DNA from: a virus
Lineage: Duplodnaviria; Caudoviricetes
Virus record (IMG/VR): IMGVR_UViG_3300031555_002578
Strand: one strand, 5' to 3'
Length of the DNA: 64,000 bases
Below, one piece after another: positions 1 through 64,000 of the stretch. A program made the position numbers and the translations under genes. The number at the start of each line of letters is the position of its first letter. Position 1 is the first letter of the stretch. Under the pieces are notes generated by a model. That model did no database searches. It was not told the origin of the DNA and saw only the letters and a program-made list of their open reading frames with translations.

Positions 1-589
1 TTTCATATCCAAAAACTCTGATTACTTCAACTGCTGTTTCCAGTGCAGAAATTGTTTTGCACATCGGCTCATATCTTTCAAATGTATTAGGCTGTTCCCC
101 TTCAATGATTTCATCAACCATATCAAGCATTTTAGCAATCAGTTCTGCATCCATACCGTTTGTATAGTCTTTTAGACAAGACTTGCCAACTTGTTTAAAT
201 TCGCCTGTAACAATGTTCTGCACAAGATATGTATTTTTTCTTCTGCGTTTTGTATTACAGTGTTCACATACTGTATTTGTGTTATAATATCTTTCTGGTA
301 CTTCAATTCCAGATACACCTCTAAAGATATTGCCATGTTCTGTATGATTGATTTCGCAAACAAACTGCCAATTATTGATTACTGCTTTTCCTTCTGCTTC
401 AACTACAATATAATTCATCGGTACTTTATGTTCTGCCACTGTACCTTTATGGATTGTAGTTTCAATTACTTCTTCACCCACTCTTTCATAGTGAAAGTGT
501 GTCCCATACTTATTGCATTTGTTCTGGATTCTTTTGATTTTCTTTTCCAGTTTTTCAATGTTTCCTTCCAAGATTCTGTATGTTCCCAT
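1..589 (-). CDS. Phage protein with a putative Zn-binding motif; 3' end runs off the window edge (not in the ORF track)
   Basis: Manual translation from ATG 589: MGTYRILEGNIEKLEKK...VCEHCNTKRRRKNTYLV...QVGKSCLKDYT..., open to position 1. AGGAAGG RBS and a promoter lie upstream. Confidence 0.8.
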   Translation of the reverse strand, partial: MGTYRILEGNIEKLEKKIKRIQNKCNKYGTHFHYERVGEEVIETTIHKGTVAEHKVPMNYIVVEAEGKAVINNWQFVCEINHTEHGNIFRGVSGIEVPERYYNTNTVCEHCNTKRRRKNTYLVQNIVTGEFKQVGKSCLKDYTNGMDAELIAKMLDMVDEIIEGEQPNTFERYEPMCKTISALETAVEVIRVFGYE

Positions 590-834
590 AATCTTCTTCC
601 TTCCTGTGTGTTTGTGTGTGTTTTTGGTTTATCTTTACTTCTCTTATAGAATACCACAACTATTACGTTGTGTCAATACTTTTTCGTAAATTTTATAAAG
701 TTTTTTCTTTCCGTTTACTGCCACAAAATAGAATACAGACACCTTGTATTAGCCTGTATTCCGTTTTCTAACAGTATTTCCATTCCTATAATGGTATTCC
801 ATTACCTTCTTATTAAATGCCCTGTAATAGCCTG

Positions 835-1008
835 TCAGACCTTCAAATTAGGACACAAACCTAGTCCACCATCGACTTGTGGTACTCGTCTATAAGCACC
901 CATGTGGATACATTTTTCCCTTTCACAATTAGGACAATAACACTTTTTATATTCTTCGTATGTCATTTTCCAGTTCGTCCGTGTTTCAAATTCTTCCTTA
1001 GTCAACAT
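835..1008 (-). CDS. Small Cys-rich hypothetical protein (57 aa)
   Basis: Manual translation MLTKEEFETR...CYCPNCEREKCIH...GLGLCPNLKV; AAAGGAG RBS upstream. Confidence 0.7.
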   Translation of the reverse strand: MLTKEEFETRTNWKMTYEEYKKCYCPNCEREKCIHMGAYRRVPQVDGGLGLCPNLKV

Positions 1009-1028
1009 AATATCATACTCCTTTCCTG

Positions 1029-4000
1029 TCAGTCGATAATATCACAATAGATATAGTCTGCATCCTTATATCTCATTACAACTGTACTCTTTTCGTCTGT
1101 ATGCACCAGACCAACTACCAGAAAACAGTTTTCCTTAAAATTGTCAAACAAATCTGTAGGAATTTTCACCATATTGTTTTCCACTTCCAGTTCACCTTCT
1201 TCAAAGTAAATGTCTGGAAGTTCATAATGCTCTTTCAGATTTTCCGCAACATCCTGTCTGATAATATCCTTTTCAGTTTCCATAAGCATAGATGCACTAT
1301 GAATAGCATAGTCAAATTCTGCAATGATTCTGATTAATTCAGACTTATCCATACTGTATCCATTGGTCAAAATCCAGTCATAGGCTCTGTTATCTTTTAC
1401 TGCTTCGATAAACTGTTTCATTTTTTCCATAATGATTCCCCTTCCGTTATCTGATTTCCATTCCTACGATTTCCCATTCGTCCTCTGCAACTTCTTTATA
1501 AATAGGACGAATATCATATTTTTTATTTGCATTTATAACTCCAAAACCTGCATTATCAAAAGTTTCCCAAGATTCTGTATAGGATTCTCCGTTCCATCCA
1601 TGTAAACAATACAGTTTTCCGTCAATTTCCCATACTTCAATATCTGGTTTATTCCAAAATCTGCCTACCTTTTTACTCATTGTATCCTTCCTTCCTGTTG
1701 TTTGTTTTGTCTTACTTCTCTTATAGAGTACCACAACTTTTTTACTGTGTCAATACTTTTTTTGTTTCCTTTTAGGATTTTCTGTATCTCTGATTGATAC
1801 AAATTCTAGCACATAATTATGTGCTAGGCTTTCTGTCAATCAAAACTCTCTCAGAATAGTGAATTTTCCATTTGCAAGTTTGATACAAGCAAACACATCT
1901 TCTCCACTCTCCTTGTGTGCTTCACTCATATAAAAATGCAGTTCTCCGTTTGAATACCAATAGTCCTCTACCATTTCTGGATAGATAGATTTTACATAAT
2001 TGATATATTCCTGTTTATTTGCTTTCATATTTTCCACTCCTTACCAAGTATAACTTTCTTCGATTACTTCCAGACTTGCTTTTGTTTCCAGTTCATCAAG
2101 TTCTTTCAGTTCTTCTTCCGTCAGTTCGTATGCACTTTCTTTCTGATATAGATAGTTCAAACGATTATATTCATATCCTGTCAACATTACTGATTCACTT
2201 CCTTTTCCAAAATATACATATCTCCTGTATCTGTATACAATGTCAGTACCATTGTATCATCTTCCATATCCGTTTCCCAACTTGTTACTGTATTCAAGTC
2301 AAGATTATCTTTTGCTGTTTCCATCGGCATAGGCTGTGCCATAGATGCAATAATTGCTATAATCATAAATACTTTCATTATGTTTCTCCTTCCTGTGTGT
2401 GTCTTATCTTCTCTTATAGAATATCACATTTCCGTTCCTCTGTCAACTCCTTTTCGTTGTTTTTGTAAAGTTTTTTCTTTTCCGTTGTACCTCTAATTAG
2501 TAGTACGGAAAACTCCGCACTACCTCAAAAAGCACACATAAGAAAAAAGATTTTTATTAGTCAATATTGAAACAGATTCCACCACCCATAATTTTATGGG
2601 ATACTCCGTTCCAAGTATTGATTTCTACACCTTCATATTCGTCTGGAATATCATCAGACCATCCACTCCAAACCACATCACCTGTTTTAGCAGACCAGAT
2701 TTCTACATACTGGCTATCCATTGCATAATAAATAAAATCGTTAATTGTCATATTGATTCCACCTTCCTTATACCTCTACATCCTCAATATAGTATTCTCT
2801 ATCGTTGCTATCATAATATTCTTTTCCATATCCTCTGAATACTACTCTGCCTGTTGGTATCCATCCGTTCCATCGTTCAATTTCAAACAATGCTTCTTCT
2901 CCGTACTGTAACCAAGTCTGGCAATATTCCTCTGGAGTACCTTCATAATATGTTGTGGAATTATAGTTATATTCACCTTTATCGTTCTGAAATTCAAAAC
3001 TCCATCCACAACATAAACCATCAATTTGTCCTTTATATTCCTTGTCTGGAATATTAAAACCAGCATAACTTTCGCTGTTCTTAATGATTTCGTATGTCAT
3101 ATTCAATTCCCCTTCCTCTGTTATCTGAAAAAATCTCCTTTTGCAAAACTGATTGCACTTGAACAAATCATACCAAAAATGTATGTATACTCATCACTTG
3201 TGATTTCATCCAGTAGCACCATCTGATTCAATTCTACTTCAATATCTCTTGCACTGGAACACCATAAGTACTCTGTTGTTTTTGTGTTCCCATCATTATC
3301 CTTGATTTCACAAAACTTCATGTGCTTTTTTCTCATCAAGTCATAAACTGCCTTGCATTTCCGTTTTCTCATGCTTAATTCCCCTTCCTCTGTGCTTTCC
3401 ATTCTGCATACAGTTCCTTGATTTCCTCTTTTGCATCCATATCAGATACAGGAATATCAAGATATGTTTCATGGAAATTATCTGTTCCAAAACCATAAGA
3501 TTCATAGCCATGTTTTCTAAGATATGATTCAAAATCATCCAGAATTGCATTGTGTTCCTGTTCAGACTTCGCACCAGATACCATAAATTCGTATCCTCTG
3601 GACTTTACAAAAGATACCATTTTATCTTTCTGATAGTCATATCGTTCCTCTTTCAGAACACTATATTTAAGGCTTGTTCTCATGCTTTCCACTTCCTTCC
3701 TTCTCCTATAGGATACCACATTTCCTGTATCCTGTCAACACCTTTTTTGTGTTTATTTTAAGATTTTCCTGTGGTGAATTGCCACAAGGAAAGAATGGAA
3801 AGATTTTCCATTCAAACCTTCTATCAACTCAACTCCACTGTGCATCCTCTGTGTATTCATCATCCAGTTCCACTTCCCAAGCGTTGAGAATAGTTCCATC
3901 ATGCTTCGCCTTGATATTTCCATCCTTCTGCACTTCATAACAGATACATTCCTTTGTATCCTGTGATACGATAGGATAGCAACCATATTCACAAGGGACT

Positions 4001-5093
4001 GCCCTTCCAGACTTGACCCAACTAGGATTCGTTGCATCTGTTCCAAGTTCATTGATTTCCTTATCAAGCATATATACTCTGCGATATCTTCCATCCATCA
4101 GAATATAATTTCCTTCCAAGATTTCCTGTCCGTACTTATCAAAATAATGATACTTACCAGATGTTCTGTCACATTTAATCATACTGATTCCTTCCTTCCT
4201 TTATTCACTTGTAAATGTTCGTTCCATGCTTATATTATAGCAAATGTCCTCTGCTATGTCAAGCACTTTTTATTGTTTTGATTCAGATTTTCCTTTTCCA
4301 TCTGCAATCAAATGGTGGGACACTTAATGTCCCATCAGTTCATTCCAGATTAGAGAACACTTATTCTTTCCGCAACTGCCCAAAATTTTCCGTCAATGTA
4401 TACTATGTTCGTTTTTTTCTCAATTCTGTATACATAACCATATAATTCTGATTCAGCATAGATGCTTCTGCTTGTTTCTTTTATCCATTTAAGATAGTAT
4501 GCAAATTTTCCTGCACCACATTCAATGTTTACATAATCATGTTCCATGTCCATTCCCCTTTCTGTATGTAAGATAGGATATTCCCACCTTTTTAGTGGGA
4601 ACATCCTTCTGCTCTGTTATCTTCTAAACCATCTGCGAAAACCTTTTTTCCATTCCTTCTGTTCATCCTCTGTCAGATGTTCCAGTTCTACCATTTCAGT
4701 GCAGAATGGACTGATTCTCTTTCCGACTTTCATTACCAATACCCAACAGGTTTTTGTTTCTGGATTATCCAGAACAATTACAACCTTCTGTTCTGCTCTA
4801 AGAATAGGACTATTCGCATTTTTATACATTTCCATTACATCCCTATATCCAAAGGAATTATGGATTCCAGTACAACCACCGCTAATATAGAATTTACCAT
4901 CATTCAGATATAGTTTTCCTTCCTTGTGCATTGTCCCATAGGATTCACTTGTAAATTCCACTCTACAAGTATCACCACAAGGATAGAATGTACTTCCTTC
5001 GCTGTATGGTTTGCTCATATCCATCTTTAATACTGGAAACTGTGTGCTGTTCATTGCATAGGCAATGTGGTGTCTGTCTGTTAAATACATCAT
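1029..5093 (-). CDS. Array of small hypothetical early genes: 1029-1430, 1447-1680, 1840-2037, 2041-2187, 2187-2378 (signal-peptide-like), 2557-2751, 2768-3100, 3121-3372, 3375-3683, 3829-4182, 4350-4553, 4617-5093
   Basis: Tightly packed, co-oriented ORFs, most with a GGAAGG/GGAG-type RBS. Starts were adjusted to the RBS-proximal start codon. No recognisable domains. Confidence 0.75.
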
Positions 5094-5241
5094 GTTTCAT
5101 TCCTCTTTTCTGTGTGTGCTGTGTGTTTTTGATTTCCTCTGTATTGTATCACAAAGTTTTCCCTGTGTCAATACAGTTTTTCCTATCTGTTGATAGAAAA
5201 ATCAAAGTCCACAAGTTTCCTCATGGACTTTAGTTCGCCTA

Positions 5242-5595
5242 TCATACAAAGTACATTTCGCCATTGATTTCCATTGCTACTGCATCCTGTTTCAGTCTGT
5301 CCCTCAATTCCTCTGCTTTTTCAATCACTCTGTCGATATTTTTCATCAAGTCTGATTCCTTGCAGTATGCGAATACTGTTGTGGACTTCTCTTTTACCAG
5401 ACCCATTGTAGGACTATTCCAATAGCCTAAAGTCTGAGTAGCAGTAGCACCGCCAAAACATTCGGAAAACAGTGTTGCGACTTCCTCTACATACTGCGTA
5501 TTGTCAATTTCCTCATTGATATTGATTGTCGCAGGAACAATGATTGTTACTTTGCTGTTCAATTTGAAAAGGTTTTCCAGTTTTGCATTTTTCAT
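5242..5595 (-). CDS. Hypothetical protein, DUF3574-like fold suspected
   Basis: FGGAT...GYW...E.TTVFAY...LKQDAVAME pattern; own promoter (5643-5671). Confidence 0.5.
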   Translation of the reverse strand: MKNAKLENLFKLNSKVTIIVPATININEEIDNTQYVEEVATLFSECFGGATATQTLGYWNSPTMGLVKEKSTTVFAYCKESDLMKNIDRVIEKAEELRDRLKQDAVAMEINGEMYFV

Positions 5596-5754
5596 AGTTT
5601 TACTTCCTTCCTTCTGTGTCCTTGTTTTTAGTTTCTATATACATACTATCACAACGAAAATGCTGTGTCAATATGTTTTTTTCAAATTTCCATCGGAAAC
5701 TTGTAAAAGCCTACAAAAACCATCTGCTTTTATAGGCTTTAGCAATCATCCGAT

Positions 5755-6619
5755 TTATTCCCAAAACAGAATACAGTCTTTTTCTGCATCCATCACATCA
5801 TCAGTTCTGATAATGCGTTCTAAATCAGATAAATAGATTTCAAGGAAAGTACCATAATCACTTTCCATTCCTAAGTAAGTGTCATGTTTTTCCTGTAAAT
5901 CATCTGTATATTTAACAGTGTTCCATGCCCTTTTAACTGTGAAATTGAAAAGTCTAGGCAATGGACTAGATTTAGACACTACAAAAAAAGAATATCTTTT
6001 CCCTGTCATTTCATGTGGTACTTCCTCTGTTGTATCATCATCATACATTCCTTCATAATAATCATTATCAACTGGATATGTTTCCCAAAATCCATCATCC
6101 ATACAAATCCCACCAAAACCCTCTGGATAGCGTTCTGTCAAGTCTGGAATATAAGTCATGATTCATTCCCCTTCCTCTGTGCATTTGATTATGTCAACTA
6201 TGATTTACTCTGATAGTAAATCGACAAAAGGGAACAAGCGTTTCCCTGTTCCCCTTTAGCAATTCGCCTATCTGTTATGGTCTGATAATTAAATTTGTAT
6301 AAATTGCATAAAAATCAATATTTTCTGTAACTTCAAAAGTTTCTTTTCCACCATATTCATCGTATGTTACAATATAATTTTTCCCATTTTCATGATAGAT
6401 TACAATTCTGCATCCGTTGAACATTGTCTTGTCAAACATCCAGTTTTTTTCTGGTTCTTTCAGCATTTTTTCTACTGCATTTTCAATAGCAATTCTCCAT
6501 TTTTTCGCTAATTGCCATTCTTTGCGAAATTCATTGATTCTTTTTTCCTCTGCTATATCTTTTTTTGTTTTTTTCTGTCTGCCTAACCAATAAAGTTCAC
6601 TACAAGTTCCCATAATCAT
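5755..6619 (-). CDS. Two hypothetical early proteins (5755-6159, 6275-6619)
   Basis: ORFs with GGAAGGGG RBS, each followed by a long hairpin. Confidence 0.7.
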
Positions 6620-6715
6620 TCCCCTTCCATTTTTTTGTTCATGCTCTGCGGACTTGTGACCGCCATCGGTAGCATTAAAGCGGGACTTTTTGTGTCCCAC
6701 TCCACTCTGCTTTTA

Positions 6716-6994
6716 TTATCCAATATTTCTCCATCCAATATTGTCGCAGTACCAATAATTCCCTTTGTAGTATACCACATCAGATACACTCATGGAATGT
6801 CCTTTGAAGTCATGTGGTCTGTCCAGATTGAATATTTCAAAAATTCCATCAAGACTGATTCCTTCTCTGACTTTTCCTGTCCATTTCAGTTCATAGATTG
6901 AAAAATCAAATCTGTCCTTTACTCTGTCCCAACTGCGGAAAATATGTCCTTCTGTATCCCAATCAATATTAATCTGATAAATTTTAATAATCAT
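6716..6994 (-). CDS. YodL-like domain protein
   Basis: IYQIN...FEIFNLDRPHDFKGHSMSVSDVV...YCDNIGW matches the YodL signature (RPxDFxGHSLSVSDVV). Confidence 0.8.
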   Translation of the reverse strand: MIIKIYQINIDWDTEGHIFRSWDRVKDRFDFSIYELKWTGKVREGISLDGIFEIFNLDRPHDFKGHSMSVSDVVYYKGNYWYCDNIGWRNIG

Positions 6995-7363
6995 TTTTCA
7001 TTCCCCTTCCCATCAGATAGCACAACCCTGTGCATACATAAATTCTCTGTATTCTGCATCTGTATCCAGTTCCGCAGATTTTCCAGATTTTCCCATCAGT
7101 TTCCATAAAATTTTTCTCATTTTGTTTCTTCCTTCCTTCCTTGTCTTGTGCTTTTGGTTTCCTCTGTGTTTAAGAACACAATCGGATAGCAAGGGAACAT
7201 CCGTTCCCTTCCTATCTCTATCTGTTCTCAAAATAACTGCATCAGACTGTCGTATCCCATTAGATGCAAAAATCCAATCGCATAGAAACAACCAACGATT
7301 GCAGTAAATCCAATGAATGTCAAGATATTTTCAACTGCTTTTCTCATACTCTGCAACCCCTTT

Positions 7364-7645
7364 TCAAATATTTTCATATCCAACGTCCATGACTGTATCT
7401 GTGTCACAATCCCACTGCTTTTTATTGATTTCAGAAAATCCAAAAAGGACACGAAAAGCGTTTACATGACGCAATGTTGTAGGACTGTATCCTTCCCAAG
7501 TACGGAAAAAGTGTCCGTCTGCATCAATTACGGCAACTACAGTGCTATAAGACTGTAAAAATGTGCATCCATTATCAAAAAAATAGTGTGCTTTTTTGTA
7601 AAAAGATTTTTGACCTCTGTGTGGTTTCAGTTCAAATTTTTTCAT
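7364..7645 (-). CDS. Hypothetical phage protein
   Basis: ORF with AAGAGG RBS; LQSYSTVVA...YSPTTLRHVNAF motif. Confidence 0.7.
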   Translation of the reverse strand: MKKFELKPHRGQKSFYKKAHYFFDNGCTFLQSYSTVVAVIDADGHFFRTWEGYSPTTLRHVNAFRVLFGFSEINKKQWDCDTDTVMDVGYENI

Positions 7646-7743
7646 AAATCATACCTCTTTTCTGTGTTTTGTGTGCTTTTGGTTTCTAGTGTGAATACAC
7701 CATAAAAGACACGAATTTTTGTTCGTGTCCTTCCTTGCTATAT

Positions 7744-8238
7744 TCAACCTTTGATATACATTCTGGTTTTTGTGTCAACTTTTTCAGACCCATTTTTTTC
7801 TCTGATTTCTTCAAAGTTTTTAGAATAGGACTTGTGTTTTTTCTCTGTGTTTTCAATGCCAGAAAACCAGTACCATTTTTTATATTTTCCGCTAAACTGA
7901 AAACCAGCATTTTTCAGTGTTTCTTTATGTGTGTAAGTGTTACCAGATACCCACACCCAAGACCCACAAATTTCGATATCCAGACCTTCACAGAAAATAA
8001 TTTTTTCCAGAATTTCCACAAACATTTCAGCGGTTTCAGAAGTCTGTTTTTTGCCTTCTGCTTTTGCTTTTGCGTTATCGGATTTTTTCAGCACTTCAAA
8101 CATTGCCTTGTATTCTGTGATAATTTCGCCCATTGTGGCATTATCACCGCCGTTGTCTGGATGGTACTTTTTGCAAAGTTCCTTGTATGCCTTTTTCAGT
8201 TCTTCCAGATTTTTACAGTTTGCAAAATATTTTTTCAT
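7744..8238 (-). CDS. J-domain (DnaJ-like) protein
   Basis: ELKKAYKELCKKYHPDNGG, a J-domain HPD motif; C-terminal GSWVWVSG domain. Confidence 0.85.
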   Translation of the reverse strand: MKKYFANCKNLEELKKAYKELCKKYHPDNGGDNATMGEIITEYKAMFEVLKKSDNAKAKAEGKKQTSETAEMFVEILEKIIFCEGLDIEICGSWVWVSGNTYTHKETLKNAGFQFSGKYKKWYWFSGIENTEKKHKSYSKNFEEIREKNGSEKVDTKTRMYIKG

Positions 8239-8349
8239 AAAATAACCTTCTTTCGTTTTTGTGTGCTTTTTTACCTTCTCAAAATACCGAAAGCCTTGAT
8301 TTTTCGGTACTTTGAGAAAATAAAAGGCGGTTTGTTTACCGCCTTATTT

Positions 8350-8646
8350 TCATTCAATAATTTCAAAATTTGTGATGCAAATATCAGCAAGGTAGCACAT
8401 ACAATTCTCAATATCCAAATAGAATTTTGCGTGTTTTTCGTTGCTATGTTCTACAATGTTTTTTGCAATTTCAAAAATATCATTCGTTGTGATGTTTTCT
8501 TGTTTTGCAAATTTTCTTGCGATTCTGTTATTCCCAAAAAGCAAATTTTCATAATCCGCATTGTTTCCGCTTGTATACAAGTTATACTTGATACAAAAAT
8601 TTCTTAAATCATAAGCGTTGATTCTTCTTGTTTCCTTAATTTTCAT
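8350..8646 (-). CDS. Hypothetical protein; probably the first gene of the minus-strand array
   Basis: ORF with AAGAGG RBS; followed by hairpins at about 8277-8345. Confidence 0.7.
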   Translation of the reverse strand: MKIKETRRINAYDLRNFCIKYNLYTSGNNADYENLLFGNNRIARKFAKQENITTNDIFEIAKNIVEHSNEKHAKFYLDIENCMCYLADICITNFEIIE

Positions 8647-9351
8647 AGTAAAACCTCTTTTCTGTATACTCTTTTTCCCATTGTAAAAACCTTGAATTTT
8701 CCGTATTTTTCAAGGCTTTTTCATAGGAAAAAAGGGGTTTTGCAACCCCTGTATTTTCTATGATAAAATCAGACCAAAATGGATTTTTAAGCATAAATCC
8801 GTAAAACTGCCGACTTACTTTTTCAGTCGCTTTTTTTGCTCTTGCCTGCCTGCCCCTGCCGACACCCTTCAAAGTTACTTTGAAGCCGTCATTCACTCAC
8901 AGCCATTCTACAGGGACAAGTCAACCTGTAGTCGGTACTGATAAGGGATACCATTCCCGTAAGGGACTGCCCCTTACACTTGATATGTTACTACAAGTCA
9001 CAACGAAAAACAAGTACTTTTTAAGGATTTCATTTATGTTTGTGCAAAATTACTTGAAATTCATTGTTTTTATATGTTTTTTGACCGTATTTTATACAAT
9101 TTGCACAAAAACAGACTGAAATATATTTCAGTAAATGAACAAAAAAGTTTTGTATTTCTAAACTTTTTGTTTAATATATTAAAATCAGACCATAAAAAAG
9201 CCAAAAAACGGGAACACTTGTTTGCTTAATGCGAAAAAATATTCGTATAAATTAGCGAAAATTTTACATTGTGTTCGCTTTTGTTCGCCTTTTTTGAGTG
9301 AAAAAATGCTTAAATGAATAAAATTTTATTTATTTATTGAAATATATTTTA

Positions 9352-10927
9352 TTATCATTTTTGAGAATACGAATATATGTTCTTTTTTTGCTGAAAATAC
9401 CTCTTTTGTACTTGTATCACGCACATTTGTCTATGTATGGAAATACACCCTTCTCAGGCGTTTACAGGCGTTTACAGGCGTTTTTCGTATCTATGATAGA
9501 ATAAATCAAGTTATGGTATAAATACGCTTAAATAGGCGTATACGGCTTTATAACGGTATTCTATGCTTTTTTCTGTATTATCTGCGGAAAATAGGCAAGG
9601 CAAGGAAACTGAAAAATAATTCACTCTTTTTTATGTTAGAATGAAATATATTTTAGTATATTACTTGAATAAACAATATTTTATTGATTGAATTATAATT
9701 CAGTCGCAGGTCGTACACTTTAGCGGAATAAAGTAACATATAAAACATATAGGAATTTAATACTTTGCAGTGATAAAGTAACCTACTTTGCAAATAGGAT
9801 TTATTGTATTTTACTTGAGTAAAGTATCCTAGTGTTTTAGTATGTTATACAAATTGCACAAAACATACTACCCTACTATGTTTTTGTTTATTTTGTATAG
9901 AATTTCAAATAAAATTGATATATATAAGGTAAAACTGAAATATTGCACAATTTATCATTTTTGAGAATTTTTTATAGTGCATATTGCATAATAACTTTAC
10001 ACTATTTTTTGTGCATATTGCAATATAGCAACGGAAATTGTGCCTAATTTTAGACTGATTTTTGCCCTATTTTTTGACGCCCCTTTGTACGGCGTTTTCT
10101 AAACTTATTTGATATGTTTATCAATCATATAAAAAAACGCTTAGACGGGCGTATACGGGCTTGTGGGGCGTGTGGTTTACCATAATTTTATATTTTACGG
10201 ATATTCTCATTTTTGAGAAAATAAAGGAAAATACTGTATACATGATAGAATTTTGATGCATCATGTGGTATTTGATACTATGTTATATGATATAATAATA
10301 TGTGATATAGTTTTGAATACTACATATATGCTACTATTCATATTATTTTAATAGGATTATATCATTGTATTCATATTCTAATTATAGGAATTGATAGTAT
10401 AGTTTTCTGATAGGATTTATAATGAATAGTAAAATTGTAGGATATAAAAATAAAGCCTATCGGAATTATAGGCATTGAGAAGTATTCATAGATGCATTGT
10501 AGGAGTTAACTGTGGATAACTTTTATACCCTACTGTATTTATAGGAATACTAGCCTGTGGATAAATTGTGGATAACTTTATTCATAGTAGAATTGTGGGG
10601 AATTATCATTTTTGAGAATAATTTGATTTTCAAATTTATGTCGAAAATCTATCAATTAGCAGAAAATATAAATTTTATCTATAGATTTTTGCCCCTGTTT
10701 TTGTCCTTGTGTTATATACAGATGTGTTTATACAGAGGACACAAAACGGGGTCTGGTATAATCCCCACTATTTTAATAGGATATAATATACCAGAAATCT
10801 AGTGTCCTTGCCACAAAAACAAATGTCCACAGGTTGCACTTTCCCCAGAATTGCAATTACTTTGACACTGTATCACTTTACTTGACTAAAGCATGGGGGT
10901 ACTTTAACATTTTAACGCACTAAAGCG
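9352..10927. repeat. Non-coding region with several families of repeated or palindromic motifs
   Basis: TT(A/C)TCATTTTTGAGAA at 9352, 9952, 10204, 10603; YACTTTR-N6-TAAAGYR-like sites at 9716, 9761, 9807, 10874, 10908; tandem AGGCGTTTAC at about 9456-9482; TTGCACAA/TTGTGCA motifs. Confidence 0.8.
10511..10575. promoter_or_regulatory. Three perfect DnaA boxes
   Basis: TGTGGATAA (reverse complement TTATCCACA) at 10511-10519, 10556-10564 and 10567-10575. Confidence 0.75.
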
Positions 10928-11257
10928 TGTCCCACGGCACACAGAGCAACTCTATCTACACACCAAAGAAATTTTTACCTTAAATTTTTCACCACACGAA
11001 TCTATTCACGATTTACTCCCCTATCCCCTACTCCAAAAATGAAAATTTTATTTCAAAATACTCCCCTACTCTCCATTGGGTTTTCAATTTACTCCCAAAA
11101 ACACCCCTCCCCTATCGTAAATTTAACGATAATATTGTAATATTTTTTATAAAAAAATTCAATTTAATACAAATAAATCCTATTTTAAATCAAAAATGTA
11201 AAAATTTTATCTATTCTATATTTTTTAAATCTGCGTTCCTAAAACCAAAATATCAAC

Positions 11258-11286
11258 TTGCCAAAACCCCTCCCCTACCCTATAAT
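11258..11286 (+). promoter_or_regulatory. Sigma-A promoter for the DUF3825 gene
   Basis: TTGCCA-N17-TATAAT followed by AAGGAG RBS. Confidence 0.75.
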
Positions 11287-11311
11287 ATACATTAAGAAAG
11301 GAGATGTTTTT

Positions 11312-12052
11312 ATGGAAATATACGATTATATTTATTGGGGAGACTATAATAAACGTATGGATGAATTGGCAACTTTAACTAATGAAGAATGGAATTATGG
11401 CACACGCACAGATAATCATATTTTAAAAAAATATATGAGACACACATATTGGAAATTAGAAGAAGAAGGTAAAGTAATTCGCACTGATTCTTATACTATT
11501 TTTAACACAGGTCTTTTCACTTCAATTTATGAACCAATTTATGTTTTAGCAAATAAAGCATCAGAAGGATATACAAGTGATTGGATATTTGCAGGATTTT
11601 ATACTGAGTATGAACTTGGACATATTGGTATTTATGAACTACCAGAAAGAGCAAATTATTTCCAAGACCCTTCCCTTCTTATTTTTGACCCAAATTGCAA
11701 AATTAACGTTCAATATAAACATATCCTTGAAGATGAAGATAATAAACGTAGACTAGAAGAAATTTTAGGAGAAAATCAAAATATTATCTCTTTGCTTCGT
11801 GGAGAAATAGAAATGATGAAGTTAAAAGTTTCTGCAAATTATAAATTAGCAGTGCCACAATATTTTAATGGCAAGATTCAACTTCTTCTTCCTCTTTGTT
11901 TAAATGATGGTGTTACACCAGACCTTGCTCTTGTAGTAACAAAAAATGATAGTGGTAATTTTTATCAAGGACATACTTGTTTAACTATTGACATGGCTTA
12001 TAGTAATGCAAGATTAATAGCCAAACCTACAACTAATTGGCTATTATTATAA
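11312..12052 (+). CDS. DUF3825 domain protein (stand-alone transcription unit)
   Basis: FNTGL...YKLAVPQYFNGKIQLLLPLCL...YQGHTCLTIDMAYSNARLI; terminator hairpin at about 12091-12122. Confidence 0.75.
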   Translation: MEIYDYIYWGDYNKRMDELATLTNEEWNYGTRTDNHILKKYMRHTYWKLEEEGKVIRTDSYTIFNTGLFTSIYEPIYVLANKASEGYTSDWIFAGFYTEYELGHIGIYELPERANYFQDPSLLIFDPNCKINVQYKHILEDEDNKRRLEEILGENQNIISLLRGEIEMMKLKVSANYKLAVPQYFNGKIQLLLPLCLNDGVTPDLALVVTKNDSGNFYQGHTCLTIDMAYSNARLIAKPTTNWLLL

Positions 12053-12194
12053 CTGCAACAACAAAAAAAATAAAATTTAATATTTAGATGAAAAAGTGCT
12101 GTCGCAAGATGGCACTTTTTTCATCTCCTAATTAGGTGCAAATTTTTATAAAAAGTAGAAATATAAAAGAAAAAATATTTAAGGAGTTGTTAAT

Positions 12195-12653
12195 ATGATT
12201 TATGTTTCTAAATATGCCCTTGGAGATGAATTTACAATAGAACATCTTAAATTGACAGGGTATGATTACATTCCAGAAAATATTAAATGTTATGTATCTC
12301 ACATTGTTGCACTAGAAACCAATTATATAATTCAATTATCTGTAGCAAAAGATTATCTTGAATATAAAAAAGATGATTTTTTAATGCACATTTATTATTG
12401 TATAGAAGATTATTATAAAGAGCCAGAATTTGCACAAACTTATCCTACTTATTTAGAGATACAAGATGTAATTGTAGATTCTTTTACTAAGCGTTGGTTT
12501 AAATTAGAATCAATAGAAGTTGATTATAAAAATGGTATTAAATATTGGTTTAAATCTTCTGATGAAAAAGAAATAGAATATAAAGAAGAAAAAATAAAAT
12601 TTTATATAAAAAATGGAATATTCAAATTAATAAGATTTAAAAATGAAAAATAA
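12195..12653 (+). CDS. Hypothetical protein
   Basis: ORF with AAGGAG RBS. Confidence 0.7.
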   Translation: MIYVSKYALGDEFTIEHLKLTGYDYIPENIKCYVSHIVALETNYIIQLSVAKDYLEYKKDDFLMHIYYCIEDYYKEPEFAQTYPTYLEIQDVIVDSFTKRWFKLESIEVDYKNGIKYWFKSSDEKEIEYKEEKIKFYIKNGIFKLIRFKNEK

Positions 12654-12749
12654 AAAACAAAAATAAAGGAAAAACTTAATTTTGCATCAAAATCGTATAT
12701 ATATTATATTTTATCTTTTATAGGTGTCTATATTATTAGTGTACACTTT

Positions 12750-12828
12750 ACTATACTTTTGTATAGTCAACTGAACCACCCCCCGTTCAGCACACTATAC
12801 TTTTGTCCCATGAACTGAACCACCCCCC
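12750..12828 (+). repeat. Direct repeat pair (ACTATACTTTTGT-N7-AACTGAACCACCCCCC) upstream of the Rep-like gene
   Basis: Two near-identical units about 44 bp apart. Confidence 0.85.
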
Positions 12829-12859
12829 ATTTTCATAAAAATTAAAAGGAGAGATTATT

Positions 12860-13618
12860 ATTAAAAAACAATATTTTACAAAAGTTCCAAATAGCTATAT
12901 TCAATGCAATATTAAAAACAAATTTGGCATAAGTAGAAAATTTTATATTACCTATATTTTGATTGACAGATATCGTTCTTATGAAGATTTTAGTTGGGTA
13001 ACAATTAAAAAAATTATGGAATTCTATGGATATAAAGCAAATAAGAATAAGCCAAAAACATTTAATGAGATATTAGATATTTTAGAATATATGATTAATA
13101 ATGAAATGATTGAGGTTGCCCAAGATTTAGATAGTTTATCTTATGATACTGGAATTGAAATTAAAATAAATGCCAAAAATTTTGATTGCCCTGAGAGATT
13201 TACAAAATTAGAATCTTATCAGTTAGACCACATTCTTACAGCAGAAACATCTTTAAATAAAGAAAATATATTAATGGCATTTCTTTACATTTCTTCTTAT
13301 ATTGGATGCAGAAAAAGAAATGAAGATGGCTCTGAATTAGAAAACCCACAAAATAATCCAGAAGCATTTTGGAAAAGCATCAATAATATGGCAAAAGATT
13401 TGGGTATGTCTAAATCTACAATATATCAATGTATTGATTATCTTACTACATACAATAATGATACTCCCCCACTTTTAATTAAACATAATATTTCTGAATT
13501 TAATAATGAAGAAAATTTAACTGGACTTCCTTCTATTTATGTTCTAAACAAAAAAGGATATGAAAATGAAATTAAATGGGCTATTAACAAAATGAAAGAA
13601 ATTTACGATATTAAATAA
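12860..13618 (+). CDS. Putative replication-initiator-like / wHTH DNA-binding protein; probable ATT start
   Basis: Frame is open from a stop at 12836; AGGAG RBS then ATT ATT ATT. N-terminal YFTKVPN; HTH-like SINNMAKDLGMSKSTIYQCIDYL. Confidence 0.55.
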   Translation: MKKQYFTKVPNSYIQCNIKNKFGISRKFYITYILIDRYRSYEDFSWVTIKKIMEFYGYKANKNKPKTFNEILDILEYMINNEMIEVAQDLDSLSYDTGIEIKINAKNFDCPERFTKLESYQLDHILTAETSLNKENILMAFLYISSYIGCRKRNEDGSELENPQNNPEAFWKSINNMAKDLGMSKSTIYQCIDYLTTYNNDTPPLLIKHNISEFNNEENLTGLPSIYVLNKKGYENEIKWAINKMKEIYDIK

Positions 13619-13717
13619 TGGGAGCAAGTTTATATTCTTCTATCGAAATATTAAATAGGAATACGATTCACCTCATTTAGTATTTCAAATTTTTAAATAT
13701 AAAGGAGAATATAAAAA

Positions 13718-13930
13718 TTGAAAAATAGTTTAATTAAATATGGGCATGATAGCCGATGTTTTTGTGGATACATATATGAAGCAGATTTTTGTACAGACCA
13801 TCCTCCAAAACATAAAGTTAATGAAGGTTCTAAAATTGCACAAAGAATAGAATCTAATTGGAAGTTTGATAGAGAATGCAATAAGTCTGCAAAAAATAGA
13901 GAATTTAAAAAGGTTGTGGATAACGCATGA
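13718..13930 (+). CDS. Hypothetical protein
   Basis: TTG start with AAGGAG RBS; overlaps the next start. Confidence 0.6.
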   Translation: MKNSLIKYGHDSRCFCGYIYEADFCTDHPPKHKVNEGSKIAQRIESNWKFDRECNKSAKNREFKKVVDNA

Positions 13931-14337
13931 CCTTTACAAAGAATGATTACAAATTTTTTAAAAAAGCAAAACAAGTAGCCACGGTTTCTGATTTTAATAA
14001 AGTACACATAGGTTGCGTTGCTGTATATCGGGGACAAGTTATAGGTATTGGATGCAATACAAATAAAACGCATCCATATCAGGCTAAATATAATAAATTA
14101 AGAGATGATATTTGGACAGAGCATAAGGCTCATGCTGAAATTGCCTGTTTGAATCAAATAAAACACATGGATATTAAATGGTCTAAAGTAAAATTATACA
14201 TATTTAGGACAAGATATGATAAACCTTATGGAATGTGTAGACCGTGTTCTGCTTGTATGGGGGCTATAAAAGACATTGGTATTAAAAATATTTATTATAC
14301 AACAGATAATGGTTATGTTTATGAGGAAATTATTTAG
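13927..14337 (+). CDS. Cytidine/deoxycytidylate deaminase family protein
   Basis: HAE motif plus RPCSAC zinc motif. Confidence 0.85.
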   Translation: MTFTKNDYKFFKKAKQVATVSDFNKVHIGCVAVYRGQVIGIGCNTNKTHPYQAKYNKLRDDIWTEHKAHAEIACLNQIKHMDIKWSKVKLYIFRTRYDKPYGMCRPCSACMGAIKDIGIKNIYYTTDNGYVYEEII

Positions 14338-14348
14338 GAGAAATTATT

Positions 14349-14973
14349 ATGAATAATATTTTTAATTTGCATGAATTTATTACGGTAATGAAAAGTTGGG
14401 AACAAATTGAACGATTTAAAGAAGAATTATATACATATAGAAAAAATATAGATGATTTTGAATTTTCTTTTCCTACTTTAGAATATCAATTAAAATTTGC
14501 ATTAGAGAAAATGTTTTGTGATGATTCAAATTTAAGTTGGATTGAATATTTTGTTTATGATTTAGATTTTGGCACGAAGTATGAAGATGGTATGATTAAA
14601 GATGGTGATGGCAATATTATTAAACTTGCTACTATTGAAGATTTGTATAATTTACTAATTAAGGAGATTGAAGAAAATGGCAAATTATAATATTCCTTTA
14701 GAAGAACAGGAAACAGTTATTCATTTTATGCGTGGAGAAGATTTTGCTACTATTTCTACAACTGATAGTACAATGATTACTAAAATGACTAAATTATGTG
14801 ACAATAATCCAGATATGTATAAAGTTATTAATGAAGATGGTGCTTCAAAAATATATCGTTGTTACGATAAATCTATGGTTAGTCTAAGACAGAAAAAACG
14901 TGAAGTAACAGAAGAACAAAGAAAAGCCGCAGGTGAACGCATGAGGAAATATCAAGCAAGTAAAAATACATAA
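14349..14973 (+). CDS. Two hypothetical proteins (14349-14690, 14677-14973)
   Basis: RBS-preceded ORFs in the operon. Confidence 0.7.
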
Positions 14974-15119
14974 TGCGTTGTTTTATGCCAAATTTTAAAG
15001 ATAGACTATTGTATAGAATTGATATATTATATCGGTTTATTAATTTATCATCTAAAATGATATGTTTTCTATTCAATAGTCTATCTTTGATTATTAATAT
15101 TAAAATGGAGGTGTTTCTA

Positions 15120-17747
15120 ATAGGAGAATTTGGATTAAAAATAAAAAATATAGAAGCAAGTACATTGTATGAATATAATATTGGGATTCGTGACCACTAT
15201 GATTATAAAGAAGCAATGTTTACAAATAGTTTATTTTTTGATTTTCTTATGGAAAATGGTATGACTACTTGGAAAGAAGAAAGTACAAGAGATATTATTT
15301 GTTTGGAATTTAATTTTGGCACTCGTTCTTATGAGCAAGAAATAGAACATATTACAAAGATTGCTCACAATGCTAGAAATGAATATAAACTTGCTAAATC
15401 TTTAAAAAATAAAAACGAGATTGAGAAAAAATATAATAAAAGAAAAAAAATTCAATCTCTTTATTTAGAAGCAAAGAAAAATAAAGATAAATATAAAAAA
15501 ATTTCTAAAGAAGAAATTAGACGTATTTTTTATAATGATGGTGTAAATGTTGAATATGTATCTCGCAAAAAAGATGGCACAATAAAGAAAGTTGAAACAA
15601 TTCATTATAAAATGCTCTATCGTAGCACTGGTAAAGCAAAAAAAGGTTCTTGTATGTTTATAAGAGATAAATTATATAAAAAAGCAAAAGATTTTTTATA
15701 TATGGGAATTAAACTATCTAAAAAGAATCCTATGATTGTTGAAATTAGTGCTTATGCCCCTCTTGTTTCTTCTACAATTGTAGACAAAATTAAAATCAAT
15801 CCAAGAAATATTTTAATTTTAGAAGATATTGATAGATTTTTTACTACAGATGTTGTAAGTATTGAAACGAATGAAAATAAGGAATGTATAGCAAAACATA
15901 TACAGAACTATAAATTAAAAAACACATTGTTTGATGGACAAGCATTAATAGATAGCAGTATATTCCCTTCTTGGGGGAATGGATACATTCTTTTAAGGCA
16001 TCATTTTACTAAAATGGCTGCATTTTGTGCTCATATTCAAGATTTTTTTAAAGATTATTTTGGAGATAAATATGATACAGCAACAGTATTGGATATGTTT
16101 GGCAATGAACATTATGTGAAAGATATTCAATTAATTACAACAGACAACGCAGTGAAATGGCTAAAGTTTGATAAAACATATGATTATTGGTGCAATAAAG
16201 TTGAAGAAAATGGATGTAATTTTGGTATTGTAAAAACAGCACATGAAAGTAAACTCGGCTCTGTTCAAAAAATGAGTTATCAGATGGTGAATTCGTTGGA
16301 TGAATCAATTATGCAAAATGTAATGAAAGAAAGTATTCAATATGTTGAAAGATTAAAACAAGATGATGATTTCTTTTTAGAATATTTAAAGAAAAACAGT
16401 AATTTTTCAAATGATTATGAAGTATTGATTGCTTTATGCGAACAAGATAGAGATTTTTTAAGGAGTAGTTATTTTAGACATAGAAAAGAATTTATAATTA
16501 AAAATTATGTTCTAAATATGAAAACAGGCAAGATTATTCAAAATGCAGAAAATCTTGTTATTGTTGGTTCTCCATATGCTATGTTATTATATGGTGCTAC
16601 TGGAAATAAAAATATTGTTGATGAAGACCCTACTTTTAATATTGAAGAAAATACTATTCAATGTTATACAGAAAGATTTGAAGATGGGGATTATTTGGCA
16701 TTTTTTAGAAGTCCTTTTAATTCAAAGAATAATCTCACATATTTACATAATTACAAACATGAATTATTAAAAAAATATTTTGAGTTTGGAGAACAAATCG
16801 TTGCAGTTAATTTGAATGGGACAGATTTCCAAGATAGAAACAATGGTTCAGACCAAGATTCAGACAGTGGATACTGTACAAATCAACCAGATATTGTAGA
16901 ACATGCAAGACAATGTTATTTAAACTATCATACTATTGTAAACAATATTCCAAAAGATAAAAATGTTTATGAGAACACAATGGATGATTATGCAAAAATA
17001 GATAATGCTCTCGCAGGTTCTCAAAGAGATATTGGAGAATCTAGTAATCTTGCTCAGATGGCTCAAACATATGCATGTAATTTTTCTGACCAAAAATATA
17101 TAGATTATGTTTGTATATTAAGTGTTTTGGCTCAGGTTGCTATAGACAATGCAAAACGTAGATTTGATATTGATTTGGCAGGAGAAATTCGTAGAATTAA
17201 AAAAGATTTAGATATTAAAGAAAATAAATATCCTAGTTTCTGGAGATTAATACGCAGAGATACCAAGTTTGAAAAGATAAATTGTAATTTAAAATGTCCA
17301 ATGAATTGTTTGTATGATGTTGATTTAAATAAATTTAGAAAAAATTCCTCTACATTGCCAATGGATGTATTTTTTCAAAAATTTGAATTAGAACAAAACA
17401 GAAAAACTTGTAAAAAAGTTGAAGAATTAATTCATAAATATTCTTTAAAAACTTTTGAGTATAATACTTCTGATGATGATAATTATAGAGATGAACAATA
17501 TTTATTATTAAGGAATGATTTTAATGATTTAATTAGCAACATTCAAAGAATTTATTTGTCTAGTAATTATATTGGATTAATGTCTTGGCTTATTGATAGG
17601 GCTTTTATGATTACACCAAACATTAATAGTAATCATAAAGTAATACAAACAAAAATACATACAAATAAAGCAATTTTATTAAAAGTTTTATATCAAGTAA
17701 ATTCAACAAATTTACTAAAAATATTTGCAAAAAATGTGCAAATTTAA
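15120..17747 (+). CDS. Single-subunit two-barrel RNA polymerase, SPbeta YonO-like
   Basis: YRSTGKAKKGSCMF, FFRSPF and the catalytic loop GSDQDSD (16851-16865); SPbeta-like neighbourhood (HU, phosphoesterase, terminase). Probable ATA start after GGAGGTG. Confidence 0.85.
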   Translation: MGEFGLKIKNIEASTLYEYNIGIRDHYDYKEAMFTNSLFFDFLMENGMTTWKEESTRDIICLEFNFGTRSYEQEIEHITKIAHNARNEYKLAKSLKNKNEIEKKYNKRKKIQSLYLEAKKNKDKYKKISKEEIRRIFYNDGVNVEYVSRKKDGTIKKVETIHYKMLYRSTGKAKKGSCMFIRDKLYKKAKDFLYMGIKLSKKNPMIVEISAYAPLVSSTIVDKIKINPRNILILEDIDRFFTTDVVSIETNENKECIAKHIQNYKLKNTLFDGQALIDSSIFPSWGNGYILLRHHFTKMAAFCAHIQDFFKDYFGDKYDTATVLDMFGNEHYVKDIQLITTDNAVKWLKFDKTYDYWCNKVEENGCNFGIVKTAHESKLGSVQKMSYQMVNSLDESIMQNVMKESIQYVERLKQDDDFFLEYLKKNSNFSNDYEVLIALCEQDRDFLRSSYFRHRKEFIIKNYVLNMKTGKIIQNAENLVIVGSPYAMLLYGATGNKNIVDEDPTFNIEENTIQCYTERFEDGDYLAFFRSPFNSKNNLTYLHNYKHELLKKYFEFGEQIVAVNLNGTDFQDRNNGSDQDSDSGYCTNQPDIVEHARQCYLNYHTIVNNIPKDKNVYENTMDDYAKIDNALAGSQRDIGESSNLAQMAQTYACNFSDQKYIDYVCILSVLAQVAIDNAKRRFDIDLAGEIRRIKKDLDIKENKYPSFWRLIRRDTKFEKINCNLKCPMNCLYDVDLNKFRKNSSTLPMDVFFQKFELEQNRKTCKKVEELIHKYSLKTFEYNTSDDDNYRDEQYLLLRNDFNDLISNIQRIYLSSNYIGLMSWLIDRAFMITPNINSNHKVIQTKIHTNKAILLKVLYQVNSTNLLKIFAKNVQI

Positions 17748-17963
17748 CAGTTTTTTGGGACACCGAATGAAATTTTAGTTTTAAAAACATTGATTTTTCA
17801 GCGTTTTTTATAAATTCATTAACCAATCTAATGAAGGAGAAAGTACATTTTGTACAAGTACCTTCTCCGCTAAGTACCAATTGCGGAATACAAATATGGA
17901 CAACGTTGTAAAATTCTAGTGCCTTGCCAGTCGGCTAATAGACTGGCTAAATTAAGACTGATT

Positions 17964-17999
17964 AAGACCTATGATTAATTTCATAGGTCTTTTTATTTT
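17964..17999 (+). terminator. Rho-independent terminator
   Basis: AAGACCTATGA-TTAATT-TCATAGGTCTT followed by TTTATTTT. Confidence 0.8.
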
Positions 18000-18012
18000 G
18001 AGGGAATTGTTT

Positions 18013-19446
18013 ATGAGTAAAAAAGACGATAAAGCAATAATTAAAGTTATCGGAGGTAACGCAGAAGCAGTTACAGGCTCTTGTTCTATCATTGAATATA
18101 AGGGTGAAACATACTTATTTGAATGTGGTATGTATCAGGGTAAAACAGTATCAGATACATACAAAGAAAACAAGAAACTTTTAAGTCAAATTAAACCACA
18201 GAAAGTTGATGTAATTATAATTGGACATAATCATTCTGACCATGTTTTAAATATTCCTGCACTTTATGCTACAGGAAAATGTCATGCAAGAATTATTGTT
18301 CCATATAAATCAACTGCAATTTTAAAAGAAATGTGGCTAGATGGTGCATTTATAAATGATAGAGATTCAAAAGTTTTATCTGCAAAAGCAGAAAAATTTA
18401 TCCCTCCCCTATTTACTGAAAAAGATGTATATGAAGCATTGAATTATATAGAAGAATATACTTCTAATGAAATTCACAGAATTACAGATTGGTTGTCAAT
18501 TAAGTATACTCATGCAGGTCATATTTTTCTTTCTCAACAGACGGAAGTTATATTAAAAGATACAGTAAATAAAACTATCTTATTTACTTCTGATATAGGT
18601 AATTTAACTACTCAAAATGAGCGTGTATTTGTAGAGCCTTTTGAGCCAATTAAGAAAGCAAATATTGTAATTGGTGAATGTACTTATTCTGCAAAAGGTA
18701 GAAGTACAACCAGAAAAGATTTTGATACAGATATTCAAAAAATTAAGAGTGTAATTACACAATATTGTATTGATAGTAGACATAGAGTGGTATGCCCCAC
18801 TTTTAGTTTAGATAGACTACCATTCATGATGTGGTTAATTTATTCTATTTTCAAAGATGATGATAGTTTTAATGTACCAATAATTATTGATAGTCCTTTA
18901 GCAATTAGATTACTATATTGTTATTCTGATTTATTAGAAGGAAAAGCAAAAGAAAAATTTGATGAAATGGTACATTGGGATAACTTTGAATTTATTTATA
19001 ACCCAGAAGATAGTAAAGATGCTGTTGCAGATAAAAGAGCAAAAGTTGTACTTTCATCAAGTGGTATGTTAACAGCAGGTCGTAGCGTTAAATGGGTGCA
19101 AAGTATATTGCCAAATGAAAATGATTGCATTTTATTTTGTGGATATAGTACAGAAGGTTCTTTAGCAGATAAAATCAAAAATGGTAATGCTCAAAAAACA
19201 ATTAACATTAATGGTAAACCATATAAAAATAAAGCAAATATTATTAGTTTAAATTCTTTTTCAGGTCATATGAACAGAAATGATATGCTTGAATATTATT
19301 CTTCAATTAATACAGAAAAGATTTATTTAGTTCATTCAGACCAACATAAAATTGAATTTAAAGAAGATTTGCAAAATTTAATACATGAAAAATTAAAGAC
19401 TACAAAAGTTGTGGCAGTTAATAAAGGCACAAAAATTGTGTTATAA
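18013..19446 (+). CDS. MBL-fold beta-CASP ribonuclease-like hydrolase
   Basis: VTGSCS, HNHSDH, HAGHI, FTSDIG, SSSGMLTAGR, FSGH motifs. Confidence 0.9.
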   Translation: MSKKDDKAIIKVIGGNAEAVTGSCSIIEYKGETYLFECGMYQGKTVSDTYKENKKLLSQIKPQKVDVIIIGHNHSDHVLNIPALYATGKCHARIIVPYKSTAILKEMWLDGAFINDRDSKVLSAKAEKFIPPLFTEKDVYEALNYIEEYTSNEIHRITDWLSIKYTHAGHIFLSQQTEVILKDTVNKTILFTSDIGNLTTQNERVFVEPFEPIKKANIVIGECTYSAKGRSTTRKDFDTDIQKIKSVITQYCIDSRHRVVCPTFSLDRLPFMMWLIYSIFKDDDSFNVPIIIDSPLAIRLLYCYSDLLEGKAKEKFDEMVHWDNFEFIYNPEDSKDAVADKRAKVVLSSSGMLTAGRSVKWVQSILPNENDCILFCGYSTEGSLADKIKNGNAQKTININGKPYKNKANIISLNSFSGHMNRNDMLEYYSSINTEKIYLVHSDQHKIEFKEDLQNLIHEKLKTTKVVAVNKGTKIVL

Positions 19447-19480
19447 AAGTTTAAGGAGAAAGGTTAAATACGGTTATTAT

Positions 19481-20101
19481 ATGGAAAGTATTCTACTACC
19501 TATTATTGAAGGTATTGGAAGTAAAGATGTTTTAACACCAGAAGAATATACATATTGGATGGCTAGACAGAATAGAACCTTTTATATTGATTTTGAAGTT
19601 GATGAGATGTATCAACTTATGGAATTAGGTAAAGTAATTATTCAAATCAATATGTCTGAAATTAATATTCCAAAAGAAGAATTGAAACCAATTTATCTAT
19701 TTATTCATAGTTATGGTGGAGATATTGAACAAGCAAATTTCTTTTGTGATTTAGTAAGAAGTAGCAGAGTACCTATTGTAACAATTGGTATGGGTGTTGC
19801 TATGTCAGCAGGTTTCTTGATTTTTATTTCTGGACATAGAAGATATGCTTTTAAACACTGTCAAATGCTTGTGCATCAAGGTAGTGCAGGTTTTGCAGGT
19901 ACAGCACAAGAAATTGAAGAAGCACAGAAAAATTATAAAAAACAAATCAATGAAATGAAAGAGTATATTCTTGAAAGAACAGAAATTGACGAAAAGACAT
20001 TTAATAAAAATAAAAATAAAGATTGGTATTTAACAAGTAAAGAACTTGTTGAATATAAAATTGTCGATGCTTTAATTGATAATTTTGAAGACATTATTTA
20101 A
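19481..20101 (+). CDS. ClpP-like protease
   Basis: IHSYGGD, AMSAG (catalytic Ser), LVHQ (His), DWYL. Confidence 0.85.
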   Translation: MESILLPIIEGIGSKDVLTPEEYTYWMARQNRTFYIDFEVDEMYQLMELGKVIIQINMSEINIPKEELKPIYLFIHSYGGDIEQANFFCDLVRSSRVPIVTIGMGVAMSAGFLIFISGHRRYAFKHCQMLVHQGSAGFAGTAQEIEEAQKNYKKQINEMKEYILERTEIDEKTFNKNKNKDWYLTSKELVEYKIVDALIDNFEDII

Positions 20102-20123
20102 GTTTAAAGAGAGGTAAATAAAA

Positions 20124-20348
20124 ATGGCAAAACAAGGTGTTAAATATACTGAAACAACTGGTAAAAATTTAAAAGCAGTAGGTATTCTTGATGCAGATAA
20201 AAATGCAATTCTGGTTGATGGTGAAGTTGTAAATATTTCTGCACTACTTTCTGAATTTGATGGTTTTGAAATTAGTTTTTCTCTATCTATGAAAACAGAA
20301 ATTGAATTAGATACTCCAGAAGTTGAAGATGAAGATGAAGAAGTCTAA
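20124..20348 (+). CDS. Small acidic protein, YonK-like by position
   Basis: Size, acidic tail and SPbeta-like synteny. Confidence 0.5.
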   Translation: MAKQGVKYTETTGKNLKAVGILDADKNAILVDGEVVNISALLSEFDGFEISFSLSMKTEIELDTPEVEDEDEEV

Positions 20349-20361
20349 GGTGAATTAATAT

Positions 20362-21540
20362 ATGTCTACATATAAACGATTTGAAAATGAAACTGATGAA
20401 GAATTAATCTTTCGTATTACTGGAGATAAAGATAAAATTGGTTCTTGGCAAGATGTAGCAGATATTTTAAATGAATTATTAGGAACAAATTATAATGCTA
20501 GTACATTCAGAAAAAAACGACAATATTTTGATACAATGATGAATGCAAATGAACATATTATTTTGCAAGACAAGAATTATATTGAAGAACTAAAGAGAGA
20601 GCGTCAAGAATTATATAAAGAACGTCAAAAATTATCAGATGAAAGAACTGAATTAAACAGATTATTGCGTAGAGAAGCAAGAAAAGAATCTTATCTTGAA
20701 ATGGTTCAAAGAGTAATTTCAGAAGATACTATTCCTATTAAGTTTGATATAGAATATAAACATATTGATTCTGATAATAGTCTATTGGTTCATTTAACTG
20801 ATATTCATGCAGGTATTTATATTGATAATTTTAAAAATATTTTTGATGAACATGTTTTAAAACAGCGTATTGAAAAATATACAAATGAAATTATTGACAT
20901 TCAAAAAAGACATCGTTCTAAAGATGCATATGTGGTTGTTGGAGAAATTTTATCTGGATTAATTCATAATAATTTAAGATTACAAAACAACATGGATTTA
21001 ATTGAACAATTTAAACTTTCTTCAGAATTAATTGCTTCTATGTTGATTTCTTTAGGTGAAAATTTTGAAAATGTTTATATGTATACAACTATGGGAAACC
21101 ATAGTAGAATTTCACCTAAAAAAGAAGATGCATTAGATGGTGAAAATATGGATATTTTACTTCCATATTATTTAAAAGCAAGATTACAGAATATTGATAA
21201 TATCCATATTGAAGATAATGATTTTATGCCTGATGTTGCTGTATTTAGAGTACATGGGAAATTAATTATGGCTTCACATGGACATAAAGATAGCCCTTCT
21301 AATGTAGTTCAAAACTTTACTCTATTATATCGTAAATGTCCTGATATTATATTACTTGGACATAGACATACGAATGGTTTAACAACAGTGTTTGATACAA
21401 AAGTTATTGAATCAGGATGTGTTTCTGGTGCTGACCAATATGCTTTAGATATTAGAAAAGCAACTCACCCAGAACAGACTGTTTCTGTAATAAATAATAA
21501 TGGTCTTGTTTGTATTTATGATATACAACTAGATAATTAA
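20362..21540 (+). CDS. Calcineurin-like metallophosphoesterase with an N-terminal coiled coil
   Basis: TDIH, GNH, HGH and GHRH motifs. Confidence 0.85.
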   Translation: MSTYKRFENETDEELIFRITGDKDKIGSWQDVADILNELLGTNYNASTFRKKRQYFDTMMNANEHIILQDKNYIEELKRERQELYKERQKLSDERTELNRLLRREARKESYLEMVQRVISEDTIPIKFDIEYKHIDSDNSLLVHLTDIHAGIYIDNFKNIFDEHVLKQRIEKYTNEIIDIQKRHRSKDAYVVVGEILSGLIHNNLRLQNNMDLIEQFKLSSELIASMLISLGENFENVYMYTTMGNHSRISPKKEDALDGENMDILLPYYLKARLQNIDNIHIEDNDFMPDVAVFRVHGKLIMASHGHKDSPSNVVQNFTLLYRKCPDIILLGHRHTNGLTTVFDTKVIESGCVSGADQYALDIRKATHPEQTVSVINNNGLVCIYDIQLDN

Positions 21541-21609
21541 TGGGACGATATTATATCGTTCTTTTTTAATTGTAAACGAAAAATTAGTTGATAAAAGGAG
21601 AAAATAAAT

Positions 21610-21894
21610 ATGCTAAATAAAGATAATTTTACAAGAAAATTTGCTTCTGAAACAGGTAGAACTATTACAGAATCTAAACAAATCGTAGAAGATTTTATTG
21701 CTACAATCACTAAATCAGTAGTTGAAGATGGTGGTGTTGATTTTTATGGTTTCATGAAAATTGAAAGAGTAACACAACCTGCAAGAGAACGTGTAAATCC
21801 TGCAACTGGTGATAAAATTATGTGTGAAGAAAAAGAAATTCCTAAAGCAAAATTTTCTAGCAGATTTAAAAAGGTTGTAAATGGTGAAGCCTGA
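21610..21894 (+). CDS. HU family DNA-binding protein
   Basis: FYGFMKIE...ARERVNPATGDKI...PKAKFS. Confidence 0.9.
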   Translation: MLNKDNFTRKFASETGRTITESKQIVEDFIATITKSVVEDGGVDFYGFMKIERVTQPARERVNPATGDKIMCEEKEIPKAKFSSRFKKVVNGEA

Positions 21895-21911
21895 TTAGGA
21901 GGTTTCTATAT

Positions 21912-22484
21912 ATGGAAATCAAAAAATATAACGACTATTCAGAATTTGTAAAATCTGTAATGGATAACATGGAAAGTGTAAGACAAAACATTACTATTGT
22001 TGCTTTCTATGAAGATGCATCTGCAATTTTAAAACATATTGCAAAATATGAAAAATCAATTCTATATTCTATTGATATTCATGATTATATGTGGGAAAAC
22101 TATGATTCTGAATATTATATTACACTTTCTAAAGACGATGAAGGTGATTATCTGATTTATTGTGAAAAGGCTTACGATGATAAAAAAGATGTGTACCTAT
22201 ATGGAGAATCTAATATTGTATATATTGCAGAAGATTGTAGTGCTAAAGTATTGAAAAGACTATATTCTGATATTTATTATGAAGTAAGATTCTTTGATGA
22301 TGAAGAAGATGATTTTGACAAAATGGTAAAAACTATGATGAATGTAGATGAAATTGAAATGGATGAAGACATGAAAGGTTTTACTGTTTCTCGTTCTGAT
22401 GATTATGGTTTTTCTACTTTTAGTTTTCACTCTACAGACGAAGATTTGGTTAAAAGAGTTTTAAAAGATTATAAGAAATTTTGA
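21912..22484 (+). CDS. Hypothetical acidic protein
   Basis: ORF with GGAGG RBS; terminator-like hairpin at about 22525-22566. Confidence 0.75.
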   Translation: MEIKKYNDYSEFVKSVMDNMESVRQNITIVAFYEDASAILKHIAKYEKSILYSIDIHDYMWENYDSEYYITLSKDDEGDYLIYCEKAYDDKKDVYLYGESNIVYIAEDCSAKVLKRLYSDIYYEVRFFDDEEDDFDKMVKTMMNVDEIEMDEDMKGFTVSRSDDYGFSTFSFHSTDEDLVKRVLKDYKKF

Positions 22485-22570
22485 TTTGTGGATTTGATAC
22501 CATAGAAATGAATTTCTTCATATTGAAAGTGCTGAGAATGTTGGAACTTCTCAGTGCTTTCTTTTATTGA

Positions 22571-22644
22571 CGCAGGTTATGGAAGTGGTCTATCCGCTGG
22601 GGTTCATACCTCCAGAATCGCAGGTTCAAATCCTGCACCTGCAA
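22571..22644 (+). tRNA. tRNA-Met (CAT), initiator-like (C1:A72 mismatch)
   Basis: Cloverleaf CGCAGGT...TT-CAT-AC...GGTTCAAATCC...ACCTGCAA; no encoded CCA. Confidence 0.85.
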
Positions 22645-22711
22645 TTTAACCACTATAGGGCTTATCACCACCACCCACCACCCACCATTAAGTTCTATAG
22701 TTGGTTATTAT

Positions 22712-22783
22712 AGGCGGTTAGTTTAATTGGTAAAACGTCAGTCTCCAAAACTGAAGTACAGTGTTCAAATCACTGCCCACCTG
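22712..22783 (+). tRNA. tRNA-Trp (CCA); acceptor stem has two mismatches
   Basis: Anticodon arm TCAGT-CTCCAAA-ACTGA; T arm CAGTG-TTCAAAT-CACTG; acceptor AGGCGGT/CCCACCT. Confidence 0.8.
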
Positions 22784-22987
22784 TTAGAGAAGCAAAACTC
22801 ATAGAAAAGCAATTTGGGACTATTTTCCCCATGCTATATGCAATTTTATAATTTATACTGTACATTGAAAATTTAATAATGAGAGATGAAACGAAAAATC
22901 ATGACAGGGTAAGTTCCTGTATAAGTTTCTTCTAAAAGTTTAAGACCTTTGGAAATCAAAGGTCTTTTTATTTTTAGGAGTGATATT

Positions 22988-23581
22988 ATGGATAAAAGAT
23001 TAGATTGGATATTAAAATATAATAAAGAAAATAATAATGAATATGGTGATTTTGTTTTTTCTGGAAAATATTTAGCCGTATATAGACCCAACCATCATAG
23101 AGCAAGAAAAGATGGATATGTTTATATTCATCAATTACAGGCTGAGAAAATGTTGGGAAGAAAATTAAATAAAAAAGAATGCGTTCATCATAAAGATTAT
23201 GATAAATTTAATAATGATATTAATAATCTTATGGTATTTAAAACTATTGCAGACCATACCGCATTTCATAATGGAAGTGAAATTTATATTGATGGAGATG
23301 TTTGGGTTGCCAAAATACAAAAAAGTTATATTTGTCCAATTTGTAAAATAAATACTAAAACAGATTATGCAAATATGTGTGTTGAGTGCTATCACAAAAA
23401 CAAATCATCTCATCTTCCATCTAAAGAAATATTAATGGAATTAATTTTAAATTATCCTATGACAACAATAGGAAAAATGTATAATGTTAGTGATAATTCA
23501 ATAAGAAAATGGTGTAAAAAATATAATTTACCATATTTAAAAAAAGATATTGATAAATTAAAAATAGAATTACATAATTAA
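22988..23581 (+). CDS. Free-standing HNH endonuclease with C-terminal Zn-finger and HTH
   Basis: GYVYIHQL...VHHKDYDKFNNDINNL; CPIC...CVEC; IGKMYNVSDNSIRKWCK. Confidence 0.85.
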   Translation: MDKRLDWILKYNKENNNEYGDFVFSGKYLAVYRPNHHRARKDGYVYIHQLQAEKMLGRKLNKKECVHHKDYDKFNNDINNLMVFKTIADHTAFHNGSEIYIDGDVWVAKIQKSYICPICKINTKTDYANMCVECYHKNKSSHLPSKEILMELILNYPMTTIGKMYNVSDNSIRKWCKKYNLPYLKKDIDKLKIELHN

Positions 23582-23762
23582 TGTTTTTATTATTTTTATT
23601 ATAATTTTTTAAGAATAGAACTTTACATATTTAATGTAAAGTTATTATATAGTCTAAGGTGTGATTCTTGTTTCTGAAAGTCTATCAGAACAATTTAGGA
23701 TTACACCTATTTTTTTGTTTTTTATTGTTAAATATATAACAATATTGAAAGGAATGAATATT

Positions 23763-24803
23763 ATGGCTAAAGGAAGGACAACTGTTTATAATAACATTAC
23801 CTCTCCTGAAAGACTTGCCTTAGTAAATCCTGAAAATATTCAATTAGGAAAAGATTTTTTAGAATATCTTGCAAGTATCGATAGAAGTAAAACTACTATT
23901 TCTGCATATGCAAGTGATTTAGATATTTTTTGGGTTTGGTGTTTGCAATATAATAATAATAAATTTTTTGTAAATTTAACAAAAAGAGATATTGTTAAAT
24001 TTCAAAATCATTGTTTGAATCAGTATGGATGGAGTTCTGCTAGAATTCGCAGAGTAAAATCTGTACTTTCTTCATTATCAACTTATGTAGAAAATATGTT
24101 AGATGATGAATTTGAGGATTATAGACCAATTATTAGAAAAGTTGAAAATCCTCCAATGAATGCTGTTCGTGAGAAAACAGTTTTAACAGAAGAACAATTG
24201 AAAAAATTACTAGATGAATTAGTGGAAAGAGAACAATATGATAAAGCGTGTATTCTTGCCTGTTGTATGAATAATGGAAGAAGAAAAGCGGAATTGCCAA
24301 GATTAAAAGTGTCTTATTTTACTGAAGATAATGTAATTTATGGTTCTTTATATAAAAGTCCTGAAACAGTGCAAACAAAAGGCAGAGGTTCTAAAGGGAA
24401 ACAATTAACAATTTATACTTTAAAAAGTGGATTTAAACCTTATTTGGATTTGTGGTTAAAATATAGAGAAGAAAATGGAATCACTTCTGAATGGCTTGTA
24501 CCTAAAAAAGAAGATGGTGTTTACATAGATGAACAAATGTCTGTAACAACATTAGATAGTTGGGCAGAAACATTTAGTAAAATTCTTGGTGTTCCATTTT
24601 ATTGGCACAGCATGAGACATTATTTTACAACTGCATGTTCCAGAAGCGGATTACCAGATGATGTAATTAAAAATCTTGTTGGTTGGGAAAGCAATGACAT
24701 GGTTTCTCTGTATAAAGATATTGATGCAGATGAAATGTTTGCACAATATTTTGATGAAAATGGAATAAAAGAGATTGAACAAAAATCTCTTTCTGATTTA
24801 TGA
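23763..24803 (+). CDS. Tyrosine recombinase (Xer/phage integrase family)
   Basis: N-terminal core-binding domain; GRRKAEL (R), HSMRH (H-x-x-R), VGW and catalytic Y in VSLY. Confidence 0.9.
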   Translation: MAKGRTTVYNNITSPERLALVNPENIQLGKDFLEYLASIDRSKTTISAYASDLDIFWVWCLQYNNNKFFVNLTKRDIVKFQNHCLNQYGWSSARIRRVKSVLSSLSTYVENMLDDEFEDYRPIIRKVENPPMNAVREKTVLTEEQLKKLLDELVEREQYDKACILACCMNNGRRKAELPRLKVSYFTEDNVIYGSLYKSPETVQTKGRGSKGKQLTIYTLKSGFKPYLDLWLKYREENGITSEWLVPKKEDGVYIDEQMSVTTLDSWAETFSKILGVPFYWHSMRHYFTTACSRSGLPDDVIKNLVGWESNDMVSLYKDIDADEMFAQYFDENGIKEIEQKSLSDL

Positions 24804-24936
24804 TAATTACTAAATTTTGATTTATATATGATACCTCTCTCCTAAAGGAAGATGGGATTGTACCCTTTGTGGACGATACCCGTCTTCCTGTACTTTAGTT
24901 GATAATTATTTATTAGTTGAAAAGAAGGTGAAAATT

Positions 24937-25941
24937 ATAGCCTACAAAGTTAAATCTAGGGAAGAAAAAAATGTTGAGGAATTAAATTCATCTGTAACAA
25001 TTAATATTGATGCAGATTTTTTTATGAAAAAACAAATTCAAAGAAATGAAAAAAAATATAAATGTACTTGTTGTGGTGGTAGTTGGGATAATCGGAAAAC
25101 TCATTTTTCTAAATCATCCTCCCCTCTTTATCAATCTAATGATGGATATTTAACTATATGTAATGAGTGTAGAGATAAATATTTTTTTAAGTTAGTAGAT
25201 TTATATTCTGGAAATGAAGCCCATGCAATGAGACATATGTGCCAACAGTTTGATATTATTTTTCACATTGATGCATTAAATGCTTCTCGTCAGGTTAGTT
25301 CCGATAAAAGTAGATTTGCATATTATCTTCAAAAAAAGAATTTAGGTCAAACTGCAAGAGCAGGTACTACATATATTGATGGAATCAAATATGATTGGAT
25401 TCACAGAGAAGATGATATTATTGAAAGTATGGAGCAAATAAAACAGGATGATATTTCTGTAAAGGCTACAACATTAGAAAGATGGGGTTTAGGATTTTCT
25501 GAAATGGATTATAAGGTTTTAGAAGACCATTATAAAATGTTAAAGAAAAATAATCCTAACTGCGATAATAACCAAGAAATATTTATTAAATCTCTTTGTA
25601 ATATTAATATGCTAATGGTAAGAGCACTTAGAGATGGTGATTCTGATAAGTATGTAAAATTAACAGACCAATATAGTAAGACTTTTACTAAAGCAGGTTT
25701 AAAAACTATTCAAGAAATTGATAATAGTGCAAATGAAAGTATGGGTGTTACTTTGTCTGTTATTGCTCAATATACTCCTGAAGAATATTATAAAGATAAA
25801 AAATTATATGATGATTTTGATGGTCTAGGTTCTTATTTTACTAGGTTTGTAAGAAGACCATTAAAAAATTTAATGACTGGTTCTACTGAACGAGATAAAG
25901 AATTTTATGTAAAAGATAAGTCAGGTGATAATGATGAATAA
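24937..25941 (+). CDS. Zn-finger protein upstream of the terminase (possible small subunit; SPbeta YonG-like position)
   Basis: CTCC...CNEC; overlaps the terminase start; probable ATA start. Confidence 0.55.
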   Translation: MAYKVKSREEKNVEELNSSVTINIDADFFMKKQIQRNEKKYKCTCCGGSWDNRKTHFSKSSSPLYQSNDGYLTICNECRDKYFFKLVDLYSGNEAHAMRHMCQQFDIIFHIDALNASRQVSSDKSRFAYYLQKKNLGQTARAGTTYIDGIKYDWIHREDDIIESMEQIKQDDISVKATTLERWGLGFSEMDYKVLEDHYKMLKKNNPNCDNNQEIFIKSLCNINMLMVRALRDGDSDKYVKLTDQYSKTFTKAGLKTIQEIDNSANESMGVTLSVIAQYTPEEYYKDKKLYDDFDGLGSYFTRFVRRPLKNLMTGSTERDKEFYVKDKSGDNDE

Positions 25942-27736
25942 TCAATACGCTGACGAAAGACAGAAAAATTTATATAAAAAGTTCCCGTCTACGCATTATT
26001 TAAGCAATCCAAATAATGTACACAATATGTATTTATGGTGTACATTTTTTAGAAGAAATTTACATAGATTAGCAATTGACTATTTAGGGATTAAACTTCA
26101 TCTATATCAACAATTAATTTTATATATGATGGGTATTTCTCAGTTAGTTGTAATTGTTGCTTGTCGTGCCGCCGCAAAATCTTTTATTATTGCGTTATAT
26201 GCTTGTTGTAAAGCAATTATTAAACCAAATAGCAAGATTGTACTTGGTTCAGCAACAAGAGGACAAAGTAAATTGATTATTTCTGAAAAAATAAAAAATG
26301 AATTGATGGGTATGTCTCCTGCTTTACGCAAGGAGATAAAAGATATTAAAGATAGTGCAAATGAATCTATAGTATATTTCCATAACGGAAGTACGATTAA
26401 AGTATTCACTGCAAATGAATTTGCCAGAGGTTTGCGTTCAACTGATGCCGTAAGGGAAGAATTTAGACAAATTGATAAAAATATTGACGATAGCGTAATC
26501 TCACCTTTCCAAACTATTCGACAAGTTCCATACATGATTGACCCTTATTATGCATCAATTGAAGAATTAAAAGAAGACCCTGTTGATATCTATATTTCTT
26601 CTTCTTGGTTTGACGATGGTCACTGGATGTGGAACATTGTTGACCAAGCATATTATGGAATGTTAAATGGTGATGCTTCTGTTATGTTGGCTTTTGATGA
26701 AAGTATTACATTAAAACATAATATAAGAACACAGCGTCAAATGCAACAAGAAAAGAAAAAACAAGACCCTATTACATGGCAAATTGAATTTTTAAATTTA
26801 AAGATTAAGAATAATGCTTCTGCATTTTTTACATATTCTATGTTGACTGATGTACAAAATTTACGTCAGGTATTTTATCCAAGAAATCATAAAGATGTTA
26901 AGTTTCATAAAAGGAATAAGTATGCTATTCCTAAACAAGAAGGTGAAATTAGGGTAATTTCTTGTGATATTGCCTTTGTGGAAGGTAAACAAAACGATAA
27001 TTCTGTTTACAGTTGTATTCGTGGTATTCCAGAATCATTAACATATGAAACAGAAAATGCAGACATTGAAGTAAAACAAGGATATAAAAGACAATATTCC
27101 TATATTGAATCAAATCAATTAGGCGATACAACAAAACAAGCAATTCGTATTAGGCAATTGTACGATGATTATGAAGCAGATTATATTGTTATTGATACAA
27201 GAAATGGTGGGTTGCAGACACTTTATTCTTTAGGGAAAACTTTATATGATGAAGAACGTGGCATAGAATATCCTCCTTTAAAGTGTATGAATAATGAGAC
27301 TTATGCTAATGCGGTAAAAAATCCAAATGCTCCAGAAGTTATTTTTGCTGTTAATGCAAGTTCGCAATTAAATAGTGATATTGCATATAGTTTTAGGCGT
27401 TCTTTAATGGAGCATAGAATGGAATTGTTGCCAAATTTTAATACTGCAAGAGAAGAACTTTTGAATGACAATAATGATTATTTGAATGAAATTGATATTG
27501 ATTTGCAGTTTGAATTTGAAAGACCATTTTTGGAGACACAGGCTATGATAAGTGAATGTGCGGAATTATTATATGAAAAGAATCCTTCTACTGGTGTAAT
27601 TAAAATTTATGAACATGGGAATAACAGAAAAGATAGATATACTTCCTGTAGTTATGGTTCATATTTCTTTGACCAGTTAGAACTTGATTTGTATGGTTCT
27701 GATGCCAATTATGAATATACTTGTCTTGTAAATTAA
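25925..27736 (+). CDS. Terminase large subunit
   Basis: Deviant Walker A ACRAAAKSF, ARGLRS, Walker-B-like REEFR, YISSSW; nuclease motifs SCDIA and KDRYTS; lies before the portal. Confidence 0.85.
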   Translation: MIMMNNQYADERQKNLYKKFPSTHYLSNPNNVHNMYLWCTFFRRNLHRLAIDYLGIKLHLYQQLILYMMGISQLVVIVACRAAAKSFIIALYACCKAIIKPNSKIVLGSATRGQSKLIISEKIKNELMGMSPALRKEIKDIKDSANESIVYFHNGSTIKVFTANEFARGLRSTDAVREEFRQIDKNIDDSVISPFQTIRQVPYMIDPYYASIEELKEDPVDIYISSSWFDDGHWMWNIVDQAYYGMLNGDASVMLAFDESITLKHNIRTQRQMQQEKKKQDPITWQIEFLNLKIKNNASAFFTYSMLTDVQNLRQVFYPRNHKDVKFHKRNKYAIPKQEGEIRVISCDIAFVEGKQNDNSVYSCIRGIPESLTYETENADIEVKQGYKRQYSYIESNQLGDTTKQAIRIRQLYDDYEADYIVIDTRNGGLQTLYSLGKTLYDEERGIEYPPLKCMNNETYANAVKNPNAPEVIFAVNASSQLNSDIAYSFRRSLMEHRMELLPNFNTAREELLNDNNDYLNEIDIDLQFEFERPFLETQAMISECAELLYEKNPSTGVIKIYEHGNNRKDRYTSCSYGSYFFDQLELDLYGSDANYEYTCLVN

Positions 27737-27752
27737 TAGAAAGGAGGCAATC

Positions 27753-29393
27753 ATGCCTGAAGAAAGTAAAAAGAGGGGCAGACCTCCTAAAGTAAAACAA
27801 GAAGAAGTTGTTGAAACAAATAACGTTATTGACAATACTAATTATGAATTTAATAGTTTTGTGGCAAATGGTAGTTTAATTGAAGCAGTTTTTTCTTGTG
27901 GTGTATTTAATTATTTTAGTAAAAATCAAATTGATAATATTTTAAAAGACCCAATTACATATCATGAAGAAGCAATTAGATTGTCTAACTTTGTGTATGG
28001 TAAGAATGGTATTGTAGCGAATTCTATTGATTATATGATTTCCCTACCCTGTTTAGATAAAATTATTATCAATAAAAATAAAAAAACAACTCAAGCAGTT
28101 AAAAAAAATAAAGCACTAATGAAAGCAACTCTTAATACAATTGATGATAAAACTTTTATTAGAAATGCTTTGTTTACACAAATGTTAGATGGTATTGCAT
28201 TTTATTATTTTGAAACTAGAAAAAAGAAAACAGACAACTCTAAATTTTTAAGTGATTATGAAGTTGAACATATTTATGAGATTAATGCTCTGGATGAAGC
28301 AAGTATTAATGCGTCCATTATTTCACTGCCTTGGCAATATACAAAAATTGTTGGTAAGAAAAATGGAAGATATGTTCTGGCTTTTAATTTAAGATATTTT
28401 GATGATTATACTGGTGAATCTTTAGACAGAAAATTAAGAAAATATCCATTAGAAATTGTTGAAGCATATAATACTAGAAAAAGTAATCCAACACAACATG
28501 GTGATTGGTATATTTTAGATAGTGATAAAACAATGTGTCGTAAAATTAAATGTAAAGATTCTGAACCTTGGGGAAGAAGCGTTGTTATTGCTTCATTAGA
28601 AGATGTTTTGTATAAAGATTATTTTGTTGATACTAAAAGAAATGTCTTAGATGAAGTAAATAATAAGATTATTTATCAAACATTCCCAGAAGGTAAAGAT
28701 AAAGGCACATGTGCTTTAACAAAAACACAACAGGAACAACAACACTCAACTGTAAAACAAGCAGTTATGGGGAAAAACAGAAGAAATGGAGTAAGTTTCT
28801 TTAGTGTTGCTTCTGGTACAAAATTAAATTCTATTGATGTAGATATTGATATTTTTGATTCTAAAAATGAATCTGAGTTAAATAATCAAATTTCTCTTGA
28901 TTTAGGTGTTTGTGCTTCTTTGATTGGTGCTATGAGTACAGGTAATTTTGCGGCAGGTCAATCAAACTTAGAAATGATTACTGCACAATTATATTCTTGG
29001 ATACATGAATGGCAAAATGAATTAAATCATGTTATTAACAAAAATATCATTCAAGATGAAAAGAATAGAGTTGAAATTTATTACTTCCCTACTTCATTTG
29101 TAAATAGACAATCATTTTTTGATATGATGAAATCTTTATATAGTGAAGCAAGTGGCTCATTATCTTTCTTAATTGCTAGTACAGGTGTAGATGTTGATGC
29201 ATATTTGTCTGTATTGGATATGGAAATTGCTGAAGGTTATTTTGAAAAATATTTACCTCATATGACAGCGTATACGAATAATGGGGATTCTTCTGGTGGT
29301 AGACCAGAAGAAAAGAATCCTACAAATGAAAATACATTGCAGTCAAAAGCAAATAAAAGTAATGATATGCCTAAACCATCTACAAATAAATGA
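27753..29393 (+). CDS. Portal protein
   Basis: 546 aa directly after the terminase; GGRP-containing tail typical of SPbeta-like portals. Confidence 0.75.
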   Translation: MPEESKKRGRPPKVKQEEVVETNNVIDNTNYEFNSFVANGSLIEAVFSCGVFNYFSKNQIDNILKDPITYHEEAIRLSNFVYGKNGIVANSIDYMISLPCLDKIIINKNKKTTQAVKKNKALMKATLNTIDDKTFIRNALFTQMLDGIAFYYFETRKKKTDNSKFLSDYEVEHIYEINALDEASINASIISLPWQYTKIVGKKNGRYVLAFNLRYFDDYTGESLDRKLRKYPLEIVEAYNTRKSNPTQHGDWYILDSDKTMCRKIKCKDSEPWGRSVVIASLEDVLYKDYFVDTKRNVLDEVNNKIIYQTFPEGKDKGTCALTKTQQEQQHSTVKQAVMGKNRRNGVSFFSVASGTKLNSIDVDIDIFDSKNESELNNQISLDLGVCASLIGAMSTGNFAAGQSNLEMITAQLYSWIHEWQNELNHVINKNIIQDEKNRVEIYYFPTSFVNRQSFFDMMKSLYSEASGSLSFLIASTGVDVDAYLSVLDMEIAEGYFEKYLPHMTAYTNNGDSSGGRPEEKNPTNENTLQSKANKSNDMPKPSTNK

Positions 29394-29461
29394 TTAATAA
29401 AAGAATCTACTTTTAGTAGGTTCTTTTTATTTTATATAAAAGTTTTAAAGGAGGATACGAA

Positions 29462-30673
29462 ATGTTAAATAATATCCTCGAAATTTCAAGTCGTGCTAAA
29501 CGTGGAGGACGAGTGCCTATTAAGATTGCATTACTAAAAATTCATGAAAATATAGAGGAAACAAATGATAATGGTTTGCATTGGAATGAAGATTATGTAA
29601 TGAACGCTATGGAATCTGCTATCTCTATGCCAATTTGTGCAGAATTTGCAACAGAAGATAAAAGTATTCCTTTAGGTCATGGTCTAACTGGAAGTGCAGT
29701 TGATGAAAATGGAATTAGAGAGCCTTTGTTTGAAAATTCTGAAACAGTTGGGGTAATTGAAAAAGTATCTATAGAGACAATTCAAAAAGATAATGAAGAT
29801 ATTAAAGCCCTAGTTGGTGAAGGTGTATTGTTTAATCAACGTTATCCTGCTTTTGTAAAATGGGTTAGAAATAACTATGCAAATAGTGTTGTAGATACAT
29901 CTATTGAAATTTGTGGATTATCTGAAAATGATAATAAAATTATTTATTTAGAAGAAAATCCAACAGAAGAATATCGAACACCCTTATCTTTTCAATTTTC
30001 TGGTACTGCAATTCTCTCTGTAACACCTGCGGATAAAAACGCAGTTGTTTTAGAAGTAGCACAGAAACAAAATAAGGAGGAAGAAAATAAAATGGAATTC
30101 GATATGAATGAAGTGAAAAAAGTTATTGCAGATACAATTAATGAACTGAATAACAAAGAAACACAATTCACAGCAGAAGTTACAGAACTAAATTCTAAAC
30201 TAGAAGCAAAAGATACTGTAATTGCTGAAAAAGATGCAGAACTGTGTGCTAAAGATGAACAGATTGTTGAACTAAATGCAACAATTGAACAAGTAAGACA
30301 AGCCCTACAAGATATGGAAACAGAAAGACAGGGTTGGTGGGCTGAACGTGAAGCACTGGAAAAACAACTAGGTGAACTGAAAGCCAAAGAAAGACTTGGT
30401 GAACTAAACTCTGCTATCGAAGGTTTCACAGAAGAAGAAAAGAAATTTGCTGAATCTGAAATCAATAGTTTTAACGAAAATCCTATGAACGGCAACATTG
30501 ATGCTATCGTTTCTAAGATTTATGAAGGTATTGGTCAGGCTTCTAAAAAAGCAACAGAAGAAGCAAAAATTGCAGAACAAAATGCAAACAAAAATGTTGA
30601 ACTAGACGATATTTTTGCTGAAATGAATTCTGTAAAAACCGTAGAAGACGAAGAAGATATTAACATTTTTTAA
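29462..30673 (+). CDS. Prohead protease/scaffold
   Basis: PLGHG, TSIEI, FSGTAIL.V.PA, then a long coiled coil. Confidence 0.7.
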   Translation: MLNNILEISSRAKRGGRVPIKIALLKIHENIEETNDNGLHWNEDYVMNAMESAISMPICAEFATEDKSIPLGHGLTGSAVDENGIREPLFENSETVGVIEKVSIETIQKDNEDIKALVGEGVLFNQRYPAFVKWVRNNYANSVVDTSIEICGLSENDNKIIYLEENPTEEYRTPLSFQFSGTAILSVTPADKNAVVLEVAQKQNKEEENKMEFDMNEVKKVIADTINELNNKETQFTAEVTELNSKLEAKDTVIAEKDAELCAKDEQIVELNATIEQVRQALQDMETERQGWWAEREALEKQLGELKAKERLGELNSAIEGFTEEEKKFAESEINSFNENPMNGNIDAIVSKIYEGIGQASKKATEEAKIAEQNANKNVELDDIFAEMNSVKTVEDEEDINIF

Positions 30674-30686
30674 GGAGGAAATATAA

Positions 30687-31109
30687 ATGGTTAAATTCAA
30701 TTCCATCGGTCAAATTGAAAAGGACTATTTCTTTATTGACGCAGTGACAGATGTAGAAGTACTAAATGGTGCTTTTGGTGATATCGTTGATGGTAAATTT
30801 GCAGTTGGTGCAAATGCTTCTAAAGCAATCATGCAGATTGAAGTCGGTGACGATATGTACATGGATGAATACAAAATTAATGCAGGTGCTCATGTAAGAG
30901 TAGTTGACCTAGCAAGAGTAGTTGCTCATTCTCATAATAAAATGATTGAAATTTATGGTGCTCAACTGCCTAAAGAATTCGCAGTTGGTGACAAACTGGT
31001 TTCTGACGCAGAAGGTAAACTTGTTGTTGGTGACGGTGCTCCTTGTTATGAAATCAAAGAAATTATCGGTAATAAACTAGGCGTTAAGGCTGAAATCGTA
31101 ACAGAATAA
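30687..31109 (+). CDS. Putative capsid decoration protein
   Basis: Position before the major capsid gene; biased codon use. Confidence 0.55.
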   Translation: MVKFNSIGQIEKDYFFIDAVTDVEVLNGAFGDIVDGKFAVGANASKAIMQIEVGDDMYMDEYKINAGAHVRVVDLARVVAHSHNKMIEIYGAQLPKEFAVGDKLVSDAEGKLVVGDGAPCYEIKEIIGNKLGVKAEIVTE

Positions 31110-31126
31110 TCAAGGAGGAAATAATA

Positions 31127-32224
31127 ATGTCTTATACATTTGAACTAAATAATGAAAGAAAAGACGCTAACTTTGTAAGTGGCAAAGTTAATGGTCAATC
31201 TGCTGTAGTAGAAATTTTCTCTGCAATGGCACAGGGTAAAGACCTTGCTCCTTATGGCAAAAAAGCAGAAGTTGCTGCTAACTATATTATGGAACTAAAC
31301 TCCAAAGCAATGGGTGGAGACTTACAGGCTGCTTCTGAACTGAATGAAATTAGACGTTTTGCTATCGAACCCATTCTGCTGAAAGAAGTAAAACTACTGT
31401 CCATCTTTGGTAACTATAAAGCACTGGGCTACAATGAATCTTGTGAAATTGAATACACAGAATATGCAAATCTGGGTGCTAGAGAACAGGCTCTAGGTCA
31501 AGATGTACAGTTCCCTGTAATCAGAAAAAGACGTACAGGTATCAAAACAACATCTATCTCTGGTGGTCATGCAGTAGATTACAGAAAAGCATCTCTGGGT
31601 GATATGTCTGAAGAAAACGAACTACAAGAACAGGTTAGAATTCAGATTCGCAACAAAATGGCTAAATATGTTGTGGAAACAGTATACAAAGCAATCAAAA
31701 ATGCAACAGGCGTAAAATACTTCTTTGAAGGTGCAGGTCTGACAAAAACAGGCATGGATGATGTTATTGGTAAAGTAAGACGTTGGGGTAAACCTACATT
31801 CGTTGGTGATTATGCACTGGTATCTCAGTTCAATGGCTTTGCAGGTTATCAGGGTGTAACTCCTGCTGTTTCTGGTATTTCTGAAGCAGTTATGAAAGAA
31901 ATTCATGATACAGGTCTAATGGGCGTATACAACGGTACAATCCTGTCTGAAATCCCTAATGCTTATGATATGACAACAATGAATGAAGCAGGTGACAACT
32001 TTGCTACAATGCTACCTGTTGGTCTGGGCTTTGTAATCCCCGCAGGTGCTACATCTCCTATTCATACAGTTACAAGAGGTGGTTTAACATCCTTCTCTGG
32101 TAATGAAGTAACAACAGGTCAGATTATGACACGTTTTGACATTGAATTCGGTGCAATGGTTGTAGAAGGTCAAGAACATCAGATTGGTGTAGTATGTGAC
32201 ACAAATCTGTCTGTAATTGACTAA
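31127..32224 (+). CDS. Major capsid protein
   Basis: 365 aa, strongly biased codons, head-module position; terminator-like hairpin at about 32243-32275. Confidence 0.8.
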   Translation: MSYTFELNNERKDANFVSGKVNGQSAVVEIFSAMAQGKDLAPYGKKAEVAANYIMELNSKAMGGDLQAASELNEIRRFAIEPILLKEVKLLSIFGNYKALGYNESCEIEYTEYANLGAREQALGQDVQFPVIRKRRTGIKTTSISGGHAVDYRKASLGDMSEENELQEQVRIQIRNKMAKYVVETVYKAIKNATGVKYFFEGAGLTKTGMDDVIGKVRRWGKPTFVGDYALVSQFNGFAGYQGVTPAVSGISEAVMKEIHDTGLMGVYNGTILSEIPNAYDMTTMNEAGDNFATMLPVGLGFVIPAGATSPIHTVTRGGLTSFSGNEVTTGQIMTRFDIEFGAMVVEGQEHQIGVVCDTNLSVID

Positions 32225-32294
32225 TTGATGATGTAAATATTTAGAGGTGGAGTACAAACTGTACTCCCCTCTTTTATAAATTAAAGGTGAAATA

Positions 32295-32474
32295 ATGAAT
32301 AAATATTTTTATTGTTATTCTTCTAAACTTGCTCATTTTATAAGAGCCTTTGATATTAAATATATTGATGTTGGTGTAAATAAAAATACAAATACAAAAT
32401 ATTATTTATTTGAAAAAAGCGAAAGATTAGATAAAGTGATTAGTTTGTACAACGAAGTAAAGCATAGAATTTAA
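32295..32474 (+). CDS. Small protein, DUF5659-like (59 aa; not in the ORF track)
   Basis: MNKYFYCYSSKLAHFI...TNTKYYLFEKSERLDKVISLY; AAGGTG RBS. Confidence 0.7.
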   Translation: MNKYFYCYSSKLAHFIRAFDIKYIDVGVNKNTNTKYYLFEKSERLDKVISLYNEVKHRI

Positions 32475-32541
32475 ACTTAAAAATATTTGTCTTATTAAAT
32501 AGTCGATAAATTATGTTTTAGTTGAAATAGAGGTATATATT

Positions 32542-35500
32542 ATGGCAAAAAATAATGAAAATACAACTGTTGAAGAAATTAAGGAAGTTAATTTGGAACA
32601 GAAAGTAACTTTAAAAAATATTGCAGGTTGGACTGTTGGATTTAAGCGTATTGAAGGTGATGGTGATGTTACTATTCCACCCGAAGGTACTATTAGATTA
32701 TCCAGAAGTGAAATTATTGCACAAGTTCAAAATGGCAATAGACTTTTGACAGGAATTGATAGTCGTGGTTCTCACGCAACTGTTTATACAGATGATATTC
32801 CTACCAGAGTTGAAATGGATTTTGATATTCCAGAGGATAATATTTCTCAACAAGTATTAACTCATGATGCAGTTAAAAAACTTTTTGAATATAAGACAAT
32901 CAAATCTTTTGAAGAAAATCTGAGAAAACTTGTTGTTACAAGAGCAGAAAAATATGCTATCATTCAGATTATTAAAAAAGAAAAGTTTAATGATTTTGAA
33001 AAAATTCGTGCAGTAGAAGATTATACTGGTTTTAAAATGTAACGAAAGATGGTGGACTACATGAAAAAAGTATCTACTTATCAAGATGTAGTGAATAGTT
33101 TTCACTCCACTTTTCAGGATAAAGTAGAAATTCCAGATGCATTGGAACGTGTGTGGTTTTTCAAGGCGGTTGGAAAATTTTCTCATGAAATTGACCGCCT
33201 AAATTTCGATGAAGAATTATTTGAGTTTGACATACAACTTGATAGATATGTCATTGATACTTTAGGTGTTATGATGAAAGAATTCTATCAGCAAAGAGAA
33301 TTATCAAAAGTGAATAAACGTATCAGTATCGTTTCAAAAGATATTTCAATAGATGGCTCAAACGGTACAAAAACTGCTACAAAAGCAGAACTTGAAATGG
33401 TAAATGAAGAAGTTAGAAATATGGTTTATAAGCAAACCCCTTCTGCATATAACTAAGGTGGTGTTTGTTTGAAAGAATGGTATTTAATGACTTCTCAAAC
33501 AAAATCAACTTCTCTTGGTGGTTTTGAGAATGATGCTTTTTTAGATTATAAAGATGATGCTTTTGCTGAATCTTTAGATACTGAACTTGGAGAAACTATA
33601 GAACTTTTTAATTGTGATTTATCTGAAAGAAAAATTGTAAGATGTATGATTCAAGGCAATACACCAGATTCTCAACTTAAATCTGTTGAGCGTATCGGTT
33701 TATTTGTTCGTGGTACGGTAAAGTCTGGTATGTATGTAAGATTTGAAGATTGCTATTGGTTAATTACAGGTTATCCTAGTTATAATAAGGTGTATGAAAA
33801 AGTAGTCATGCAATTATGTCAACACAAATTGCGTTGGCAAAATGATTCTGGACAAATTATTGAGCGTTGGTGTAATGTAACCAGTGCTTCTAAATATGAT
33901 GTAGGTGAATCTGGAAATAATGCAATTATTTTAGGTTCTAATAACTATACTATTTTAGTTCCAGATGATGATGAATCTTATTATTTAGATGGTAAGCGTA
34001 TATTTATTGATAGAAATACGATTAATCCAACAAAAACTTTTAAATTAACTCGTTCTGATGATGTTTTGTATAATTACGGAATTACTCATGGTGGTATTTT
34101 TGGTTTTATTGCAGATAAATCTGAATTAAACTATGAAACAGATAGACAAGATTTAGGCATTTGTGATTATAAAGATACAACTGTGTCCCCTACTAAACCA
34201 ATTATAAATACACAAATGTTAAAAGCAACTATGTATGGTAGAAATAATATTACCATTGGTTATGCAAGAAAATATTCTGTAAAATTCAAAAATGAGATTA
34301 ATGACGAAGTTGATGTTTTAGATTTTGTTTGGAATATTGATTGTGATTTTTCTGATAAGATTGAAATGGTTAATGAAGGTAGTTCTTTAAAAGTTGTAGT
34401 ATCTGATAAGGAATGTATCGGGAAAACATTTAAGGTACAAGTAATTCGTAATACTGAAATAATGACTGAAAAAACAGTTATTATCGAAGATACTTATTAA
34501 GGAGGTGGAATATGGGAATTATTCAAACCTCTGGCAATAAGAAAAAAATTATTATTGACCTATTGTTAAAAAATGATATGGTTAAAAAATTAATCAACCC
34601 TACTCTACATGATGACCTAGATGAAAAAGAAATTCTATTGGGTGGAGAATGGGTTATTGATGGTAAAGTTGTTACAGAACAAGGTCATATTTTTGATTAC
34701 AACTTTGTTGATGACACTATTACTGATGCAAAAGTTTTTATTTTTGTGGAAACAGATATTAATAATGTATATAATGATTTTGCAAATTTCAACTTATATG
34801 TCAGTGTATTTGCAGATAAATCTCTAATTCGTTTATCTCAAGAATCAACTCCTACTAAACAAGAAATGAAGAATGAAGGATATGAAGGAAATCGTATTGA
34901 TATTCTTTGTGGGGTAATTGATGAACTTTTAAATGGAAAAGACATCCAAGATGTTGGTAATATTAAACCTGCTATTATGGGATATATGAAGGTATATCAA
35001 CCTAGTAGACAGTTTTATGGAAAAGTATTAACATATACTGTTAAGTCTTGGAATGATGGTGGTGATAGTTGTGGTTTTTAATAAAGACACACTAGCACCA
35101 TTTTTATTATATAGTCAACCAATTCCATTTAATGAACAAATCACATTATATCCTATTACAATGAAAAATATAATGGAATTTCAAATGTATTCTCGTTCAA
35201 TAACATTTCGTAAAGATAGCAGATTTGGTATTAAAGAGATTATTAAGATGACATATCTTGATTTTTTATTTTATGCCATGCTTCATCCTGAACTATCTGA
35301 ATTAGTAGAAGATACTCCAGATTTGGGCAAATTCTTCTTTTATACAATTAATCTTCTTGGGCTTGTGTGTAAAGACCAACCTCTTGATATTAATGATGAA
35401 GGACAGATTAGGATAAATAATTATGTGATTAATGCAGATGAGTTTGATGATATAAGAAGAATTATCATTTTGCAAAATGGTATAGATTTTGATATAGATG

Positions 35501-35838
35501 AGTTTCTGAATTATGAAACTGAAAAAAGACTTCAAAAGGCACAGAAAGATATGAATAAAGGAAATGATACTGTTACAGTAGAAGATTATATTGATTCTCT
35601 GTGTTTAGTATTAAATGTTTCTGAGCAAACAATTATGGATATGTCTATTCGTAAATTTTGGAGACTTATAAAAAGACATGAACTTCATGAAACGTACACC
35701 ATTATGAAAACTGGTGAGTGTTCTGGTATGGTTAAATTTAAAGACCCTATCAAACATTGGATGCGTTCTATTGAAGAAGAAGATAAATATGCTCATCTGA
35801 AAGCAGATGAAAATGAACTTAAAGGTAAGATAGGTTAA
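32542..35838 (+). CDS. Head-tail joining and tail assembly genes: 32542-33042, 33049-33456, 33469-34500, 34512-35081, 35053-35838
   Basis: Contiguous ORFs between capsid and tail tube. Functions are assigned by position only. Confidence 0.6.
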
Positions 35839-35885
35839 TCCCTATCTTTATTTTTTTTTGTAAAAAAGAAAGTGAGGACATAACA

Positions 35886-36893
35886 ATGGCAAATGAAAAC
35901 AGCAATGTAAAATCTTTCCTTGTTTCTACTGCTGACTTTGCGTTCTATGTAAATGATGTACTGGCTTGTACAGGTACAGCAAACCTGAATACTTCCCTAG
36001 AAGTATCTATGCAGGAACAGAATGTAAACGGTGGTAAATACAATAAACTGCTGTACACATTCCTGTACAACAGAGAACTATCTGCTACACTAGAAGCGGC
36101 TAACTGGGATTTAAGATATATCGCAGCAAATGTAGGTTCTACAATCACAGAAGGTCTGACAGATGTTTACAAAATTGAAGAATGCGTAGATATCGTAGGT
36201 GGCGTAGGTACTCTGGCTTCTACTCCTATTGGCAATGTTGCAGTAATGTTAGCAGATGGTAATATTATTGAAGTAACACCTGAAGGTTCTGTAATTGATG
36301 TTTCTGGTAATGTGACAGAAGGTATGGTTAAAGCAACATACAGATATAATACAGTTGCTAGAACAGTAACAATCGATGCTGATACAACCCCTTATGTTGG
36401 TAAACTGGTTCTGGATGCAGATAGACACAACAACAAAGTTGGTAAAGTTGGTTCTGTTCAGATTATCATTCCTTCTTACCAACTGACAGGTAACTTCTCC
36501 ATCTCCTTCTCTGCTGATGGTGTATCTAGTACAAATCTGGACGGTAAAGCACTGGCTGTAGCAGGTGAAAAATGCTCTGACGGTTCTTCCGTATATGCTC
36601 TAATCAAAGAATTTGATATGACAGCAACAGCAATGGCTGTAACAGACATTGCCGCTACACCTTCTGTAATGAATATTGCAGTAGACGAAGAAAAAGCAAT
36701 CTCTGTTAAAGGTCTGAAAGGTGGCATGTATGCTCCTATCGAACTAGACAATGCTGATTGTGAATTCACAGTTGCAGAAGCAGGTATTGCTACAGTAACA
36801 GGTGGCGTTGTTAAAGGTGTTTCCGCAGGTACAACAAATGTAGTTGTTGCTTACGGTGAATATCAGGATGTTGTTCAAGTAACAGTAGCCTAA
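35886..36893 (+). CDS. Major tail tube protein with a C-terminal Ig-like domain
   Basis: Highly biased codons; C-terminal IATVTGGVVKGVSAGTTNVVVAY (Big_2-like). Confidence 0.75.
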   Translation: MANENSNVKSFLVSTADFAFYVNDVLACTGTANLNTSLEVSMQEQNVNGGKYNKLLYTFLYNRELSATLEAANWDLRYIAANVGSTITEGLTDVYKIEECVDIVGGVGTLASTPIGNVAVMLADGNIIEVTPEGSVIDVSGNVTEGMVKATYRYNTVARTVTIDADTTPYVGKLVLDADRHNNKVGKVGSVQIIIPSYQLTGNFSISFSADGVSSTNLDGKALAVAGEKCSDGSSVYALIKEFDMTATAMAVTDIAATPSVMNIAVDEEKAISVKGLKGGMYAPIELDNADCEFTVAEAGIATVTGGVVKGVSAGTTNVVVAYGEYQDVVQVTVA

Positions 36894-36951
36894 TTGAATA
36901 TTTGAGGGGAGTTCCCTCCCCTCTTTCTTTTAAATAAGGAGGTATCCAATT

Positions 36952-37709
36952 ATGGAAGAAAAAATGAATATTGAACCTACAGTTATTGAAGAACCTAAAA
37001 AAACAAAACCTAAAAAACCAACACTGAAAAATAAAGAATGTAAAGTTTTACGCTTTAATAAAAAACATAGAACACTAGATATTATGTTTGATGAATTCGG
37101 ACTACACTTTAATGGTGTAAAAAATGATTACTCTAATGTTGAAACAGTAAATGTTAAATATAAAGGTACTATTGGTAAGGCTAATTTTAGTTATCAGTTA
37201 GATGAATGATTATGTGTAAACATTGTTTTAAGAAGATGAATGACAGAACACAAAAAGAAATGTATTACTGTCAGTTATTAATGAGTGAGAAAAATGATTT
37301 GGGGAGATTATGTCAATTTCAAAGATATTGTAAAGATGAAAAAGGATATATTTTAAACGACCCAAAGCGTTGCAAAAATTATATGTGAGTTTGAATAAGA
37401 GTGTTGGAAATATAAATATGGGCAGGTGCTACATGAAAATCTTATTCAAATATAGATTAATGGTTATTATGTACTACTTGCCCATTTTTTACGATTTTAT
37501 GAGGTGGACGTATGAGTAAGACAAAAGTATATGATAAAGAATACGCCACTCAGTTTAAAAATGAGATGTTGTATTTGAAAGAATGTGGTATCCCCTACTC
37601 TTGGGTGAATCAAGATAGTGAAACAGGGGTGTCTACTTGGAAATATAAAAAGACAGTAGAATTATTTACTGCTCTTGCTAAGTTTTATGAGAATGTTTAT
37701 TACAGATGA
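36952..37709 (+). CDS. Small hypothetical proteins: 36952-37209, 37206-37388 (Cys-rich), 37512-37709 (DUF5659-like)
   Basis: Short ORFs in the operon, most with an RBS. Confidence 0.65.
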
Positions 37710-37721
37710 GAGTTGATTTAT

Positions 37722-38903
37722 ATGGGGAGAGAATATTATTTAGATAATGCTGCTACAACTGAAGTTTATTCTGAAGTTATTGATACAATTTCTAATGTTA
37801 TGCGTGATGTATATGGAAATCCTTCAAGTATACATCGTAAAGGAAATCAGGCACAAGAAATTGTAGATAAAGCAAGACAAATCATTGCCGATTATATTAA
37901 TTGTGAACCAGAAGAAATTATTTTTACATCTGGTGCGTGTGAAGCAAATAGTTTGGCTATTTTAGGATACATGAAACAAAGATGGCATGGTATGACCGTA
38001 TTTTGTACATCTCCTATTGAACACAAATCTATTATATCTATTGTAGATGGATACGATTTTGAAACTTGGAAAGCAGATTCTTGTTTTGAAATGTTAAAAG
38101 TAGATGAGAATGGTTTCGTAGATAATTTGGATATGAATGCAATTTTGGCAAATATATATCAAGATGGGTATACACCATTTGTTTCTATTCAAGCTGCTAA
38201 TAGTGAGATTGGGACATGTCAAAACATTAAAGAAATTGCTGAAATTACGCACAGATACGGAGGTATCTTCCATTGTGATGCTACACAACTATTTCCACAT
38301 CAACGCATTGATGTAAAGAAACTTGATATCGATATGATGAGTATGTCTGGTCAGAAAATTCATGCACCTAAAGGTATTGGTTTTTTATATGTTAAAGAAG
38401 GTATTGAATTAGAACCTTTAATTTATGGTTCTCAAGAAAAAGGTATTCGTGGTGGCACAGAAAACGTTCCTTATATAGCAGGTCTTGCAAAGGCTATTGA
38501 ATTATTAGATTTTAAATTTAAAGTTACTGTAAATCCAGAGATTTTTCATGTAAGAAATTATATGGAACATCAATTAAAAAAGAAAATTAAAAATTGTATG
38601 ATTAACAATGATTGGGGCTGTTGTTTGCCAAATCTTATCAATATTTCATTCAAAGATATTGATGCTCAAGATTTAATTACTTTATTGGATGCAGAAGATA
38701 TTTATGTATCAGTTGGTTCTGCATGTAATTCTGGTAGCACAGAACCTTCTTATGTATTAAAAGCAATTAATGTACCTGACGAATATATTATGGGAACAAT
38801 TAGAATCACTCTGCCAGATGATTTTGAATATGATGATGTAGACTATATTGTTAGTAGAATTGCTTACTATATAAATAATTTAAGAATGTTTGGAGAGAAA
38901 TAA
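37722..38903 (+). CDS. iscS: Cysteine desulfurase (IscS/NifS family)
   Basis: YLDNAATT, GNPSSIH, FTSGACEAN, HCDATQ, SGQKIHAPKGIG (PLP Lys), GSAC (catalytic Cys). Confidence 0.92.
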   Translation: MGREYYLDNAATTEVYSEVIDTISNVMRDVYGNPSSIHRKGNQAQEIVDKARQIIADYINCEPEEIIFTSGACEANSLAILGYMKQRWHGMTVFCTSPIEHKSIISIVDGYDFETWKADSCFEMLKVDENGFVDNLDMNAILANIYQDGYTPFVSIQAANSEIGTCQNIKEIAEITHRYGGIFHCDATQLFPHQRIDVKKLDIDMMSMSGQKIHAPKGIGFLYVKEGIELEPLIYGSQEKGIRGGTENVPYIAGLAKAIELLDFKFKVTVNPEIFHVRNYMEHQLKKKIKNCMINNDWGCCLPNLINISFKDIDAQDLITLLDAEDIYVSVGSACNSGSTEPSYVLKAINVPDEYIMGTIRITLPDDFEYDDVDYIVSRIAYYINNLRMFGEK

Positions 38904-39353
38904 GTGTCAGATAGAAGTAAATATAATGTATCTAAAGATACTGAAAAGAGAACTTATGATGGAATAGTTTTTGATTCTGTTGTTGAAATGAAATATTATC
39001 GTGATGTTCTTTGTCCAAAAGTATCAAGTGGAGATGTTGTTTCATTTGAATTACAAAAGACGTATGAACTACAGCCAAAATTTGTACATAATGGTAAAAC
39101 AATTCAGTCAATTAAATATGTGGCTGATTTTTTTATTGTTTATAAAGATGGACATGAAGAAGTGATAGATACTAAAGGATATCCTGATTCTTTGGCTAAA
39201 ATGAAAAAGAAAATGTTCATATATAAATATCCTGATATTGATTATACATGGATATGTTATGTAAAAAAATATGGTGGATGGATTACATATGAAGAATATC
39301 AAACATTTCAACGTGAAGAAAAGAAAAAGAAAAAATTGGAGGGCAAAAAATAA
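38904..39353 (+). CDS. DUF1064 family PD-(D/E)XK nuclease-like protein
   Basis: DGIVFDS...ELQPKF...YVADF...IDTKG. Confidence 0.8.
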   Translation: MSDRSKYNVSKDTEKRTYDGIVFDSVVEMKYYRDVLCPKVSSGDVVSFELQKTYELQPKFVHNGKTIQSIKYVADFFIVYKDGHEEVIDTKGYPDSLAKMKKKMFIYKYPDIDYTWICYVKKYGGWITYEEYQTFQREEKKKKKLEGKK

Positions 39354-40306
39354 TGCCTTTAGTATTAGTGGATGAATGTTGTTCTTGTGCTTCTGGTGGG
39401 TATCCATGCAGAGGTAATTTATGTCCTTTAAGGAATGTTCCACACTTATTATGTGATGATTGTGGAGAAGAAACAACGTTATATTATTATGAAGATGAAA
39501 TGTTATGTCTTGATTGTATTAAAGATAGATTGCATGAAGTTGATATAAGAGAGGTAGATATAGATGAATACTATTAAATTATGGATTGCCATGAAGAAAA
39601 AAGAAATTGAATTTAAATTGATGGCTTATACATATGGTATTAGATTTATGGATGAAAAAGAAGATTTAGTTAAATCTCTTTGGAACATTTATGAAGTTAT
39701 GAAGAAAACTCCTATGAATGAGTTACAAGATAGATTTATTATTGAAATGGCATCTTTAGCACATGAACAAGCACAAAAAGAAAGACAAAAAGAAAAAGAA
39801 GAAATGAATGATGCTGAATGAAGTTAAAAGCATTTGATATAAAAAAATTAAGATATCCTAATTCTAATTTGACTTATGAGCAAGTTCTAAGAAATGAAAT
39901 TCATAGGTTTAAAGATATATTGCAGAAATATATTGTTGCTTATTATAATTCATATTCTCCAAATGTATATATTAGAAAATCACATGGGGGAAATTTATTA
40001 GAATCTTTAACTGTTGATGATATTGTACAGATTTCAGCAAATGGAAAACAACTGATTTGTAAAGTTTTAATTAATGAGAATGCAATTCACACTTCTGTTG
40101 TTGATAAAAAAAGTTATGGCAATGCTTTCTGGCTTATGAATTATGGTTGGGAAGTTGGAGAAGATGTGTCATTTCATGATAGATATAGATTTGGTTATTT
40201 TGAAGGTGCTCATTTCTTGGAAAGTGCAATTGAGGAATTTAAAAATACAAATAAATATGGTCTTACAATAAAAATTGAAGAACCATTAATGTTTTATGGA
40301 TATTAA
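39353..40306 (+). CDS. Hypothetical proteins: 39353-39577 (Cys-rich), 39564-39821, 39818-40306
   Basis: Overlapping start/stop coupling; terminator at about 40308-40336. Confidence 0.65.
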
Positions 40307-40358
40307 CAGACTGGGCTTAATCACCAGTCTTTTTTAATTTAAAGGAAGGTGATAAACA

Positions 40359-43300
40359 ATGCCTAGAAATGTGGATGGCGAAATCATTGTTGGTATTGAT
40401 ATACCTGCGTCAACCAAAATTGTAGAATCTGACATAAGAAAATTATTGCAAAATTTAACAACTCTTGAAGCAAAAATAAATCATGCTGATTTAACGGATA
40501 ATGCAAAACAAGAGTTGAGAAAACAAATAAATGATATTAAAAATTTAACAGCAAATGTGGAACATCTTGCCTTAGATGATACTGCTAAACAAGAATTCAG
40601 AAATGCTGTTGGAAAAGTAAATAATTTAACTGCAAACATACAAAATGTTAAGTTAGACCCCTCTTTTCAAAAAAATTTACAGACTGCTTTAAATGGTCTA
40701 ACTGGTCTTACAATTAATATTAGCGGATTCAATATTAATCCTAATGCAGTTAAAAATGCAGGTCAACAAGTAGGGAAATTAATAAGTGATTCTGCAATGA
40801 AAACGATTGACAGAGTTACTTCTGAAGGAATTGAGATTCCTTTTACTGTTTCTTCTCAAGGTAGCCAAGCATTTAAAGACCAAATGAAGAAATTAGTTGC
40901 TGATTGGACTAATAATAAAGGTGCTTTAACCGATATCAAGATTAATACATCTACTTCTTGGGATAATAAATTACAACAAAATGTTGAAAAATTAACTGGA
41001 GCAGTTGTAACATATAATAATGAACTTGGTGAAACAATTCAAAAACATATTGCTTTAAGAAAAATTGGTGAAGGTACTGATAAAAAAGGCAATAAAGTTG
41101 ATAAAATGGGATTTGTTGAAACAAGTGCCATTTATCGAAAAACTTTGAACGTTGCTTCTGTTGCAATGGACAAGTTTGAATCAAAACAAAAAATTGCTTC
41201 TGCAAGGATTGAAAACAATCTTAAAAGATTAGCAAGAGAATATTCTGACCCAAATGCATCTAAACCAATTAATGAACAAGGACACATTTCTTCTCTTGCA
41301 ACGCAGTATGATAAGGTAAAACAGGCTATTGCTGATATGCGTTCTGCAAGTAAAGATACTTTTGTAGATGCAGAATTAGAAGCAAAGAAACAGATTTCTA
41401 TTTTACAAAGTTTAGTAAAAGAATATAGAAATGCTGAAACTGTTGCAAGTAAAATGAAAGCAGTTGATATTAGTTCTGGTGTACAGATTGCAACTGCTGA
41501 TTTCAATAAACTTAAAGCAGATGCACAAGGTTTGGGCTTAGATATTACTAAATTAGAGAAAGCATTTGAAAATTTAGAAAAAACTCAAACTGCAAGTAAT
41601 TTAAATGTTTTTAATGATGCATTAAGAACTTCTCGTGCTGAATTACAAGCATTAAAATCACAAATCAATGCTGATAGCAAACAAGAAATTTTTAATGTAA
41701 AAAAACAAGGATTAACAGAAGCCATTAAAGAATGGAAGAAATTACATCCTGAAGCAAAAAATTTTAATAAAGAAATTGATGGTGTTAATACTACTGTTGA
41801 TAGTTTATTAAAAAGATTAAAAAAAGTATCTACAGATGCAGACCTTAGAGGAATTACATCTGTTTGGGAAATGTATTCTAAGTCTGCTGAAAAAGCATAT
41901 AAAGATACTGAAAAAATATATCAACTTGCAGACATAACTGCAAAAAATCTTCTTCATATTTCTGTACCACAGAGAGGTACAAATAATGTAATGCCAGTAA
42001 TTGAAAAAATGGCTAGAGATAATAATTGGTCAAATTTCAATGTTAGTGGTGTTCAAGAAGACGATGGCAAGATTAAAAAATTAACTCTTACAGTTACAGA
42101 AGCAACTGGAGAAATTAAGAAATTTAATCTTGAAAGAAGAAAAATGCAAAGTGGCGGTCAAAACTTTAATGGATTGCTCCAAGTTGGAGATGTACAAGTT
42201 ATTAAAACTGCTACTCAAGCACAATATGAATTAAATAAAGCACAGAGAGAATCTGATGCAAAAACATTATTCTCCAGACAAAAAGAAGCATATCAAGAAA
42301 TTTGGAATATCAGAAAACAACTTGCAAAATTGGATGAAACTGATGAAACTAATTATGCTCATGTTCAAGCACTTAAAGAAGAAGAAAAAGTCTGGAAAGA
42401 TATTTGTGAAAGTGCGACTTTACAGTTAAGACTTTATGAAGATATTATAACAGCACAAGAACGTTCTGTTGCTTTAAGTGAAATTAAAGATAAAGCACAA
42501 AGTAATATCAATATTCAACAAGGCAAAGATGCATCTAAAATTGCAAAAGCAGAACAACAAGAAGATATTGCAATTGCAAATAAATTACTTTCTGACCAAA
42601 AAAGAAAATATGAAGAAATTTGGAAGATAGAAAAGCAGATTGCATATGCAAGTGAAAATGGTAAAACAAATCTTGTTTCTCAATTATCAAGTAGAAAATC
42701 TGATTTAGAAAAAGAATATTCCATCATTTCTAAAGAATTAGATAAATATGATGCAATTATTGATAGAGAAGAACAATCTGCGAAATTAGCAGATGTTCGT
42801 GCAAAAGCAGAACATGAAATTTTATCTATTACTGCAAAAGAATTAGATAAAATGAATGATATTGCTAAAAAGGAAGAAGAACGTTTAGCAAAGAAAGCAC
42901 AATCTGACCATGATGCTAAACAAGCCATGTATGAAAAATTATGGTTTGATTATGATAATGGAAATCTTAATAAAGTAAAAACAATCGATGATAATGTAGC
43001 AAATAATACATATGCTACACAAATCAACGATTTAATTACTAAATATAAACAATATGGCTTAACTGTTGACCAAGCAGAAGATAAAGTAAGAGAATTACGT
43101 TCTACTTTGGCAACAATGAGTAATGCTGATAAGTCTGCTGAAGAAAGAATCAAAGCAGAAGAACGTTATCAACAGGCATTAAAAAAAAGTCAAAATGAAG
43201 TAAAAGTGTATTCTCAAAATCAACGTGGTCTTGCCACAGACCAACAGCGTTTGGCTTTGGCAAATACTATGGAAGCATTTTTACAGAAAAATACTAGAAT

Positions 43301-44607
43301 TACTGCAAAAGCAAGACAAGAAACAGAAATGTATATTGCCACTCTTAGAAATTTAAATTCTGAGATGACAGTAGTTGCTAAGAACGAAATTAATAATTCT
43401 TTTAAACAGATGCAGAATAATATGCGTGTTCTTGGCAAACTTGGCTATGCCTTAAAAGACCAGATGAAACAAGCAACTGGTAGTTTTGTTCAATGGTTCT
43501 CTGTAAGTAATTTGGTTATGAGTGGCATTTATCATGGTAGAAGTGCCATTACAGAACTTAAAGAAATTGATACATACTTAACAGAAATTAGCAAGGCTAA
43601 TAATGAGTTAACAAAATCTGAACTTGCAGATATTGGTAATCGTTCTTTTGATATTGCAAGTAATTATGGTAAAACTGCTACAGACTTCTTATCTGCTGTA
43701 CAAGAAGCATCTCGTGCAGGTTATAAAAACGCAGAAGGAATTGCTGAATTATCTACTGCGGCTCAAGGTGCAGGTGACATGACTTCTGATGTTGCAAATC
43801 AAATGTTAATTGCAACAGATAAAGCATATAAAATGAATGGTGCTGTTGATTTATTAAGAAATACCCTTGATGGTATGAACTTTATTACTAACAACAATGC
43901 CGTTAATATGACTGAATTATCTGAGGGTATGACAATTGTTGCATCCACTGCCGCTTCTTTTGGTGTTGGTGTTAATGAATTAACAGCAGCATTAGGTACA
44001 ATGTCTGCAACAACACAGCAAAGTGGTTCTGAAGTTGCTCGTGCTTTTAGGGCTATCCTCTTAAATATCAGACAAGTTTCTGATGAAGAAGAAGGAATTG
44101 ATGCAGAAGGTTTAACAAAATATGAAAGAGCATGTAATGCTTTAGGGGTTAAATTAAAAGAAACAAAAGATGGGGTTCTTTCTTTGCGTGACCCTATGGA
44201 AGTTTTGAAAGAATTATCTGAAGAATATGTTAAACTTGATGAAAGTGATATCCGTAGAACTAATTTACTGAATTCTGTCGGTGGTAAACTAAGAGCAACA
44301 CAATTAGATGCTTTATTACGTCAATGGTCTATGTATGAAAAGATGCTTGGCGAATATGAAGCAGGTATCGGCTCAATGGCAGTCGAAGCAGAAAAAACTG
44401 CTAACTCTTGGGAAGGTAGTTTAAATCGTTTAAGTAATACTTTTGCTGACACTATTGGCAATATTGCAAATTCTGATGGTGTGATTACACTCATCAATTC
44501 TTTAAATGAATTATTACAAATTATAAATAAATTAACTGATTCTTTAGGGTCTTTTGGCTCTATTGGTATGATTGGTTCTGCCATTTTAGGCGGTAAAGGG
44601 TTAGGAT
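40359..44607 (+). CDS. Tail tape measure protein, exon 1
   Basis: Coiled coils plus a TP901-type TMP core (ELKEIDTYLTEISK...TQQSGSEVARAFRAI...WEGSLNRLSN). Ends GGKGLG at a TAA that straddles the predicted 5' splice site. Confidence 0.85.
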
Positions 44608-45037
44608 AAACATAGTTTACTGTCCCCTTCTATAAGATTATATATAATGCCATATAATTAACATAGAGGGTGTTTTACAAGATTATTCGTTGATTGAGTA
44701 AACTAACCTTGGATTGAAATATCCTAAATTGTCGAATATCGGGAGAAGCCGTAATCCTAGGAATAGGTATCTGATGGATGAAATAAAAGCGTGAAAACGT
44801 TCCTGACGAGATATATTGAAGATGGTAGTCCCGACCCGTTATGCAAATATGATGAAAGTGTGATTTCAAGTATAACGGGCTACAGGGTGACAAGACATGG
44901 GTACACACAGGCATAATTGTGTGTTTCGCCACAACATACACTCGGCAACCTTGGGGAAAGCCCATGAGAAGCGAACAGAGAAACGAATAGGGTCTTCCCT
45001 ACTCTGCTTAGTACATATCACACAATAATACTTGGAA

Positions 45038-45074
45038 TAAAAAAGGTAGAGGATGTTACTCCCCTACCCTTTTC
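45038..45074. terminator. Bidirectional terminator-like hairpin inside the intron
   Basis: AAAAAAGGTAGAGG-loop-CCCCTACCCTTTT, directly after the stop of the minus-strand cargo ORF. Confidence 0.7.
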
Positions 45075-45281
45075 TTATTTTGCACCACAATAATATCCTT
45101 CTTTAAATCCCATTTCAAGTTTAAATAAAATTTCTGCATGAAGCAATTCTTCCATATCTAAGTAGGTATTTTCTGGAATGTTATTGATAAGTAATGTTTG
45201 AAGTTCTTGATAAATTGGGTCATTTTCAATTAAATAATAGTTTGTGGAATTAAGATAATTTTTAAAATCTTCTTTATACAT
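45075..45281 (-). CDS. Intron cargo gene, 68-aa hypothetical protein
   Basis: Strong AAGGAGG RBS 9 nt before the ATG; terminator downstream. Confidence 0.8.
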   Translation of the reverse strand: MYKEDFKNYLNSTNYYLIENDPIYQELQTLLINNIPENTYLDMEELLHAEILFKLEMGFKEGYYCGAK

Positions 45282-45362
45282 ACTACTTTCCTCCTTTTTC
45301 TAATCTTAATGTTTGCGAGGTTATGTATCTTTTAGAAAAAGGATTTACCATATAAAGATGAA

Positions 45363-45515
45363 TTATAAAAATAAAATGTTGGATAATGTTATACCTACAA
45401 TCTCGCAAATTTTAGCACACAATAATCCTAAGAATATGGCACTAAGTTTAATTAATATTTCTAATTGGGATTTTGTAAATTGTGATGTAAAATAAGTTTT
45501 AATTTTTTGAAGCAT
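45363..45515 (-). CDS. Possible intron cargo gene, 50-aa hydrophobic peptide
   Basis: MLQKIKTYFTSQFTKSQLEILIKLSAIFLGLLCAKICEIVGITLSNILFL; lies downstream of the antisense promoter but has no clear RBS. Confidence 0.45.
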   Translation of the reverse strand: MLQKIKTYFTSQFTKSQLEILIKLSAIFLGLLCAKICEIVGITLSNILFL

Positions 45516-45562
45516 AGATGTAGAGATTTGATATATTACAATTTTCCAAGGATTGTATTTAT

Positions 45563-45591
45563 ATTATACCATAAAAATAAAGCGTAGTAAA
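45563..45591 (-). promoter_or_regulatory. Antisense sigma-A promoter straddling the 3' splice site
   Basis: TTTACT(45591-86)-N17-TATAAT(45568-63) with the extended TG. Confidence 0.6.
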
Positions 45592-48500
45592 CTATGGAGC
45601 AGATGGTCAAATCTCTAATATTTTTAGCGAATATAAACAGGCTAAATTAGTGTCTCAAAGTTCAGCAAATTTTGCAAATCAAATTTTTGCTATGAATAAT
45701 GATACTTTTAAAACTAAAGATTTAGATGCTTTCGCTAAAGGAATCGGCAATGTAAATTCTACTGTATTACATTCTGCAAAATTAATGCAAGAAGGTAAAT
45801 TAAGTACCGATGATTTCAAAAAAGTAGTCGCAGGTACAGTTCCTAAATTAGATGATTTTGCAATGAATTTAAAGAACATAGCATTAAATATGGGTGCTAT
45901 GTTAGCAGTGATGATTGCTATTAAAGCAGTAACTTATATAGTTGATGAATTATATGTTTCTTTTGAAGAACAGAAAGAAATTGTTGAAGATTTGACTAAT
46001 AGTATTGATGAACTTCAATCTGAATATGACACTTTAAAAGCAGATGGTTCTGGCTCTAATGCAGAATTAAATTATCTGAAAAAACAGATTGATTATAAAA
46101 AAGATTTACTTGAAATTGAAAAAGAACGTCTTGCTTTAAAAGATATAGAAGAAAATATGCCAGATTTATCTAGTGATACTGGCACATCTGGTGGTCATGT
46201 TAATGCTACTTGGACACCAGATGATATTGCTGAATCTGATATTCAAGAAGATTTAAGACAACTTGAAGCAATTCATAATCGTATGGAAGATATGCGTAAG
46301 AATGGCACGAATAATGCTAGTAACTATGTATATCAAAATCAACTTGCTGAAGAAGCAAGATATATGCAATCTTTAAGTGATAATATTGGATATCTAAAAG
46401 AAGATTATGCTGAAATTGCCGAAGCAAAGGCTAAACTTGAAGAATATATTTCTGATGGTATTTTAAAAGGTTATAATGCTGAAAAAGCAAAAGAGCAAAT
46501 TATAGAATATCAAAAAGAACTTAATAGATTAGACCCCATTATTTTAAATGCTGAGATTGAATTAGGTACTGCAAATTTTGAAGATAAATATAATGCATAT
46601 TTAGATAAAATTAAAAAGGCTAATTCGATGGAAAATCTTGGGGTGTCTGAAGACAAATACCGTGATGTTGGATATGGTGGAACACTTATAAAATCTAGTG
46701 AATTAGATAGTCTAATTGATAAAAATAAAGAGTTAAACACCACATTCCAAAGTGGCGAAATAACTGCATCTGAATATTTTAATAGCCTATCAAAAATGTT
46801 TGAAAAAGGTGGGAAAATTGCAGATGCTTATGACAAACTTGATTTTGACCGTGTTGCAAATGAATCTGGGAAATGGGTTCTTAATAGTACAGACTATTTA
46901 GAAGAAACTGTTTCACAATTAGTTTCTCAAATAACAGATGCAACATATGAAGTAACAAATGCTTTTGCTCGTGGAGATATTTCTGTTAAAGAATATTACG
47001 ATTCTTTACAAGAAAGTGCTGATGCACAATTAAAAGCATTGAAGACAACTAATAAATTAACTATAGGAACAGATGATTTGGCTTATGCTACAGAAGATAG
47101 TAGTGAACAGACCAAACAAGCAGTAGAACATTATAATGAATTACACAATCAATTAGAAGAAATGGATATCATGGAACAATTGGTTGATGTGAATACTAAA
47201 TATGCTGACACATTAGATGATATTGGTACTGCAACAGAAGATATGTTGAATGATGCATCTATACAGAATTATGTATCAGAAGCATCTAATGCGGTTGCGT
47301 CTTACATGCAACAAATGCATTCCTATTATGAAACTACTGGACAAGATTTTCAGACTTTAGTTAATTATTTTAATGAAGTTGCAGGTTCAAGTTTTACAGC
47401 ACAAGAATTGTTATCTAAAAATAGTGCGGATATTATTTCTGATTATTTTGGGGATACAATGTCTGGCGTTACTGATTTGGCAACTGCTATTGCAACAATG
47501 ACAGGTGATGTTATTGCTGATGGTGCAAGTAAAATTGGTGATGTATTAACTGCATTGGGAGATACAATCTCTAACTTTGATTATACATTAAATATTAGTA
47601 CGGAAGGTTTTGATATCCCTTGGTCTGATATTATTACACTAAAAGGAATATCATTGCCACCAATAAACGCCGCAATTAATTTTGATGGTTCTGGAGAATC
47701 TGTTGGTGCATTAGGTGATGCAATTAAGGGTGTTGGGGATTGGGTAAAAACTGATGCTACTCAATTGGCATTAAAAAATATTATTGGCAATTTTGATAGT
47801 TGGAAACCTAAGAATAATGGTTCTGATTCTACATCTCCATATACTTCACTCGATTCACCTACTGATAAAGATTCTAGTGGAGGTTCTGGTTCTTCCAAAG
47901 ACCCTCATGTTGCAGAAATTGATAAATATAAAGAACTGACTGATGCAGTTGAAGATTATGACCGTCAATTAGAAAGACTTGAAAATGCCTATGACCATAC
48001 AGATAATGTAAAAGAACGTATTGGTTTGAAACAAGCAGAAATTCAGATTTATCAGAGACAGAAAGATGCTATTGATGCATTAAATAAGGCTCGTGATGTT
48101 GAAATTAGTCAAAATGTTGAATTACTGCGTAAGCAAGGATTTAAGATTACATATGACCCTAATACTGAACAATTGATAATTCATAATCGTGAACATATCA
48201 ATGACTTGTCTCAGGATATTATTGAAACATATGAAGACCTAATTGAAACAACTGATGAACTGAATGATGCCAATAAAGATTCTGCTGACCAATGGGATGA
48301 ATTAACTTATGCTATTGTTGATGCAGGTAAAGAGTTGACTGAACTTCGTATTGAACAATATGAAAAATATATAACAGAGCAAGAACATCTGTTAAAACTA
48401 CTTGCTAATCGTGACGATGCTCTGAAACAAGACCTTCCTATCTATGATGATATGATGGATGCTACACTAAAAATGTGGCAAGAACTTGTTGATGACGGTT

Positions 48501-51382
48501 ATGAAAAAAATAAAGAGCAGATTCAAGAATTAGAAGAAGCATGGATGGACTTCTATGATTCTCGTATTGAGCGTGAAAAAGAACTTCTTGAAAAACAATT
48601 AGATGATAATGATGATGCACTAGATGCTATTATTAAGGTTATTGAAGATGAAATTGAAGCCATTGATGACCAAATTGATTCTTTGAAAGAAGCGAATGAT
48701 GAACGTAAGAAAGCACTTGAACTGCAAAAAGCACAGGCTGAATTAGATAAACAACGCAATCAAAAAACTAGATTAGTTCTGCGTAAAGGCAAAGGTTGGG
48801 TTTGGGAATCTGATGAAGATGCTGTTAAAGAAGCAGAAGAAAATGTTTCTGACCTAAAATATGAACAGCAAGTAGATAAACTTGAAAAAGAAAAAGAAAA
48901 ATTAGAAGATTTAAAAGAGTTGTGGGAAGAAATTCCAGACATTAAACAGAATGAATGGAATGAACAACTCATGATTGATAAACTTGGTGCTGATGCTGAA
49001 GAAGATATTTTAAGTGGCAGAATCGATGTTATGGAAGATTTCAGAGATGACTACACTGATATTCAGCAACAAATCAAGGATAAGACTGACGAACTTGAAC
49101 AACATACCAGTGATGCGTATACAAAGATTGTAAAAGAATTTGAAAGACTTGCTAAACTTGCAGGTATTGATTTTAACCTAGATGATGGTGAAAAGATTAC
49201 AACTACACAATCTTCTTGGTATGTAAATAAAAATGGTAAAGCCCCTTCTCAGGCTCAAGTTGGAGATATTGTATACACTAAAGGTGGTACATATCGTATT
49301 ACAGCAAAAGATGAGAATGGTAAGTTTACTAGCGAAAAGATTAATGATAAATCTACTGACATTGCTGAAAACCAATGGGGCAAAAAGATTTCTGAACGTG
49401 TAATTGCATCTGGGGAAGATGTTGTTGATTCTGTAAAAGATATTATTCGCACTAATGAAGATTTGGTTGATGCTGAAAGACGAAATATTCTAACAAGTGA
49501 AAATCTATCCAAATATATTGTAGATGGCAATACTATTACAGAATTTAATAGTGATGTTATTGATGATAATACTGATGAAACAGAAGATTTATCTGATGAT
49601 ACTGAAGAAAATAGTGAAGTAACAGAAGACAATACATCTGAACTAAAAATTTTAAACAATAATCTTGAAAATCTTGAAAAATTATCTCTTGAAGAATTAC
49701 CAGAAGACCCCTTTGAAATGCTTGACTGGGGTTCTATGACAACAGATGAAAAGAACTGGATTAATCAGATGCGGGATGCATACATGATTGCCCTAGAACA
49801 AGGTAATGAAGTGTTTGCAAATCAGATTCTTGGCATGTTGTCTGACTTCCAAGCAGGTTATGGTGACGAATATATTCAGATTGGTAAAGATGCTTATAAT
49901 GCCGCTACAAATCCTTTTGGATATGAAGGAAAAACTTCAACTGGAGGTGGTGGTGGTTCTGGCACTGAAGATAGAATTGCCGACCTGAAATGGCTAAAAA
50001 GTAAAGTTGATGAAGACCCTAGTAAGTGGTCTGATAAGTTTAAAGATACTTTGGAACGAGCAATTGCTATTGAAGAATATGGTTCTGGCACTGATTCTTA
50101 TAAATATAACAATGGTTATATGACAACTACCATTACATCTGCCACAAATGAAGCAGAAAATTATATGACTGCTGAAGAAATCAAGATGAAGTATGACTAT
50201 GAACATGGTAATACTAATAACGGATATGACCCTGAAAAGATGGCAGAAACAGTTGCAGATAGAATTGCAGAAGCAATTGAAGATGGTGCTGACAGTATTT
50301 GGGGTGGATTCTTACCTAAAGATTTTGATTATGCTACAGAAGTAATTAAGGATAATGAAGAATCTTTGAAAGATTATATTAAATCTACTACATCTGGCTC
50401 TAGCAGTGGGAATAAAACATCTAGTCAAAAGGCTATGGATGATAATAAAGTATCACAATCTGATAGAGATAAAATTGCTGATGCTCAAAAGAAATATAAT
50501 GAAGCAAAAGCAAAAGGTGATACTCAAGGAATGGCTGATGCCCATAAAGAAGCAGAATCTATTCGTAATAGTTATGGTTATTCTGGTGGTGTGGATGGTT
50601 CAGAAAACATCAGAACAACATCTGCTAATACCAAGTCTGTGAGTGAAAACACCAAGGCTACTACTTATAATGCAGATTCTACTAATGATAATACAGATTC
50701 TATGGATGCTAACTCAGATTCAGTAGATAAAAATACTAAATCTAATGAAAGTTTAGGGGAAAAATTAGATAAAGGATTGACAGTTAATGTAACTGGAACT
50801 GGTTCTGGTAGTGGTAGTTCTGGTAGCAAAGGTGGTTCTGGTGGAGGTAGTTATGGAAGTAATTCATTGCCATCAGAAGGTAGAGTAAAATGGACGAAAA
50901 CAGATAATGGTGATGGAACAACAACACATACTGCAATTGGTAGTGATGGTAGTACCAAAGTAAGTTACACTACAAAGAATAAAAAAGCAAAAGGTGGCTT
51001 AAACCTTAAAGGTGATATTTATAATGTCAATGAAAAAGGTGATGAAATCGTTCTGGATAAACCAGAAGAAGGAAATTGGATTCGTATTAATACTGGTGGT
51101 ACTGTAATACCTCATGAAGCCGCTGAAAATATGTGGGAATTTGGTGCTAATCCTAAAATGTTTTTATCTGATTTACTTGGTTATGATGCTATGAAGATGA
51201 ATCAGCAAATGGTTTATATGGGTGGCACTGGCGAATCTAAGACTATTATTGAAAACCATTATCATGACATGCATTTCCATGACGTAAAAGATATGGATGG
51301 CGTAAAACAAATTCTTGCAGGTCTACCTGCTCATGCTGAACAGCATTGTACAAGTAGAACAAGAAGTGTTCGTACAGTTTAA
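45585..51382 (+). CDS. Tail tape measure protein, exon 2
   Basis: Frame is open upstream of the track's GTG 45650, which has no RBS. TM-like ALNMGAMLAVMIAIKAV, long coiled coils and C-terminal NEKGDE...GGTVIP; terminator at about 51395-51422. Confidence 0.85.
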
Positions 51383-51443
51383 TAAAATATTTATGGGTAG
51401 GGTTTTATCCCCTACCCTTTTTATATAGAAAAGAGGATATTCA

Positions 51444-54400
51444 ATGGCGAATATAAATGATTACATCTGTCAGGCAATTGATGTATTTTTTAAAAATACG
51501 CCATTGTCTTTTGACCAAACTAAAATTGGTCGTGTAACTGAAATTTTAAGTAATAATAGATATAAAGTGAAAATTCAAGACAATTTCTATACTATAAAAT
51601 CCCTATTTAATTATAGTGTAAATGAAAAAGTTTTTGTGTTGTTCCCTTGTGGAAGTACAACAAACCTTTATATCTATCCCAACAAACCAAGCATTACTGT
51701 ATCTGATGTTGAGCCTAGTTCTGCATCTGAAGGTGATGTTTGGATTAAGACATGAAGAAAGGTGGTAGATTAATAAATGGTAGTCTCCCCTATTCTGTTA
51801 AATTCTTTGCCTTTTGATGCTACAGAAAAATATATGTTGTATTTTTCATACTCTGGTTCTCAAGTATTTGGACATAGAATTATTGTTAAAACAAATGATA
51901 CATTGGAACAAGTTTATGATAGTGGAATTATAGAAAGTATGGCTTTAACTGCTACAATTCCTGCAAATACTTTAGAAAATGGTACTACATATCGTTTTCA
52001 AGTTTCTGTTATATGTTTAAATATAGAAGATGGTTCAAGAGTTGAAAGTTCTCCATCAAATACAGTTATTTTAAAATGTGTTGCAACACCTGAATTTGGT
52101 TTTGTTGATATTGAAGAAGGTGTGACAATACGAAATTCGTATTTTGATGCACAGTTATTTTTCTCTTGTGAAGACCCAATTGAAATATTAAATCAATATA
52201 AAGTAATTTTGTATGCATCAGATACAACAACATCATTATATGATTCTGGAACTATATATGCGAATTCTGGATTAACAGTTAGAATTTCTGGTTTGACTGA
52301 TTTAGAAACATATTATTTAAGAGCAACAGGTGAAACTCTTAGTGGTATGGAATTAGATACTGGATTAATTCAAATTAGATGTAATTATATTAAACCTGAC
52401 TTATTCTTGGCATTTTACGCTGACAATGTGCCTGAAGACGGTTTAGTTCAATTATCTTCTAACTTTGTAATGGTTGAAGGTGCTACTGATGCTGAATCAT
52501 TGATATATGTAGATGATGAAAAAGTTAATCTTTCAAATGGTGATAAAGTTTATTTTAAAGATGGTTTTACTGCAACAAATTTCACTTGTAAGATTATAGC
52601 GGAGAGTATTAATGATTTTTCTACTGTAATTACATTTGATATGGTTAATGCACAGGCATATGTGATGTGGTGTAAAGGAATTTTTGAAGGTGAAGAAACA
52701 GAAACTTATTATGCTGAATTAGTTGCCTATTCTTATATTGGTTATGAAAGATTAAATTACATTCAGTTAAGTAATAGAATTGAACCACCAAATGATGACG
52801 AACAGGTTTATTTTTGGATTCGTCATGTAGATGGATGTTTTGATATAAAAATTGAAAAATTAACAATTGAAGAAGTTGTAGAAGTTATTGAGGAAGGTGG
52901 AGTTGAATGATTTTCTTAGGTAGTTTTTCTGCAATGGAAATCAATACTACACCTGTAAATACTGAAACTACAGAAAAAGTAGAGATTTCTAATGCAGTTT
53001 TTGATGAGATGTATATGGATAGTGATACATCTTTAGAATATGATACAGAAATTCCTGCATGGGGATATACAACTATTCTTGATGCAAAATTCCAGAATAA
53101 TATTCTTGCAGGTAATGTAGATTTTACTCTTGCTTCTATTACTGGCATGTTTATCAAGAAAAGAAAAGTTGGAGATTTTAAATGGACTACAATTCACTAT
53201 GTTCCTATTAATTCTGAAGAAGATTTTGATTTCTACTATAATGATATCGTTGTTGCATCTAATACGAGTTATGAATATGCGGCAGTTCCCGTAGTAGACA
53301 ATGCTGAAGGTACATATCAAACAATTAAAGTTGATGTTTGTTATGATGGTTGTTTTATTATTGACCCCACTTATGGATATCAAGTTGTTGGTGAATTAAA
53401 ACGTAGTAATTTGAGTAGAAAAATTCCTGTCAATATTATTGAACCAATTCATTCTCAGTATCCATTTATACATTATTACTCCGAATCTAAGTATGACCAA
53501 TTTACTGTATCTGGTTGGTTTGTGGAAAGAAATAAAGAAACCTATTTGTTTGATTCTTCAAATGGTTGGAAATATCGTGAAAAAGTTAGAGATTTCTTAT
53601 CCAATAGAAGACCAAAGATTGTTAAATGGTATGATGGTCAAATTTATATGGTTTGTGTAACAAGTGATGTTGGAGAAACTGAAGGTGTGTTTAATGAGCA
53701 TGTAACAACAAACATTCAATTTACTCAAATTGGTGATGTTTATAGCAACTCTGATTTGTATAAATATGGATTTATCAATTTCTTAGAGGCAGGTGTATAA
53801 CAAATGGCTTATTACCCTACCCAAAGAGATATAGATGCTCTTACTGCTCCAGAAAAAATTTTGTATGCAAAAATTCTTCTATTGAATGATAATTTTCAAA
53901 CAATATATGAAATGAAGCATGAATTTGTTTCTGGACAGTTATCTACTAATGTTGATTCTGATATAAGAAATACATTTAGTATGACTTTAGCAGTTATCAA
54001 TAATAATGTAGGTATTGAAGAAGATAAATTATTGTGGATTGATAAATTTGTAAAGGTGTTTGTTGGTGTGCAAGTCCCCTATCCTATTGATGAAGTTTAT
54101 TATTATGATAGCACTGGAATTGTCAAAGGTAATAGACAGACAGATATTTTATGGTATGATAAAGGGATTTTTGTATTAACTGATTATATTTATAATCCAC
54201 AAAGTAAAACATTACAAATAAATTGTTCTGATTTGGTATGTAAATTAAATGGTGATGTTGGTGGTGCTTTAGAAGGTCTGGAAACTGTTATTAAAGAAGA
54301 AGAAGGTTGGACTATTCGTGAAGCAATTATTGAAACGTTAAAACGATATACCTCTTTTACTAAATATAACATTGTAGAAATTCCAAATGAAAAAAATCCA

Positions 54401-55444
54401 AAAAAAATTCCTCATGATTTAGAATTTAGTTCTTCTGATACAGTGTGGACTATATTGACTAAATTGAGAGATTTAGAAGCAGGATATGAAATGTTTTTTG
54501 ATATAGATGGAACTTTTGTATGTAAAAGAGTTTCTATATTGGATACTGACCCTGTTGTATTGGATGATACTATATTGCAACGCTTATATATTTCTGAAAC
54601 AGATAATGGTGTTTTAAGAGATATTAGAAATGTAAGTAAAGTTTGGGGTAAGTGTTTAGATACAGATTATTTCACAGAAACTTGTGAATATGATGAAGCA
54701 ACAAATACTTATAAAGCACATTTTAAAGATATTGCTTTAGAGGATGATGATGGTACAAAAATACTTCCTACAAGTACAAAGTTTGCAGTAAAGATTCCTA
54801 GTACAAACATAAAAGAAGCCCCAAAAATTGCTATTTATAATACTCCTACCGATGGAACAGAAACATTAGTTGGCACTTATGATATTACAGATAGTTTAGA
54901 AGAAAAAGTTGTAAAAGATTTCTTCACTGCAACTCGTTCTTTTGTTTTTAGATATCGTAGAAAAACAATGTATGCTATGGGACAATATCAAATTGTTGCA
55001 ATTAATAAGTTGTATAATGTTATGCCAACTGATGAAATAAAAAATGAAGAAAAAATAAAACATAATTGTGATGATATTACATACACAATAGACCCCACTT
55101 CTCCTTTTGCTGTAGAAAGAATTGGTGAAAGATGGAAAGTGTGCAGTGGTGGAGAGTATGATGATATTGAAGCAATTGATGATTGTATAACAAGAGCAGA
55201 ATATGAGACATGGCTTTCTGCAAAAGTTGTGTATACTGTTTCTCTTGAAATGGTTTTTATTCCTTGGTTACAAGGAAATGAGAAAATTAGATTTACGTTG
55301 TCTGCGACTGGTGAAGTTAAAGATTGGGTAGTACAAAGTATTAGTTCATCCTACCCTTATGGCACTATGTCTCTCAGTTTAACAGAATTCTCCCCTCTTT
55401 ATAATTTTGAGGTTGAAGATGAAGTAATTGAGGGGACAACTTAA
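51444..55444 (+). CDS. Distal tail/baseplate genes: 51444-51755, 51777-52910 (FN3-like beta-rich), 52907-53800, 53804-55444 (hub/Tal-like)
   Basis: Contiguous ORFs after the TMP. Function is assigned by position and composition. Confidence 0.6.
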
Positions 55445-55467
55445 TAAGGAAAGGATGTGAAAATTAA

Positions 55468-56664
55468 ATGAGTGAAGTAATTAAGTATGATGATTTAACA
55501 CACACTAAGTTTCCTTTACAGGAAGATAAGTTAAAATATATTCGTGACCCAAAAGATAGTGAAATACCTTTAATTAATCAGTACAATACATATATGGCTA
55601 CAGGTCAATATATTAATGCATATGAATTTTTAAATCAAAACCCTACTCTAACAGAATGTATTATTAATGCCGACCTATTATTATCTCTGCATCATTCAAT
55701 TATTGCATTGCAGAGATTTTTTAATGGGAATGTATTAGAACACATTTATCGTATTGGTCAACAAAAAGGTGATTGGAACGAAAATATGTCTTCTGATGCA
55801 TCATCTGAAGCATTGAAACTAAATATGTATGATATTGTTCGTTATCCTGTTGATGGATTAAATCAATATTTTATGGTTATTAGTAGTAATATCGTTGCAG
55901 GAACTTTACCTACAGATATGAGTTTTTATATGCAGATGACTATAAAAGGTGATAAAGGTGACGAAGGATATACCCCACAAAAAAATATAGATTATTGGGA
56001 TGGTGAAAGTGGTACTGGTTTATCCCCTTGTGGTGCTTGGATTGCTGATAGAACTTATGCTCAATATGATATGGTTTCTTATAATGGAGAACTATATTAT
56101 TTAATTTCTGATTCTAGTATTAATGAAATTCCTGAAGATTATAATGTTTGGGAAAAAATTATTTTTTCTGTAAAATTAGATATTGGTAGAGATGTAAGAA
56201 CAGATTTAGAAGATGAAGGTATTTGGTTTCATCAACAAGAAGATAATGATTCACATATAATTCTTAAAACAAAAACAAGTTCTGGAGAATTTTTAACCAT
56301 TTATCCAGAAACGAAAGAAGCATATATATCTGATTCAAATGGTATTAATTTACAAGAAAAATTATATTATTTGTATTTTGAAAGATTGGATGTAATTGTT
56401 TCTACTACAATAGATGATGAAGCAGGAACTTATAAAAAAATAGCAAAATTATCTGAAAATGAAGATGTAGTTGTTGCAACATATTTTATAGTTGATACGT
56501 TAGATATAGATGGTACAATAAAGACAGAATTTAATATATATGATGAAACTGGTTCTGCTAATTTATATAGAATTATTGAAACAACAATTGAAGTAGAAAA
56601 TGAAGATGGGACTGTTTCTTATAATACTTCAAGATATAGAAGTTATAGTATTGACTTAATGTAA
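55468..56664 (+). CDS. Tail fibre/receptor-binding-related protein
   Basis: Collagen-like KGDKGDEG; carbohydrate-binding-like GAWIADRTYAQYDMVSYNG repeat. Confidence 0.6.
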   Translation: MSEVIKYDDLTHTKFPLQEDKLKYIRDPKDSEIPLINQYNTYMATGQYINAYEFLNQNPTLTECIINADLLLSLHHSIIALQRFFNGNVLEHIYRIGQQKGDWNENMSSDASSEALKLNMYDIVRYPVDGLNQYFMVISSNIVAGTLPTDMSFYMQMTIKGDKGDEGYTPQKNIDYWDGESGTGLSPCGAWIADRTYAQYDMVSYNGELYYLISDSSINEIPEDYNVWEKIIFSVKLDIGRDVRTDLEDEGIWFHQQEDNDSHIILKTKTSSGEFLTIYPETKEAYISDSNGINLQEKLYYLYFERLDVIVSTTIDDEAGTYKKIAKLSENEDVVVATYFIVDTLDIDGTIKTEFNIYDETGSANLYRIIETTIEVENEDGTVSYNTSRYRSYSIDLM

Positions 56665-56686
56665 TTTTATCAGGAGGTAATATTAA

Positions 56687-56851
56687 ATGGCAACACTAGA
56701 TAATGCCCTTTTAGTAAAAAGTTTGACAAGTTTATATAATAAGAATAAAAAAGAAAATTTTACTCTTAATTCTGTTACACCAGAACAATTGAAAAGTATG
56801 ATTGGAGTAACAATTTCTGAAGAAACTTATAACAAAATTGTAAATGAATGA
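56687..56851 (+). CDS. Small XkdX-like protein (54 aa; not in the ORF track)
   Basis: AGGAGG RBS; ends GVTISEETYNKIVNE; terminator at 56854-56887. Confidence 0.55.
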   Translation: MATLDNALLVKSLTSLYNKNKKENFTLNSVTPEQLKSMIGVTISEETYNKIVNE

Positions 56852-56929
56852 TTAAGACCTTTGCTATTACAAAGGTCTTTTATTTTTATAAAAGTTATTA
56901 AATACAAATCTTTTTAAAGGAGGATTTTT

Positions 56930-57781
56930 ATGGATAATACTTTTGATATTATTAATAGTAGGAAATTAACTAATATTCAGCAAAGTTTATTAAATCTTGC
57001 CACTCAAAAAAATCAACAAGAATTATTAGATGCTATTGAAGCAATGTCTGCTAATTCTGGTTCTGGTGGTGGGAATAGTGTTCATGGATATGAAGAATTC
57101 ACTACAGCAGGAACATATACTTGGACATGCCCTGAAGGGGTAAATGAAATTACTGTTGTATTAGTTGGTGCATGTGGTGGTGGTGGCGGTGGTGCAGGAG
57201 CACACAGATATCCAGTTGGTTGCTATACATACTATATGTCTGGTGGAGGTGGTGGAAGTGGTGCTACTGGAGGAAGTGGAATATGGCAATATACAGTTGT
57301 TCCAAATAAAGTATATTCATTAACTGTAGGAACAGGTGGTTCTGGTGGTTCTGGTGGAGCCGCTGTTCACACATATACTGCCAATGATAATTCTTATTGT
57401 GGAGGAACTGGAGGAACTGGTGGTGTAACAAAATTTGATGTGTTGACTGTTCCCGGCGGCGGCGGCGGAGGTGGTGGAAATGGGTATAATAGTGGTGGTA
57501 GTGGTGGTGCTATTGCAAGTGTGGAATGTTTTGGTACTGTAAGTGTTGGTATTGCGGGTAATTCTGGTGGGGTTGGTAATGGAACTTATTCTTGGTCTAC
57601 TGATTATGTTGCTGCTGGTGGTGCAGGAGCACAATCGATAAAAAATAATGGGTTAATTTTATCTGGGAATTTTTCAAGTGGGGCAGGTGGTGCAGGTGGC
57701 AAAAGAACTGGAACAAGTGCAGGTAATGCAGGTTCAGCAGGAGCAAAAGGTTATGATGGTATGGTTATAATAATGTATTGA
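56930..57781 (+). CDS. Glycine-rich tail-associated protein
   Basis: FTTAGTYTWTCPEGV..ITVVLVGACGGGGG...GYDGMVIIMY, a typical phage Gly-rich domain. Confidence 0.75.
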   Translation: MDNTFDIINSRKLTNIQQSLLNLATQKNQQELLDAIEAMSANSGSGGGNSVHGYEEFTTAGTYTWTCPEGVNEITVVLVGACGGGGGGAGAHRYPVGCYTYYMSGGGGGSGATGGSGIWQYTVVPNKVYSLTVGTGGSGGSGGAAVHTYTANDNSYCGGTGGTGGVTKFDVLTVPGGGGGGGGNGYNSGGSGGAIASVECFGTVSVGIAGNSGGVGNGTYSWSTDYVAAGGAGAQSIKNNGLILSGNFSSGAGGAGGKRTGTSAGNAGSAGAKGYDGMVIIMY

Positions 57782-57800
57782 TTTGTAAGTGGTGATTTTT

Positions 57801-58091
57801 ATGTTTTATAAAATTCCTTTAAATTCAGACTTATCTAATATTGCTTATAGATGTATGGATATTGTGGATGATTATATTTATATTGAATATTTAGAAGGAG
57901 AAATTTTAGATTCTTGGATTAATATTGATGAAAATTCGATTCGTTCTATGTTTCCTAATTGGTTTGAAACAGTTATTGAATTAACTCAATTAGATAGAAT
58001 AGAAAATGCTATTTCTATTTCAAACGAAGAACTTAGACAAGAAGGAGCAGATGCTCTAACTGAAGCATTAATTAATAGTGGTATTTTATAA
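57801..58091 (+). CDS. Hypothetical (tail fibre chaperone-like) protein
   Basis: ELTQLDRIE...L.EALINSGIL C-terminus. Confidence 0.55.
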   Translation: MFYKIPLNSDLSNIAYRCMDIVDDYIYIEYLEGEILDSWINIDENSIRSMFPNWFETVIELTQLDRIENAISISNEELRQEGADALTEALINSGIL

Positions 58092-58128
58092 TAAATATTA
58101 AAATGTCTGTGGAGAGAGGTAAAATTAT

Positions 58129-58860
58129 ATGGATGAAAGATTAATTTTAATGAAAAATTATTTTTCTCTTAATCAAACATATTTAATGTATTGTAATGAT
58201 TATATTGAAACTAATTTAAAAAATGTATTATTAAGTGGAGATGTGATTGGTAAATTTATTCCATTAAAAGATTTAAATTTACAAAAAGATGTTGTTAATT
58301 TAGGATGGGGTTGGCATGAAGACCAATGGTTAAAAGAAACAAAATATAATAAATTGGACTTAGGAAAATCTATTATTAAAAATGGAACATATTATCCAAT
58401 TACAGTTTCTAAAATAAAAAATGATGATAAATTATATGTTTTTGAAGGAAATCACAGAATTATGTCTTTAAAGATGCTTGTTATGACAGGAGAAATAGAC
58501 GAAAATTTTAAAATGTTTTGCTTAATACTTCCTACTAATTTTGAGACATATAGTGAATACTGCAATCATCGTAATAGTGTTTTTGCATATAGAGACATAA
58601 TGGTACATCAACATAATTTTGATAAGATATTAGACAATAAAATTATATTGAATATATTGCACAATCAAGCAAAATTATATGGAGATAAAATGATAAATGA
58701 TTATGTTATAGAAAAACATACGAATAATTGTTTTGATATATTGTTTGCCATGACTGGATTCTCAAAAATATTGAGAGATTTATTATATATTTACAAAGAA
58801 ATTAAGCCAAGTAAAATAATAAATGATGAACAGGAGTATAAAAAATGGATAACAATTTAA
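58129..58860 (+). CDS. ParB/Srx-like domain protein
   Basis: SIIKNGTYYPITV...LYVFEGNHRIMSLK. Confidence 0.65.
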   Translation: MDERLILMKNYFSLNQTYLMYCNDYIETNLKNVLLSGDVIGKFIPLKDLNLQKDVVNLGWGWHEDQWLKETKYNKLDLGKSIIKNGTYYPITVSKIKNDDKLYVFEGNHRIMSLKMLVMTGEIDENFKMFCLILPTNFETYSEYCNHRNSVFAYRDIMVHQHNFDKILDNKIILNILHNQAKLYGDKMINDYVIEKHTNNCFDILFAMTGFSKILRDLLYIYKEIKPSKIINDEQEYKKWITI

Positions 58861-59666
58861 TGGATTTATCTCATATTAAAAGATTGTATATTAATTTAAA
58901 TTTAACTAATGAATTTTTATTAAAATATGATAATTTTAATGATATAGTATATTTGTATAATTCTTTATTTTTACAATTAAACAAGAATAGATTTGGAACA
59001 ATAAGAACATTAAAAGAATCAGAAGTAAATGATGGGTTTTATTTTGGTAATCCAACAATGGTTGTCTTTAATATATTAGATTTTTCATTTGAATTTATTG
59101 ATATATTGATAGATATTATTAATAATGCAAAACAAAATTTAGACAATAAGGTTAGTTATTCCATAATTATAGATGGTAAATTTATAACAAGTGAATTAAT
59201 AAAAAAAATATATGTAGAAAATATTTTTATTAAAGATAGTCAATGTAAAGGACATGATTTTTGGTATCAAAAATTAGTAGAATTTAATGTACTGATTTTG
59301 TCTTTTAATAAAGATGAAATTTATGGCATTTCTCAATATGCAGATTCTATATTTGTTCAATTTAATGATAAAAATGATATGAATGTTGAAGATAAGAATG
59401 GGGTTTGTCCAGAATTAGTATATTATCTTAATATTTGTGAAGATGGTTCAATTACTCCATGTTTTTTGATGAAATCAAATATTAATAAAGATTATGTTTT
59501 AGGAAACATTCAAGATTCTACTATTTTAGATATTTATTATTCTGAAAAATTTGAAGTTTTAAGGAATAGACTAAAAAATAAAAATAATTGTGAAATATGT
59601 AAAAGTTGTCCTAACCGTAATAAAAAATATAATGATATATTTTCTGTTATTGTTATGCCAGATTAA
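58845..59666 (+). CDS. SPASM-domain protein lacking the radical SAM triad
   Basis: C-terminal CPEL...ICEDGSITPCF...LGNI...CEICKSC; no CxxxCxxC. Confidence 0.7.
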   Translation: MDNNLMDLSHIKRLYINLNLTNEFLLKYDNFNDIVYLYNSLFLQLNKNRFGTIRTLKESEVNDGFYFGNPTMVVFNILDFSFEFIDILIDIINNAKQNLDNKVSYSIIIDGKFITSELIKKIYVENIFIKDSQCKGHDFWYQKLVEFNVLILSFNKDEIYGISQYADSIFVQFNDKNDMNVEDKNGVCPELVYYLNICEDGSITPCFLMKSNINKDYVLGNIQDSTILDIYYSEKFEVLRNRLKNKNNCEICKSCPNRNKKYNDIFSVIVMPD

Positions 59667-59683
59667 GTTTAAGGAGAATTATA

Positions 59684-60583
59684 GTGAAAGATTTATCTCA
59701 TATTTATAAAATTGATATTGAATTACAATCTTTTTGCAATAGAAAATGTGATTGGTGTCCCAATAAAGAATTCGACAGAACTTTTAAGGAAGAAATGTCA
59801 GATAAAACATTTGAATGTCTATTAATTATGTTGAAAGAAAGTAATTATGGTATTTTTAAAAACAATCATATTCCTATTTTTTCTTTTCTTGGATATCAAG
59901 AATGTTTTAGTAATGTTGAGTATTTTTCAAAACGATTGAATGAAATAAAAAAAGTATTTAATAATGCGATTTATGTAACTAATTCTAATGGAGATTATTT
60001 GAATAAAGATAATTTACAAAAAGTAAAGTTAAATAGTTTGTCTATTCAAGATTATGATAATAAAGGATTTATTTATTGGTATAAAAAATTTCAGGAATTT
60101 GAAGTTTTTAATATTAATTATAATATTGAAAATGGTGTTTTATTTGGAAATCATTATACTATTGAAAATATAAATGTTGTTTTGAATTGGGCAAATAAAA
60201 TTAAATTGGAAAATCGTGGAGGATATTTTAAACATAATGATTTGCCAAATATGAATTGGCTAAATAATATGGATATTAGAACACAATCTTGCCCAGAAGC
60301 AGAATACTTTCTTACAATTTCTTATGATGGTTCTGTAATGCCATGTTGTCATATGCGTCCAGATAATCCAGAGCATAAAGATTATATTTTAGGAAATATT
60401 CAAGATACTTCCCTTTTAGACATTTATTATTCTGAAAAAGCAGAGCAATTTAGAGAAAAAATGCGAATAGATAATGGGGAATATCCAGAACCTTGTAAAT
60501 ATTGTCAAAAAACAAGAGAAGGGAATCTTATTGGTTCTCCATATGGGTATTGGTACATTAATAATAAGTATATTAAAGTTTAA
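59684..60583 (+). CDS. Radical SAM/SPASM protein
   Basis: CNRKCDWC; CPEA...DGSVMPCC...LGNI...PCKYC. Confidence 0.9.
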   Translation: MKDLSHIYKIDIELQSFCNRKCDWCPNKEFDRTFKEEMSDKTFECLLIMLKESNYGIFKNNHIPIFSFLGYQECFSNVEYFSKRLNEIKKVFNNAIYVTNSNGDYLNKDNLQKVKLNSLSIQDYDNKGFIYWYKKFQEFEVFNINYNIENGVLFGNHYTIENINVVLNWANKIKLENRGGYFKHNDLPNMNWLNNMDIRTQSCPEAEYFLTISYDGSVMPCCHMRPDNPEHKDYILGNIQDTSLLDIYYSEKAEQFREKMRIDNGEYPEPCKYCQKTREGNLIGSPYGYWYINNKYIKV

Positions 60584-60604
60584 GGAGAATGGAGGTATTT
60601 TATA

Positions 60605-61282
60605 TTGAAATCATTATATAATCAAATTGGAATATTTGCTCCTGCAAGATTGAATAGTCAAAGACTTCCAAACAAACAAATATTGCCTATTGGTAATTCT
60701 TGCATGTTTGAAATATGTTGTAAAAAATTAGATTATATTAAAACACAATATGGTATTAATACATATGTTCTTATTTGTGATGATGAATTAATTAACATTG
60801 CAAAAAAATATCCAAACATACAAATTATAATCAGAGATATTGAAACAACAAAAGTAGATGCTCCATTAAGATATATTTATAAAGATGTTTTGAATTTAAA
60901 AGAAAAATATCTTATGTTTTTTAATCCATGTTTGATTTTTTTAACTCCAGAGACAATTTTAAATAAAATTAAAGAATTTATTTTTTCAGGTAAAAATTAT
61001 GCTACAAGTGTTAAAAAATTCCATAATTGGCTTTGGGATGATAATGATAATCAAATTACAGATATTAATTTTAAAGAATTAAACACAAAAGATATAACTC
61101 CTTGGTATCAAGCAGCACATTGTTTTCACATATTTAATAGAGAAAAATTTAAAGAAGATGGATTTATGTTGAAAGATGATTTAGTCCTTCTTGAAATTCC
61201 TATTGAAGAAACAATTGATATCGATACGAGAGAGGATTATGAATATGCTAAATGGAAATGGGAAATACAAGTATGTAATTGA
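60605..61282 (+). CDS. neuA: Acylneuraminate cytidylyltransferase (NeuA family)
   Basis: APARLNSQRLPNKQI and IDIDTREDY motifs. Confidence 0.85.
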   Translation: MKSLYNQIGIFAPARLNSQRLPNKQILPIGNSCMFEICCKKLDYIKTQYGINTYVLICDDELINIAKKYPNIQIIIRDIETTKVDAPLRYIYKDVLNLKEKYLMFFNPCLIFLTPETILNKIKEFIFSGKNYATSVKKFHNWLWDDNDNQITDINFKELNTKDITPWYQAAHCFHIFNREKFKEDGFMLKDDLVLLEIPIEETIDIDTREDYEYAKWKWEIQVCN

Positions 61283-61892
61283 TATTGATGGTACAATTTG
61301 TACTCAAGATGGAACTGATTATGGGAACGCATTACCAAAATATAATATAATTGAAAAAATAAATAAATTATATGATGAAGGAAATCAAATTGTATTGTTT
61401 ACAGCAAGAGGATATGAAACTCATATTGACTGGTCTGATAGAACATTACAACAACTTCAAGTATGGGGTGTTAAATATCATGATTTGATTTTTGGAAAAC
61501 CTTCAGCAGATTTATATGTAGATGATAAGGCGTGTCATGTAGATGATTTTATGAATCAAGAAAATATTGATTATGTTACTGTAATCAATAAATCTTGGGG
61601 AAAAGAATATCTTCTTGATATTACGCCTACATATGCTATGAAACGTTTATGTATTGATGCAGGAAAAAATATTTCTTTACAATATCATAAGAAAAAGCGT
61701 GAAACATGGCATATTGTAAAAGGAACTGGTCTTGCAAAAATTCATGATGAAATACATGAAGTAAATGTAGGAAATACTATTGCTATTCCTGTTGGTACAA
61801 TTCATCAAATTAAAGCAATTACTGATTTGGTTATTATAGAGAGTTCCACTATTGAATTAGATGATATAGTAAGAATTAGAGAGGATTTTTAA
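61245..61892 (+). CDS. HAD phosphatase fused to a mannose-6-phosphate-isomerase-type cupin
   Basis: DIDGT, FTARG, GKPSADLYVDD; KSWGKE...ISLQYHKKKRETWHIVKG...GTIHQI. Confidence 0.8.
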   Translation: MLNGNGKYKYVIDIDGTICTQDGTDYGNALPKYNIIEKINKLYDEGNQIVLFTARGYETHIDWSDRTLQQLQVWGVKYHDLIFGKPSADLYVDDKACHVDDFMNQENIDYVTVINKSWGKEYLLDITPTYAMKRLCIDAGKNISLQYHKKKRETWHIVKGTGLAKIHDEIHEVNVGNTIAIPVGTIHQIKAITDLVIIESSTIELDDIVRIREDF

Positions 61893-61894
61893 TT

Positions 61895-62716
61895 ATGATG
61901 TTTATTGGAGAGATTGGTATAAATCATAATGGTGATTTGGATACTGCATTGAAACTTATTAATGAAGCAAAACGCTGTGGTGTAGATGTTGTTAAATTTC
62001 AAAAACGTGACCCAGATGTTTGTGTTCCTGAATATCAGAAGAATGTAAAACGGATTTGGAAAGGTAGAGAAATGACTTACCTTGAATACAAATATGACGT
62101 TGAATTTTGGGAAGAAGAATATGATATGATTAATCAGCATTGTAAAAATATTGGGATTCAATGGACGGTAAGCGTATGGGATGTCCCTAGTGTTGAATTT
62201 ATGAAACGATACATAAATGATATTCCATTTATTAAGATTCCAAGTGCTTGTATTGTTGACATGGATTTGATTGAAGCAGTTAATAATTTAGGCATTCCCG
62301 TTTTATTTTCTGATGGTATGAGTACAAGTGAAGAAATTAATGATACTTTTATAAAATTAGATAATGTTATTGGTATTTTGCATTGCAATAGTTCTTATCC
62401 TTGTGCCGAAAATGAAATTGATTTGAACGTAATAAAATGGTATGGTAATATTTACTCAAAATTAAGAATTGGATATAGTGGTCATGAAATTGGTTACTTC
62501 CCTACCCTTCTTGCTTATACTATAGGAGCAGATATTATTGAGAGACATATTACTCTTGATAAGAATATGGAAGGTTCAGACCATAAATGTAGTCTTGATA
62601 TAAATGATTTAGAGGAATTAATGAAACAGTTTGAGCGTATTAAGGCTATTTTAGGAAATCATTATGTGACTGTTTATGATTCTGAAAAAAAAGTGAAAGA
62701 TAAACTGAGAAAATAA
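61895..62716 (+). CDS. neuB: N-acetylneuraminate/nonulosonate synthase (NeuB family, short form without SAF domain)
   Basis: EIGINHNGD, VKFQKR, KIPSA, HCNSSYP, GYSGHE, IERHITLD, GSDH. Confidence 0.92.
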   Translation: MMFIGEIGINHNGDLDTALKLINEAKRCGVDVVKFQKRDPDVCVPEYQKNVKRIWKGREMTYLEYKYDVEFWEEEYDMINQHCKNIGIQWTVSVWDVPSVEFMKRYINDIPFIKIPSACIVDMDLIEAVNNLGIPVLFSDGMSTSEEINDTFIKLDNVIGILHCNSSYPCAENEIDLNVIKWYGNIYSKLRIGYSGHEIGYFPTLLAYTIGADIIERHITLDKNMEGSDHKCSLDINDLEELMKQFERIKAILGNHYVTVYDSEKKVKDKLRK

Positions 62717-62739
62717 TTAGTTGATAAAGGAGAAAATAA

Positions 62740-63582
62740 ATGATTTATTATTATATACCAGATTTCTTTTTTAATTACGATATAAATGTAAGATTACTTG
62801 AACTCATTCAAACTGAACCAGATATGTTTTATGATGATTTTAAAATAGGTGCTGTTTTTGGTAATTTTCCTAATTGTATTTGGAATGGTGGAAGACCTGT
62901 ATTTGGAAATAATTTAAATTTTGCAGAAATGCAAAATATTTCAGCACAATTTAATTATTATGGAGTTCCTTTAAGATTAACTATGACTAATCCTGTAGTT
63001 GAAGAAACAGATGTTTATGATAGATATGCTAATTATATTATGCAGAATTTAAATAATGGGTTTAATCAGGTTTTAGTTGCGAATTCTATTTTAGAAGAAT
63101 ATATTAGAGAAAAATATCCTGAATATCCTGTAATCCGTTCTATATTGGCTAGTAATGAAGTTTATTATGATGATTCAGATAAATATTTTATGAGTGTTCT
63201 TAAAAGAGAAGTAAATGATGATTTTGAATTACTAAAGTCTATTAAAAATAAAGATAAAATTGAAATTTTAATTAATGAAACTTGCCCAAAGGATTGTAAA
63301 CATAGATTAATTCATCAAAAAAATGATGGATTAGCACAATTGTATAAAATACCAATTGATACATATTGTCCACATATTCAAGATAAAAAACAATATGAAT
63401 TAGAGGGTAATATTAATTGTTCATTATATTTAACTAGAGATAAAATTAAAAATATTTATGAACCTATGGGATTTAAACATTTTAAAATTAGTGGTAGAGG
63501 GAATTATAAAGTTATTCTTGATTATGCTCATTATATGGTTAAGCCAGAACATAAAGATATATTTATGAAATTTATTATGTAA
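62740..63582 (+). CDS. U32-peptidase-like TIM-barrel Fe-S protein
   Basis: EILINETCPKDCKHR and GFKHFKISGR (U32-like KIEGR). Confidence 0.6.
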   Translation: MIYYYIPDFFFNYDINVRLLELIQTEPDMFYDDFKIGAVFGNFPNCIWNGGRPVFGNNLNFAEMQNISAQFNYYGVPLRLTMTNPVVEETDVYDRYANYIMQNLNNGFNQVLVANSILEEYIREKYPEYPVIRSILASNEVYYDDSDKYFMSVLKREVNDDFELLKSIKNKDKIEILINETCPKDCKHRLIHQKNDGLAQLYKIPIDTYCPHIQDKKQYELEGNINCSLYLTRDKIKNIYEPMGFKHFKISGRGNYKVILDYAHYMVKPEHKDIFMKFIM

Positions 63583-63605
63583 TTAGTTGATAAAGGAGAA
63601 AATAA

Positions 63606-64000
63606 ATGATTTATTATTATATACCAGACTTTTTTTGGCATTATAATGTTAATGTAAGATTACTTGAACTCATTCAAACTGAACCAGATATGTTTTATGA
63701 TGATTTTAAAATAGGTGCTGTTTTTGGTAATTTTCCTAATTGTATTTGGAATGGTGGGGGGCATCATCATGGAAGACATGTCGGTGTAGAAGAAATGCAA
63801 AATATTTCAGCACAATTTAATTATTATGGAGTTCCTTTAAGATTAACTATGACTAATCCTGTAGTTGAAGAAACAGATGTTTATGATAGATATGCTAATT
63901 ATATTATGCAGAATTTAAATAATGGGTTTAATCAGGTTTTAGTTGCGAATTCTATTTTAGAAGAATATATTAGAGAAAAATATCCTGAATATCCTGTAAT
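63606..64000 (+). CDS. Second U32-like paralog (partial)
   Basis: Near-identical duplicate of the 62740 gene's 5' region, including the upstream motif and RBS. Confidence 0.75.
   Translation, partial: MIYYYIPDFFWHYNVNVRLLELIQTEPDMFYDDFKIGAVFGNFPNCIWNGGGHHHGRHVGVEEMQNISAQFNYYGVPLRLTMTNPVVEETDVYDRYANYIMQNLNNGFNQVLVANSILEEYIREKYPEYPV

Follow-up and report, generated by a model that had tools for sequence, protein, structure and literature searches.

A predicted group I-type intron with internal cargo interrupts the tape-measure gene in a probable gut-Clostridia phage or prophage

The window (the whole stretch of viral DNA analysed, 64,000 nt) carries on its plus strand two long open frames flanking an insert of 977 nt (44608-45584). 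The first frame (40359-44609) matched PhageMin_Tail (PF10145) at residues 1100-1296 with an E value of 1.6e-19 in a Pfam scan, and the second is open from 45581 to 51382. Judged from sequence, the two frames are best read as one split gene:

40359-44607, plus strand: exon 1 of the tape-measure gene, 1416 codons and the first base of the junction codon
45585-51382, plus strand: exon 2 of the tape-measure gene

The exon 1 frame is ended by a TAA stop (44607-09) that spans the predicted 5' splice site. When T44607 is joined to T45585, the sequence reads GGA-T/TA-GTA-AAC, which encodes G-L-V-N-Y, continues in the long downstream frame and yields a product of 3348 aa (1416 + 1 + 1931), the length already given in an earlier note on this DNA. 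The predicted joined peptide is ...GKGLG-L-VNYGADG..., with GGA-UUA-GUA as RNA junction and GGGTTAGGAT/TAGTAAACTATGG as spliced junction sequence.

Continuous proteins of 2479-5000 aa were found in 175 relatives. One of these, the uninterrupted protein P0001, was 77% identical to the last 300 aa of exon 1 and aligned without a gap across the junction (...GGG-A-VNY... versus ...GLG-L-VNY... in the window). In about 27 relatives at 37-100% identity, neither exon has lost its open frame, in keeping with selection. The locus could also be taken for two separate genes, an N-terminal protein of 1416 aa and a C-terminal protein of about 1910 aa starting at GTG 45650, with the 977 nt being an intergenic island of accessory genes whose RNA structure is employed otherwise. 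Gene calls list exon 2 separately in about 27 relatives, as ORFs of 1781-1910 aa; a fused protein with this exon 2 type was not found, and the interval carries independent genes in relatives. Against this stand the gapless alignment of continuous relatives over the break and the lack of a conserved start codon: GTG 45650 is the sole in-frame start and has no Shine-Dalgarno sequence, called starts vary between loci and fall in unconserved read-through, and conservation in eight relatives begins exactly at the splice site with V(V/L)N(Y/S). Together with the conserved omega-G and the P10 covariation described below, which ties intron bases to exon 2 codons, this makes two genes a very unlikely arrangement.

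The borders of the insert contain the following elements:

44604-44625, plus strand: P1, exon GGAU (44604-07) paired with GUCC (44622-25), with a U44607-G44622 wobble at the 5' splice site
45582-45584, plus strand: 3' half of P9.0 (GC) and omega-G45584, the final intron base, read from the 3' ends of relatives

The motifs on which the earlier note had built its reading, namely GGAT (44604-07), GTCC (44622-25), the guide CATAGTTTACT (44611-21), its exon 2 complement AGTAAACTATG (45586-96) and G45584, were all found in place. Both P1 strands were invariant in 7/7 copies of the intron, and the P10 guide CAUAGUUUACU (44611-21) sits in the loop of P1. The exact 11-mer occurred only at 44611-21 and 45586-96 in the 64-kb window, once per strand; allowing up to one mismatch, chance alone would give 2.4 matches in the whole window. 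P10 has 11 bp here and 11-13 bp across the seven copies, with a compensatory change from C-G to A-U in copies L058 and L067 and another change giving a G-U wobble. The 3' end read GCG/U in 10 of 11 relatives and GUG/U in the remaining one, omega-G being present in 11/11, and GC 45582-83 is able to pair with GC 44945-46, which follows immediately on P7. Because of the uninterrupted relative, the conserved omega-G, P1 and P10 with its compensatory change, and the covariation-backed group I fold, the predicted splice sites U44607/A44608 and G45584/U45585 are supported as first read. The stop codon at the intron start, which had been cited as a hallmark, is present in the window and is not conserved in the second clade.

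Other kinds of interruption were considered and rejected. The insert starts with AAACAU and ends with AAGCG, whereas a group II intron has 5' GUGYG and 3' AY; moreover, its last 90 nt are AT-rich without a domain V-like hairpin, and no group II Rfam family matched. An intein was dismissed on account of several stops in the exon 2 frame upstream of the 3' junction and the TAA that ends exon 1, and translational bypass on account of a gap that measures 977 nt here and reaches 6494 nt in relatives, as compared with tens of bases.

The fold was assessed on alignment A2 of seven copies of the window-type intron (977 to 6494 nt), six of them homologous copies from metagenomes, the seven representing only 3-4 independent lineages. 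Pairing partners slid by 1-3 columns and 500 shuffles served as controls. The elements placed on the plus strand are:

44626-44670: P2 hairpin (44626-33 with 44663-70; inner stem 44636-43 with 44652-59)
44729-44944: catalytic core, from alignment A2
44729-33 with 44889-93: P3, both-side changes at 1 pair
44739-44 with 44829-34: P4, both-side changes at 1 pair
44748-52 with 44822-26: P5
44756-59 with 44764-67: P5a, both-side changes at 1 pair
44775-78 with 44801-04: P5b, both-side changes at 1 pair
44789-92 with 44797-800: P5c, GAAA loop, both-side changes at 1 pair
44835-44 with 44870-79: P6, both-side changes at 2 pairs
44852-56 with 44865-69: P6a
C44883 and G44885-U44888 with A44940-G44944: candidate P7, A44884 bulged, placed by topology
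44898-44931: P8, both-side changes at 5 pairs
44932-39: J8/7, CAACAUAC
44945-45023: 3' side of the core, with the 5' half of P9.0 (G44945, C44946), P9, P9a and tail
44949-68: P9, both-side changes at 1 pair
44976-80 with 45002-06 and 44988-92 with 44997-45001: P9a hairpin, both-side changes at 2 pairs
45017-23 with 44858-64: tail AUCACAC with P6a loop GUGUGAU, A-U to U-A in three copies

The group I model comprises 118 pairs, with pairing in 95.8% of cells. The covariation analysis of homologous interruptions, proposed earlier as a check, revealed both-side changes at 17 pairs versus 0-2 in the slid controls, and the observed covariation score was reached in 0/500 shuffles. Helices are thus kept by compensatory changes, and therefore selection acts on the RNA. 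The full group I fold fits the copies, including P1, P2, P3-P9, the P3/P7 pseudoknot, P9.0, P10 and omega-G. Among the stems pointed out before, the P3-, P4- and P6-like stems, the GCGT-GAAA-ACGT hairpin and GTGTGAT/ATCACAC are present with both-side changes in homologous copies. The P2-like stem is present as well, its covariation support coming only from a 2-nt shifted register in the second clade (UUGCAU/AUGCAG replacing UUCUAU/AUAGAG) that was read from the alignment by eye. The long-range pairing TATTCGTT/AACGAATA exists in the window, but just a 6-bp core of it is kept. CATGGG/CCCATG, which loses 2/6 pairs in the second clade, is not supported and is replaced by the covarying P8 and P9.

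The earlier note had overlooked candidates for P7 and J8/7. A candidate variant P7 (C-A-GGGU/ACUCG, which differs from the usual GACUA/UAGUC) and the candidate J8/7 segment CAACAUAC sit where group I topology puts them. Both are invariant across the seven copies, and a 5-bp P7 could arise by chance. As P7 is invariant it was placed by topology alone, and P7, P1 and the loop-receptor pairing described below lie beyond covariation testing since none of them varies. On this anatomy the ribozyme appears ordinary in kind, its P7 and J8/7 region probably being a sequence variant rather than absent. Features typical of group I are found at the locus: a U-G wobble in P1 at the 5' splice site with an internal guide, omega-G with adjoining P9.0, P10 with the start of the 3' exon, and the core order P3-P4-P5-P6-P7-P3'-P8-P7' with a P4-P6 domain and the P3/P7 pseudoknot. 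The assignment of 44608-45584 as a group I-type intron splitting the tape-measure gene, as first suggested, is supported by this comparative reading.

The RF00028 search recommended as a further check was negative: no match was obtained at E <= 10 in 44400-45800 (1401 nt) or in 44700-45030 (331 nt). This failure, together with P7 and J8/7 sequences that depart from the usual GACUA/UAGUC and AAGAUA, could speak for a new class of splicing ribozyme merely resembling group I, akin to the undescribed ribozyme that had been envisaged. However, each canonical group I helix finds a place in the correct order and topology, and so do the pseudoknot, a bulged A in the candidate P7, P9.0, P10, the U-G wobble and omega-G. 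J8/7 plus P7' (AACAUACACUCGG) resembles the classical S element. RF00028 is also weak on the sister intron L009, which carries textbook core motifs at the same site and nevertheless scored 13.2 bits against a cut-off of 50 and was missed in wider searches. A new class is very unlikely, the least probable of the alternatives. Standard Rfam screening misses the window-type intron.

Two elements could connect the core with the distant 3' splice site:

45537-45557, plus strand: 3' terminal hairpin (P9.x), stem 45537-43 with 45551-57, loop UUCCAAG (45544-50)
44708-44713, plus strand: CUUGGA, proposed receptor between P2 and P3, lying in CCUUGGAUU, which is invariant in seven copies

In nine homologs the stem of the 3' hairpin differs wholly in sequence while its pairing is always kept; the loop motif CCAAG is invariant in all nine, and the 7-nt UUCCAAG occurs in 7/9. 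The hairpin is absent from L058 and L067. The receptor CUUGGA is complementary to the invariant loop UCCAAG, and pairing of the two is proposed. The covarying hairpin with its invariant loop and the P10 of 11-13 bp could explain how a 3' splice site kilobases away is located.

Between P9 of the core and the conserved 3' docking hairpin lies the cargo:

45075-45281, minus strand: antisense 68-aa ORF from the ORF list, function not assigned
45044-45075, strand not fixed: hairpin with a T-run behind it, folding best on the minus strand

The antisense ORF gave no Pfam, PHROG or PADLOC match; ORFs in the corresponding position of L062, L058, L067 and L068 share 53-96% identity with it. On the minus strand the hairpin forms a 15-bp stem followed by a U-run, which makes it the probable terminator of the antisense cargo gene; a simple terminator scan did not flag it. 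In relatives the cargo comprises 0.5-5.5 kb of non-nuclease genes on either strand, encoding RelA/SpoT-like (PDC-S33), MazF-like, zinc-ribbon and small unknown proteins, the first two being candidate anti-phage defence genes. No homing endonuclease domain was detected in the scanned or Pfam-preannotated cargo ORFs of window-type introns and of introns at an upstream site (family G), and the annotated cargo of window-type introns contains no transposase genes.

Transcription of the antisense cargo gene could disturb folding of the intron, and the intron-internal hairpin with its T-run could halt part of the sense transcription.

The same hairpin is central to a trans-splicing interpretation, in which the sense RNA ends at 45044-75, a second transcript from the cargo region brings the docking hairpin and exon 2, and both assemble via the 11-bp P10, P9.0 and UCCAAG/CUUGGA. 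The unusually long P10 (11-13 bp), the dedicated docking hairpin, a core-to-3'-end distance of up to 6 kb and the terminator-like structure inside the intron fit such a scheme, as do promoter-like sites on the plus strand (45102-31 and 45465-93), although these are no commoner than in shuffles. The sense-strand version of the hairpin, for its part, contains an A-C mismatch and is the weaker one, and late phage transcription is often terminator-resistant. We know of no trans-spliced group I intron in bacteria or phages, and we regard trans-splicing here as very unlikely.

The tape-measure site is occupied by at least eight unrelated insert families. The window-type intron appears to be inherited together with its exon 2 type, and a search of phage records found no sequence similar to it. 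The intron might also be dead or a plain insertion, splicing being lost, the tape-measure gene broken and the phage defective. This would agree with the missing homing endonuclease and Rfam match, and with Eubacterium plexicaudatum ASF492, where a related exon 1 is followed by an insert and no exon 2 within 19 kb. It is highly improbable given that both long exons are open in relatives down to 37% identity, that seven copies of the window-type intron were read with both ends, and that the ribozyme helices are maintained by compensatory changes.

Taken together, we consider 44608-45584 to be a group I intron that splices in cis and interrupts the tape-measure gene of a large gut-Clostridia phage or prophage, with a probability of about 0.8. 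The following course is inferred from its anatomy. The late transcript would pass through the intron, and the 5' part of about 420 nt would fold as the ribozyme (P1-P9). The guide strand would hold the exon end GGAU in P1 via the U44607-G44622 wobble, and free guanosine would attack after U44607. The distant 3' end would be fetched by the 11-bp P10, P9.0 and the docking hairpin loop UCCAAG with CUUGGA 44708-13; omega-G45584 would then enter the G-site in P7, and the exons would be joined to encode the 3348-aa tape measure. The stretch from P9 to the docking hairpin would serve as a cargo bay, holding the antisense 68-aa gene and its own terminator here and up to approximately 5.5 kb in relatives.

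More tentatively, the intron may belong to an endonuclease-free group I family of gut Clostridia phages that forms heritable cargo bays in an essential late gene. Its 5' core, long P10 and docking hairpin would reach a 3' splice site lying as far as 6.5 kb downstream, and the bays would hold exchangeable, perhaps self-expressed genes (for example in the lysogen), including candidate defence and antisense genes, the site being a hot spot with at least eight unrelated insert families. In a stronger form of this proposal, the two halves may be transcribed apart and spliced in trans.

For annotation, the tape measure of this clade is predicted to be a single protein of about 3300 aa, which gene callers cut into two or three ORFs with arbitrary starts. 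If splicing is true, the locus would clearly exemplify how a self-splicing intron can house accessory genes, as a neutral insertion bay, within a structural gene of a phage, and it would offer a natural blueprint for group I introns of great length that carry cargo. The earlier description of the intron as atypical holds only in a weaker sense, namely invisibility to RF00028, a long P10, no homing endonuclease, and cargo between P9 and the 3' docking hairpin.

Prophage tape-measure genes with group I introns are known from the literature: TMP-IVS1, IVS2 and IVS3, compact introns of subclass IA1 or IA2, occupy three sites in these genes of Bacillus cereus-group prophages (Tourasse and Kolsto, 2008; PMC2504315). 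As at the present locus, several insertion sites are used, unrelated introns are fitted to one site by the same P1/P10 logic, and some lack a complete homing endonuclease (PMC2504315). In contrast, the intron in the window lacks insertions of the P7.1/P7.2 type, bears a P5abc-like extension, is invisible to RF00028, and belongs to a family carrying 0.5-5.5 kb of non-endonuclease cargo. Less usual, then, are the missing homing endonuclease, the variable cargo before a 3' docking hairpin and the number of insert families at the site.

The classical phage introns (td, nrdB and sunY of T4; those of SPO1 and Twort) have sense-strand homing endonuclease ORFs looped from P6, P8 or P9. They share with the window's intron the location in essential phage genes, the 5' U-G pair, omega-G, the guide and an early stop codon, whereas its ORF is antisense, encodes no recognisable nuclease and sits in a linker that precedes a distinct docking hairpin, and its P10 has 11-13 bp instead of a few. 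The Tetrahymena-type (IC1) ribozyme resembles it in a P5abc-like extension with A-rich bulge and GAAA loop and in long-range loop-loop clamps on peripheral domains (compare P13 and P14); without any sequence relation, and with contacts of P6a loop to 3' tail and of 3' hairpin loop to P2-P3 linker in the window, this likeness falls short of a subclass assignment. Clostridioides difficile IStrons consist of a group I ribozyme fused to an IS200/IS605 element. Their ribozymes are sufficiently typical for standard models to detect, and they differ from the window type, whose annotated cargo is varied and free of transposase genes. They share with it a 5' group I ribozyme, non-endonuclease cargo before the 3' splice site, and occurrence in Clostridia.

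The bases quoted by the earlier note were found where it had placed them (GGAT at 44604-07, GTCC at 44622-25 and G at 45584), as were its guide CATAGTTTACT (44611-21) and the exact complement AGTAAACTATG (45586-96). Nowhere else in the 64 kb does the exact 11-mer occur. The two parts of the tape-measure gene are:

40359-44609, plus strand: ORF1 (exon 1), 1416 aa, with the tape-measure core domain PF10145 at residues 1100-1296
45581-51382, plus strand: exon-2 open frame, with GTG 45650 as the first start in frame

The G+C content reached 37-50% between about 44700 and 45050 versus 25-30% in the flanks. Longer relatives of the ORF1 end included 175 continuous proteins of 2479-5000 aa. The closest of the continuous relatives, P0001 (2619 aa, 77% identity to the last 300 aa of ORF1), aligned without a gap across the break (P0001 ...LKGGG-A-VNYTKSG... 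versus window ...GKGLG / break / (L)VNYGADG...), and in its DNA (locus L010) no bases separate the two codons. This gapless alignment and the uninterrupted DNA indicated that the 977 nt at 44608-45584 are a discrete insert whose excision restores the frame. In-frame joining is possible at several positions a few bases apart, always with equal product length; the join proposed in the earlier note, which restores the frame and yields a 3348-aa product, is the only one to satisfy both group I rules (exon ending in U, intron ending in G). The predicted spliced RNA junction is GGGTTAGGAT/TAGTAAACTATGG and the predicted junction peptide of the joined tape measure is GLGLVNYGADGQISNIFSEYK.

All of the approximately 27 exon-2 relatives (P0121-P0147; 37-100% identity) are annotated as stand-alone ORFs of 1781-1910 aa, as expected if exon 2 were a gene with its own start. 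The DNA of eight of them was read. The called starts (TTG, ATG) vary between these loci and sit in unconserved sequence, and conservation starts at V-(V/L)-N-(Y/S), immediately after a conserved G, which favours a splice acceptor over a separate gene start. Among eleven relatives whose 3' ends were read, the splice site was GCG/U in ten and GUG/U in one. The GC preceding the terminal intron G can pair with GC 44945-46 just after P7, which is the position of P9.0 in group I introns.

A homologous insert was found at the same codon in six loci, with identities to the window insert of 94% (L062), 85-86% (L058, L067) and 71-75% (the second clade: L059, L063, L065). The seven introns measure 977, 979, 1063, 1062, 1898, 4436 and 6494 nt; the first ~420 nt and the last ~60 nt are kept and the middle is variable cargo. 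P10, the pairing of the guide with the start of exon 2, is 11 bp long in the window intron and 12-13 bp long in the other copies. L058 and L067 have TTG as the exon codon in place of GTA and, opposite it, A in place of the guide base C, a compensatory change, with one additional G-U substitution in P10. Within the first 30 intron nt of the second clade, a degenerate guide duplicate CAUACGUUACU precedes the working copy CAUAGUUUAC; in this clade the exon-1 frame continues 16 codons past the junction, with no stop there.

A group I structure was written on the alignment (A2) of the seven 5' parts. Its elements, all on the plus strand, are:

P1: GGAU with GUCC
P2: beside P1
P3: 44729-33 with 44889-93, changed on both sides
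P4: 44739-44 with 44829-34, changed on both sides
P5 and P5abc-like extension including the GAAA hairpin: both-side changes in P5a, P5b and P5c
P6 and P6a: two P6 pairs changed on both sides
P7: C44883, bulged A44884 and G44885-U44888 with A44940-G44944, crossing P3, an arrangement shared by all group I introns
P8: 44898-44931, five pairs changed on both sides
J8/7: CAACAUAC
P9 and P9a: both-side changes in P9 and in two pairs of P9a
P6a-loop/tail pseudoknot: GUGUGAU 44858-64 with AUCACAC 45017-23, changed on both sides
second long-range pairing: UUCGUU with AACGAA

Both long-range pairings were taken over from the earlier note, and the both-side change backs GUGUGAU/AUCACAC. Its CATGGG/CCCATG stem breaks in the second clade and gave way to P8 and P9. 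Standard pairs occupied 95.8% of the 826 cells counted on the alignment. Changes on both sides were seen in 17 of 118 pairs versus 0-2 when the 3' partners were slid by 1-3 columns, counts that overstate the independent events, the seven copies representing no more than three or four independent lineages. The observed covariation score was reached by none of 500 shuffles. P1, P7 and a small hairpin (44711-24) are invariant in the seven copies and were placed by topology alone. Since P3 and P7 cross, RNAalifold by itself cannot display both and forcing both gave a positive energy, so P7 was entered as a pseudoknot. Another P7 pairing, CAGGGU with ACUCUG (45001-06), was rejected in view of two compensatory changes, in L058 and L067, in the hairpin that competes with it (CAGAG/CUCUG).

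One further element lies some 30 nt before the 3' splice site:

45537-43 with 45551-57, plus strand: 3' hairpin, a covarying stem

Across nine copies its stem differs in nearly every lineage with pairing always kept, and the loop motif CCAAG is invariant (UUCCAAG in most); the hairpin is missing from L058 and L067. The loop UCCAAG (45545-50) is complementary to CUUGGA (44708-13), located between P2 and P3 and invariant in the seven cores. We infer that the two form a docking contact, whose invariant pairing lies beyond covariation. This contact, P10 and P9.0 would together bring the distant 3' splice site within reach of the core.

When the window insert and its relatives were searched against Rfam at gathering and E-value thresholds, the window insert gave no group I or group II match; it matched no family at E <= 10 in 1401-nt and 331-nt searches, and a scan of two IMG/VR records with RF00028 gave no match. 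This speaks against simple membership, an argument weakened by the control L009. That locus has an unrelated intron at this site in which the textbook motifs CGACUA and GAAGAUAUAGUCA are present, and it barely scores on RF00028 (13.2 bits against a cut-off of 50, seen only when 600 nt were searched alone and otherwise missed). No blastn match to the insert was found in 50,697 phage records; ribozyme blastn against 401 genomes of the Eubacterium plexicaudatum family returned only two chance-level 30-nt matches, and the exact 24-nt conserved core pattern had no match in IMG/VR. A profile built from the seven copies and run with nhmmer against all loci retrieved did not connect them with the other insert families. 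The earlier note, which had found neither a canonical P7 nor J8/7, had considered an undescribed splicing ribozyme; a new class is unlikely, given that all group I helices can be placed. A group II intron, an intein and translational bypass were each rejected as the identity of 44608-45584 by membership tests. The intron reading is well supported by comparative evidence and, judged from its sequence, the window insert belongs to a group I lineage that escapes standard models.

The surroundings of this codon were compared in 55 loci (L001-L055) related to the exon-1 end, drawn from IMG/VR, metagenomes and genomes of Lachnospiraceae and other Clostridia. Some 40 of them end at the codon matching window 44607 or no more than about 60 codons from it; L008 and L050, included in this number, stop ~70-105 codons upstream, at a second insertion site. 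The inserts fall into at least eight sequence-unrelated families, each with a conserved ~400-nt 5' part, and classical group I R, Q and S motifs occur in several of these. From these comparisons the codon is an insertion hot spot, and some of the inserts may not be introns. In several relatives another insert occurs ~70 codons upstream (after ...EA.K), a position at which the window ORF is continuous:

L059: 1346-~1900
L063: ~1746-2249
L067: 4648-~6700
L062: 3514-5232
L008: from 6703

Where read (L008, L059, L067), it has GACUAU-type core motifs; it encodes ORFs of 426 aa in L067 and 865 aa in L008. L063 and L062 are likewise interrupted, with a 393-aa ORF inside the L062 interruption. The middle exon is called as a 107-aa ORF in L059 and L063 and as a 213-aa ORF in L062. 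In the cultured Altered Schaedler Flora strain Eubacterium plexicaudatum ASF492 (L069; contig 4, 58000-77900), a related exon 1 is accompanied by an insert that carries a GmrSD-like gene; no long exon-2 frame was found within 19 kb, and the locus may represent either a prophage in decay or an insertion of another kind.

The cargo of the window intron is a single small gene:

45075-45281, minus strand: 68-aa ORF, followed by a strong hairpin and U-run on that strand

Its product has 53-96% identity to same-position ORFs in four other loci and no family match, with only weak leads in Atlas, e.g., DUF6809. In relatives, this ORF is replaced or accompanied by other cargo: a 392-aa RelA/SpoT-domain protein (candidate defence family PDC-S33, E 3.5e-115), MazF/PemK-like and weakly AbiQ/ToxN-like proteins, and a 132-146 aa zinc-ribbon protein on the minus strand immediately upstream of the 3' splice site. 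NsnA/GmrSD-like (E 1.1e-29) and PDC-S60 metallophosphatase (E 5.7e-31) genes join PDC-S33 and MazF/PemK-like genes as candidate anti-phage defence genes in relatives' inserts at this site. The zinc-ribbon genes and the candidate defence genes are located as follows:

L059 3548-3952, L063 6448-6885, L060 3557-3997, L066 169-567, L009 8401-9036, minus strand: zinc-ribbon protein, 132-211 aa
L063 3436-5493; L065 2313-4370; L060, L061 1-3321; L002 7719-11010: candidate defence genes

In L002 the downstream exon was not found within 6 kb. The zinc-ribbon gene is common to two unrelated intron families, including that of L009 (29-44% identity between them), and its product is not recognisable as a nuclease. 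No homing endonuclease domain was present among annotated or scanned cargo ORFs.

Elsewhere in the window, the following features were observed:

6648-6711, minus strand: Type-P5 twister self-cleaving ribozyme (RF02684, 55.6 bits versus a cut-off of 37.6, full model)
22571-22644 and 22712-22783, plus strand: two tRNA genes (RF00005, 45 and 54 bits)
37713-38903, plus strand: class-V aminotransferase, cysteine desulfurase-like (PF00266, E 3.5e-68)

The aminotransferase gene lies ~1.5 kb ahead of the tape-measure gene (40359), where it is an unusual companion to structural genes.

Literature searches on group I introns that carry defence cargo, or that occur in phages of Lachnospiraceae, gave no relevant report. 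Group I introns occupy three sites in tape-measure genes of Bacillus cereus group prophages, where some are unrelated yet adapted to one site and some are without a complete endonuclease (PMC2504315). A tape-measure gene is already a known kind of place for a group I intron; the cargo-bearing layout of the window intron family is unusual and is the part worth following up.

What the first reader, a model, noticed from the sequence alone, without database searches (positions are those of the whole stretch)
45022..45591. Intron used as a safe harbour for antisense cargo genes instead of a homing endonuclease
Seen: ACAAT-AATA-CTTGGAA (45022-37) pairs with TTCCAAG-G-ATTGT (45544-56), looping out about 500 nt. 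That loop holds a minus-strand transcription unit: a promoter (-10 at 45563-68; its -35 at 45586-91 lies in the 3' exon/P10 sequence), a possible 50-aa hydrophobic peptide, a 68-aa ORF with a strong RBS, and a terminator. No LAGLIDADG, GIY-YIG or HNH ORF is present. Inference: cargo could be expressed in the lysogen from its own promoter while splicing restores the essential tail gene in lytic growth. The intron loop would then be an exchangeable moron slot (e.g. exclusion or toxin-antitoxin-like), and convergent transcription could also dampen TMP expression.
Basis: partly seen in the sequence, partly recalled or inferred. Interest (0 to 1): 0.8.

Follow-up and report, generated by a model that had tools for sequence, protein, structure and literature searches.

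The report
Phage intron carrying swappable antisense genes
A self-splicing-type (group I) RNA intron splits the tail-length gene of a large gut phage. Instead of the usual DNA-cutting enzyme it holds a small two-gene unit with its own promoter on the opposite strand, and related phages fill the same slot with toxin-antitoxin and anti-phage defence genes.

Summary

- **Intron.** Window 44608-45584 (977 nt) is an atypical group I intron. It joins ORF1 (40359-44607) to ORF2 (45585-51382) into a 3348-aa tape measure protein.
- **Evidence for the intron.**
  - A conserved terminal G ends the intron.
  - An 11-13 bp P10 helix covaries between clades.
  - The P3-P9.1 core has the P3/P7 pseudoknot: 99.2% of cells pair, and 12 pairs change on both sides against 0-2 in slid controls.
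  - Exon 2 has no start codon or Shine-Dalgarno (SD) site.
  - One-piece homologues, such as a 2550-aa protein, run colinear across the joint.
  - Rfam's group I model does not match.
- **Cargo unit.**
  - Its promoter has the -35 inside exon 2 and is conserved with a 17-nt spacer in 11 of 11 loci.
  - It encodes 50-aa and 68-aa genes under purifying selection (dN/dS 0.12 and 0.27).
  - It ends in a terminator that folds much more strongly on the minus strand.
  - There is no homing endonuclease.
- **Relatives.** They keep the core and the 3' end but swap 0.5-6.4 kb of cargo: PDC-S33 RelA/SpoT, AbiQ/ToxN, MazF-like and Lar-like genes.
- **Not shown.** Splicing, transcription and lysogeny were not tested.

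This scan has found the same kind of intron before on other DNA.

The parts
40359..44607 (+). Exon 1 of the tape measure gene (1416 codons plus the T of the junction codon); PhageMin_Tail domain at residues 1100-1296.
   Evidence: In unspliced RNA the frame stops at TAA 44607-09.
44604..44625 (+). P1 hairpin. GGAU (44604-07) pairs with GUCC (44622-25) and A44608 with U44621. The U44607.G44622 wobble marks the 5' splice site.
   Evidence: Kept in all 10 complete loci (AGAU in L005).
44608..45584 (+). Group I-type intron, 977 nt, ending in the terminal G at 45584.
44611..44621 (+). Guide sequence for P10. It pairs perfectly (11 bp) with exon 2 bases 45586-45596.
   Evidence: (I14). The helix is 12 bp in clade B and 13 bp in clade C, with a C-G to A-U change and matching length changes.
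44626..44670 (+). P2 hairpin (44626-33 with 44663-70).
   Evidence: Clade C has a different sequence that still pairs (10 bp).
44730..44944 (+). Catalytic core.
- P3: 44730-33 / 44894-97.
- P4: 44740-44 / 44829-33.
- P5: 44748-52 / 44822-26, with three hairpins (44756-67 with a GNRA loop, 44769-79, 44788-801 with a GAAA loop).
- P6: 44835-42 / 44872-79, and P6a.
- P7: C44883-G44944, bulged A44884, then 44885-89 / 44939-43.
- P8: 44898-44931.
- J8/7: AACAUA.
   Evidence: 99.2% of cells paired, 12 pairs changed on both sides, 0 of 500 shuffles reached this. P7 is invariant. GC is 44.5% against 30.3% for the window.
44950..45012 (+). Peripheral hairpins P9 (44950-66) and P9.1 (44971-45012).
   Evidence: helices 12-14, with changes on both sides.
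45022..45037 (+).
45039..45074 (-). Intrinsic terminator of the cargo unit. It is strong on the minus RNA and weak on the plus RNA.
   Evidence: A similar hairpin follows the homologous gene in L016.
45075..45281 (-). Cargo gene p68: 68 aa, acidic, predicted all-helical, function unknown.
45292..45343 (-). 12-bp hairpin whose 3' arm covers part of the p68 SD.
   Evidence: (I12). Clade B has a different sequence that also pairs with its SD and start codon.
45363..45515 (-). Cargo gene p50: 50 aa, basic N-terminal half, hydrophobic C-terminal half.
45544..45556 (+). 3' strand of the loop-closing stem. It lies in the 5' leader of the minus-strand unit.
45563..45591 (-). Cargo promoter: -10 TATAAT at 45568-63 (TG-extended), 17-nt spacer, -35 TTTACT at 45591-86, which is exon 2 bases +2 to +7.
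45585..51382 (+). Exon 2 of the tape measure gene. The joint codon is T|TA (Leu), followed by VNYGADGQ.

Best explanation
A divergent group I intron (44608-45584) interrupts the tape measure gene of a roughly 180-kb gut phage.

**Splicing (inferred).** Late transcription reads through the whole element. The first ~415 nt fold into the ribozyme. P1 (GGAU/GUCC with a U.G pair) presents the 5' splice site. The P9.2 stem and an unusually long P10 (11 bp here) bring the 3' splice site across the cargo loop. The two transesterifications then join T44607 to T45585. This removes the TAA stop made at the 5' junction and yields one 3348-aa protein.

**Cargo unit.** The P9.2 loop is a slot the ribozyme tolerates. 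Here it holds a self-contained minus-strand unit. A sigma-A-type promoter has its -35 in the first bases of exon 2. It is followed by a 50-aa membrane-like peptide, a 68-aa acidic helical protein whose SD is masked by a hairpin, and a terminator that works mainly in the minus direction. I infer that host RNA polymerase expresses this unit independently of the late tail operon, either early in infection or in a lysogen.

**Exchange.** The conserved flanks (ribozyme core on one side, promoter and exon 2 start on the other) let recombination swap the cargo between phages. The slot therefore behaves as a hotspot for toxin-antitoxin, defence and anti-restriction genes.

**Shown:** sequence, structure conservation, gene conservation and cargo turnover. 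**Inferred:** splicing, transcription, timing and what the two small proteins do.
For: **Exons belong to one gene.**
- Of 29 homologues of the start of ORF2, 28 were called as separate proteins of about 1720-1910 aa and one is a 1129-aa fragment. Where the call reaches far enough upstream, the start converges on VVNY(D) behind unrelated, non-conserved leader residues. The callers used different ATG, GTG or TTG starts.
- In the window the first in-frame start is a GTG 22 codons downstream, with no SD.
- The same splice sites give in-frame joints in all 10 complete loci.
- One-piece homologues are colinear across the joint. In P0066 (2550 aa, a single ORF in L020), spliced residues 958-1744 align to 204-988, with LVNYGADGQISNIF against LRYDSNNGIYTVF. 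Downstream blocks then reach 48-49% identity and run to the C-terminus. P0096, P0141, P0133, P0111 and P0138 behave the same way.
- The Tsamsa and FADO tape measure proteins are single ORFs of 3123 and 3080 aa.

**Ribozyme.**
- 67 pairs in 14 helices are 99.2% paired.
- 12 pairs change on both sides, against 0-2 when the partners are slid, and 0 of 500 shuffles reach this.
- The order P3-P4-P5-P6-P7-P3'-P8-P7' includes the P3/P7 pseudoknot.
- P7 reads C-G, bulged A, G-C.
- P10 covaries.

**Second intron site.** A second, more ordinary group I intron occupies codon ~1310 of the same gene in L004, L008 and probably L003, and is absent here.

**Cargo.**

**Turnover.**
Against: - Rfam RF00028 gives no match at any threshold, even on the core alone.
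- P7 and P5 carry no changes on both sides, so the key pseudoknot rests on one changed pair in P3.
- Only three clades were available, so the changes counted are few independent events.
- P1 has only four pairs on the exon side.
- No intron-less allele of a close relative was found. The one-piece homologues are distant and unlike at DNA level at the site.
- No RNA data could be obtained.
- Promoter-like sites are as common as in shuffled sequence (8 against 6.8 +/- 2.8), so the promoter rests on conservation alone.
- Introns of 5-7 kb in relatives would be very long for a bacterial group I intron.
- UUCCAAG could also pair with CCUUGG at 44707-12 (I18).
Confidence: 0.8

Rival explanations
1. 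There is no intron. The tape measure function is split into two separately translated genes. The gap is an ordinary intergenic island of accessory genes, preceded by a conserved structured RNA of some other function, such as a 3' UTR element or small RNA.
For: There is no Rfam group I match. Every close relative has the gap. Most of the 107 distant homologues of the exon 2 start also begin a protein there.
Against: - The conserved exon 2 start has no start codon or SD.
- The group I helix order is present with covariation.
- A U.G pair, a terminal G and an 11-13 bp covarying pairing link the two ends 1-7 kb apart.
- The joints are in frame.
- One-piece homologues are colinear across the joint.
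Confidence: 0.07
2. The intron is real, but the loop content is passive. It is hitch-hiking DNA or leftovers of former inserts, with no working promoter and no benefit to the phage, kept only because deletions that preserve splicing are rare.
For: p68 and p50 match no known family. p50 has no clear SD. Promoter-like hexamers are frequent in this AT-rich DNA.
Against: - dN/dS is 0.12 and 0.27 in the minus frames.
- The p50-p68-terminator module recurs in another intron at 42% and 68% protein identity.
- The promoter geometry is identical in 11 of 11 loci although the spacers differ.
- The SD-masking hairpin is kept with a different sequence in clade B.
- The cargo of relatives consists of full-length defence-type genes.
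Confidence: 0.08
3. The two halves are joined in trans. Cargo terminators or internal promoters split the precursor, and the long P10 together with P9.2 hold an exon 1-ribozyme RNA and a 3' tail-exon 2 RNA together for splicing.
For: P10 is unusually long, 11-13 bp. The loops reach 6.4 kb and hold several oppositely oriented units. The hairpin at 45039-74 also folds on the plus strand (-13.6 kcal/mol).
Against: No plus-strand promoter was identified before the 3' segment. The window's own loop is only about 500 nt, and its terminator is weak in the plus direction. Nothing here requires splicing in trans.
Confidence: 0.04

Closest known systems
Group I introns in tape measure genes of Bacillus cereus-group prophages (TMP-IVS1, 2, 3a, 3b; Tourasse and Kolsto 2008, PMC2504315)
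   Same: Both are group I introns that interrupt the tape measure gene of Firmicute phages. Several insertion sites occur per gene, and most copies lack a complete homing endonuclease gene. The second site seen here (codon ~1310, occupied in L004 and L008) fits that picture.
   Different: Those introns are ordinary IA1 or IA2 types that are either empty or carry endonuclease genes or their remnants. No independent antisense gene unit or defence cargo is described in the passages of the paper I searched. This core is not recognised by Rfam.
IStrons (CdISt1, BcISt1; Tourasse et al. 2014, PMC4227781)
   Same: The layout is the same: a group I ribozyme at the 5' end, a long non-endonuclease passenger in the 3' part, then a short 3' end with the splice site. 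Splicing makes the insertion harmless.
   Different: An IStron's passenger is an IS200/IS605 transposon that moves the whole element. Here there is no transposase or TnpB and no terminal IS structures (the 11.6-bit IS605-orfB-I match is noise). The passenger is a promoter-to-terminator unit on the opposite strand that varies between phages.
Phage group I introns with homing endonuclease genes, such as T4 td, nrdB and sunY (review PMC3984707)
   Same: Both have a self-splicing intron in an essential phage gene with an ORF looped out of a peripheral helix.
   Different: The ORF there is an endonuclease on the sense strand that mobilises the intron. Here no endonuclease is present, and the genes are antisense with their own promoter.
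Phage morons and prophage defence hotspots, such as the P2/P4 hotspots (bioRxiv 10.1101/2021.01.21.427644)
   Same: Both have promoter-to-terminator accessory units at a fixed genomic position between conserved flanks, with rapid turnover of toxin-antitoxin and defence genes.
   Different: Known hotspots lie between genes. This one lies inside the coding sequence of an essential structural gene and depends on RNA splicing to be harmless.

Membership tests
Group I intron | The 5' exon ends in U, paired with G of an internal guide sequence (P1) | tested here: met
   GGAU/GUCC with U44607.G44622; kept in 10 of 10 complete loci. Only four pairs on the exon side.
Group I intron | The intron ends in G, and the 3' exon pairs with the guide (P10) | tested here: met
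   G45584 lies in a conserved GYG|U context. P10 is 11-13 bp and covaries.
Group I intron | Core helices in the order P3-P4-P5-P6-P7-P3'-P8-P7', with the P3/P7 pseudoknot | tested here: met
   99.2% paired, 12 pairs changed on both sides, slid controls 0-2. P3 has one such pair. P7 is invariant and so uninformative.
Group I intron | Guanosine-binding P7 (C-G, bulged A, G-C) and an A-rich J8/7 | tested here: inconclusive
   The sequence fits: C44883-G44944, A44884, G44885-C44943, and J8/7 AACAUA. The comparison with Tetrahymena C262-G312/A263/G264-C311 is from memory and was not run with a tool.
Group I intron | Match to the curated covariance model (Rfam RF00028) | tested here: not met
   No match at E up to 10. 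The same model gives 21.8 bits (E 0.0067) on the other intron of L004.
Group I intron | Exons ligate in frame into a protein that is colinear with uninterrupted homologues | tested here: met
Group I intron | Guanosine-dependent self-splicing | not testable with these tools
Mobile group I intron with homing endonuclease | An ORF of the LAGLIDADG, GIY-YIG, HNH or His-Cys box type | tested here: not met
   The largest ORFs are 68, 60 and 50 aa, with no Pfam or PHROG endonuclease match.
IStron | An IS200/IS605 transposase or TnpB in the 3' part | tested here: not met
   No such ORF in the window or in the relatives' cargo.
Group II intron | GUGYG 5' end, domain V, AY 3' end | tested here: not met
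   The intron starts AAACAU and ends GCG. There is no Rfam group II match.
Toxin-antitoxin pair (p50/p68) | A toxic product neutralised by the adjacent product | not testable with these tools
   Only the layout is suggestive: a small hydrophobic peptide followed by an acidic partner with a masked SD. No family match.

The most novel reading that the evidence does not exclude
This intron family is kept by large gut phages as a sheltered, exchangeable defence-gene hotspot inside an essential gene. One short stretch at the start of exon 2 does double duty: it is the RNA target of the P10 guide and the DNA -35 box of the antisense cargo promoter. Splice-site selection and cargo expression are therefore locked to the same bases, and the conserved ribozyme and junction act as recombination anchors for cargo exchange between co-infecting phages.
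Probability: 0.45. Interest if true: 0.85.

Novelty: new variant of a known kind. Interest (0 to 1): 0.72.

Why it matters
Group I introns in phages are usually viewed as selfish elements that spread through homing endonucleases. Here the splicing-neutral loop is used as a fixed address for independently expressed accessory genes.

- **Defence-gene turnover.** Across relatives the slot holds recognised defence and toxin-antitoxin genes (PDC-S33, AbiQ/ToxN, MazF-like, Lar-like). This points to a new kind of hotspot for such genes. It may be hard to lose, because imprecise deletion would destroy an essential tail gene.
- **Annotation.** The tape measure genes of this group are routinely called as two genes, and the cargo as intergenic.
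- **Detection.** This is a group I core that the standard covariance model misses.
- **Testability.** RT-PCR and TSS mapping would test the idea directly in any cultured relative.

No paper describing this layout turned up in five full-text searches.

Tried and rejected
- **Rfam:** searched at gathering and at E up to 10 on the window, the gap, the core alone and eight relatives. No group I or group II match to this intron. L016 also gave no match.
- **Other collections:**
  - INPHARED blastn found no match.
  - An IMG/VR protein scan and an IMG/VR DNA pattern scan found nothing.
  - A pattern scan of GTDB genomes found nothing.
  - The window's own genome is not held.
- **MT835723 tape measure protein:** matches exon 1 only.
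- **Tsamsa and FADO:** an HSP crosses the joint, but exon 2 alone is not significantly similar. This counts only as support for the architecture.
- **p68:** no Pfam, PHROG or PADLOC family. The AlphaFold2 model is four helices at pLDDT 68.5, and Foldseek against the PDB gave nothing at E below 1. The Atlas leads (DUF6809; DUF5846 at E 0.087) are too weak to use.
- **p50:** no homologue in the protein collection. It was found only by tblastn in L002, L003, L008 and L016.
- **Hypotheses rejected:** a decayed endonuclease, an IStron, a group II intron, and a coding role for the plus-strand 60-aa ORF at 45313-45495.
- **L011:** it carries only the 3' half of the core behind unrelated DNA, so it was left out of the structure count.
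- **Structure count limits:** the P2 and P9.1 tips are mis-registered by MAFFT, so they were left out and checked by eye.

Full report
**What is at the coordinates**

The window has a 1416-codon ORF (40359-44609) with a PhageMin_Tail domain, and a 1910-codon ORF called from GTG 45650 whose frame is open from 45581. Between them lie 971 bases with stops in all frames.

ACAAT-AATA-CTTGGAA (45022-37) pairs with TTCCAAG-G-ATTGT (45544-56), giving 7 + 5 standard pairs. By itself this is not remarkable, because the kilobase has 58 inverted pairs of at least 7 nt. What gives it weight is that CUUGGAA and UUCCAAG are kept in clades A and C while the surrounding 3' tail cannot be aligned.

**The two ORFs are exons of one gene**

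- Of 29 homologues of the start of ORF2, 28 were called as separate proteins of about 1720-1910 aa and one is a 1129-aa fragment.
- Their called N-termini start at different ATG, GTG or TTG codons. Where they reach far enough upstream they converge on VVNY(D) behind unrelated residues.
- In the window the first in-frame start after that motif is a GTG 22 codons downstream, with no SD.
- Cutting after T44607 (GGAT|AA, the T of the TAA stop) and after G45584 (GCG|TAGTAAAC) gives ...GKGLG-L-VNYGADGQ... and a 3348-aa product.
- The equivalent sites give in-frame joints in all ten complete loci.

A profile-free search of 1.8 billion representatives found proteins in which the exon 2 start lies internally.

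- P0066 is a single 2550-aa ORF in contig L020. It aligns to spliced residues 958-1744 in one piece across the joint (E 5e-32), with LVNYGADGQISNIF opposite LRYDSNNGIYTVF.
- It then aligns at 48-49% identity through to the C-terminus.
- P0096, P0141, P0133, P0111 and P0138 are also colinear across the joint.
- The Tsamsa and FADO tape measure proteins are single ORFs of 3123 and 3080 aa.

**The gap has a group I fold**

Contigs of relatives fall into three clades: A (window, L003), B (L002, L008) and C (L004-6, 9, 12, 14, 15, 17). They share 72-87% identity over window 44608-45025.

I drew helices by hand and counted them on alignment A2.

- 67 pairs in 14 helices are 99.2% paired.
- 12 pairs change on both sides, against 0-2 when the partners are slid by 1-3 columns.
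- None of 500 shuffles reached the observed values.

The order is that of a group I core.

- P3 (UGUC/GACA, becoming UGCC/GGCA in clade C).
- P4 and P5 with three apical hairpins, two of them with GNRA loops.
- P6.
- P7 (C-G, bulged A, then GGGUG/CACUC).
- The P3 3' strand, then P8, J8/7 AACAUA, the P7 3' strand, P9 and P9.1.

P7 crosses P3 as in group I introns, but P7 never varies and so says nothing by covariation. P1 is short: GGAU/GUCC with the U.G wobble.

P10 is long: 44611-21 with 45586-96, 11 perfect pairs. It becomes 12 bp in clade B and 13 bp in clade C through a C-G to A-U change and matching length changes.

The core is 44.5% GC, against 25.5% in the loop.

Against all this, Rfam RF00028 gives no match at any threshold. 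I therefore call it an atypical group I intron rather than a textbook one.

A second insertion at codon ~1310 of the same gene is occupied in L004 and L008 (and probably L003) and empty here. It splices on paper after GGU and a terminal G, restoring VGGKLRA, and it does give a weak RF00028 match.

**The cargo unit**

- On the minus strand there is a TG-extended TATAAT (45568-63), a 17-nt spacer and TTTACT (45591-86). The -35 is therefore exon 2 bases +2 to +7.
- In 11 of 11 loci the best promoter-like site near the 3' splice site has the same 17-nt spacing. The -35 sits at +2 to +7 in nine loci, and eleven bases further in, at intron positions -3 to -8, in clade B. The spacer sequences differ.
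- In every relative the gene next to the 3' splice site is on the minus strand.
- The unit encodes p50 (45515-45363) and p68 (45281-45075).
- Clade B keeps both at the same lengths. dN/dS is 0.12 and 0.27, while shifted frames of p50 give more than 1.6.
- A 12-bp hairpin covers part of the p68 SD. Clade B has an unrelated sequence that also pairs with its SD and start codon.
- The unit ends in a hairpin (45039-74) worth -21.2 kcal/mol on the minus RNA but only -13.6 on the plus RNA, because G.U pairs become A.C mismatches. It should therefore stop the cargo transcript while letting the tail transcript through.
- No endonuclease-like ORF exists.
- p68 belongs to a family of 16 proteins with no annotation. 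Its model is four helices at pLDDT 68.5, with no fold match.

**Relatives swap the loop**

Intron lengths are 977, 979, 1062/1063, 1898, 5237/5239, 5921, 6494 and 6859 nt. The loops hold:

- a 392-aa RelA/SpoT protein matching PADLOC PDC-S33 (E 2e-116), followed by a drum RNA;
- AbiQ/ToxN (E 3e-29);
- several MazF/PemK-like proteins;
- zinc-ribbon or Lar-like proteins on the minus strand next to the splice site.

The p50-p68-terminator module also sits, with its own internal promoter, in L016, where the gap in the tape measure gene starts with an unrelated sequence. The module therefore moves as a unit.

**How it probably works**

See Best explanation. The sequence features, their conservation and the cargo turnover are shown. 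Splicing, transcription from the minus promoter, its timing and the roles of p50 and p68 are inferred. In clades A and B, unspliced RNA would yield a 1416-aa product that ends at the junction TAA. Whether the phage is temperate could not be determined.

**Comparison with what is known**

- Group I introns in tape measure genes are known (PMC2504315).
- A 5' ribozyme with a 3' passenger is the IStron layout (PMC4227781).
- Accessory-gene hotspots are known between genes (10.1101/2021.01.21.427644).
- Five full-text searches found no paper on independently promoted antisense defence-type cargo inside a phage group I intron.
- Earlier follow-ups in this scan report the same layout in other genomes. 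I did not check those claims, beyond reading the two papers they led me to.

Noticed in passing
window 6648-6711 (-): A type-P5 twister ribozyme match well above the gathering score (55.6 bits, E 7.5e-09) in this phage window.
   Followed up: no
window 22571-22644 and 22712-22783 (+): Two tRNA genes found by Rfam (45.4 and 54.2 bits).
   Followed up: no
window 44286 (codon 1310 of ORF1); L004 3288-3806; L008 2590-4615: A second intron site in the same tape measure gene. It is empty in the window and L002, and occupied in L004 (~520 nt, weak RF00028 match) and L008 (~2 kb with 59-aa and 426-aa ORFs). L003 is interrupted a little further upstream (ORF1 residues ~1164-1197), and the upstream part of the gene is also interrupted in L005, L006, L015 and L017, where a 651-aa ORF lies before the last exon 1 piece. 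On paper the joint restores VGGKLRA.
   Followed up: partly
window 44613-44621 with 44697-44705: The P10 guide can instead pair with an internal copy of AGTAAACTA (9 bp). Clade C members L004 and L006 keep a 7-bp version and L005 does not. This could be a competing helix that masks the guide.
   Followed up: partly
window 44702-44713 with 45545-45556: UUCCAAGG of the 3' tail could also pair with the invariant CCUUGG just before P3.
   Followed up: partly
window 45292-45343 (-): A hairpin masks the p68 SD. It is conserved in shape but not in sequence in clade B, which hints at translational coupling of p68 to p50.
   Followed up: partly
L014 4532-4636; L005 3103-3207: A drum RNA (RF02958, 45.2 and 43.9 bits against a gathering score of 43) lies directly after the RelA/SpoT (PDC-S33) cargo gene inside the intron loop.
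   Followed up: no
L016 5622-8001: A more distant phage has a different sequence in the same gap of its tape measure gene, with an R-element-like GTTCAACGACTACC. Its cargo is p68 and p50 homologues, a MazE/MazF-like 193-aa gene and a Lar-like 101-aa minus-strand gene. Rfam gives no group I match, and the splice sites were not worked out.
   Followed up: partly
L011 1-424: A short human-gut contig in which only the 3' half of the ribozyme core (from about P5') follows unrelated AT-rich DNA. It is either a recombinant or an assembly chimera.
   Followed up: no
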